Below are positions 1 to 37,314 of a stretch of DNA of 37,314 nt, one piece after another. Within the stretch, counting starts at the first letter, position 1. Every line of letters starts with the position of its first letter. The stretch lies in assembly GCA_016930515.1 (NCBI GenBank), contig JAFGGO010000122.1:1-37314 (forward strand), read 5' to 3'. Both the position numbers and the translations under genes were made by a program. The DNA is from Promethearchaeota archaeon. GTDB lineage: Archaea; Asgardarchaeota; Lokiarchaeia; Sigyniarchaeales; SOKP01. The notes under the pieces were generated by a model. That model worked only from the letters and a program-made list of their open reading frames with translations, had not been told where the DNA came from and made no database searches.

Positions 1-1071
1 CCATAACGAAAGAAATAGTTTCAAGTTATCATCGGAACGAAATATCTTGTCTCTCAATTGTCTTTTCTTTTTTAACATCGATAAAAATTTTTTAGAAAGA
101 AATTTCTCGTATGTTTTTCCAAGCTCAATTTCGATATCTTCGTCCTCACACTTTTTAATTGATTCAATTGCTAATTTTCCCGACATCATTGCGTACGGAA
201 TGCCCTTCCCACTAATAGGATCGACCAATCCGCCAGCATCTCCTACAGCAAACACGTTCTGCTTGAAAAGAATAGGTCTCAATCCAATTGGTATGAGGTG
301 ATGCATCCTTAATTGGAGAGATGCGTTAATTAAAGCTTGTTTTACGAATGGAAGCGAAATAAATCTATTAAACTCGGTCCGCGCGTTTTTCACGAGATTT
401 ATCTGATTACCCCATCCTACTGTTATAATTTCTTCTTTTGGAAAGAGCCAAGAATATCCTATTGGAAATAATTTTTTTCCAAAAAATAAGTGAACGCTAT
501 CACTCCCTAGAGTTTCAGATATATGTTTCTTTGATGTTTTCATTTCATGGGTTGTTGTGATGCATATATTTGAGCTCTCAAAGAATGGCCAATCTAATAG
601 TTTTAATGTTGTTGATACAGCACCATCTGCGGCAATTATATATTTCGCATGAAATTTTGTTTTTTTCGTGTATATTTTGTATTTGTTTTCTTTTTTTTTT
701 ATATCTACTAGTTGTTCCTTATCACGAATCCTCGCACCGCTATTTACAGCCAGATCAAGCAAATATTTATCGAATACGCTTCGCCAAATAACCGCACCTT
801 TTCCGTCTTTAAAATATGTTTCTCCATCAGAATGATGCAATTCCAGTTTTTCTACAATTCGAGCTATTTTATCTTCTGGGTATCCTATCTCGTCAATTAG
901 CTCCCATCCTAAGGCGCCACCACACGCTTTATAGCGACCATTGTCTCTTATTTCTGCTTTATCAATAACACAGGTTGAATAACCGTATTTTGCTGCGGTT
1001 TTTGCCGCAATAGATCCGCCTGGTCCCGCACCAATAACAAGAACATCAAAGGAGTTATTTTTTTCGCTCAT
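1..1071 (-). CDS. Geranylgeranyl reductase family FAD-dependent oxidoreductase (3' end runs off the window)
   Basis: Absent from the ORF track because no stop codon lies in the window. Manual translation from ATG at 1071 gives MSEKNNSFDVLVIGAGPGGSIAAKTAAKYG...RYKACGG...IIAADG...GDAGGLVDPISGKGIPYAMMSG. This has the GxGxxG FAD motif, the KxCGG motif and the GDAxG..P..GxG motif of GGR. The checked segments at the start, across the T-run near 690 and at base 1 are all in the same frame. Confidence 0.88.
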   Translation of the reverse strand, partial: MSEKNNSFDVLVIGAGPGGSIAAKTAAKYGYSTCVIDKAEIRDNGRYKACGGALGWELIDEIGYPEDKIARIVEKLELHHSDGETYFKDGKGAVIWRSVFDKYLLDLAVNSGARIRDKEQLVDIKKKENKYKIYTKKTKFHAKYIIAADGAVSTTLKLLDWPFFESSNICITTTHEMKTSKKHISETLGSDSVHLFFGKKLFPIGYSWLFPKEEIITVGWGNQINLVKNARTEFNRFISLPFVKQALINASLQLRMHHLIPIGLRPILFKQNVFAVGDAGGLVDPISGKGIPYAMMSGKLAIESIKKCEDEDIEIELGKTYEKFLSKKFLSMLKKKRQLRDKIFRSDDNLKLFLSLW

Positions 1072-1232
1072 TATAATCGTAATTTATATAATAAAGCGTT
1101 TTAAAAGTAGTTTTCTATTTAATTCTTCTTAATTTACGATTTGAATTAGTCAATTTCATCTAAAATTCTAATCAAAAAAATCATTTATCAAAACAATGAA
1201 ATTATAAACAAAACATGTAAAAAATCTATAAA

Positions 1233-1670
1233 TTACAAACCATCAAAAAAACCTTTAACTTTGGTGTCTGGTTGCTCGCTAAGTAATTTTTCCAAATTGA
1301 TAGAAAACGAATCTAATAAATATTTAATTGCCTCATTTTCTTCGTGCATGTGTCCAATAAAGGTATTGATAAATAAATTCTTAATCTTTTCAAGAATTTG
1401 GAACATTTTTTTTTGCCTGGAGTATATGGTTGCCTTAATAACGAAAGAGATTTCTGAAATCCTGTCCTTAGTAAAAAAAAGCTTGGAGGTTCCTAATCGA
1501 GCCTCTTTCATTTCCTCTTCTCCTAACTCTCGAGCAAGCGATTGAAAAGCTGAAACAAAACCTGATAATAATTCTTTATCGTTTTTTCCTAGTGACTCGA
1601 ATTCCTCACCGTAAGGAAAAATTACTTTCCCCACTTTATCAACGACAAATATTCCTTCGATACTTTTCAT
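1233..1670 (-). CDS. Small longin/roadblock-like (profilin-like fold) protein of Asgard type
   Basis: IEGIFVVDKVGKVIF hairpin, then DKELLSGFVSAFQSLARELGEEEMKEARLG, strands, and a helix ILEKIKNLF. This pattern is typical of longin domains. Start is ATG at 1670 or GTG at 1673. Confidence 0.65.
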   Translation of the reverse strand: MKSIEGIFVVDKVGKVIFPYGEEFESLGKNDKELLSGFVSAFQSLARELGEEEMKEARLGTSKLFFTKDRISEISFVIKATIYSRQKKMFQILEKIKNLFINTFIGHMHEENEAIKYLLDSFSINLEKLLSEQPDTKVKGFFDGL

Positions 1671-1828
1671 CACGAAAAAGAAAATGCAATTTATAAGTAA
1701 ATATTGTGGTTTAATTCTGCATTTTTTATAAAAATTAGTTTTCCAAATTTTTATTAATAAAAATAAAAGACATATTATATTAATGATAGGACATCAAAAA
1801 ATAACAAAACAAATATTCAAATCGTGCA

Positions 1829-2644
1829 TTATAAATTAGCGATAAACTGTTCTTTTGCAGCATCCGAATATATTGTTTCAAATTCCTTATCAGAGAGAAA
1901 ACCCTTTTCAAAGAGAATTTGTTTTATCCCTGAAATAATTTTTCCAACCATCTCGTTTTCCAAGAGCTTCTCTTCGAGTTCTGCGACCTTCTTGTTAATG
2001 TCCAAGAGCTCGTTTGTCCTTTTCGTCAAATTAGCTCTTAATTTATCGATGATTTTTAATTGATCCTGAATAGTAATTTCGAGTCCATCGTTGACCATTT
2101 TGGTTTTATTTTCGCTTTCAGCTAATGCGTGTTGGAGTTCTTCAATTTCTTTATTTTTTTGTGCAACTTTTTTTACTAGATCGTAAATTGCAGTTTCGAT
2201 CTCGTGCTCTTTTTCTGCTTTTAGCTCGGTTAACATTGAATCTAACTCTATGTTTTCTTTTTGAAGCTTGATCAAGCTTTTTTGCAGGTTAGCATTCATT
2301 GTTTTTAAAACATCTTGCTCTTTTTTCGCAAGGCTCATTTTTTTATCTTGTTCTTTAAGATTGGTTCTAAAGTGTTCTAATGTATCTCCTCTTTCGTCAA
2401 GCTGGATTTTTAAATAATTATATAATTCTAAAACGCTATCCAAATGTTCGCTGGTTTTGAGTGAAAAAATTTGGTCTTTTACGATCTTTGTGTTTCTAAG
2501 GTCCAACTCTTTTCTAAGGGAAACGACCTCTTTTTCAAGAGCGTCAATCTTGAGCCTTATATCTGTGAGTACCTTTCCCTCAATTTTTTGTCGCTCGTTT
2601 GGCTTGCTCCGAGCTTTTTCCCAATCAATAGAAATAACTTTCAC
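1829..2644 (-). CDS. Long coiled-coil protein with short C-terminal SHOCT-like motif
   Basis: 271 aa, heptad-rich E/K/L composition over about 220 aa. C-terminal IKQILFEKGFLSDKEFE. GTG start. Confidence 0.7.
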   Translation of the reverse strand: MKVISIDWEKARSKPNERQKIEGKVLTDIRLKIDALEKEVVSLRKELDLRNTKIVKDQIFSLKTSEHLDSVLELYNYLKIQLDERGDTLEHFRTNLKEQDKKMSLAKKEQDVLKTMNANLQKSLIKLQKENIELDSMLTELKAEKEHEIETAIYDLVKKVAQKNKEIEELQHALAESENKTKMVNDGLEITIQDQLKIIDKLRANLTKRTNELLDINKKVAELEEKLLENEMVGKIISGIKQILFEKGFLSDKEFETIYSDAAKEQFIANL

Positions 2645-2875
2645 CTTTATTATTTATTACATTCGTGATATACCATCTTAAATTACAATTGATTTTTGAT
2701 ACATCTCTTTTTGGATTCTGTAAGTAATTATGATCATAAATATTTAAAAGTTTGTGAAGAATTTATCCTCTTATCTTGAAAATTGGCTAAAAATAGTTGA
2801 AAATATAATCGGGACGATTAAAATTCTATTAAATTCTATATTAAAAATGGTTTAAATTGACATCATTACAAATTT

Positions 2876-3976
2876 TTAGAATTGAATTTGTTCTTCCCAT
2901 TGATATAAATTTCCCAGAAATACTCTCTTCTTTCGATTATTTTTTAAAGCGCGCAAATTCATTACATTGAGCAACCACATGCAAGATTGTAACTCATGTT
3001 TTAACGTTTTGATTTCTTTGATAGTTTCAGATTCGGTTCCGCTTTCCAAATCTTTCCAAGAGGAAAATAAGAATTTGCTTGCGAATCCTCCTATATCAGC
3101 ACCTAAAACGATGCTTTTTGCAATATCAACTCCTGTTTTTAATCCACCTGTTGCAATAATAGGCAAGTTTGAAATTGATCGAACATATAAGACACTTACA
3201 GGGGTTGGATTTCCCCATTCTCTAAATAATACTGCGGGGTTTCTCGTATACTTCTCGTTGACTTTATTACTCCTATAATATTCGATATCGGCAAAGCTAG
3301 TACCACCTGCACCTCCAACATCAAATCCATTAAATCCTATATTCTCTAATCGTTTGGCCGATTCTATATCGAATCCCGAACCAACTTCCTTTGCGATGAT
3401 GGGAATCTTAGTTTTTTTTTTTATTTTTTCAAAATTTTCCTCGAAGAGTTTATACGAAATATCTCCATTATCTTGTAATAATTCGTGTAAAGAATTAAAA
3501 TGTATTGCCATTGCATCAGCTTTAATCATTTCTATGCATTTTATGAAGAATTCTGGTTCGAAATCGGATTTACTAATTTGTCCTATACCGATATTTCCGA
3601 TAATAAAAGTGGTGGGTGCCATATCTCTAACAACTTTAAATGAATCTATTAGGTTTGGATCTTCAATACCAGCTCTCTGGCTTCCCACGCTCATTATTAT
3701 TTGTTCCTGTTCAGCAGCAGTAGCCAAAATCTTATTGATCCTTGTGGCTACAGGGTGTCCTCCTGTAATTGCAGAAATACAAATAGGTGCCGATATTCTT
3801 TTGTTAAAAATGGAAGTAGAAATATCTATTTCATTAAAATTATATTCTGCATAAGGGTGGTGAATTAATTTTATAAGCTCAAAATAGTTTTCTACATGTT
3901 GTACATCGTGTTCTATCGGAATTTTCATGTGATCCAATTTTCTATCCATGATCTCGAAGCTTTTCTTTTCAGGCAT
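2876..3976 (-). CDS. fni: Type 2 isopentenyl-diphosphate delta-isomerase (FMN-dependent)
   Basis: RKxDH at the N-terminus, ISAITGG, VGSQR, IIGNIG, AIHFNSLHE, PIIAKEVGSG, DVGGAGGTSF, IIATGGLKTG. Confidence 0.96.
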   Translation of the reverse strand: MPEKKSFEIMDRKLDHMKIPIEHDVQHVENYFELIKLIHHPYAEYNFNEIDISTSIFNKRISAPICISAITGGHPVATRINKILATAAEQEQIIMSVGSQRAGIEDPNLIDSFKVVRDMAPTTFIIGNIGIGQISKSDFEPEFFIKCIEMIKADAMAIHFNSLHELLQDNGDISYKLFEENFEKIKKKTKIPIIAKEVGSGFDIESAKRLENIGFNGFDVGGAGGTSFADIEYYRSNKVNEKYTRNPAVLFREWGNPTPVSVLYVRSISNLPIIATGGLKTGVDIAKSIVLGADIGGFASKFLFSSWKDLESGTESETIKEIKTLKHELQSCMWLLNVMNLRALKNNRKKRVFLGNLYQWEEQIQF

Positions 3977-4009
3977 TTTTAATAGATGTTTGATAGTATG
4001 TGATAAAAA

Positions 4010-4828
4010 TTATTCATTGACTAAAATATTTGTACAATCCACATCTTGATTCATTAAAGCTTTTAAAATATAATCTTCCTTGAGGCCATTTACAAGTTGA
4101 ACTGGTACATTTAGATCACATATTTTTTTGATAAAATCAATTTTTCCCTTAATTCCACCTGTGACATCTATTTTTTGTCCTAAATCCGCTAATTCAAGAG
4201 AATCTAATTCTCGAGCAAAACAATCGTTGAGCAATACATGCCCATTTTTATTATTATCGTCCTTGATATAAATGCCATCAGTTTCCATTGTAAATATTAC
4301 TTTTGATACTTCATATTCAGTCAAACCTAAACACAATAAATATATTATCTCGTCACCTGATATGATTGAAAAAGAACCATTCTTATCAAAGATCACGTCA
4401 CCATAGAGAATTGGTGTTAAACCAAGGTTTAATATTGTCTCGATTATGTCTTGAGAATGCATGGACATCGAATTACCCTCCTTTACAAAAATACTTGACG
4501 ATTGCATGGTTATCGCTGGATACCGATTCTCTACTAATATATTAACTAAATAAGAATTAAAATAATTCATAGATTGATGCGTTTCTGCTACGCCTAATAT
4601 TTGGTTCGATATCGCAGAATTTAATCCTCCTGAAATTTGATACTTTTTCGCTGGTGGATGTCCAAAAGATCCTCCTCCGTGGATAACGATTATCTTTTTA
4701 TAAACTTTAATGATTTGGGAGAGAACATTTCTCACTATTTCTTTTCTTATGGAATATGGCTTGTTCTTATCGGTAAGGAGGCTTCCCCCGAGTTTTAAAA
4801 GAATAATCTCTTTTTTCAAGGCATGCAC
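4010..4828 (-). CDS. ipk: Isopentenyl phosphate kinase (amino acid kinase family)
   Basis: LKLGGSLLTDK, IHGGGSFGHP (IPK-specific His), LYGDV, IISGDEI, DVTGGIKGK. Lies between mvk and fni. Confidence 0.94.
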   Translation of the reverse strand: MHALKKEIILLKLGGSLLTDKNKPYSIRKEIVRNVLSQIIKVYKKIIVIHGGGSFGHPPAKKYQISGGLNSAISNQILGVAETHQSMNYFNSYLVNILVENRYPAITMQSSSIFVKEGNSMSMHSQDIIETILNLGLTPILYGDVIFDKNGSFSIISGDEIIYLLCLGLTEYEVSKVIFTMETDGIYIKDDNNKNGHVLLNDCFARELDSLELADLGQKIDVTGGIKGKIDFIKKICDLNVPVQLVNGLKEDYILKALMNQDVDCTNILVNE

Positions 4829-5776
4829 TCATCCAATTATGGTTTTCCATACTTCGTATCCTTCTTTTTCGACTGCTAGAGCGATCTTGTTTTGTAAGCT
4901 TTCTGAATCTGCTAACGCTATAACTAAACCACCTCGGCCAGTACCCGTCATTTTAGCTCCAATGGCACCTTGATTCCGGCATATTTCAACCAATTTATCG
5001 TTAATTTGTCCTGATACTGTTATTTCTTGAAGTAATTCGTGATTTTTATTCATTAAATCGCCGATTAAAGGAATCTCACCTTTTAGGAGTGCTTCTTTTG
5101 CTTGTTTAGCTAATTGTTCGTATTGAGTAAATAAGTATTTAAATTTTTCAGGATTTTCGTCTTTTAGGCGTTTCACATCAGCCACAACTTCGGTTGTTGA
5201 TGCTGTAATTCCTGAATTTGCAATTACTAGTGGAATTTTTTCAGGAGCTTTTAAGAGATCCATTGTATTACTTCCACCGCTTAGATTTTTTACAAACCAT
5301 ATTAAACCCCCAAATGTTGAGGCGGTGTTGTCAATTCCGGATGGGGTGCCGTGATAAGCTTTTTCTCCCTCGTATGCGGCTTCGTTAATTTGTTCGGCGT
5401 TCAGACCAAGACTAAAAGCATCGTTTAAAGCTCGCGCAAGTGAGGTGCATTGTGCTGCCGAAGCTCCGACTCCACTGGCAGCGTATAGGTCTCCTCCGAA
5501 AGTAATGTTGAGTTTTTGATTTTTTGTGTCAATCTTCATGTGATTTATGACATTAGCAATTGATTGCATTGCCTCGTCGAATTTGGTTTTTTTATAGCCT
5601 GGTGTTGCTGGTCTCTCGTCGTTCACATTCCACCCACTTCCCCTGCTTACCTTTACCTTGGCTAAAGTATAGGATCCTAAAGCTGAGGCAATTGCTGGAA
5701 GACCATAAACTACAAAATGTTCTCCAAAAAGGATGGTCTTACCGTATCCTATTCCGCTTCCTTCTTTATCTGACAT
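4829..5776 (-). CDS. mvk: Mevalonate kinase (GHMP kinase)
   Basis: GKTILFGEHFVVYGLPAIA, ASGVGASAA, YEGEKAYHGTPSGIDN, GAKMTGTGRGG. Confidence 0.95.
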   Translation of the reverse strand: MSDKEGSGIGYGKTILFGEHFVVYGLPAIASALGSYTLAKVKVSRGSGWNVNDERPATPGYKKTKFDEAMQSIANVINHMKIDTKNQKLNITFGGDLYAASGVGASAAQCTSLARALNDAFSLGLNAEQINEAAYEGEKAYHGTPSGIDNTASTFGGLIWFVKNLSGGSNTMDLLKAPEKIPLVIANSGITASTTEVVADVKRLKDENPEKFKYLFTQYEQLAKQAKEALLKGEIPLIGDLMNKNHELLQEITVSGQINDKLVEICRNQGAIGAKMTGTGRGGLVIALADSESLQNKIALAVEKEGYEVWKTIIG

Positions 5777-5923
5777 CTTTCTAAAATGAAATTGATTATA
5801 ATAGTGGATTTTTATAAATTTCGATTTGTTATAAATCTTTTCTTGAGCGTGATTCTAAGTATAAAAAATAATTAAAAATATGTTAATATAAAAAACGAAA
5901 AATAGTAATCTTTGGATAGTTAA

Positions 5924-6310
5924 TTATAATTCTATGAGTCCTTCCGTTGCGTTAACGCTAATTATTTGTCCTGTCTTGATATTGTTTATATCAATTTTAT
6001 CAACACAAGGAATTTCGCTAATGATGCATCCAACGGCTATTATCGTGTCTATTTCTTTATTTACGATTGCTGCTGGGGCAGTATTATTCTTTTTCATTCT
6101 ATACATCGTGTACGAACCGACCGTTGACCCCTTTCCTGAAGGAAAAACTAGAACCTTTCCCGTAACTGATTGACCTTCTAGCTCGTGTCCTACTTCAACA
6201 ACGATACCAGTATCTGGATCGACGCCTCCATAGAAAGATATCCCATCCTTGGTTACAATGGCTTCAGCTTTAGCCATTCCCTTGTAAATTTTTCTTCCAG
6301 TAAGCTTCAT
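5924..6310 (-). CDS. Phosphomevalonate dehydratase small subunit (AcnX swivelling domain, DUF126)
   Basis: ISFYGGVDPDTG...HELEGQSVTGKVLVFPSGKGSTVGSY signature. Overlaps the large-subunit stop (ATGA). Confidence 0.92.
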   Translation of the reverse strand: MKLTGRKIYKGMAKAEAIVTKDGISFYGGVDPDTGIVVEVGHELEGQSVTGKVLVFPSGKGSTVGSYTMYRMKKNNTAPAAIVNKEIDTIIAVGCIISEIPCVDKIDINNIKTGQIISVNATEGLIEL

Positions 6311-7500
6311 TTTATTGCCTCCTCAATGCATTCTTGAATGGTACCTATTTTCACCTTGAACTTGTTTTTAGCGCGTCCATAATAGCAAGCTTTCGCAGAA
6401 TCAACCATGATTCCCTTGAAACGACCTTTGATGGGAGCAACGACGCAACAAGTATCTGCAGCGAATTTTGCCCCTGCATCTTCTATTGTTTTTGAATATC
6501 CCGCTTGGTCAGCAATCTTTTTTGTTGGGCGTGCAGTGGTGATCCAAAATTCCTTTTTTACTTTTTTACCTTCTAAAAGTTTTGCAATGGTTGCGATCTC
6601 GTGGAGAGATGCGTGGGGACACCCGATACTTACAAAATCGATTTCAATATCAGAATCGGTTAGTTCGGATCGGGCCTTATCCATGTCGTCCTGAGATATC
6701 TCCACGACTAATTTGCTTGGTTTTGGATACTTGTTATATTCAGGAGTGATATTCTCCATGTGAAACATTGCCGCACCACCGTAAGTTGCAACTGAAGCGC
6801 AAAGCGATTTGAGCTCTTCAACGGTTGCTGAAGAAACGCCCGTGATGTAAGGGATTTTCTTTCCTAATTCGACCAATTTATCCCCAACAAACTTACCTAA
6901 AATTCCAAACTGATCCGTACCGCTCACGAAAGTTTTTACATTTATGAGGACTTCTCCATATCTGTTTTCGTCTAAATGATATCCATATCGAGGCGTTTTT
7001 CCGGTGAGAGCCGAAGCTAAAGCACTTGGACCCCCTTCTCGATTTGTTCTAGCACCAATCACGGAATTGGCATAACAAACGGCGCTACTTTCTGCCCATG
7101 CTAAATGTTGTCCAAAATGAGGGCTATTACCAATCAAATAAGGAGTACACGAACAAGTAGTTATGATACCCATTTTGGCGAATGCATCAATAGCCCGATT
7201 TTGGTTTATTGCGAAATTCTCGTCTATACCTAACGCCTGCCAATTTTCTCGATCCATTCCCGCGGGATTAAGGGTCGTTAAAACCTTTACTTTACCATCT
7301 TCTGCCATTTCGTTTAAAAATTCGAGTCCTGCCTCGTCAAGATTTGCGTAGGAAACTCCTGCGATTTGGACGCCCGTTACTTCGACCATTGAATCGGCAT
7401 CAAAAATTTCTCCTAAAGTTATTAAAATTTCCATTGATTTTTTTGCAGCCTTTCCGTACTTGCCATTAAGCATTTCTTGTTCTTCTTGTGATAGTTTCAT
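6307..7500 (-). CDS. Phosphomevalonate dehydratase large subunit (aconitase X catalytic domain, DUF521)
   Basis: MKLSQEEQEMLNG start (ATG 7500; the ORF track extends to 7515), TTLNPAG, CSCTPY, AWAESSAVCYANSVIGARTNREGG, IGCPHAS, DTCCVVAP, SAKACYY. Confidence 0.93.
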   Translation of the reverse strand: MKLSQEEQEMLNGKYGKAAKKSMEILITLGEIFDADSMVEVTGVQIAGVSYANLDEAGLEFLNEMAEDGKVKVLTTLNPAGMDRENWQALGIDENFAINQNRAIDAFAKMGIITTCSCTPYLIGNSPHFGQHLAWAESSAVCYANSVIGARTNREGGPSALASALTGKTPRYGYHLDENRYGEVLINVKTFVSGTDQFGILGKFVGDKLVELGKKIPYITGVSSATVEELKSLCASVATYGGAAMFHMENITPEYNKYPKPSKLVVEISQDDMDKARSELTDSDIEIDFVSIGCPHASLHEIATIAKLLEGKKVKKEFWITTARPTKKIADQAGYSKTIEDAGAKFAADTCCVVAPIKGRFKGIMVDSAKACYYGRAKNKFKVKIGTIQECIEEAIK

Positions 7501-7511
7501 AATATTCCCCT

Positions 7512-8816
7512 TCAACTAAAATATTTGTCTAAATTAACTTTTGGGAACTCTGCCAAATCGTAACTCTTTCCCTTTGCTACGATAGGTTTCGTCAAGTCAA
7601 AACCGATTTTTGTGGTCATTTTGGTGCCAGGTTCAGCACTTGGGTCGAGGCTACTTCCAGGCTCCTTATCTTTCACGATCATTTTCGTGTCTCCTTGAAA
7701 TCTAGTGGCCATTGCCCATTCTACTGAAAGTGGGTCATAAATATTAATGTCTTTGTCCACAATAAAAATATGTTTACAACTTCCATGACCGGCAAAAGCT
7801 CCTGCTATTGCTTTTTTTCCATCTTCCTCGGAATTCTTATCTATCTGAACGATTGCGTGAAGCCAAGAACATCCTCCTGGATTTACATTTACATCAAGAC
7901 ATTTCACACCCATTTCATTAACTTTTGTAAATATTGTAGGTTCTCTAGGCATCCCCATCAATATTTTATGCTCTAATGCTCCAGGGAGCAAGGCTTGCCA
8001 AATAGCGTTTTTTCTGTGCGTGACTTTTTTTACTTCAAAAACGGGTTCTTCTCTTATTACATCGTAAGTTTCTGTTAAATCCACGAAAGGTCCTTCCGAA
8101 TGTTTTTCTTCTATGTAGACCCTTCCTTCAAGAACGAATTCTGCTTCAGCAGGAATCGTTAAATCAACAGATTTGGCTTTTATAGTTTTAATTGGCTCTA
8201 AAGCATTAGCTATTGTTAATTCGTCAACTCCTGCTTCTACAGAAGTAGCTCCCGCAATTAAAATGTTTGGAGGGTTTCCAATGCAAAAGGCGACTTCAAC
8301 TTCACCATTTTTCTTTAAAAATTGATGAAAATGCCTTCCAGCAACAATACGAGTGGCAAATTTCTCCTTTGAAAATTGCATGGCTCGATGAAAATCCATA
8401 TTTTGGCCGAGATCTGGATCTCGGGTAACGACTACAGCAGAACTTATGTAATTACCACCATCTTTTTCGCAGTGATATAAAATCGGTATTGTATCTAAAT
8501 CCACGCTTGTTTCTACTACTTCCTGGCAGGGCGCACTTGAAACAATTTCAGGATCAGAACGCTCCTTAATCGCTCTTGAAAGCATGGGAATGAGTTCGGC
8601 GGGGTTAACTCCAAAGTACGAGGAAATCGCGTCTTTAGTGCAAAAAAGATTTCCAACAACTCGAAAATTCGATTCTTTCACCTTATTAAATAATACCGGT
8701 GTTGGTTCCATTCCCTTTAGAATTCCTGAAATTTCCAAGGTCTTTGAAACTTCGACATCGACTTTTTTTAATATTCCTTGCTTGTCAATATTTTCTAAGT
8801 GTTCTCTAAATCCCAT
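7512..8816 (-). CDS. UbiD-family prFMN-dependent decarboxylase, probable trans-anhydromevalonate 5-phosphate decarboxylase
   Basis: DGGNYIS, PAEAEFVLEG, EGPFVDLTETYD, VDKDINIYDPLSVEWAMATR, SSLDPS, TTKIGFDLT. Directly upstream of the two AcnX subunits. Confidence 0.9.
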   Translation of the reverse strand: MGFREHLENIDKQGILKKVDVEVSKTLEISGILKGMEPTPVLFNKVKESNFRVVGNLFCTKDAISSYFGVNPAELIPMLSRAIKERSDPEIVSSAPCQEVVETSVDLDTIPILYHCEKDGGNYISSAVVVTRDPDLGQNMDFHRAMQFSKEKFATRIVAGRHFHQFLKKNGEVEVAFCIGNPPNILIAGATSVEAGVDELTIANALEPIKTIKAKSVDLTIPAEAEFVLEGRVYIEEKHSEGPFVDLTETYDVIREEPVFEVKKVTHRKNAIWQALLPGALEHKILMGMPREPTIFTKVNEMGVKCLDVNVNPGGCSWLHAIVQIDKNSEEDGKKAIAGAFAGHGSCKHIFIVDKDINIYDPLSVEWAMATRFQGDTKMIVKDKEPGSSLDPSAEPGTKMTTKIGFDLTKPIVAKGKSYDLAEFPKVNLDKYFS

Positions 8817-8937
8817 AATATTCCTCTCAATAAATAAACTTAATATTATATAAGAAAAATAAGTTGTATCTTAATTTGATATAGTTACATGAAGGGTAAA
8901 TTTTAATAGTTTTTTGAAAAAATCCTGATTGTGTTGA

Positions 8938-9029
8938 AAATAATATTATCAATTATAAATTGAAATATTCAGATATATATTAAGCCTTATTTGAATGGAA
9001 ATAAAAAGTTGAACAAATAATATTATCAA
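8938..9029. repeat. Two exact 15-bp direct repeats AAATAATATTATCAA (8938-8952 and 9015-9029), each with palindromic core ATAATATTAT
   Basis: Read directly from the sequence. Both copies are preceded closely by GTTGAA, and they flank a TATA-like run at about 8973-8982. Confidence 0.6.
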
Positions 9030-9037
9030 AAATAGAA

Positions 9038-10675
9038 TTAAAATATGTGATCTACAGGAATATACATCGGAATCCAGTTTAACATGCCGACAGCCGTATA
9101 TGAAGCATTTGTTTCGTCTTTGGGAAAAACTCTTCTCATTTCATATTCCAATATGCTTTCTTTTTGTGTCGTGTGTGCGACGCGTACCAAACCGTCTTTA
9201 AGGAACCTCGTATCCAATCTATCAGTATGAACTAAATCATCAGATTCCAAGACGGCATATAAAGGAAAGAATCTCGTGTGGAAACCCGAATGTCCTTTTG
9301 GACAATAATTCAAACCCTTAACATTAGGGATAATGCATCCCTCGTCGCAAAAGTGCAGAATAAATCCTCTATGGGCGTTTTCCTCGTGTTCTGTAATTCT
9401 GCCTAAGACGAAGTCTGGTTGTTTAGTTCCCGCTTTCCACATTTCGTAATCTTGAACGCTTGCTCTCGTCTTATTCTTGATAAAGTCGTTTACTTTGGGA
9501 CCTAAATCAATCACGTCTTTAAAGCTCGGCTTTACTTTCAGCAATCCTGATATGCAGGTTGCGCCGGAACCATACGATCCGAAATAGATTGTATCGTTGT
9601 CTCTTGCGTGATTTTCGAGAATATAACAGACTTGGGCCCAGACAGAAGCGTTGTACATGTTACCAAAATGCATTGGCACTCTCAGATGAGGCAACACCCT
9701 TCCTTTAACATTCGATACCACCCAATTTGAAAAATGTTCCAAGCTGTCCGAAGCCAATCCTTTTTCTTTTAGTTTAAGGTAAAGATATTCGGGAACGACG
9801 CTAATATCTTGTAGCATTTTATCAAATTTTGTAAAAATCGAAGTCGTAAAATCTTCATTATTTGTTTTTGACAATAATTTATTTAGGTTTGTAACCCAGC
9901 GCTTTTCTATTATTTGTTGAACGCTCTTTAAAGCTAATTTGGAAAAAGGGGCGTGAAATGCGTAGAAATCTGCGTAAAAATCTCCGATCTGATTTATCAA
10001 GTCGTCGTAAGCGCTTAATTGAAAGCTTAAATAGGTATCAACGGAGTAATGACCAAAGACTTGTGCGTCCTGTTCGTTAGCGGGTCTAAAGAAATCGTTC
10101 ACATTTCCAGATACTTTGCCAAATTTCTTGCTAAAGGACGCCACACGAGGGTTCTTTGAAATAATTAAAGCAATTGCTCCAGAACCTTGAGTTGCTTCGC
10201 TCGGAGATCCAATTTGATATGAAGAAATATCGGCATTAATCACTAGTGCCTTAGAAATTACATCTTTTTCAATTAAAGCAACTGCGTTCAGTAAAGCTAA
10301 TGTTCCACCTGCACAGGCGTTGTAAATGTCTTGTGTTATTGAATTTTTAGAGATTCCTAATAGCTCTGCAAAAATATTAGAAACAGACTTTACGGCGTAA
10401 GTAACTGTTTCCGTACCGACAAAAACTGCGTCTATTTCTTTAGGATTAATGTTACCTCTTAATAGAGCGTAATAACCCGCTTTTAAACCAATAGAAATGA
10501 TATCCTCGTCTACTTCGGGAAGTCGCATTTCTTTTAAAAGAAGGCCTTTCTTGTATTTATCTGGATCGACATTTCGTTTTTCAGCAAGATCGCCAATATC
10601 CATGTAATGTCGCGGTGCGTAGAACGCAATTGAGTCGATTCCGATATTTGTAAATAAATATTCGTTTCCCATCAT
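9038..10675 (-). CDS. Hydroxymethylglutaryl-CoA synthase with internal insertion and C-terminal Zn-ribbon/DUF35-like extension
   Basis: Catalytic triad E89 (GTET), C121 (NACAGG) and H241 (FHAPFSK), plus EATQGSGA, DFFRP, GNMYNAS, SYGSG. 545 aa, longer than typical family members. Confidence 0.9.
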   Translation of the reverse strand: MMGNEYLFTNIGIDSIAFYAPRHYMDIGDLAEKRNVDPDKYKKGLLLKEMRLPEVDEDIISIGLKAGYYALLRGNINPKEIDAVFVGTETVTYAVKSVSNIFAELLGISKNSITQDIYNACAGGTLALLNAVALIEKDVISKALVINADISSYQIGSPSEATQGSGAIALIISKNPRVASFSKKFGKVSGNVNDFFRPANEQDAQVFGHYSVDTYLSFQLSAYDDLINQIGDFYADFYAFHAPFSKLALKSVQQIIEKRWVTNLNKLLSKTNNEDFTTSIFTKFDKMLQDISVVPEYLYLKLKEKGLASDSLEHFSNWVVSNVKGRVLPHLRVPMHFGNMYNASVWAQVCYILENHARDNDTIYFGSYGSGATCISGLLKVKPSFKDVIDLGPKVNDFIKNKTRASVQDYEMWKAGTKQPDFVLGRITEHEENAHRGFILHFCDEGCIIPNVKGLNYCPKGHSGFHTRFFPLYAVLESDDLVHTDRLDTRFLKDGLVRVAHTTQKESILEYEMRRVFPKDETNASYTAVGMLNWIPMYIPVDHIF

Positions 10676-10700
10676 GATGAAATTTCACCGGGATATGTTG

Positions 10701-10708
10701 ATATATAA
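10701..10708 (-). promoter_or_regulatory. Putative archaeal TATA box (TTATATAT) for HMG-CoA synthase
   Basis: 26-33 bp upstream of the start. A GGTGA Shine-Dalgarno-like sequence lies between it and the ATG. Confidence 0.45.
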
Positions 10709-11167
10709 GGTTTAAAATAAGAGTTAAATTTTTCGTTTTTAATAAGAACCTATAATGATCTTTTACTTAAAAGATTATTTATCTAAAAAAGTAAGATATG
10801 ACGATTTAACGATCATTTCTGGGATAAATTTATTTGAAATATAAATAGTTTTTCAATAACTTAACGCTTTTATTGGTTAATCTATTTAATTTTATACTTT
10901 TTTTCTCTAACATTTTACGAATATTCAAATTGTTTTATAATATTTGAAAGAAATTAATAATTTTTACTTAAAATATATTTTAAGGATGGAATTCTAATAG
11001 GTGTATTTTCCATCAAAAAGCTTTTTACGCTTGCTATATATTGTTTATTGATATAATATAAATAATGTTTTTATTCAAAAGCGTATTTATTTAATTAAGG
11101 AGATCGTTAAATATCAAGCACTTTTATTAATAAAACCAAAACATACATTTCTCAAGTGAATCATTAA

Positions 11168-11893
11168 TTGGAAAAACTACTCGAATTTGATGGAGATAGA
11201 TTACCACTTCATGTGGGACTCATACCTGATGGAAATCGACGATGGGCTAGAATAAATAATGTCGATACAAAAATAGGGCATCTTTCTGGATACGAAGCTC
11301 TACGAAAAATAATATTTAGTTTTTTCGATTACGGGATTACTTATTTATCGATATATTGTCTTTCAATCGAAAATGTGAAAAAAAGGAGCGAAATTGAACT
11401 TAAATATCTTTATAAGATCATCCAAAAAGCGTGTGAAACTATAAAGAACGAACCATTGGTCGTTAAAGAAGAAGTAAAAGTAAATGTTTTTGGAAGGACT
11501 CACTTATTGCCAGATTTTGTTCAAGAAAGCCTCCAAGATTTAATGGATTTCACAAAAGATTACAACAAGAACTTTTTAAATCTTCTTATAATGTACGATG
11601 GACAAGAAGAAATAGTAGATTGTATGAAACAAATGATCGCCAATAATGTAGATCCTAGAGACATCACACCAAAAACGATAAAACAATTTTTATATTCTTG
11701 TGAACTACCTGAATTGGACTATATCATTAGGACTGGAATGGATGACGGAGCTAGAATTTCCGGTTTTTTACTTTGGGATGCTTCATATGCTGAATTTAAA
11801 TTTAGAAATGATTATTGGCCTGATTACAACGAAGAAATGTTGGTCGAGGATTTAAAAGATTACATCCAAAGACATAGAAGAAAAGGTAAATAA
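11168..11893 (+). CDS. uppS: cis-prenyltransferase (polyprenyl/undecaprenyl diphosphate synthase)
   Basis: HVGLIPDGNRRWA, GHxxG, YCLSIENVKKRS, YDGQEEI, ELDYIIRTG...RISGFLLW, WPD, C-terminal RRKGK. TTG start. Confidence 0.93.
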   Translation: MEKLLEFDGDRLPLHVGLIPDGNRRWARINNVDTKIGHLSGYEALRKIIFSFFDYGITYLSIYCLSIENVKKRSEIELKYLYKIIQKACETIKNEPLVVKEEVKVNVFGRTHLLPDFVQESLQDLMDFTKDYNKNFLNLLIMYDGQEEIVDCMKQMIANNVDPRDITPKTIKQFLYSCELPELDYIIRTGMDDGARISGFLLWDASYAEFKFRNDYWPDYNEEMLVEDLKDYIQRHRRKGK

Positions 11894-12030
11894 TTATTTT
11901 TGCGTCAAAAATGTCAAGTTTCTATCGTTTTTATTTTAAAGAAATGACACTTTTTGCTAAATATATATAATATGTCTTGATAATAATTATGTAATAATAA
12001 TAAAAAACGAGACTATCAAATAAGAACATC

Positions 12031-13818
12031 ATGAATGGTTCAAAATCAAGTCAACCAATATCTCTCGTCCTTAAAAATTACCCCACGCATTTATTAATAC
12101 CTTCTATTGATAATTTATTGGTCTTTCAAGCAATCAATTATTTAGGGGAAAAAAAGGATTATTTTTTCGAATTTCAAGGTCAAAACCTAAATGTAGAAGT
12201 TCAAGAAGAACTCACTCAATCAATAACATTTAATTCAGGGGAAACGAAGGAATTCACCATTAAATTCATCCCCAACGCCGATGGACAAGCAAAGTTAATT
12301 ATGAATGTCTTTTCTCTAAGTATTGTAAAAAAGAAAATAACCATTCAAGTCGTAAGAAATTCCGTACTAAAAAATAAGACAAAGAAGCACTTTCAAAAAT
12401 ACAAAATAATTCTAAACGATCAATTTGACAATTTTGATGCTAATCAATTCTTTGTTAGTCTAAGCGATCAAGATATTACAATAAAAGAAGAACAACTAAA
12501 GGTTAAAAGTTCTGGTCCTGATAAAGATCAAGATCTTAAATACTTGGCAAAAGCACATATTGTCAAGAGGAATATTCAAAAAGCACTTGAACTTTCCTTA
12601 CAAATTTCAAATGAAGATGAAAAATATCATTTTTATTATGATCTAATCCGTGCTTATGCTGCAATCGATTTACCAACAACAATGCAAATTGTTGATAGTC
12701 TACAGGACGAAGAAAAAAGAGCTTCAATAATTGAAGGCATAACCTCTCAAATAAGCAAGCACGATCAAGAAAAAATCCAAGAATTCTTATCTTTAATAAA
12801 AGATCCTGCGAAAAAGCAAGACCTATTAGTGAAAATCATTGGTCGACTTATTAAAATTAATCCTCCTATGGCATTCGAACTTTCCCATCTCATCCCTAAC
12901 GAATTAATAATAGCTAAAATTTTTATAAATTTAGCTCGAAGGTTCAAAAAATTAAATAACACGCCCGAAGCTGTAAAAACACTTACCCAAATTCTTAATA
13001 TATTTCAAAATTCGCCTAAAATAAACCTGAATCAAGGCAATCCTCAAGGACAAGTATACGAATTTGTTAAAGATATTGTTCATTTAATCGCAGAAATAGA
13101 CAATCCAAATTCGGCCTATTCTGTGATTGATGGCATTAAAAACGAAAATTTGAAAAAACAACTCCTTGACGATTTAGGAAACATTTTAATCGAAACAAAA
13201 GAGGAGATGAGAAAAGTTCAAGAACGTAATCTCGTGTTTTCGCAATATTTATTGTTTAATGTTTTAGTTTCGAATGTGAGCGAAGATATAAAATATTTCT
13301 CTGAAAATGGAGGGAATATCAGCTTAAATTTGCTATCTCAAGATTATTCCTTTAGAGCAATGTTCTTTTCATTATCCAGACTTTCTTTCAACATTTTTCC
13401 CTTTATGGAAAGATTATTTTTCGATTTGAATAATCAAATTGCGTTTTACATTTATCCTTCAAGTAGTGATAACCACATCAAAGAGACTAACGCATTAAAT
13501 CATAGTATAAACAAGTTTATCAATCCGAATAAACTTGCTCCTCAAATACGCATTTATAATTTGGATTTTATACCTTATTTAGGAACTCCAACTGTAATAC
13601 TTAGCGCCAGAAGCGAAGCACTTCAATCGAGGATAGAGCGGCAAGTTAAAAATATAAATATTGTTGTTGATAATAACATATTTAATGATGGAGCGACTTC
13701 GGAGTTATTAAATCGAATCTATGGAAGACTTTCCTCTTCAATAGTTAACATCGTTTTATCGTACGAATTAATGAACGATTTCGAATTGCTTAAAGCTTTA
13801 ATGCAAGCTTTAATATAG
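12031..13818 (+). CDS. Hypothetical protein: N-terminal Ig-like beta-sandwich, central TPR/HEAT-like helical repeats, C-terminal alpha/beta domain
   Basis: ITFNSGETKEFTIKFIP (Ig-like). Repeating units KALELSLQISNEDEK / TTMQIVDSLQDEEKR / EFLSLIKDPAKK / SAYSVIDGIKNENLK. Confidence 0.7.
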   Translation: MNGSKSSQPISLVLKNYPTHLLIPSIDNLLVFQAINYLGEKKDYFFEFQGQNLNVEVQEELTQSITFNSGETKEFTIKFIPNADGQAKLIMNVFSLSIVKKKITIQVVRNSVLKNKTKKHFQKYKIILNDQFDNFDANQFFVSLSDQDITIKEEQLKVKSSGPDKDQDLKYLAKAHIVKRNIQKALELSLQISNEDEKYHFYYDLIRAYAAIDLPTTMQIVDSLQDEEKRASIIEGITSQISKHDQEKIQEFLSLIKDPAKKQDLLVKIIGRLIKINPPMAFELSHLIPNELIIAKIFINLARRFKKLNNTPEAVKTLTQILNIFQNSPKINLNQGNPQGQVYEFVKDIVHLIAEIDNPNSAYSVIDGIKNENLKKQLLDDLGNILIETKEEMRKVQERNLVFSQYLLFNVLVSNVSEDIKYFSENGGNISLNLLSQDYSFRAMFFSLSRLSFNIFPFMERLFFDLNNQIAFYIYPSSSDNHIKETNALNHSINKFINPNKLAPQIRIYNLDFIPYLGTPTVILSARSEALQSRIERQVKNINIVVDNNIFNDGATSELLNRIYGRLSSSIVNIVLSYELMNDFELLKALMQALI

Positions 13819-13902
13819 ATGTGTTTATAGAATTATAATATCAAGATAAAAATAGAAATTAAACAAATTTAAACATGTAACATAAACAGAAAGGGGATAC
13901 GG

Positions 13903-15678
13903 ATGGTCTTTGAACAGAGGGATAATAAATCTAAAGGTCCAAGTGCGGGTGATCGATTTGCACAGGCCGTTAAGAATAAGGAAATTAAGAAATCCAAAAA
14001 ATCAAAAGAAAAGAAAAAGAAAAAAGATAAAAGCTCAAAAAAATCATCGCACTCTGCATTTTCAACAAGCAGTCAAGTTTCTCAAGAGCGTCGAGCACCA
14101 ATTGGGGGGATCTCTTTAGGTGAAAAAATAGATCGTTCTTCAGACAAGTTATTTGTTGGACACGATTACCGTGAAGTATTTAGTTGGGAGTACGAAAGAT
14201 CTTGGGCCGATATTCTCATGGATGTTGAACACTGGCACCTGATGCCCTTTACCCTTGGAATAGAACAAGAGTTAATCGTGGCAGATGATTATGGAAACTA
14301 TCTTCCTGGGGATGAAATGGTGTTTCGAATGAGAGAAATCGTTAAAGACGCTATAAAAATGTTAAAACAACTCATTAATGGTCAAAGATCGGACTTTTTA
14401 CCCATTCCAGAATATATAAAATCCAAGATATTAGTCCCTCCTTATGGAAGAGAAGATTTGGAAAAAGGATATGTAATGGATATTAGATATAACTTACCAG
14501 AAGGAAACGCATCATCTGAGGTAGACATTGATTGTTTTGGACGGGATGGAAATGTTACAGCCATCACCTATATTTTAGAATTAGTAACTCCACCTTGCGA
14601 ATATGTTGAGGAACTTGCTTTTTGGGCGTCAACATTGTTTTTATTGGCAAAAAAAACCCTTCCAAAAGATTTGAATATTATTGCCTCGGGAATCAATCCC
14701 GTCGCACGAGAATACACTCGTGGGCTCACGCAAGCGGATCACTTCCATATTGGTTCCTTTAAGGGTGGACATATTGAAAAGGCGATGGTATATTCAATGC
14801 TGAGAAATTTCATTCCACACCTAATTGCCCTTTCGAATAATTCACCGATCATAAACAATAGGCCAACTGATGTGGTTAAGATTATTAACGGTCGAATCAC
14901 TGCTCCAAATTGCATTCGATCGCTTCGATTGAAATATAACGAGACCATGTTATCCCCTAACATGCCTAAGGGGTTTCTCCCGTACCTTACATCTACCGAT
15001 CAAAGAGGAGTTCAGACTTTCTTGGATGCAGTTGAAAAAGCAGGTTTGGAAGACGCAAGAATGGTTGATTGCTTCCCTTTTACAGATTTTGGAACGATAG
15101 AGCTCAGAGTCTGCGACGCTCAGATATCCATTTGTCGGAGAATTGGGATGGCAATACTCATCCAAACCTTAGCCTACAAGGCTAGGAAATTGCTCATGAA
15201 AAAGAAATGGGTTCCAAACGCAGGAGCTCCAACTATATCTTTTAATAGGAAAGGAGCCTACGAACGCGGACTCATATCACTTTTCAAACCACAAAATCTT
15301 ACGCACGAATTCCTCGCAAAAAATGATCCTAATTTTGCAGAACAATACCTCGGTCCAAAAAATGACCCGGTTAATTACATGACGCAAGCAGTGCAAAGAA
15401 TGTTTTTTTATATCAAACCAGAATTGGTTGAACTTGGATTCTTATATTCTCCGTTTCTCAAACCCCTATTGATGAGCGTTTTTGGTGAAGTATCTTACGC
15501 AACTGCTCCCATGAGCGAAGCGGAATATCAATTATCGCTTTACGATTATAAGGTTAATCAAGGAGAAGACCCTAACATTCTAAACGATTTAATCTATTTT
15601 ACTACTGAATATTGTAAAGATCCTATAAGTCATCCCCTTACCGGTAATTTAACTCTTCCAAAAGAAATGAGGGATTAA
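13903..15678 (+). CDS. Glutamate-cysteine ligase family 2 (GCS2/YbdK-like) carboxylate-amine ligase with Lys/Ser-rich N-terminal tail
   Basis: FTLGIEQEL, LELVTPPC, ASGINP, HFHIG, LIALSNNSP, SLR, GTIELRVCDAQ are the metal/ATP-binding motifs of the GCS2 fold. Confidence 0.85.
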   Translation: MVFEQRDNKSKGPSAGDRFAQAVKNKEIKKSKKSKEKKKKKDKSSKKSSHSAFSTSSQVSQERRAPIGGISLGEKIDRSSDKLFVGHDYREVFSWEYERSWADILMDVEHWHLMPFTLGIEQELIVADDYGNYLPGDEMVFRMREIVKDAIKMLKQLINGQRSDFLPIPEYIKSKILVPPYGREDLEKGYVMDIRYNLPEGNASSEVDIDCFGRDGNVTAITYILELVTPPCEYVEELAFWASTLFLLAKKTLPKDLNIIASGINPVAREYTRGLTQADHFHIGSFKGGHIEKAMVYSMLRNFIPHLIALSNNSPIINNRPTDVVKIINGRITAPNCIRSLRLKYNETMLSPNMPKGFLPYLTSTDQRGVQTFLDAVEKAGLEDARMVDCFPFTDFGTIELRVCDAQISICRRIGMAILIQTLAYKARKLLMKKKWVPNAGAPTISFNRKGAYERGLISLFKPQNLTHEFLAKNDPNFAEQYLGPKNDPVNYMTQAVQRMFFYIKPELVELGFLYSPFLKPLLMSVFGEVSYATAPMSEAEYQLSLYDYKVNQGEDPNILNDLIYFTTEYCKDPISHPLTGNLTLPKEMRD

Positions 15679-15714
15679 AGATAATTATTATTAAAAATTA
15701 GATAACTGAAAGAA

Positions 15715-17262
15715 ATGCTCAAAGCCACTATAGAACAGGACGGAAAAATAAAGGAAGAAAACATATTCGTAATCGACTGCCACTCTCACCTCGGAAAAGA
15801 TGTGGATGGTGCCATGATGATGAATCCATTGGCACCTTCTGGAACTTTTGATTTTTGGGGTAGCGTCCAAGGAAAATTAAGTCAAGAATTAAGTAAAACA
15901 AATGAATATTCTTTTTCAACAATGTTAAATGGAAGACCTGCGAGAATATCGTGGTCTTTTGAGCCATTTCCGTTTACTGATAAAGTATATACTAAACTTG
16001 AATCAATAAAAGGCAGATTCTCCGATCTTAAAGCGAAAGCCAAGTTTTATACCTTCATTGACCAAGCGGTGTGTTTTCCTTTCCAGGACGAGTTTCGCGG
16101 TAATAATCCCGAAGCGTTGTATAGAGCTAGCAACTTGAATGTGTCTCGCTTTACAACAAGATTCCCCTTTTCGATGAAATTGATTGGATACGCACGATGC
16201 GATCCGATGGAAGGACAAAAGGCAGTAAACGAGGTACAATTTGCCAGAGAAGTTCTTGGTCTTCGTGGACTCAAGCTTCATCCCCGTTCTGAAGGGTGGA
16301 TAGACAATATTAAATCAGAAAAAGCAATTAATGTTCTAATCGAGGCTGCAAAACACTCCATGCCCGTTATTTTTGACACGCGCGGGAAGGGTTCTATAAT
16401 CGCAATTGGAGAACTTATTAAATCCACGAGAAATATCATTCAGAACAAGCATCCAGATATTTTACCTCATTTTAAAGTTATTATTGCTCATTTTGCTCAA
16501 GGAAATATTGGAGATCACGATGTTTATAATACGATCGTTCAACCCAACACTTACGGAGATCTCTCAATGCTACACGGCGAAGGTGCAGGGAATTTTTTCA
16601 AGGATTTTCGACATTGGTTCAATGCTAATGGTAAGAAAAGCGTTGACAATCGAGAATGGTCGGAATATTTGATTTTCGGATCAGATTATCCATATTTTGG
16701 AGACGTGCATGCTTCAAAGCTTATCATTTATATCATCAATAAAATGTTTTTTGATTCAGGTGGTAGTATTCAAGATGTTAAGAATATATTAGGTCTTAAT
16801 CAATTAAGACTTTTACCCGAATATAATTTACCCCAAACCAATACGAACGCTTCGAATTTACCTAGTACGATCGTCTCAAATTTACCTATTAAAGGAAAAA
16901 ACTTGCTTTCAACTCGAGAAATGGCAATACACGCATTAACAAAACTCATTGCAGATAATCAAATTGAAATCAAGAACATGTGCCTTCAATTCAATAAATC
17001 ATGGGAGGAAATAAGCTCTGATGTATTATTAACGCTCTCGTCAACATTTAAAGACCAAAACATTAAATTATTATTAATGGATCTTATCAAGGATAGGGTT
17101 TCTCTTCTCGCTCCGTTAAGTAATAAGTTTGCGTGGAATAAATTCGGTTATAAATATTTCAATCCTGAAGATAGAAGTGGTTTAGATTCTATTTTTACCC
17201 AAACTTTCCTTGCTTTAACTCAAGATAAAATAATTGAATGTTTAAGTCCTATCTTTAGTTAA
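15715..17262 (+). CDS. Amidohydrolase_2 family metal-dependent hydrolase with C-terminal extension
   Basis: IDCHSHLG, GLRGLKLHP, IIAHF, IFGSDYPY, ILGLN, followed by about 145 extra residues. Confidence 0.85.
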   Translation: MLKATIEQDGKIKEENIFVIDCHSHLGKDVDGAMMMNPLAPSGTFDFWGSVQGKLSQELSKTNEYSFSTMLNGRPARISWSFEPFPFTDKVYTKLESIKGRFSDLKAKAKFYTFIDQAVCFPFQDEFRGNNPEALYRASNLNVSRFTTRFPFSMKLIGYARCDPMEGQKAVNEVQFAREVLGLRGLKLHPRSEGWIDNIKSEKAINVLIEAAKHSMPVIFDTRGKGSIIAIGELIKSTRNIIQNKHPDILPHFKVIIAHFAQGNIGDHDVYNTIVQPNTYGDLSMLHGEGAGNFFKDFRHWFNANGKKSVDNREWSEYLIFGSDYPYFGDVHASKLIIYIINKMFFDSGGSIQDVKNILGLNQLRLLPEYNLPQTNTNASNLPSTIVSNLPIKGKNLLSTREMAIHALTKLIADNQIEIKNMCLQFNKSWEEISSDVLLTLSSTFKDQNIKLLLMDLIKDRVSLLAPLSNKFAWNKFGYKYFNPEDRSGLDSIFTQTFLALTQDKIIECLSPIFS

Positions 17263-17268
17263 ATTTAT

Positions 17269-20200
17269 TTAATCCAAGGGAATTGTAAACGAGAATTTAG
17301 CTCCCTTGTTTCTTCCCTCAGATTCAGCCCAAATTCTACCACCATGTAATTCAACTATCTTTTTCGAAAGGTAAAGTCCCAACCCCGTGCCTTCTATTCC
17401 TAAGTCCATCCCTTGGCCGTAACGTTCTATCTTACCAAATTGGGTGAATAACCTTGGCATTTCCTCTGGAGTTATCCCAACACCATTATCTTCTATAGAA
17501 ATAATTATTTCGTAGTCTTTTTGTTGGGAGGTTATTATTATTGTACCTTTAGGAGGCGTATTTTTTATGGCATTAGTAAGAAGGTTTAAAATTACATCGT
17601 GAATCCTTTCTTTTTCGATGTTACATTCTAAATTATGGTCAAGATTTTCTTGTATTATTTGGTTTCTACTTCCTGCCAAGTAAGAAATCTCTTCGATTGT
17701 ATATTTTATTAAAAACGAAATATCTTCTTTTGATTTTTTGAGGTGAACCTGTCCTGATTCGAGTTTTGAACTTTCAAGCAAGTCAAACACGAGATTTTCT
17801 AAACGAGTGCATCCCTTTTTAATCTCGCTTACTATCGATAAAACTGGAGGAACTAGTTTTTCCTTATGAAGCGTGAGTAAGAGGTCAGTAAATCCTTTAA
17901 TTGCGATGAGGGGTGTTTTTAATTCGTGAGATGTTCTTCTAATTAACTCCGTCTTTAGGTTATTAATCTCCTTTAAACTTTCTTCTAATTTTTTATGTTC
18001 TGACACATCTCTAGAAAGTAACAAAATCTTTGTTTCTCCGTTCTTATCAATGTAAGAATTTACTTTTACTTCAAGCCACACGAAATTGCCGTTCTTGTGC
18101 TTGAATCTTAGGTCTATTGTCAGAACTTGATCTTGCTCCAAAATTTTTACGATCCTGCTACCTTTCTTTCTATCTTCAGGGTGGATTAATTTCGGATCGT
18201 TTAAATTTTTTGGAAAATCTTCCTTTGAATAACCCAATATCTTCTGATGCGCGCGTTCGTTAAAGTATTCAAATTTAAAATTTTTATTGACGATTAAGAT
18301 GAGATCGTTAGCGTTCTCTGCAATAAGCTTGTATTTCTCTTCCGATTCCTTAACTAAAAGCTCCGATTTCTTAACTTCGGTGATATCCATCATTGAAATG
18401 AAATAACCAATTCCGGCCTCGTATTGCATTGGTTTTGAAAATAACTCCCAATAGATGATATCGCCGTTTTTCTTCAAACTTCTGAAAAAGTAATGATTGG
18501 TATAATTGTCTGCATTTTGTATTCTTTCTTCCAACTTGCCCAAGACGGATTCTTTATCGTCTGGATGGACTGTTTTTTCGGTAAATATTCTTGGGTTCCA
18601 TTTTCTTATTTCCTCTATGTCATATCCCATGATATCGGCTAGTCGCCGATTCACATAAGCGAACTTACCCTTCTTGATAATAATCGTGCCCGTCATCGAC
18701 TCTTCGGCAATTGCACGGAATTTCTCTTCCGATTCTCTTAATTTCTGTTCGGCAATCTTTTTATCCGTTATATATTGAATAATTGCTTGAATTACATCTT
18801 TGTCGCCAATCTTAACGATGTTGCATTGATATAATACCCATTCTATCTGATCTTTTCCCTTATGAAACTGAATTTCACGGGGTCCGACGGGTTTTCCCTC
18901 TAATAACAATTGAAAATCTTCTTGAACGCCTTCGTGGAATTCTTCTGGTAGCGAGGTAAATTCAAAAATACTATTACCAATTAATTCATCTCTAGATTCA
19001 TTACTAAAATATTCCATGGCGGGATTAAAATCAATGATCGCTCCATCCATATCCACTAATATTATTGCGTTTGGAGACGATTCGAATAGATTCCTGTATC
19101 GTACTTCTGATTCTTTTAATTTATCCTCTGCTACCTTTCTATCGTCTATGTTTTCAATAATTACTTGAATGATCTGTTCTATTCCAATTGTTACGATGTT
19201 AACTCGATAAATAACCCATTTGAGTTGTTCCTCTTTATTATAAAGCTTAATTTCTCTAGGTTCAACGGGCTCTCCTTTTAGTACCTTCTTGAAATCCTCC
19301 CCAACGACCTTTTGATACTCTTTGGGGAGTGCTGGATAATTCAAGAAGGGTTTTCCGATGAAATCTTCCTTTGAGAATCCCGATACTTGTTCGGCAGCAG
19401 GATTGCAATCGATTAAAATTCCATTCATGCTTATTAAAAGTATCGAATGCGAAAAGCTTTCAAACAAGCTTCGATATCTTTCCTCTGAAAGCTTGAGTTT
19501 TTCTGCTGAAAGTATTCTTTCGATCGCAGTACCTATCTCGCGTCCAATAGAAATGAAAACATCCTTGTCAAATGTTGTAAATTCGTTTTTTTTTTTTGAA
19601 GTGATATTAAGAGCTCCTAATATGTTATTACTCGAAGTTAAAGGAATGATGGCATTAGATAAAATTCCCCATTTTTCATTGACTTTAGAGTTAATAATCT
19701 CGTGGTTTTCACTAAAATATGCCTTGTTCCTTAAGAAGACCTGAGCATATGGCTCCTCATTTATGTTTCTAATTTTCGTATATTCAATAAAATCGTATGG
19801 TAAATTTTTATGATATGATAATTCTGCAATTTTATTTGATTCATTAACAATGTATATGCCACCACCGTCGAAATCCATTGTTTTCAAACAAATATTGAGC
19901 ACTAAATCTAAATAAATCTTGAGGGTTTTGGCTTTATTGCCTGCTATGATAATCTGGTTTAATATGGTTAATTTTGTAGATTCTTCTTTGATTTGGTTTT
20001 CAACTTTTTCCTGTACCGATTTATCGTAGACTAAAGTTGCGATGATCTCTTGACCTTCCGAGAGAATTTTTACGAGGTTTATTTCTACGGGAAAAATAGT
20101 TCCGTTTTTTTTCTTGTGAAGGCCTGTAATAATAACCCCATTTCCTATGGGCAGCACCTTCCAATATTCTTTTTTATTGATTGTAGGAATTTCTTTAACT

Positions 20201-21123
20201 TCTATATCATTTATGTTCATTTGGAGGAGTTCTTTTTTCGAATATCCGGTAAATTGCATTGCCAATTCATTAATACTTAAGATGTTTCCCTCTAAATCGT
20301 GTGTAAAAAACGCAAAAGATCCTTTTTCAACAATTGCGGAAAGTTGATCCTTTAACTCTTGAATGATTTCAGATGATTCTTTCAATAAGGTGAGATCTTT
20401 GAAGATGGCAAAGCTTCCGTTGAAATTACCTTCTGAGTCTATTATGGGAGATGCCGAAACTAAGACGGGAATCTTTGAACCATCCTTCTTTTGGAGTATT
20501 ATCTCATATCTGTTACTTTTTCCCTCCTTGCGATGTTTAATCTGATTTTCTGTTATTGATTTTGCATCTTTGTAGATAACATCGTATATTGGCCTTCCAA
20601 GAAGCTCGGTTTTATTGTATTCTAATAGCTTGTAAATCTGAGGATTTGCGTAAATCATTAACCCTTCCTTATCGGTCATTCCTAATCCTTCGTCTATTGT
20701 TTCAACAAGTAAGTTAAACTCGCGTCTATATCTTATATTTTCTTTGTGCTCTGTAAGGTCTTCTAATATTGTCTGAAAGAAGGTTTTATCCTCAATTACT
20801 ACTAACGAAGCAAGACACCTTAGCCAAAGTGATTTCTCGTTATTTATGAAGTATTGGAACTCAATTGGTTCTCCAATTTGACCTTTCTTTATACTTGCAA
20901 GAACTTTTTTGAATTCCTCTTTTATATGGTTAATTTGGCTTAATTTGAAAACATCATCAATTGATATACCAATGAATTGATTCTTGTTTCCATTAGAAAA
21001 TAATAAGTTTTCACATTTGGGATTGCAATTAATAAAATTATTTTTTAGATCAAATAATGCTAAGGCAAGTGAAGAGTTGTTAAACGAGGTCCAATAAACA
21101 TTTTCTTTCCTAGGCGTCTTCAA
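17269..21123 (-). CDS. Cytoplasmic multi-PAS/GAF sensor histidine kinase (PASx3-GAF-PASx4-HisKA-HATPase)
   Basis: Repeated SEE[KR][YF]R linkers and PAS motifs. GAF segment IIPLTSSNNILGALNI. H-box SHELKTPL, N-box NLLTNAIK, EDNGVGI, GTGLGL. No transmembrane segment and no receiver domain. Confidence 0.93.
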   Translation of the reverse strand: MKTPRKENVYWTSFNNSSLALALFDLKNNFINCNPKCENLLFSNGNKNQFIGISIDDVFKLSQINHIKEEFKKVLASIKKGQIGEPIEFQYFINNEKSLWLRCLASLVVIEDKTFFQTILEDLTEHKENIRYRREFNLLVETIDEGLGMTDKEGLMIYANPQIYKLLEYNKTELLGRPIYDVIYKDAKSITENQIKHRKEGKSNRYEIILQKKDGSKIPVLVSASPIIDSEGNFNGSFAIFKDLTLLKESSEIIQELKDQLSAIVEKGSFAFFTHDLEGNILSINELAMQFTGYSKKELLQMNINDIEVKEIPTINKKEYWKVLPIGNGVIITGLHKKKNGTIFPVEINLVKILSEGQEIIATLVYDKSVQEKVENQIKEESTKLTILNQIIIAGNKAKTLKIYLDLVLNICLKTMDFDGGGIYIVNESNKIAELSYHKNLPYDFIEYTKIRNINEEPYAQVFLRNKAYFSENHEIINSKVNEKWGILSNAIIPLTSSNNILGALNITSKKKNEFTTFDKDVFISIGREIGTAIERILSAEKLKLSEERYRSLFESFSHSILLISMNGILIDCNPAAEQVSGFSKEDFIGKPFLNYPALPKEYQKVVGEDFKKVLKGEPVEPREIKLYNKEEQLKWVIYRVNIVTIGIEQIIQVIIENIDDRKVAEDKLKESEVRYRNLFESSPNAIILVDMDGAIIDFNPAMEYFSNESRDELIGNSIFEFTSLPEEFHEGVQEDFQLLLEGKPVGPREIQFHKGKDQIEWVLYQCNIVKIGDKDVIQAIIQYITDKKIAEQKLRESEEKFRAIAEESMTGTIIIKKGKFAYVNRRLADIMGYDIEEIRKWNPRIFTEKTVHPDDKESVLGKLEERIQNADNYTNHYFFRSLKKNGDIIYWELFSKPMQYEAGIGYFISMMDITEVKKSELLVKESEEKYKLIAENANDLILIVNKNFKFEYFNERAHQKILGYSKEDFPKNLNDPKLIHPEDRKKGSRIVKILEQDQVLTIDLRFKHKNGNFVWLEVKVNSYIDKNGETKILLLSRDVSEHKKLEESLKEINNLKTELIRRTSHELKTPLIAIKGFTDLLLTLHKEKLVPPVLSIVSEIKKGCTRLENLVFDLLESSKLESGQVHLKKSKEDISFLIKYTIEEISYLAGSRNQIIQENLDHNLECNIEKERIHDVILNLLTNAIKNTPPKGTIIITSQQKDYEIIISIEDNGVGITPEEMPRLFTQFGKIERYGQGMDLGIEGTGLGLYLSKKIVELHGGRIWAESEGRNKGAKFSFTIPLD

Positions 21124-21151
21124 GATAAATTTCCCCCGATTTACTTGAAAG

Positions 21152-21159
21152 TATATAAA
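21152..21159 (-). promoter_or_regulatory. Putative TATA box (TTTATATA) for the histidine kinase
   Basis: Canonical archaeal TATA 29-36 bp upstream of the TTG start. A GGGGG purine tract precedes the start. Confidence 0.45.
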
Positions 21160-21525
21160 TACTGTCTTAAATATACTATTTTGATTTTATCTATTTAAAT
21201 CTTCAATCGTTCTTTTTTCAAATTTCGGCAATCTTTAGAAAAATATTGAAATTCAGCACTATTTCTTTATATTTTCTTATAATTTAATTAAAATTACAAT
21301 TTAGATAAAGCCTCCTCTTTTAAGGTAAAAATTACTTTATTGCTTAACGATTAAATAACTTACGATCTAAGGCGTTATATAAATTTTAAAAATAGAATTT
21401 GTCATGTATTATGAAATTTTAAAAGATTTATATTTGTAAATGATACATTCTGTATAAAATTATCACCATTTATTTTCAATGATACCTTGAACTATATTAA
21501 ATTGAGAAATACACTCTATTCGTGA

Positions 21526-22713
21526 TTGATATTGATTGGTACATTATTAATTGGATATAACGATAAAACCGGACCATTTATTGATATTCAAATCCCAAGC
21601 CTTCTTTTAGAAGTTGAGGATATTGACGTTTCGTATTTAAAGGAGTTATATCAAGAACAGAGAAATCTAATGGAAGGCCCTACATATATGATTAAACAAA
21701 TCAAGCCTGAATTGTTCGCGTGTTATTTTTATACTGGATATTCGGTGCTTCATTATGTGGGAAGACCTGGATACTGTGTTTTTGTATTCTATTCTGAGAA
21801 AAACGATGTTAACGAAAATCTCGAAGGCATGATCAGGAGGTTAGCACACGAACTACTACCTCAGAAAGAGACGCCTACTTTCTCTTCGCTCTTGCACGAT
21901 TATTACGAACTTATTAAAAAAGGGGAATTAGGGCAATACTGGGGAGAGATCGGAGAAAAACAGCCTCCCCGAGAAGAAACTATATTAATAACCGAACCCG
22001 AGAGCACGATTACGCCCGTTCTTAATGAAAATATGCAAATCCTTAAGGATGAACTTGAAGCAGAAAAAGCAAAGGTTGCTGAACTAAATCTTCAATTAGA
22101 AGATCTTAAAAAACAATACGAAAATCTAGAAATTAAACTCAAAGAAAAGACAGAACAATTGGGAGAAAAAGAAAAAAAAAGCGAGGAATTAATTGCGGAA
22201 ATAAAAATCTTAAAAGAAGTTGATAAAAATTCTGAACATCAATCTGAGACTATAAAAAATCAAGAACGAGAGATAGAGGATTTAAACTTAAAAATAAACG
22301 AATTAGGGCAGCAATTAAACGAGGTTGTGGAATTAAGAAAAATCGCTCAAAACTCCAAGCAACAAGAAGAAATAATTGAAAAAAAATCAAAAGAATTCTT
22401 AGATTTACAATCCCAATTTACCAATCTATCAGCAAAATTTGAAGAACTAACAAGTCAAAACGCGAACTTAGTAAAAAATTCTGAAATAATCCAAGAAGAA
22501 ATTGGATCTTTAAAAAATGATAACAACAATTTCTTAACAATCATTACGGATCTCAAGCTAGAGTTAAAAAAAAAGAAAGAAGAAATCGTATTTGAAAAGC
22601 GAGAAAAGGAGAAAATTGACGATGAAATCATAGATTTAAAAAAGGAAATTAAAGTTCTCCGGCGCGAGAGAGATCACTATAAGCAAATTGTGAAGGAAAA
22701 AAACTTATTGTGA
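21526..22713 (+). CDS. uDENN/longin-like N-terminal domain fused to a long coiled coil
   Basis: LLIGYNDKTGPFIDIQIP matches the hydrophobic-FD..xGP.i...P start of uDENN/longin domains. About 225 aa of heptad E/K/L/I repeat follow. Confidence 0.7.
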   Translation: MILIGTLLIGYNDKTGPFIDIQIPSLLLEVEDIDVSYLKELYQEQRNLMEGPTYMIKQIKPELFACYFYTGYSVLHYVGRPGYCVFVFYSEKNDVNENLEGMIRRLAHELLPQKETPTFSSLLHDYYELIKKGELGQYWGEIGEKQPPREETILITEPESTITPVLNENMQILKDELEAEKAKVAELNLQLEDLKKQYENLEIKLKEKTEQLGEKEKKSEELIAEIKILKEVDKNSEHQSETIKNQEREIEDLNLKINELGQQLNEVVELRKIAQNSKQQEEIIEKKSKEFLDLQSQFTNLSAKFEELTSQNANLVKNSEIIQEEIGSLKNDNNNFLTIITDLKLELKKKKEEIVFEKREKEKIDDEIIDLKKEIKVLRRERDHYKQIVKEKNLL

Positions 22714-22883
22714 ATACTTCCTTTATAATTATATTTTTTCTATACTGATACTAAATATCACTCAAAATTTTAGAGGTTTCCTTAAACACTTGTCGCAAAA
22801 TGTTTTCACATAGATTTTTATACATTATCTATATATATTAATATAATTACTTCAAAAATTTTCTTTAACAAAAAATAAAATAG

Positions 22884-23348
22884 GTGTCTAACATAAGTAT
22901 CGATACTAAAAGTTTCGATAATATCCTTTCCAAGATAATAAAGAGCGAAAGCGGAATAAAAAAGGTCATCTTGGTTGATAGAACGGGCTTAACGATCGCA
23001 AGCGTGAGCAAATTCTCCTATTTTCCCGCAGATGTGGACGGTATTGGTGCGATCGCTAGCGCCGTGTTTTGTGCTTCTGAAGAACAAGGAAAAAATCTCG
23101 AACTTGGCGATCTCGATATCGTCACCTCTGAATTTTCGGGGGGAAAGATTTTTGCCGCTAGTTGCGGACCAAAAGGTGTCCTTTGTTTGATTTCCGACCC
23201 AGATATCAATATAGGATTGATCAGGCTCATTTTAAAACGCTCGGGAGACGAACTTAGAGAAATACTTGACGAATTCTTGTCTGAGGTTCCAGAAACCTTG
23301 GATAGTGGTCTAGATCTATCGGATCTTGACGAACTTACGCCGGATTAG
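22884..23348 (+). CDS. Roadblock/LC7 (MglB-like) domain protein
   Basis: GIKKVILVDRTGLTIA, IGAIASAVF, LELGDLDIVTSEFSGGKIF, INIGLIRL. Acidic C-terminal tail. GTG start. Confidence 0.9.
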   Translation: MSNISIDTKSFDNILSKIIKSESGIKKVILVDRTGLTIASVSKFSYFPADVDGIGAIASAVFCASEEQGKNLELGDLDIVTSEFSGGKIFAASCGPKGVLCLISDPDINIGLIRLILKRSGDELREILDEFLSEVPETLDSGLDLSDLDELTPD

Positions 23349-23355
23349 ACGAAAC

Positions 23356-23379
23356 TTCATTTTTTTCATTCCCTTTTTT
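23356..23379 (+). terminator. Putative archaeal oligo-T terminator after the roadblock gene
   Basis: TTCATTTTTTTCATTCCCTTTTTT immediately after the stop. Weak evidence in an AT-rich genome. Confidence 0.35.
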
Positions 23380-23556
23380 GAAAACTATTGTTCTCACAAA
23401 GATTTCAAATCCATTAAACGATAAAATTTAGTCGTATACTTTTCCTTTCAAACTTTAGGGTTTAATTATGTAATTGTATTATCCTACCTATAAAGAATTG
23501 TTGAAATGTGTACTGAACCGAAATCTTTTATACCTACATGTTCTATATTATGAATT

Positions 23557-24705
23557 ATGAGCATAATAAGCTTCTTTATAGATATAGAATTAAAACTAAA
23601 ACAATACAAAGCCTTGTTTTTATTTTTGTTTTTGGTTTGGCTAGGAGGTTTTACTTATTACGCGTTTCATTATCCCGTGTGCGATGTTTGGGCGATCCTC
23701 TTGTATTCCTTAGCAATACGAACTCCCCCCTATCAAAGCGATTTTTCGAGTTTTTACACTTTAGCGTGGCCTATTTTGCTTGAAGTTATTGTTTTTGGAT
23801 TTATTGCAGGGGAATTATTAGAAAAATACAATCCCGTAATTACAAGCAAGATAATTGCGAAACATAAGCGAAATCACACTTTAATCATAGGATATAGCCA
23901 TCTAGCCGAGAGAGTCATCGAATATTGCGTTAAAAATAAAAAGTCCTTTGCATTAATCGAAGATCGCCAGGAAAGTGTTGAAGACTTAATTAATGGAGGA
24001 CACCCGGTCGTGATTGGAGACCCCACACAAGTCGTTAATCTCGAATTAGCGAGCGTGAGTAAAGCTAACGAAGTGTTCATACTTTTGAGTGATGTACGCG
24101 TTGCGGTCATCTGCGCTGAAAAAATAAGAAAATACAATCCCGAATGTCCATTATACGTGCGAGTACACGAAGAACACGTGCAAGAATATCTCAAGCAACC
24201 TCATATTAGAGCCTTTCCTTTTTCCACGTCGCAATGGTCAATGAACGATGTTGAAGAATGGATTGAAGGTAAAAAGGGTAATGTTATCGTGATAGGGCGA
24301 GACATGTTGACTCACCGGATTGCTTATAGAATATCGCAACAAGAAGGAAGGGAGATTTACCTTTTTGACGATGTGAATGATGGGATAGAATTCGAAGTAA
24401 ATCAAAGATTGCATCTTATCAACGAATGTGCCTGTTACTTATCCGATATTGAACCACATGTGGATTTAAGAAAGGTGTCCCAAGTATTCATTTCTTGGAA
24501 AAAAGGTACACAGTTTGACGAGGCGCTTTATTTAACCTCTGTTTTCCGCAGGTTTTACCCCGAAATCGAGATTTTCGTCCGTATATTCGACGACGAACTC
24601 GTTGAAATAGTAAAAAAATACGGTGCTAAAACTTTTTCTTCTTCGTATCGAGCGTTTAAATTACTCCAAAGAGTCGTAAATAAAGATTCATCAATAGCAC
24701 TATAA
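23557..24705 (+). CDS. Potassium-channel-like membrane protein with two TrkA-N/RCK domains
   Basis: Two N-terminal hydrophobic helices, then NHTLIIGYSHLAERV...VVIGDPT (RCK1) and NVIVIGRDMLTHRIA (RCK2). Confidence 0.8.
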   Translation: MSIISFFIDIELKLKQYKALFLFLFLVWLGGFTYYAFHYPVCDVWAILLYSLAIRTPPYQSDFSSFYTLAWPILLEVIVFGFIAGELLEKYNPVITSKIIAKHKRNHTLIIGYSHLAERVIEYCVKNKKSFALIEDRQESVEDLINGGHPVVIGDPTQVVNLELASVSKANEVFILLSDVRVAVICAEKIRKYNPECPLYVRVHEEHVQEYLKQPHIRAFPFSTSQWSMNDVEEWIEGKKGNVIVIGRDMLTHRIAYRISQQEGREIYLFDDVNDGIEFEVNQRLHLINECACYLSDIEPHVDLRKVSQVFISWKKGTQFDEALYLTSVFRRFYPEIEIFVRIFDDELVEIVKKYGAKTFSSSYRAFKLLQRVVNKDSSIAL

Positions 24706-24727
24706 AAATAAAATAAAAATAAAAAAC

Positions 24728-27208
24728 TTAAAGAGATAACTGGGCGTCGCTTGCCCTGTATTCTCCCGAACCTTTTATTTCGTATAAAATCTCAAGCGTC
24801 TCGTTTTCTTCTAATGTTTCGATTTTCCATATGAGAGTATCCGTTCCAACTTGGTCAGTTATTTCCGTAGGTTCCAAGGAAAAATCCGAGTAAGTAAAAT
24901 TATCTGGAACTTTATCAAGTAGGACGAAATTATTCAAGGGCATGTCCCCCACATTTGTATATAACAATTGGATTTGATAGCGACCTTCGGTTCCAATCGG
25001 AATGATTTCCTTTCCAACCCGATATTTTCTCCTGATATGGATGACTTTAATAACGGGAACTTGATCCGCTTCGGGCACAAACTCGATTTCTTGGCCTTTA
25101 GGATAAGTATTAGCAGTATATAAGACATCAGTTTCAAAAATGGCGTCTCTTTGCGGTTTTACCATGTGTATCGGATATTCGAGCATGATTTTGGATTCAG
25201 GTTCGAACATGCCAGTAGGCGCGTCTTTTAAACCTTTAAGCCGTACTTGAATTATATCATCCTCAATCATAATAGCCCCTTCTGGAATTTCGATTTTATT
25301 ACCGTCCCAATAAAGGGTTAGCTCTTCGATCATGGGGGCTGTGAATTGGTCGTCGAATTGCTTTTGGAGAATAAAAACATCGTTTAAAGGAGCTGAACCG
25401 TTATTTTCAACAACTAAAATTGCTTTAATGTCACAATTTTTATAGGAGGGAATCAAAATCTCGTTTTCTTCTGCTTTAAGACCTGTTGCAAGTTCTTCTA
25501 TTTCATAGGAAACAGTACCAGTTATGCTAGCTAGGACTAATCCTACTTCTTCCAAGGAAATGGTACCAAGCATGTTTGTCTGTATTTCGGGAAACAATTT
25601 GAAGTCAACTTTCTTTTCGAAGGAGGGATAATCCTCGCTTTCGTATCGCCACGATTCAGAACGCCATTCCTCGCCCGACGAAAGCAAGAGTTTTGGTTCA
25701 CCTGAAAATTGAACGAAGTTAACATCAGGCTCTTTTCGATCGTGAACATTAATATCTATTAATTCTGTAACAAATTCCGAGGGATTTTCAAATACTAAAG
25801 TGCAATCCCAAACATCTGGTTCCTCGTCTTTTTCTATCATATCGATGTGAAATTTATTCCTTGAGAGCGCTTTGAATTCGTTTATTTCCAAACCACCTGT
25901 AAATGACGATCTTGCTTTATAAGAAAGACTCGTATCGCCGGTTTTTATTAATTCGTGTGTTTCTACTAAAATGTCTGCTGTAAATTTTAATATAATGGTT
26001 CCACCAGAATCCAACGATTCAATCGTCCACTCGATTTTTTCCCCTTCGATGGTTGCCTTTCCCTTTGGAGCATAAGTAATTTTTACATTTTCAAATTGTT
26101 TCGGTATTGTCTTATTTATAGTAAGCTCTTGGATTTGCTTTTCGAATAGATTGTGTATGGCAATTGCGAAGGTGACAGTATTGGTCTTGTCTTTTGAGAT
26201 TCCGAAGGATTCGAGACTGTATTGATCGCTTTCGATACCACCATCATACATCTCGTCTTCTGCTTCGCGAATGATACTTATGATTTCTTCTTTTGTTGCG
26301 TTTTCTGGCACATCTATAAGGTTATCATCGCAATATTCCAGCAATTGATCCATTGTCCACGATTCTAAATCTGTCTTTTCCTCGTCTTCTTCCATGTATT
26401 CGACATCTTCGTCTTCTTCATCTAAAACGGCTGCTCTTAACCTTTCTTCCACATTAGACTCAAAGTCGTATGAATTCTTTTCTTCGCTCGTGCCGTCTAT
26501 ATCATCGTTAAATGTTTCACCTGAGGGGATTATTTCGGATTCTTCTTGTAAATGTGATTGATCATCGTCTTCTCCTTCCAGTTCTTCTTCCAAAACATTT
26601 TCAATAATGTCTTCGGAACTTTTATCTTCGTATTGACTATCTTGTTTATTATTCTCTTTAGTTTCATCAGATAGAATTGATGAGTCCTCTTTCTTCTTTT
26701 CTTCGGATTCTTCTAGTATGGTTGCTTCTACATCGCTTTTTTTATCTTTAAAGGTTAATAAATGGGCTTCAATATCCTTAGGATTTAATATATCGTTCGC
26801 AGAAGGAGAAGTGTTAATATATTCCTTCACCAAGAGAAGATTCTTTTTTTCTCCTGTAATTTGAAAGTCTCGAGAAAATTTGTTATCGTTTTCTTCCGTG
26901 CCTAATTCCCTTATCTCGAAATGTGCCTCAAGGTCAGTACTTTCGATGTTTGAAAGATCAAATTCCACATTCCAGACTCTATCTACCTTACTCGGGTTTT
27001 CAACAACAAATGTTCCCTTAAAACCAATCGAATTAATACTCACATTGTGATCTTGTTGGATGTTTACCTGCTCTATCACATCAATTAAAACGGATTTTCC
27101 TGTTTTTTCCATTTGTTTCGCACCCACCTCACTGGATCGACTATCCATCGGTTGAAATGTGGTGGGCTCCGCAGATTTAGGTGTTTCAACTTTCTTTTTT
27201 CTAGCCAT
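24728..27208 (-). CDS. Large acidic multi-beta-sandwich protein (DUF11-like/mu-homology-like) with a disordered acidic insert containing an HeH/SAP-like motif
   Basis: Repeats such as NVGDMPLNNFVLLDKVP...LIWKIETLEENETLEILYEI and NNGSAPLNDVFI. DLESWTMDQLLEYCDDNLIDVPENATKEEIISII. No signal peptide or TM. ATG 27208 is preceded by GTGA; the track starts at 27217. Confidence 0.7.
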   Translation of the reverse strand: MARKKKVETPKSAEPTTFQPMDSRSSEVGAKQMEKTGKSVLIDVIEQVNIQQDHNVSINSIGFKGTFVVENPSKVDRVWNVEFDLSNIESTDLEAHFEIRELGTEENDNKFSRDFQITGEKKNLLLVKEYINTSPSANDILNPKDIEAHLLTFKDKKSDVEATILEESEEKKKEDSSILSDETKENNKQDSQYEDKSSEDIIENVLEEELEGEDDDQSHLQEESEIIPSGETFNDDIDGTSEEKNSYDFESNVEERLRAAVLDEEDEDVEYMEEDEEKTDLESWTMDQLLEYCDDNLIDVPENATKEEIISIIREAEDEMYDGGIESDQYSLESFGISKDKTNTVTFAIAIHNLFEKQIQELTINKTIPKQFENVKITYAPKGKATIEGEKIEWTIESLDSGGTIILKFTADILVETHELIKTGDTSLSYKARSSFTGGLEINEFKALSRNKFHIDMIEKDEEPDVWDCTLVFENPSEFVTELIDINVHDRKEPDVNFVQFSGEPKLLLSSGEEWRSESWRYESEDYPSFEKKVDFKLFPEIQTNMLGTISLEEVGLVLASITGTVSYEIEELATGLKAEENEILIPSYKNCDIKAILVVENNGSAPLNDVFILQKQFDDQFTAPMIEELTLYWDGNKIEIPEGAIMIEDDIIQVRLKGLKDAPTGMFEPESKIMLEYPIHMVKPQRDAIFETDVLYTANTYPKGQEIEFVPEADQVPVIKVIHIRRKYRVGKEIIPIGTEGRYQIQLLYTNVGDMPLNNFVLLDKVPDNFTYSDFSLEPTEITDQVGTDTLIWKIETLEENETLEILYEIKGSGEYRASDAQLSL

Positions 27209-27240
27209 GATATTCACTTAAATGATACTAATCCACTTGA

Positions 27241-27248
27241 ATATATAA
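27241..27248 (-). promoter_or_regulatory. Putative TATA box (TTATATAT) for the 829-aa gene
   Basis: About 33-40 bp upstream of ATG 27208. Same octamer as upstream of HMG-CoA synthase. Confidence 0.4.
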
Positions 27249-27305
27249 CATTTACTTGGGTTAAAAGATCGTTTTCAATGATAATAATCTGAAAAATCTT
27301 GCTCG

Positions 27306-28136
27306 TTAAGACGCAATAAAGGGGGAATAGACTCTTTTGTAAAAGTCGATTATTTCGGGAGGTATTTCTTTAAAAAAAGAAAGACTTTCGTCAATATTTC
27401 TTTCCTTTATGGAATTTAAACCTTTACTCACGAGCGATCGTATCTTAGTTATCAATTCAGACAAATAATCAAAAATTAGCTTCTCAAGTTTATTAAAAAC
27501 GGTTGATTGGGTTTTTTTTATGTCCATCCTATTGATTGACCTTGATAGATCAAAAATTTTTCTATATTTTTCCAAAGCCTTTTTTAAGTCCTTAGAGACA
27601 ATGTCATTTTCAAATTCTCTAATAAGTTCATCGATGTTGTCTGATATTTTACGATAATGGGATTCAGAATTTAAAAGCTCCGATTTTATTTTCCCGAGCC
27701 GTTTGTTATAATATAGGTCGTTTTTATCAAGTATTTGTTCAATAAGCGCATCAATAATCATTATTGCTTCTGAAAATTGATTTTCTTTTCCCATATTTTG
27801 TGCAAGTTGTATATCTTTTTCAATACGCTCAACAATATCGCTAGCTAATTTTTCATCTGTGAAAAAAAACTTGTAATCATATCGCTTTTCCACGCCACGC
27901 TCTATGATACACGAGCTTACAATCAGGTTTTTATAAGAGTTTTGCCAAGAGGAAAGGCTCTTCCTAAAACCAACATTCTTCAAGTGGTCTGAGGCGTCTA
28001 TCCGTTCGATCTTGAGTAAATTTTTCGTCGTAAAAATCTTTTCGTAAAATTTCGCCACATAATCTTTAATCTCGTTAAATCTTCCAATAAATAGGTCTTG
28101 GTTCTTTTCAAATACTGAATCGATAATTTCGACCAT
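27306..28136 (-). CDS. Hypothetical protein with TPR-like helical C-terminal half
   Basis: 276-aa ORF. Helical-hairpin motifs NQFSEAIMII, KDLKKALEKY, RNIDESLSFF. Confidence 0.6.
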   Translation of the reverse strand: MVEIIDSVFEKNQDLFIGRFNEIKDYVAKFYEKIFTTKNLLKIERIDASDHLKNVGFRKSLSSWQNSYKNLIVSSCIIERGVEKRYDYKFFFTDEKLASDIVERIEKDIQLAQNMGKENQFSEAIMIIDALIEQILDKNDLYYNKRLGKIKSELLNSESHYRKISDNIDELIREFENDIVSKDLKKALEKYRKIFDLSRSINRMDIKKTQSTVFNKLEKLIFDYLSELITKIRSLVSKGLNSIKERNIDESLSFFKEIPPEIIDFYKRVYSPFIAS

Positions 28137-28367
28137 CTCGAAGGTATCTTTTTTTTAATAAAATCGAACGATTATTCTTTTTCGATTAAAAATATAATTA
28201 TCTTCTTAAAACTTGCAATAAAGCAGATCATTGTTATCATTAATTAATTTTTGGCTGCAATTTTAAAAAAGAGTTCATAAGAAAATAATTATAAGAATAT
28301 CGTTCTTAGTATAGTTGTAAGGTCCAATTATTATAAATTATAAGATTCTTTTAAAAGGTAATTCTTC

Positions 28368-29162
28368 ATGGATTTGGGTTTGAAAAATAAAGTGGCTCTT
28401 GTTTTAGCCGGCAGCAAGGGATTGGGTCTCGCATGTGCAAGGGAATTATATTTAGAAGGAGCTCATATGGTAATATGCAGTCGTTCTGAGAAGAATTTAC
28501 TCAATGCAGTTGACGCCATTAAAATACAATCCAAGACCAACGAAATTTTATCGGTTAAGGCTGACGTGAGTAATAAAGACGACCTCAAAAACCTAATTTC
28601 AACAGTTATGGAACGATTTGGACGGATTGATATCCTCGTTCACAACGCCGGGGGCCCTCCTTCTGGTTTTATTGAAAGTATATCCGACGAGCAATGGATG
28701 ATATCTATTGGACAAAACTTCCTTTCTTTCGTAAACATCGCCAATATCATAACTCCCATAATGAAAAAACAAGGATTCGGAAGAATAATAGCCATTACTT
28801 CGGTTTCGGTCAAGCAACCGTTAGATAATATGGCGTTGTCCAATAGCACTAGGTTAGGGGTTGTTGGTTTCGCAAAAACCCTCGCAAACGAATGCGCCAA
28901 AGACAACATTCTGGTTAATGTGGTCTGTCCTGGACCTAACCTCACCGATAGGATGAAAGAGCTCATCGATTCAACCGTGATAAGAGAACATAAAACCAAA
29001 GAAGAAGTAATTGATACTTGGACCAAACAGATTCCTCTTGGGAGATTAGGCAAACCCGAAGAATTGGCGGCGCTGGTTGCGTTTTTAGCCTCAGAGAGGG
29101 CGAGTTATATTACTGGAACTGTAATTCAAGTTGATGGAGGGTTTATTAAAGGAGTTTTTTAA
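28368..29162 (+). CDS. Short-chain dehydrogenase/reductase (FabG-like, SxxxR active-site subtype)
   Basis: MDLGLKNKVALVLAGSKGLG, DILVHNAGGPP, SNSTR in place of YxxxK, PLGRLGKPEE, YITGTVIQVDGG. Confidence 0.92.
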   Translation: MDLGLKNKVALVLAGSKGLGLACARELYLEGAHMVICSRSEKNLLNAVDAIKIQSKTNEILSVKADVSNKDDLKNLISTVMERFGRIDILVHNAGGPPSGFIESISDEQWMISIGQNFLSFVNIANIITPIMKKQGFGRIIAITSVSVKQPLDNMALSNSTRLGVVGFAKTLANECAKDNILVNVVCPGPNLTDRMKELIDSTVIREHKTKEEVIDTWTKQIPLGRLGKPEELAALVAFLASERASYITGTVIQVDGGFIKGVF

Positions 29163-29371
29163 ATTAACAATTTATTTATTTGAAATTAAGAATTTCTCTG
29201 ATATTATTTTTGAAAACTTACTTATTTTTTTTACTGAACTATTTTCTTGTCGTAAGAAACTCCAAAAATCTCTACTTCCTTTAAATATCCTTTATAAGCA
29301 ATCGTGAAGTTTAAATGAGAAACATTCTAATAATATACCTAATCGACACAAAATTTATATTTGTGGTGAAT

Positions 29372-31189
29372 ATGAGAGTGAATTTCAAACAAGTAAAATT
29401 AAAAAAAAAACATGGCGTGCTCTTGACGCTCGTTACGACCACTTTTTTAATAAATCTAGTTTTATTTGGTGCAATACCCCAAAATGCTACGAATCGCTTA
29501 CTAATTAAATCTTCCTTTGACGAATCGTATTCCGAAAATTGGATTGCAAACGGGGATTTTTCAACGAACCTTTCGTGGTATGGATTAATTCCAAGTAGTT
29601 ATAAAGACGATTTTTCGACTAAGATTTCAGGAGGAGGCGCTGATTTAACTGTTATCGGAGATCAAGGCACTTATAACTTCTATGATATTATTGATGATAG
29701 TTGGACTTTGGAAAGAAATCAAGATTGGGGACCACTTCCACCTAATAATACAGGTCTTACATTTTATGGAACAGATGATTATGGAGGGTATTTAAGTTAT
29801 CAATGGCTCGAGGGATCAAACCCAGATGGCCAACTTGGTCAGAATCCTAGCGTTCAATGGAGAAAAACCATACCAAGTACGGAAGTAAGCATGGAAGGTT
29901 ATGAAATCACATCCGCTTCTCTTCAAGTTACTTTTAATGCTACAGTTACAGCAGGTTCGCTTCCTTCGGGTTCTGGCTATGATAATGGAGGAATAGATGT
30001 TCTTGGAGATACCTATGGAGAAGCTGATTGGCAATTTTATGATGGCGATTATGTTCGATTTTATGCCAACCTTGCTGATGCAAATAATTCCATTAGTCCA
30101 CTCCCTCAAACTTACAACCAATCTAAATTCTTGGGCTTAGATACAAACGCTGATGGGAGTGATAAAGATTATTTCCCAGATAGCACTTTATCACCTATGG
30201 AAGGCAGGTTAATAGACGATTTAGATGAATTATTTCAATATAATGACACTAGCTTAACATTAATTGTAGGAATCAATATATTTTGTGAGGACAATGATGA
30301 TGGTACTGATCAAGATATTTGGGACGAATTGCGTATTAACACAGTTAATTTAACATTCACATACGAAAAAAAGATTGAAAAAGCATCTACAGCGTCGTTT
30401 AGGCAAGATGGAGATTTGCTTAGCAATACTGTAGTTGGAAATTCGAGCTTCAAATCTGTAGACAATGTAAACTTGAACTTTGATTATTCCATCGATAAAC
30501 CCTGGACAAGCGAATCCACGCACTCTAAAATATTAGTTCAATTAAATGGTTTGACTTGCGAAGAGGACGACGACGATTATATCACCTTGATTGATATTCC
30601 TAGCACGGGTACGATATACTCTTACAATCGTAGCCTTTCTTCTTATGGATATATAAATGAAATCACTGATTATGTAAATATATCGATTCTCTTGCTCATG
30701 GATGACGATTTCAGGCTCACGGAAAACATTACCATCACGATTGACAATGTCGTTCTTGATATCGATTATACATTGGCATTCCTCGATCCACCACCGCCAG
30801 AAACACCAGAACCAGAACCTCCAGGACCTTTTGATTACGAGGATTATCTCTGGTTAGTCTACCTACTCGCAATCACGTCTGGAGTAGTGATTGCTGGACT
30901 TGGCACATATAGCATTCTTTATGTGACTTACTTGAAATATCCGCCTTTGGTGCGCAAAATTAGAGCGCTTAGGAGGAAAGTAAGAAAGAACAAGTCTCTC
31001 ACGAAACCAATTCTCGTGAAAAAGCGCGCTACTTTAGAAAATGTTGCATTAAAAGAAAAAATGCAGGTATTAAACATTGATACAAAAGCGATTGCTGCAA
31101 GTAAAGCTACGACGAGTGCTGGAGCAGTTCAAAAAATAGCTCCTGGAGATGTATCAGATGTAAGTAAAAAACCTACAGGAGGGAAGTGA
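29372..31189 (+). CDS. Membrane-anchored cell-surface (glyco)protein with C-terminal TM and basic cytoplasmic tail
   Basis: Likely start ATG 29372 (GGTGA upstream; the track starts at 29315). N-terminal basic + hydrophobic signal/anchor. D/S/T/N-rich beta ectodomain with several NxS/T sequons. PPPPETPEPEPPGP linker, TM helix, then KYPPLVRKIRALRRKVRK. Confidence 0.8.
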   Translation: MRVNFKQVKLKKKHGVLLTLVTTTFLINLVLFGAIPQNATNRLLIKSSFDESYSENWIANGDFSTNLSWYGLIPSSYKDDFSTKISGGGADLTVIGDQGTYNFYDIIDDSWTLERNQDWGPLPPNNTGLTFYGTDDYGGYLSYQWLEGSNPDGQLGQNPSVQWRKTIPSTEVSMEGYEITSASLQVTFNATVTAGSLPSGSGYDNGGIDVLGDTYGEADWQFYDGDYVRFYANLADANNSISPLPQTYNQSKFLGLDTNADGSDKDYFPDSTLSPMEGRLIDDLDELFQYNDTSLTLIVGINIFCEDNDDGTDQDIWDELRINTVNLTFTYEKKIEKASTASFRQDGDLLSNTVVGNSSFKSVDNVNLNFDYSIDKPWTSESTHSKILVQLNGLTCEEDDDDYITLIDIPSTGTIYSYNRSLSSYGYINEITDYVNISILLLMDDDFRLTENITITIDNVVLDIDYTLAFLDPPPPETPEPEPPGPFDYEDYLWLVYLLAITSGVVIAGLGTYSILYVTYLKYPPLVRKIRALRRKVRKNKSLTKPILVKKRATLENVALKEKMQVLNIDTKAIAASKATTSAGAVQKIAPGDVSDVSKKPTGGK

Positions 31190-32331
31190 ATAAAATGCCA
31201 TTAGGATATATAATATGCAGGTGGTCGCAAAACCAAGGATTAATTATTCCTGCCAGTTACCCCGAAAAAATGACGGTCGACTTGGACGATATGATGCGAG
31301 TATTTTACGCCCACGTCACGGGAGCAGGGGCAGAAGGTAATGTGGTTGTTCGATTGGAACGCTCGCAATGTAACGTGGCAAGCTATTTTACTGGAATGGA
31401 TTCCGCAGATCCCATAATGATTAACTTGATGCTGTCCTACGGGGAAGACCCCGAAATGTTTGGCGAGGCGTATCTCAAGGAGATTAACGAGGAGATCCTC
31501 AAGTATACCCCAGAGATAAGCGCAACTAACATGGCACAATCGTACGAAGTGATCAAGCGCTTGAAAGAATACTTGAAATTGGCTTTATTTCAACTAGAGC
31601 GCTTGAAGAGCCTGACAAAAGAGCAAAAGCTAGCACAAATATACAGTAGCGAAAAAGGGAGGGCAATTCTTGAGTTTTTACAAGAACGAGCCCGCCCTCG
31701 AAAAGAACTACTTGCACTACTAGAAGACAAATTAGGGAGGATCATTGCCAACATCGATTACACTTTAGAGCCTTTCGTAAAAACTTCTCTCGTTCACCAG
31801 GATTGGATAGCAGGGCTTGCAGATGTATTCCTTTTTCTCAAATCAGATGTTATTATTTCTAGGATACCTCCTGTAAAATTGGTAGATCAAGCCAAAAGAG
31901 GAATTCCAAATCCCTTCTTGGGAAAGCAATATCTCGACGCGCTAAAAGTTTTTTACGCACAATACAAGCCAACAGTCGAGGACAATCTTATCGTTGCGAA
32001 TAATTTGATGAATCCAGACAAGTACGATTACATCGTTTTATTCCGAGAAAAACCCTACCCTCTAAATAAAATACCCAAGGGTCCTGGTGAAAGCTTTAAA
32101 TTCATCAAAAACATGTTAAAATCCATGGAAGAGGATAAGGTCATAACGATCGTGAAAGATAAGAAAGGTACCGAGTGGGTCTTCTTATTGTCAGACCTCT
32201 GGACAAACACTTTCTATCCCGAGTATATGGTTGATCAAATCAGGAATGACCGACGACAAGGCCTGCTGAAAAAGGAAGTTGCATTAATGCACTTGAAATT
32301 ACTCGAAAAAGAATATCCAAAAATAAAATAA
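31186..32331 (+). CDS. uDENN/longin-like domain followed by two winged-helix-like domains
   Basis: PLGYIICRWSQNQGLIIPASYP (uDENN-like start). wHTH-like segments KGRAILEFLQERARPRKEL...LEPFVKTSLV and IKNMLKSMEEDKVITIVKDKKGTEWVFL. Overlaps the upstream stop (GTGA) with GGAGG in front. Confidence 0.7.
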   Translation: MNKMPLGYIICRWSQNQGLIIPASYPEKMTVDLDDMMRVFYAHVTGAGAEGNVVVRLERSQCNVASYFTGMDSADPIMINLMLSYGEDPEMFGEAYLKEINEEILKYTPEISATNMAQSYEVIKRLKEYLKLALFQLERLKSLTKEQKLAQIYSSEKGRAILEFLQERARPRKELLALLEDKLGRIIANIDYTLEPFVKTSLVHQDWIAGLADVFLFLKSDVIISRIPPVKLVDQAKRGIPNPFLGKQYLDALKVFYAQYKPTVEDNLIVANNLMNPDKYDYIVLFREKPYPLNKIPKGPGESFKFIKNMLKSMEEDKVITIVKDKKGTEWVFLLSDLWTNTFYPEYMVDQIRNDRRQGLLKKEVALMHLKLLEKEYPKIK

Positions 32332-32345
32332 TCAGGTAATGAATC

Positions 32346-33806
32346 ATGTCAAAAGTAAAAACGACCCAAGTATTAGAGCTCATCGGCCTGGCAGAAGACG
32401 AGATAGATACTTATTTTAACTTGACCGGAAGAGGTCCCGTGATGATAGGAGAAATAGCGCTCATGTCAAAAGTCGATCGCGCCAGGGCAACTCAAATCGC
32501 CCAAACATTATTGCAAAAAGGGCTCGTGCGAGAAATTGCTGGTGCCAATCCTTATTACGAGGCATTGCCGCCATATGTTGCTTTAATGAATCAGATTAGG
32601 CAATTTAAAGACACCATTATTAATCTCCAACACACGACACCTACAAACATTCAATATAAATTCAAGGGTATTGAACAACAATCCGAAAAACTCGAAAAAT
32701 TCAACGATTATAGGAATTACATCAGAAAAGTTCGAGACGAACTCCCTCGCCAATTAAAAACTCACTTCGATTCGTTTAGCGCCGAAATCGAGCAAGTGAA
32801 ACAATTTCGGGAGATTAAAAAATTTATAACAAACTTGCGAGAGATCGTTCCTTCGGAAATTCTTCAAGAATTGCAAAAAATGGAAAGTCGCTTGGCGAAA
32901 ATAAAAAAAGAGATTTCAGAACGATTCGAAACCCAATTTCGGGTTCCAGCAATGAAAACAATGGCAGAGAACACCGTTGATGCGGTTATCACGAAGGAAT
33001 TTTCCGAAATGTCCGCTTACTTTAGGGACAAGTTCGTTAACACGACTCAAGGAATGTTAGACCAAGTCATCAGTCAATTAGCAAATATATCGGATGCCAC
33101 ATTTGATGTCGGGTCGGATCTAGATTCAACCTTCGTAAATATCGAGTCTGGACTAAAGACGGCGTTAAATGACTTGGATTCGAGAATATCCTCTGTACAT
33201 TCCGATGTGATGCAAGGGATAGAGGACCTAAAAAATCTCTTCCAAAAAGAAGTATTCGAGACGATTCAAGACGATATTGTCGTAAATATAATCAACCAAT
33301 TGGAAATGTCTGAGGCCACAATGCGGGAATTTTGGGAAAAATCCAAGCTTACATCACTATTAAGCTTCAAGGATGTATGGTTCGTCAGAAGTCAGGAAGG
33401 CATGATGGCGCAAATAAACGATTCTATTTCTCGAGTTAAAATGAGGATACAAATCATTTGTCCTACAATAGAACAAATCGATTTAGTTGCGCTCTCGCAG
33501 GTTAAGAACCATGTGAATGTCCGGATTTGTACTAGCTTCGACATTAATAATCTCACGCACCAACAAATGATGAATCAAATACGCCAACACTCCAATTTTA
33601 CGCTTAGGTTTTATCCAAGAGAAAATATCTGGTCCGTGAACAAGGATTTTGAAGAAGTTGTCGTATGTGTTGTCTCAAAAAGCGAATTTGGCGTGCAAAT
33701 AGCAGGAATGGGTTCCGTTTTGGAAGAACATGTGAAACTTTTTGCCACGATGTTAGAAGACGTTTGGATCCAATCCAAGAGACTCGACATGCTCGGAATA
33801 AAATAA
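32346..33806 (+). CDS. TrmB-family wHTH regulator with long central helical/coiled-coil insert and C-terminal TrmB effector-like (PLD-like fold) domain
   Basis: IGLAEDEIDTYFNL...GEIALMSKVDRARATQIAQTLLQKGLV...YEALPP is a TrmB HTH. DVWFVRSQEGMMAQINDSISRVKMRIQIICP begins the C-terminal domain. Confidence 0.8.
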   Translation: MSKVKTTQVLELIGLAEDEIDTYFNLTGRGPVMIGEIALMSKVDRARATQIAQTLLQKGLVREIAGANPYYEALPPYVALMNQIRQFKDTIINLQHTTPTNIQYKFKGIEQQSEKLEKFNDYRNYIRKVRDELPRQLKTHFDSFSAEIEQVKQFREIKKFITNLREIVPSEILQELQKMESRLAKIKKEISERFETQFRVPAMKTMAENTVDAVITKEFSEMSAYFRDKFVNTTQGMLDQVISQLANISDATFDVGSDLDSTFVNIESGLKTALNDLDSRISSVHSDVMQGIEDLKNLFQKEVFETIQDDIVVNIINQLEMSEATMREFWEKSKLTSLLSFKDVWFVRSQEGMMAQINDSISRVKMRIQIICPTIEQIDLVALSQVKNHVNVRICTSFDINNLTHQQMMNQIRQHSNFTLRFYPRENIWSVNKDFEEVVVCVVSKSEFGVQIAGMGSVLEEHVKLFATMLEDVWIQSKRLDMLGIK

Positions 33807-33961
33807 AAAATATTTATCAATTTTTTTTATCATTTCTATTTTTAATTATATGATTTGAAAATCTCGTTTTAAAATATTTTAATATTCGAATATAAAAAAG
33901 AAAATACATTTAAAGTTAAAAATAAGTAATGTATTGTATATTGTACAGAAATTTGAACTAA

Positions 33962-34345
33962 TTAAGCATTAATATATTCTTGAGTATTAAACAAGAAATC
34001 GTTTAATATTGGAGGAATATCATCGTAATTATTTACTTTTACTCTTTCTAATTTTATATCATTATCATTTCCCGCAAGTTCAAATAGAACCTCTTTAATC
34101 ATAAAGTCTTCTATTTTTTGATATCCTTCGTAATCCTTGTAACTTGCACCTCCCCTTGATAAATTATATTCTATTTCAGTAAATTCGTCTATTTGATCAG
34201 TTAATCGATCATTATAGATGAGTGAGATGATATTCTTGTCGTTATGCCATAAGAACCCGTGTCCGCCGTTTTCTAAATAAATATCAACATTATTTTTGCT
34301 TAATTCGAATATTAATGCTTTTATTGTTAATTTTGTTTCTTGCAT
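33962..34345 (-). CDS. Hypothetical protein
   Basis: 127-aa ORF with ATG filling an intergenic gap. No motif recognised. Confidence 0.55.
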   Translation of the reverse strand: MQETKLTIKALIFELSKNNVDIYLENGGHGFLWHNDKNIISLIYNDRLTDQIDEFTEIEYNLSRGGASYKDYEGYQKIEDFMIKEVLFELAGNDNDIKLERVKVNNYDDIPPILNDFLFNTQEYINA

Positions 34346-34500
34346 GTTTTTGAAGAGAAATTTTTCAATTATTTTATACTAAAATAATTTTAATGTTTTA
34401 TATAAGATCGAGGGAGATTAGATTTAGTAATTAAAACATCGAGTGTATGAAATAACATGAAAATTAAATAAGGAAAAAAAAATGTGAAAAAATGTTTATT

Positions 34501-35334
34501 TTATCTACCTTTGAATTCAGGTTTTCTCTTCTCCAAAAAGGCGTTGACACCTTCCATGACGTCTTCGGATCGAGAATTAATACCGTATCCAAATAACTCG
34601 AATTGCAATCCTACATTAAGTGGAACTTGTGAACCATAATCAACGCATTTCTTTATGATGTACAAGCTATTCGTTGCTGAATTTCCTAATTTAGTCGCTT
34701 TTTCTTTTATTACATTCTCGAAATTGTCAGCATCGGTTAGAAAGGATATCACCCCATAATCGTACATCTGCTGAGCAGTTATGGGTTCGCCAAAAAACAT
34801 CATTTCCTTGACCTTGAACTTGCCAATGCTTTTGATCATTCTTTGTGTTCCACCGTTTGCTGCAAAAATGCCTCTCTGGATTTCCGGAAATCCAAAAGAA
34901 GATCGTTTTGTTGCAATGATTATATCGCAAACGAGAACGAGTTCTAATCCTCCACCTAATGCAAATCCATCAACGGCAGCTATGAGAGGTTTTGGAAATC
35001 TATCAATAAGGTCATAATAAATATGGCGCCTATTCATTGCCTCATCATGATGTCTAATGAGACTTTGGTCTAAATCTTCGTTTCCGAAAGCGCTTAAATC
35101 GGCTCCAGCGGAGAAAGCTGGTTTTTTGGTAAAGTCCTTAGTGCCTCGAAGCACTACGCATCTCGTTTTTTCATCAACGATTAAGGGTTGCAACGCCTCT
35201 GAGATTTGCCTGAGCGTTTCGGTCTGGAGGGCGTTCAATCGATCTGGTCGATTAATGCTAATGACCGTATAATTACCCTCTGCAACGTGTTCTATTTTTA
35301 ATTGGTCGAATTTTTGTTCAGAAATATAAATCAC
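34501..35334 (-). CDS. Enoyl-CoA hydratase/isomerase (crotonase family)
   Basis: INRPDRLNAL, AFSAGADL, PKPLIAAVDGFALGGGLEL, FGFPEIQRG (both catalytic Glu), EGVNAFLEKRKPEFKGR. Confidence 0.94.
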   Translation of the reverse strand: MIYISEQKFDQLKIEHVAEGNYTVISINRPDRLNALQTETLRQISEALQPLIVDEKTRCVVLRGTKDFTKKPAFSAGADLSAFGNEDLDQSLIRHHDEAMNRRHIYYDLIDRFPKPLIAAVDGFALGGGLELVLVCDIIIATKRSSFGFPEIQRGIFAANGGTQRMIKSIGKFKVKEMMFFGEPITAQQMYDYGVISFLTDADNFENVIKEKATKLGNSATNSLYIIKKCVDYGSQVPLNVGLQFELFGYGINSRSEDVMEGVNAFLEKRKPEFKGR

Positions 35335-35416
35335 CTATTACATGTCTTTTTGAAACTCAATTGATAGACATTGATTGGTTGGTAATGGTCAAACAAAAAT
35401 AAATTTTGAGGTAAAA

Positions 35417-36484
35417 CTAAAAAATTATTGGATTGACAATTCCCAAATATTTTTCTATTATTTGTAGCATTTCGTCTATTGTACCTATATAACCAATCAA
35501 TTGGTGTTTGGCAATGCTTTTCAAAACCTTACCATCAGTAGAAAATGGAATGAAATGGAGCTCGATCTCTCCAAAACTGAACGGAGGCTCATCGGGTGAT
35601 TTATCGTTATAAGATTGTATGGAACCTCTTTGGGTAATTGATTGATTTTTTGCCTCGTCAAGTGTTTGAGATTGGTTTTGAGGTACATCTTCAGATAATT
35701 TTATCAGCAAACCATAATTTTCTGAATCAGGAATTTTTAATAAATAGGCGATTTTAGCACTCCTCTGGAAGTTAATATCTTCCGGTTTTATCGCCACCTT
35801 GTGAACCTCGGAAGCGTCTATTTTAAAGGAAATGTAATTTTCTCCCACATGTAATCTATCGGATGGGATTTCGTTGAAATACGCGAGTGGTTTTGGGTTT
35901 TTTCTTGTTGGGATCAATACAGTCCCAGGATTATCTGGACCACCTGTTATAATTTGTGCCAAAGACCAACCATTCATTTTACCTAATTCTGCGTGAATTA
36001 TGCATTTATCAATAATTTCAATGGCGATATTTTGTAATCCAGTTTGAATTGGTTCTTGTATTATCGAAAATTGTCTCGTTAGTAAACCTTTATAGTTTTT
36101 TCTTGAGGTATTGTCAATGAAAGAGAGATCACTCTCAACGATACAACTATCGTTCGAAGAATTTAACACCTTAAAATTTGCAGGATCAATTCCTTTAGGA
36201 CAAGACCAGCCTTCGAAATTGAATGGATTTTCGTAAAAAAACGATCTTTCTGGGCTAATCCAATATCTATCTCCTCCAAGAGGAATATCGCCTGCTTCTA
36301 TTAGTTGACGAATGTTAGGATTAATCCATAACAAGCTATATTCTTTTATTGAGGGAAAGAATCCTAATGGTCTACCACCATGCTCTGAAATAATAACCGT
36401 ACTATCGTCGTTAGATTTTAATTCTATTAATCGAGTTAATGATTTTATTTCTTCGATTAATTGTTCTTTCTTAAAATATTTCAT
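35417..36484 (-). CDS. Hypothetical galactose-mutarotase-like beta-supersandwich protein (DUF6786/DUF4380-like)
   Basis: ISEHGGRPLG...LLWINP...LGGDRYWISPE N-terminal pattern and C-terminal FGEIELH. Confidence 0.6.
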   Translation of the reverse strand: MKYFKKEQLIEEIKSLTRLIELKSNDDSTVIISEHGGRPLGFFPSIKEYSLLWINPNIRQLIEAGDIPLGGDRYWISPERSFFYENPFNFEGWSCPKGIDPANFKVLNSSNDSCIVESDLSFIDNTSRKNYKGLLTRQFSIIQEPIQTGLQNIAIEIIDKCIIHAELGKMNGWSLAQIITGGPDNPGTVLIPTRKNPKPLAYFNEIPSDRLHVGENYISFKIDASEVHKVAIKPEDINFQRSAKIAYLLKIPDSENYGLLIKLSEDVPQNQSQTLDEAKNQSITQRGSIQSYNDKSPDEPPFSFGEIELHFIPFSTDGKVLKSIAKHQLIGYIGTIDEMLQIIEKYLGIVNPIIF

Positions 36485-36547
36485 TCTAAGTCCTTGAAAA
36501 GTTAATCGATATATTCTTGAAGTAAGGCAGGATCAATATTTTAAGAT

Positions 36548-37282
36548 TTACTTTTCAAATGCTTTCTTTATAATCAAAGATATGGTCTCTTCGAATTCTT
36601 GGGTTTCAAGAATGACTTTGAACGAAAGATCGCTTGAAGTCAGTAACTTTTGAAAATACTTTCCCCAATACTCGCTATAACGACGGTTTTGGTGGTGTTT
36701 AAAGATCATGTGATATTCGTCCTCACTTTCCTTGATGACATCTATCTTGTAGAACCAATTTGCCATGACCCATATTACTTTTATTGCCTCTAATATTTCT
36801 GGTAGCGTCAAATTCTTTATGGGTTTTTCAGTATACCAGAGAATGATGTCAAACCCCACATTTTTTTTTTGAGGTTTATCCAGCCGTTCTTCTGGAGCGG
36901 CGGCGGCAGCTATGAGTTGATCAAAAGTAGTTCGTCCGATAAGCATCATGTTCATTTCATCGCGCGCGTGAAGCCATAAATCTTTCATTTCTGGTTTATC
37001 CGATTCGAGTTTAGCGAAAGCGTAAAGTGCTTTTTCAATGAGTTTCATTGCCTTTCCTCCGTGATCCTTTTTCATATTAGCGACAATTGCTTTAATGTCC
37101 GCTGGCATTGATTTATATTCGTCGTAAAGCTTGATGGCGTCTTCAATTATTTGCGATATGGTAAGTTTACCCACATCCTTATGCTTGTCAATAATTGCTC
37201 TCGTTTCGTCAGATACTTTTACATAAATGCTTTTTCCCTTAGAATCTTTATCTGAATTCGATTCGTCCTCGCTATTTGCCAT
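36548..37282 (-). CDS. Ribbon-helix-helix (CopG-like) transcriptional regulator with C-terminal putative ligand-binding (V4R-like) domain
   Basis: KSIYVKVSDETRAIIDKHKDVGKLTISQIIEDAIKLY is an RHH pattern. ATG 37282 is likely; the track starts at 37291. Confidence 0.65.
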   Translation of the reverse strand: MANSEDESNSDKDSKGKSIYVKVSDETRAIIDKHKDVGKLTISQIIEDAIKLYDEYKSMPADIKAIVANMKKDHGGKAMKLIEKALYAFAKLESDKPEMKDLWLHARDEMNMMLIGRTTFDQLIAAAAAPEERLDKPQKKNVGFDIILWYTEKPIKNLTLPEILEAIKVIWVMANWFYKIDVIKESEDEYHMIFKHHQNRRYSEYWGKYFQKLLTSSDLSFKVILETQEFEETISLIIKKAFEK

Positions 37283-37314
37283 ATTAATCAATCTTTTGTA
37301 TTTTAAATATATAA

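Follow-up and report, generated by a model that had tools for sequence, protein, structure and literature searches.

Organization of the locus

The window, the whole stretch of 37,314 nucleotides that was analysed, contains three co-directional genes. The open reading frames and the sequences that flank them are arranged as follows.

29163–29371, + strand: A/T-rich intergenic sequence, putative promoter region of gene 1
29372–31189, + strand (from 29315 with the alternative ATG): gene 1, single-pass type-I surface protein, 605 aa from ATG 29372
31195–32331, + strand (from 31186 with the alternative GTG): gene 2, cytoplasmic protein with a modelled longin domain and two winged helices (WH1 and WH2), 378 aa from ATG 31195 or 381 aa from GTG 31186
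32346–33806, + strand: gene 3, TrmB-family-like protein, 486 aa
33821–33843, + strand: T-rich tract, candidate archaeal terminator

The genes are separated by gaps of 5 nt and 14 nt. These coordinates agree with the tight packing, and with the 14 nt between genes 2 and 3, that were described in the initial annotation, as does the T-rich tract 3' of gene 3, which is formed from T8 (33821–33828) and T5 (33839–33843). The start of gene 1 at 29372 likewise fits the N-termini of its orthologues. A GTGA overlap had also been reported at 31186–31189, and a GTG at 31186 does overlap the TGA of gene 1 (31187–31189), but its use as a start is doubtful. The true start of gene 2 is most likely ATG 31195, 5 nt past the gene 1 stop, because all homologues begin with the consensus MPxG and the database copy of the protein (P0004) has 378 aa. 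The sequence GGAGGG lies upstream of this ATG at 31178–31183. With either start, genes 1 and 2 are tightly coupled. The region upstream of gene 1 contains the TATA-like TTTAAATA (29280–29287) and TTTATAA (29291–29297); a sigma-70 promoter scan of this region is not applicable to archaea.

The surface protein and its tail

Gene 1 consists of the following parts, with residues numbered from ATG 29315.

29411–29476, + strand: N-terminal signal peptide or signal anchor, aa 33–54, a basic n-region followed by a hydrophobic stretch
29477–30781, + strand: acidic ectodomain rich in Asp, Ser and Thr, net charge -54, with 12 N-x-S/T sequons
30782–30829, + strand: Pro-rich stalk LDPPPPETPEPEPPGP, aa 490–505
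30848–30931, + strand: one C-terminal transmembrane (TM) helix, aa 512–539
30932–31186, + strand: basic cytoplasmic tail, 85 aa

Hydropathy and charge uphold the ectodomain, Pro-rich stalk, single C-terminal TM helix and basic tail first assigned to this protein, and its orthologues repeat the same N-terminal signal layout. There is no match to Pfam, NCBIfam or PDB sequences, and a search for the ectodomain fold by Atlas features gave leads below 0.9 only. Among orthologues the ectodomain is 28–40% identical, the TM helix and tail being best conserved. The 85-aa tail has a net charge of +17 and begins with a conserved juxtamembrane motif, LKYPPLVRKIRALRRKVRK...KPILVKKR (30932–31027; consensus KYPPxVRKIRxLRKK...KPIxVxKR); P7, R11, R14, K28 and R35 are invariant in the tail alignment (A3). 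The motif is common to paralogous and distant Asgard surface proteins.

The longin and winged-helix protein

The AF2 model of gene 2 (pLDDT 94.5, pTM 0.89) contains the following elements.

31195–31617, + strand: longin domain, aa 4–144
31627–31869, + strand: WH1, aa 148–228, ending in the near-invariant D221, R226 and P228 (RosR, Z 8.0; cullin WH-B, Z 7.7)
31963–32229, + strand: WH2, aa 260–348 (ArsR/SmtB-type regulators, Z 7.5–8.5)
32272–32325, + strand: C-terminal helix, aa 363–380, with the near-invariant L370 and L373, core of the predicted tail groove

The family is present in 212 of the 301 Asgard genomes sampled. An N-terminal uDENN/longin-like pattern had been noted in this protein; the high-confidence model has the longin fold, but a DENN core is absent. 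The best structural match of the domain by VIA-align is a Lokiarchaeota Roadblock-Longin protein (8yqg_B; Z 11.8, r.m.s.d. 3.7, 140 aligned). GATOR1 (8fw5_B, Z 11.4), FNIP2 (6ulg_N, Z 11.3) and Lst4 (4zy8, Z 11.1) are also matched, and the best Foldseek matches are to the same families. The modelled longin domain is thus of the FLCN/FNIP/NPRL type. NPRL2/NPRL3 (Npr2/Npr3; GATOR1/SEACIT) and FLCN–FNIP (Lst7–Lst4) share with gene 2 this N-terminal subtype (Z 11.1–11.4), a similar size, an order of longin followed by small helical/winged-helix modules, and an association with roadblock/longin-bearing GTPases; the first eukaryotic rows for gene 2 in an Atlas shape search are NPR2-family clusters. 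However, gene 2 has no PF06218 sequence match, the whole-protein superposition is poor (TM 0.35), there is no family-wide Arg finger and no known DEPDC5-like partner, and its C-terminal half is predicted to clamp a surface-protein tail, an activity not known for the eukaryotic proteins. A GAP mechanism of the GATOR1/FLCN type is unsupported because no Arg in the longin domain is kept across the family (at most 40% at any column). Asgard ‘NPRL2-like longin’ proteins, which belong to the same phylum and longin subtype, have been described (Liu et al., bioRxiv 10.1101/2020.10.19.343400); the accessible part of that account reports longin–two-component domain fusions and a longin + NPRL2-C family, and contains no surface-protein tail, giant surface-protein fusion or TrmB-like partner.

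The tandem winged helices, as first annotated, are recovered in the model and in the fold matches. Bacterial tandem HTH_5/HTH_20 proteins match aa 140–342 of gene 2.

Conservation of the module and a predicted tail–adaptor complex

Many Lokiarchaeial genera keep the three genes in this order at the orthologous locus. Gene 3 is found in 27 of 29 orthologous loci and gene 1 in every locus with upstream sequence available, and synteny of the trio extends to essentially all of the orthologous Lokiarchaeial loci that were examined, as expected of the single module proposed initially. In several genomes 3–4 paralogues of gene 1 lie in tandem and share one tail. A paralogous trio, whose tails read LKYPxPVRKVRKYRKTL, occurs on contig C122 of this genome and in 14 further genomes. 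Behind a TM helix, the strict tail pattern occurs in only three large surface proteins of this genome, each adjoining its own gene 2 paralogue, and the C122 surface protein, with a variant motif, is likewise paired with one. Gene 2 homologues of families f2, f5, f9, f15 and f23 adjoin surface proteins of 600–2400 aa with one near-C-terminal TM helix and a related tail. In nine representative fusion proteins an ectodomain, TM helix and basic tail are joined by a linker of ~90 aa to the gene 2 module. The gene 1 and gene 2 pair is the ancient core, Asgard-wide and often fused. Gene 3 is found only in Lokiarchaeia-type families; it would be dispensable for the core function, because a search with this gene 3 as query did not find it in any of the 76 f9 genomes that carry gene 2 homologues.

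Modelling gene 2 together with the gene 1 tail, an association put forward in the initial annotation, predicts an interface with an ipSAE of 0.74, the best of three controls reaching 0.00. Among solved complexes 58 of 80 attain this mark, and among mismatched pairs 2 of 110 do so (these counts apply only approximately, as own alignments were used here). The runs have at least 78% of contacts in common, with a partner pLDDT of at least 64. Five of the 10 near-invariant family positions (D221, P228, P345, L370 and L373) fall within the predicted interface (hypergeometric p = 0.001), although interface residues overall are barely more conserved than the rest (0.48 versus 0.38, p = 0.05), which counts against it. 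The predicted tail–adaptor pair is well supported.

A point against the pairing is that the tail-binding C-terminal half of gene 2 is itself basic (net +7, pI 9.4), an odd match for a tail of net charge +13, although hydrophobic contacts prevail in the predicted interface.

The TrmB-like protein

Gene 3 is divided into three regions.

32355–32573, + strand: TrmB-type winged HTH, aa 4–76
32574–33350, + strand: predicted helical rod of four long helices, ~260 aa (aa 77–335)
33363–33791, + strand: C-terminal α/β domain, aa 340–482, probably a divergent Regulator_TrmB/PLD-like domain

The TrmB HTH noted at the outset scores above the Pfam cut-off (PF01978, E 2.3e-9, 37.4 bits against 25.6), and the best fold match of the N-terminus is TrmBL2 (5bpd_A, Z 10.9, 113 aligned). 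The rod belongs to a low-confidence model (pLDDT 60) and gives sub-threshold Pfam matches to ApoLp-III and Baculo_PEP_C, with helical matches that are apolipoprotein-like, phasin-like and dynamin-like. The C-terminal domain has no direct match to PF11495; it aligns with a 290-aa protein of the same genome (hhalign probability 97.8%, E 1.2e-12), whose own C-terminal domain matches PF11495 at 22.2 bits, and Atlas leads of 0.86–0.87 point to PF11495 clusters. It is probably TrmB-C-like. Gene 3 resembles the TrmB/TrmBL2 family in its succession of HTH, helix and α/β domain and in its extended N-terminal fold. It differs in having the rod in place of a single dimerization helix, in an HTH that is not basic (net charge -1), and in being always encoded beside a longin adaptor and tail-bearing surface proteins. 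In most orthologues there is also a Pro-rich linker with a helical domain of ~85 aa, both absent here.

Regulator genes commonly adjoin their targets, and the trio could represent ordinary operon regulation, in which the adjoining surface gene would be controlled by gene 3, possibly along with the gene 2 winged helices, with no contact to the tail. The TrmB HTH and TrmBL2-like fold of gene 3, the likeness of the gene 2 winged helices to ArsR, RosR and PadR regulators (Z 7.5–8.5) and the bacterial tandem HTH proteins are consistent with this. Such regulation is improbable, as it does not account for surface proteins in which the gene 2 module follows the TM helix and tail in one chain, a tail motif whose occurrence across the phylum tracks that of gene 2, a predicted interface on family-invariant residues, or operons of gene 2 homologues and GTPases that lack a surface gene. 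No convincing operator-like repeat was found upstream of gene 1.

In the fused forms a membrane protein bears two winged helices, and TrmBL2 is a chromatin protein; with the basic C-terminal half of gene 2 (pI 9.4), these features might indicate that the winged helices or the gene 3 HTH, held by the tail, bind DNA at the membrane or anchor the chromosome, the second suggestion of the initial annotation. The arrangement would be akin to ToxR-like one-component regulators with inverted topology, or to a chromosome–envelope tether. It appears very improbable: the conserved positions of gene 2 take in the tail groove but not the recognition helices of its winged helices, the gene 3 HTH carries a negative net charge, and the recurrent GTPase association would be left unexplained.

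Association with small GTPases

The window contains no GTPase gene. In families f9, f10, f14 and f21, gene 2 homologues are found in operons with longin/roadblock–Arf/Roc GTPases of 280–289 aa, and such operons occur without a surface gene. The paralogous trio has a 559-aa roadblock–Ras GTPase encoded between gene 2' and gene 3', kept at 55% identity in another genus. Owing to this repeated linkage, a GTPase step would be at least as likely as a direct relay from adaptor to transcription factor.

The GTPase operons also suit a role in sorting or positioning, in which the tail would be a sorting signal and gene 2 a cargo adaptor, comparable to the longin-containing σ and μ subunits of AP complexes; a GTPase and a rod-like gene 3 scaffold would deliver or hold surface proteins at membrane sites, e.g. 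protrusions, with nothing passed to DNA. The gene 2 longin domain resembles those of the AP-3, AP-2, AP-5 and COPI small subunits (Z 7.5–9.2). Many ectodomains share one tail, with one adaptor per 1–4 tandem surface genes, and the apolipoprotein-, phasin- and dynamin-type matches of the rod and the non-basic HTH would fit. The likeness to AP/COPI cargo recognition is mechanistic only, a longin protein being matched to a short tail motif of single-pass membrane proteins with Arf-type GTPases in the wider family context. In contrast to AP/COPI, the winged-helix/C-helix part, rather than a longin or μ-homology domain, is predicted to make the contact, and there is no linkage to coat components. 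In some cases a single polypeptide comprises both adaptor and ‘cargo’, an unexpected arrangement if the adaptor were recycled; the one-to-one pairing in this genome fits dedicated partners better, and gene 3 retains its TrmB HTH above the Pfam cut-off. Internal membranes are moreover rare in cultured Asgard archaea (cited in PMC12290439). Sorting is a credible but unlikely account.

Proposed function

We favour, with a probability of about 0.6, the reading that the three genes form one device coupling the cell surface to the cytoplasm. Gene 1 would present a variable ectodomain outwards and use its juxtamembrane tail as a docking tag. The tail would be clamped as an amphipathic helix in a groove of gene 2 to which the end of WH1, WH2 and the C-terminal helix contribute. 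The longin domain would remain available to dock a further protein, most probably a small GTPase with a roadblock/longin domain whose gene lies elsewhere, and/or gene 3. Gene 3 would be a Lokiarchaeia-specific partner or output, the location or activity of which may be set by the tail–adaptor complex. The gene structure, predicted folds, synteny, paralogous modules, fusions and GTPase operons are the basis of this reading, together with the predicted interface; the GTPase step, the direction of signalling and any DNA-binding output are putative. The receptor–adaptor–effector scheme of the initial annotation is supported in part, namely in the conserved module and the predicted contact between tail and gene 2.

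In E. coli, Mlc is held by PtsG, and in ToxR-like systems the regulator is membrane bound; both are kinase-free means of controlling a DNA-binding protein through a membrane protein. The likeness is mechanistic, with no homology, and here a longin adaptor is interposed as an additional element between the membrane protein and a regulator whose DNA binding is putative. The literature on Asgard longin proteins with TrmB or a cytoplasmic tail yielded no description of such a system, in line with the novelty suggested for this combination in the initial annotation. The operon would thus represent a conserved, previously undescribed link from the Asgard cell surface to GTPase-type and transcription-type cytoplasmic machinery.

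Organization of the locus

The three genes lie on contig C178 of a 4.0-Mb Asgard metagenome-assembled genome that is 94% complete. Reading of the open reading frames gave the following limits, with alternative starts separated by a slash:

29315/29372-31189, + strand, gene 1, surface protein with a basic cytoplasmic tail
31186/31195-32331, + strand, gene 2, longin domain with two winged helices
32346-33806, + strand, gene 3, TrmB-like protein

The GTGA overlap of genes 1 and 2 described in the initial annotation is present in the sequence, but the start of gene 2 is probably the ATG at 31195, because all homologues share the N-terminus MPxG and the protein in the database is 378 aa long. This ATG lies 5 nt past the TGA of gene 1, with GGAGGG 12 nt upstream. 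The 14-nt gap between genes 2 and 3 and the T-rich tract after gene 3 (T8 at 33821-33828) were both seen as first described. The trio is flanked by an SDR gene upstream and minus-strand genes downstream, none of which is related to it, and it therefore forms a unit of its own. A search for inverted repeats (operators) upstream of gene 1 gave A/T-rich chance pairs only, and a scan with sigma-70 and intrinsic-terminator models, which are not applicable to an archaeon, gave nothing specific. RNA cover of the operon consists of a single 260-nt RNA-library contig identical to 29525-29784, and the two metatranscriptomes of the source study gave no match to the operon; both results bear neither way on its expression.

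Approximately 6 kb upstream of the trio the window also encodes a 395-aa protein (21526-22713, + strand) and a 154-aa Roadblock/LC7 (MAPKK1_Int-like) protein (22884-23348, + strand), and at 24728-27217 (- strand) an 829-aa protein with one DUF11 repeat match (E 9.5e-11). In a complete genome of another genus (locus L093), a Robl_LC7 gene and an SDR gene are found just upstream of the orthologous operon.

Structure of the three proteins

The gene 1 protein, with residues counted from 29315, contains the following features:

aa 33-54, + strand, basic n-region and hydrophobic stretch
aa 490-505, + strand, Pro-rich stalk
aa 512-539, + strand, single transmembrane (TM) helix

Orthologues have N-termini that match translation from the ATG at 29372. 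The ectodomain has an acidic composition with abundant Asp, Ser and Thr (net charge -54, 12 sequons), and the TM helix is followed by a tail of 85 aa with a net charge of +17. Pfam and NCBIfam held nothing usable for this protein, a PDB sequence search was empty, and an Atlas feature search for the ectodomain fold gave only leads below 0.9, viral MAM-like clusters among them. Orthologues share only 28-40% identity in the ectodomain; the first ~45 residues of the tail are strongly conserved, with the consensus FKYPPxVRKIRKLRKK..K.KK.KPI.V.KREEI.

The gene 2 protein was modelled with AlphaFold2 (pLDDT 94.5, pTM 0.89) from a 97-sequence alignment of orthologues, paralogues and modules excised from fused forms. 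The model consists of:

aa 4-144, + strand, longin domain
aa 148-228, + strand, winged helix 1
aa 260-348, + strand, winged helix 2
after the winged helices, + strand, C-terminal helix

The longin domain (E7-14, E18-25, H33-46, E51-57, E62-68, E77-83, H94-105, H116-142) has the hallmark arrangement of a five-stranded antiparallel sheet with a single helix against one face and a pair against the other (beta2-alpha-beta3-alpha2), which bears out the longin fold suggested at the outset. It matches solved longin domains at Z 11.1-11.8 over 128-143 residues. The best match in an exhaustive structural search is a Lokiarchaeota Roadblock-Longin protein (8yqg_B, Z 11.8, r.m.s.d. 3.7, 140 residues aligned), followed by the GATOR1 NPRL chain (8fw5_B, Z 11.4), FNIP2 (6ulg_N, Z 11.3) and Lst4 (Z 11.1), and further by SNARE, TRAPP and AP/COPI longins (Z 7.5-10). 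Foldseek agrees, at weak E-values. The winged helices match those of ArsR, RosR and cullin type in the generic range (Z 7.5-8.5), and no ESCRT-II tandem winged-helix chain is among the structural matches listed. A Pfam search at E <= 1 returned only a chance WH_eIF2D row, and NCBIfam again nothing usable.

The DENN reading (the uDENN of the initial annotation) is rejected: the longin domain is followed by two winged helices, not by a core DENN/dDENN, and DENND1A aligns inside residues 1-188 of the model (115 aligned) through its own longin part.

Some members of the gene 2 family (P0143, P0151, P0153, P0155, P0157, P0158, P0174, P0211 and P0257) carry long C-terminal extensions; in some, the extension is charged or Pro-rich and includes helical segments of TPR type. 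Two members have an extension of ~650 aa with what appears to be a SIR2-like (GAGIS...) region and TPR repeats.

The gene 3 protein begins with the TrmB HTH that had been proposed for it (PF01978, aa 11-76; E 2.3e-9; score 37.4 bits, cut-off 25.6). In fold, this N-terminus comes closest to TrmBL2, a chromatin protein (Z 10.9, 113 residues), and a PDB sequence search likewise gave matches for the TrmB N-terminus only. The HTH region has a net charge of -1. The whole-protein model is poor (pLDDT 59.8, pTM 0.29) and only its N-terminal match was used; at low confidence the remainder comprises:

aa 77-335, + strand, four long helices
aa 350-482, + strand, alpha/beta domain

Matches to the rod (a dynamin pair, phasin, the cohesin elbow) were treated as generic. 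The C-terminal domain has no direct Pfam match to PF11495 (Regulator_TrmB/PLD-like). It aligns with a 290-aa protein of the same genome (hhalign 97.8%, E 1.2e-12), the C-terminal domain of which scores 22.2 bits on PF11495, exactly at the cut-off; Atlas feature matches toward PF11495 (0.86-0.87) are leads only. The two C-terminal domains are homologous; the link of gene 3 to PF11495 is an indirect one. Most gene 3 orthologues are ~650 aa long, with a Pro-rich linker and a helical domain of ~85 aa, an addition absent from the protein encoded in the window and from its closest relatives. The same helical domain ends gene 3', the paralogous counterpart on contig C122, and occurs in a stand-alone 199-aa ORF of the same genome (C98:14523-15119, + strand), beside a 303-aa protein resembling a roadblock-GTPase fusion (C98:13468-14376, - strand; NKQD motif).

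Predicted complex of the gene 1 tail with gene 2

A complex of gene 2 with residues 537-624 of gene 1 was modelled from the gene 2 alignment (A1) and a tail alignment (A3). The score was 0.74, and the best of three controls gave 0.00. Of 80 solved complexes 58 reach this score mark, as do 2 of 110 mismatched pairs; these counts are approximate because our own alignments were used. Runs have at least 78% of contacts in common, with a partner pLDDT of at least 64. We know of no similar solved complex, and recall from training is therefore unlikely for this model.

The tail residues in predicted contact are 7-52 of the modelled piece, which correspond to the conserved motif. On gene 2 the predicted contacts (166, 221-234, 250-262, 339-357 and 363-377) map to a groove behind the two wings and to the C-terminal helix, not to the longin domain. 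Half of the ten near-invariant positions of the gene 2 family fall inside the predicted interface (p = 0.001); its overall conservation is raised only modestly. A dedicated tail-adaptor pair formed by genes 1 and 2 is the best-supported reading of this analysis. Such binding would leave the longin domain available to a GTPase, the TrmB-like gene 3 protein or both. The pair may signal inward to transcription, as first proposed, or may position the surface proteins, and DNA binding would be a putative part of its output.

Conservation, paralogous sets and fusions

Synteny of the trio, on which the original proposal depended, holds in 29 orthologous loci from the same family and one sister family. 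Gene 3 follows gene 2 in 27 of them (of the other two, one breaks off at a contig end and one is without gene 3), and all loci with sequence available upstream of gene 2 show a gene 1-like gene or its tail there. On longer contigs, three to four gene 1 paralogues stand in tandem, with differing ectodomains and a common tail, and lead into gene 2 and then gene 3.

In three loci of one genus (L010, on G008:C87, L012 and L013) the three genes share a single frame and are parted only by single TAA codons (...EEVN*MPRGF... and ...AYKK*...), such that stop read-through would yield fused proteins like the natural fusions found elsewhere. In the window, the frame of gene 2 differs from that of gene 1.

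A paralogous set is present on contig C122 of the same genome. Its members are a surface protein of 1271 aa, a 417-aa gene 2' transcribed divergently, a roadblock-Ras GTPase of 559 aa and a gene 3' of 793 aa. Gene 3' is also found directly downstream of gene 2', or within a few kb of it, in 14 other genomes, and loci not cut by a contig end have one to three divergent gene 1' genes beside gene 2'. The gene 1' tails read LKYPxPVRKVRKYRKTL. Two conserved paralogous versions of the three-part set are hard to account for unless their members share a function.

Of 301 genomes of the phylum that were sampled, 212 encode members of the gene 2 family, usually in multiple copies. In families f2, f5, f9, f15 and f23 of the phylum a gene 2 homologue adjoins a surface protein of 600-2400 aa with a signal sequence, one near-C-terminal TM helix and a related juxtamembrane motif (e.g. 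RIPxFVKK, RIPYQIKQIN). Nine cluster representatives are fusions in which a giant ectodomain, TM helix and basic motif are joined through a ~90-aa linker to a gene 2 module. Within the window's own genome the strict pattern of motif behind TM helix occurs in three large surface proteins only, each beside its own gene 2 paralogue; the C122 surface protein has a variant of the motif and is likewise paired. Gene 3 relatives occur in 66 of the 68 genomes of one of the two closest families and in 6 of the 7 genomes of the other, and the same query found none in 76 genomes of f9. Because pairing or fusion of genes 1 and 2 is Asgard-wide and gene 3 relatives were found with this query only in the closest families, the surface protein and adaptor are the old core and gene 3 a later addition.

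A conserved small gene, for a protein of 139-161 aa unmatched in Pfam, lies between the gene 2 homologue and the giant surface protein in families f5 and f15 (L038/L040, 8520-8966; L048, 8405-8890).

Association with small GTPases

In families f9, f10, f14 and f21 other gene 2-family members are directly beside proteins of 280-289 aa that have an N-terminal extension of ~125 aa together with a GTPase domain of Arf/Roc/Ras type (E 1e-19 to 1e-22); in one protein the extension weakly matches the clathrin-adaptor small chain (longin-like). Another f9 subfamily lies 1.5-3 kb from GTPases of 530-605 aa in four genomes. The GTPase encoded between genes 2' and 3' begins with a roadblock-like segment; its full-length identity to the GTPase at the same position in another genus is 55%. 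In the window's own genome, 6 of 9 gene 2-family genes have at least one of the 84 small GTPase genes at a distance of no more than 8.5 kb (random positions, ~23-26%), a lead only, as the threshold was chosen post hoc and the cases are not independent; the operon cases carry the argument. For GATOR1, folliculin and Ragulator, the pairing of longin proteins with roadblock- or longin-bearing GTPases is an established pattern (see PMC3747258).

Comparison with known systems

An ESM Atlas shape search with gene 2 returned NPR2-family clusters as the first eukaryotic rows (180-183 residues aligned across 1-381, TM 0.35-0.36), and GATOR1 chains in the PDB align well over the longin domain only. The model thus suggests a likeness of gene 2 to NPRL2/FLCN-type longin proteins, both in fold and in layout. 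Membership of these families is not demonstrable: gene 2 has no sequence match to the Pfam family NPR2 (PF06218) of NPRL2 and NPRL3, and the catalytic Arg finger conserved in NPRL2/NPRL3 and the FLCN longin GAPs has no family-wide counterpart. Arg reaches at most 40% in every longin column of the 97-sequence alignment, and the conservation of R38, R56 and R139 does not extend beyond the orthologous group. With no Arg conserved across its family, gene 2 appears to lack their catalytic hallmark. NPRL2-like longin proteins in Asgard archaea were described by Liu et al. (bioRxiv 10.1101/2020.10.19.343400), and their description of these proteins does not include the context found here. ToxR-like one-component regulators combine a winged HTH and a TM helix in one polypeptide, whereas the window encodes the TM and winged-helix proteins separately, though fused homologues exist; the OmpR-type winged HTH of those regulators was not detected here.

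Implications for Asgard biology

Longin, roadblock and small-GTPase genes of eukaryote-like type abound in Asgard genomes. Operon context is reported to be mostly uninformative (PMC10933270). The large longin family described here has a defined and conserved partner, the cytoplasmic tail of cell-surface proteins, and besides this pairing there are natural fusions, GTPase operons that recur, and an interface predicted by modelling. A vague question about the function of Asgard signature proteins can thus be put as simple binding, localization and GTPase assays. No paper in the literature accessible to the search describes the combination of surface tail, longin adaptor and TrmB-like protein.

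It is possible, with a probability of roughly one in four, that these proteins form a eukaryote-style pathway in which surface-protein tails recruit an NPRL2/FLCN-like longin protein to the membrane, where it would switch roadblock- or longin-bearing Arf/Rag-like GTPases and, in Lokiarchaeia, also relay to a TrmB-type transcription factor. If so, it would represent a prokaryotic forerunner of cargo-adaptor recognition or of GATOR/folliculin membrane signalling platforms, and give many Asgard longin and GTPase genes their first concrete cellular job. Should the link between surface tails and this longin family hold, it would bear on the pre-eukaryotic origin of membrane-associated longin-GTPase signalling and of cargo-tail recognition.
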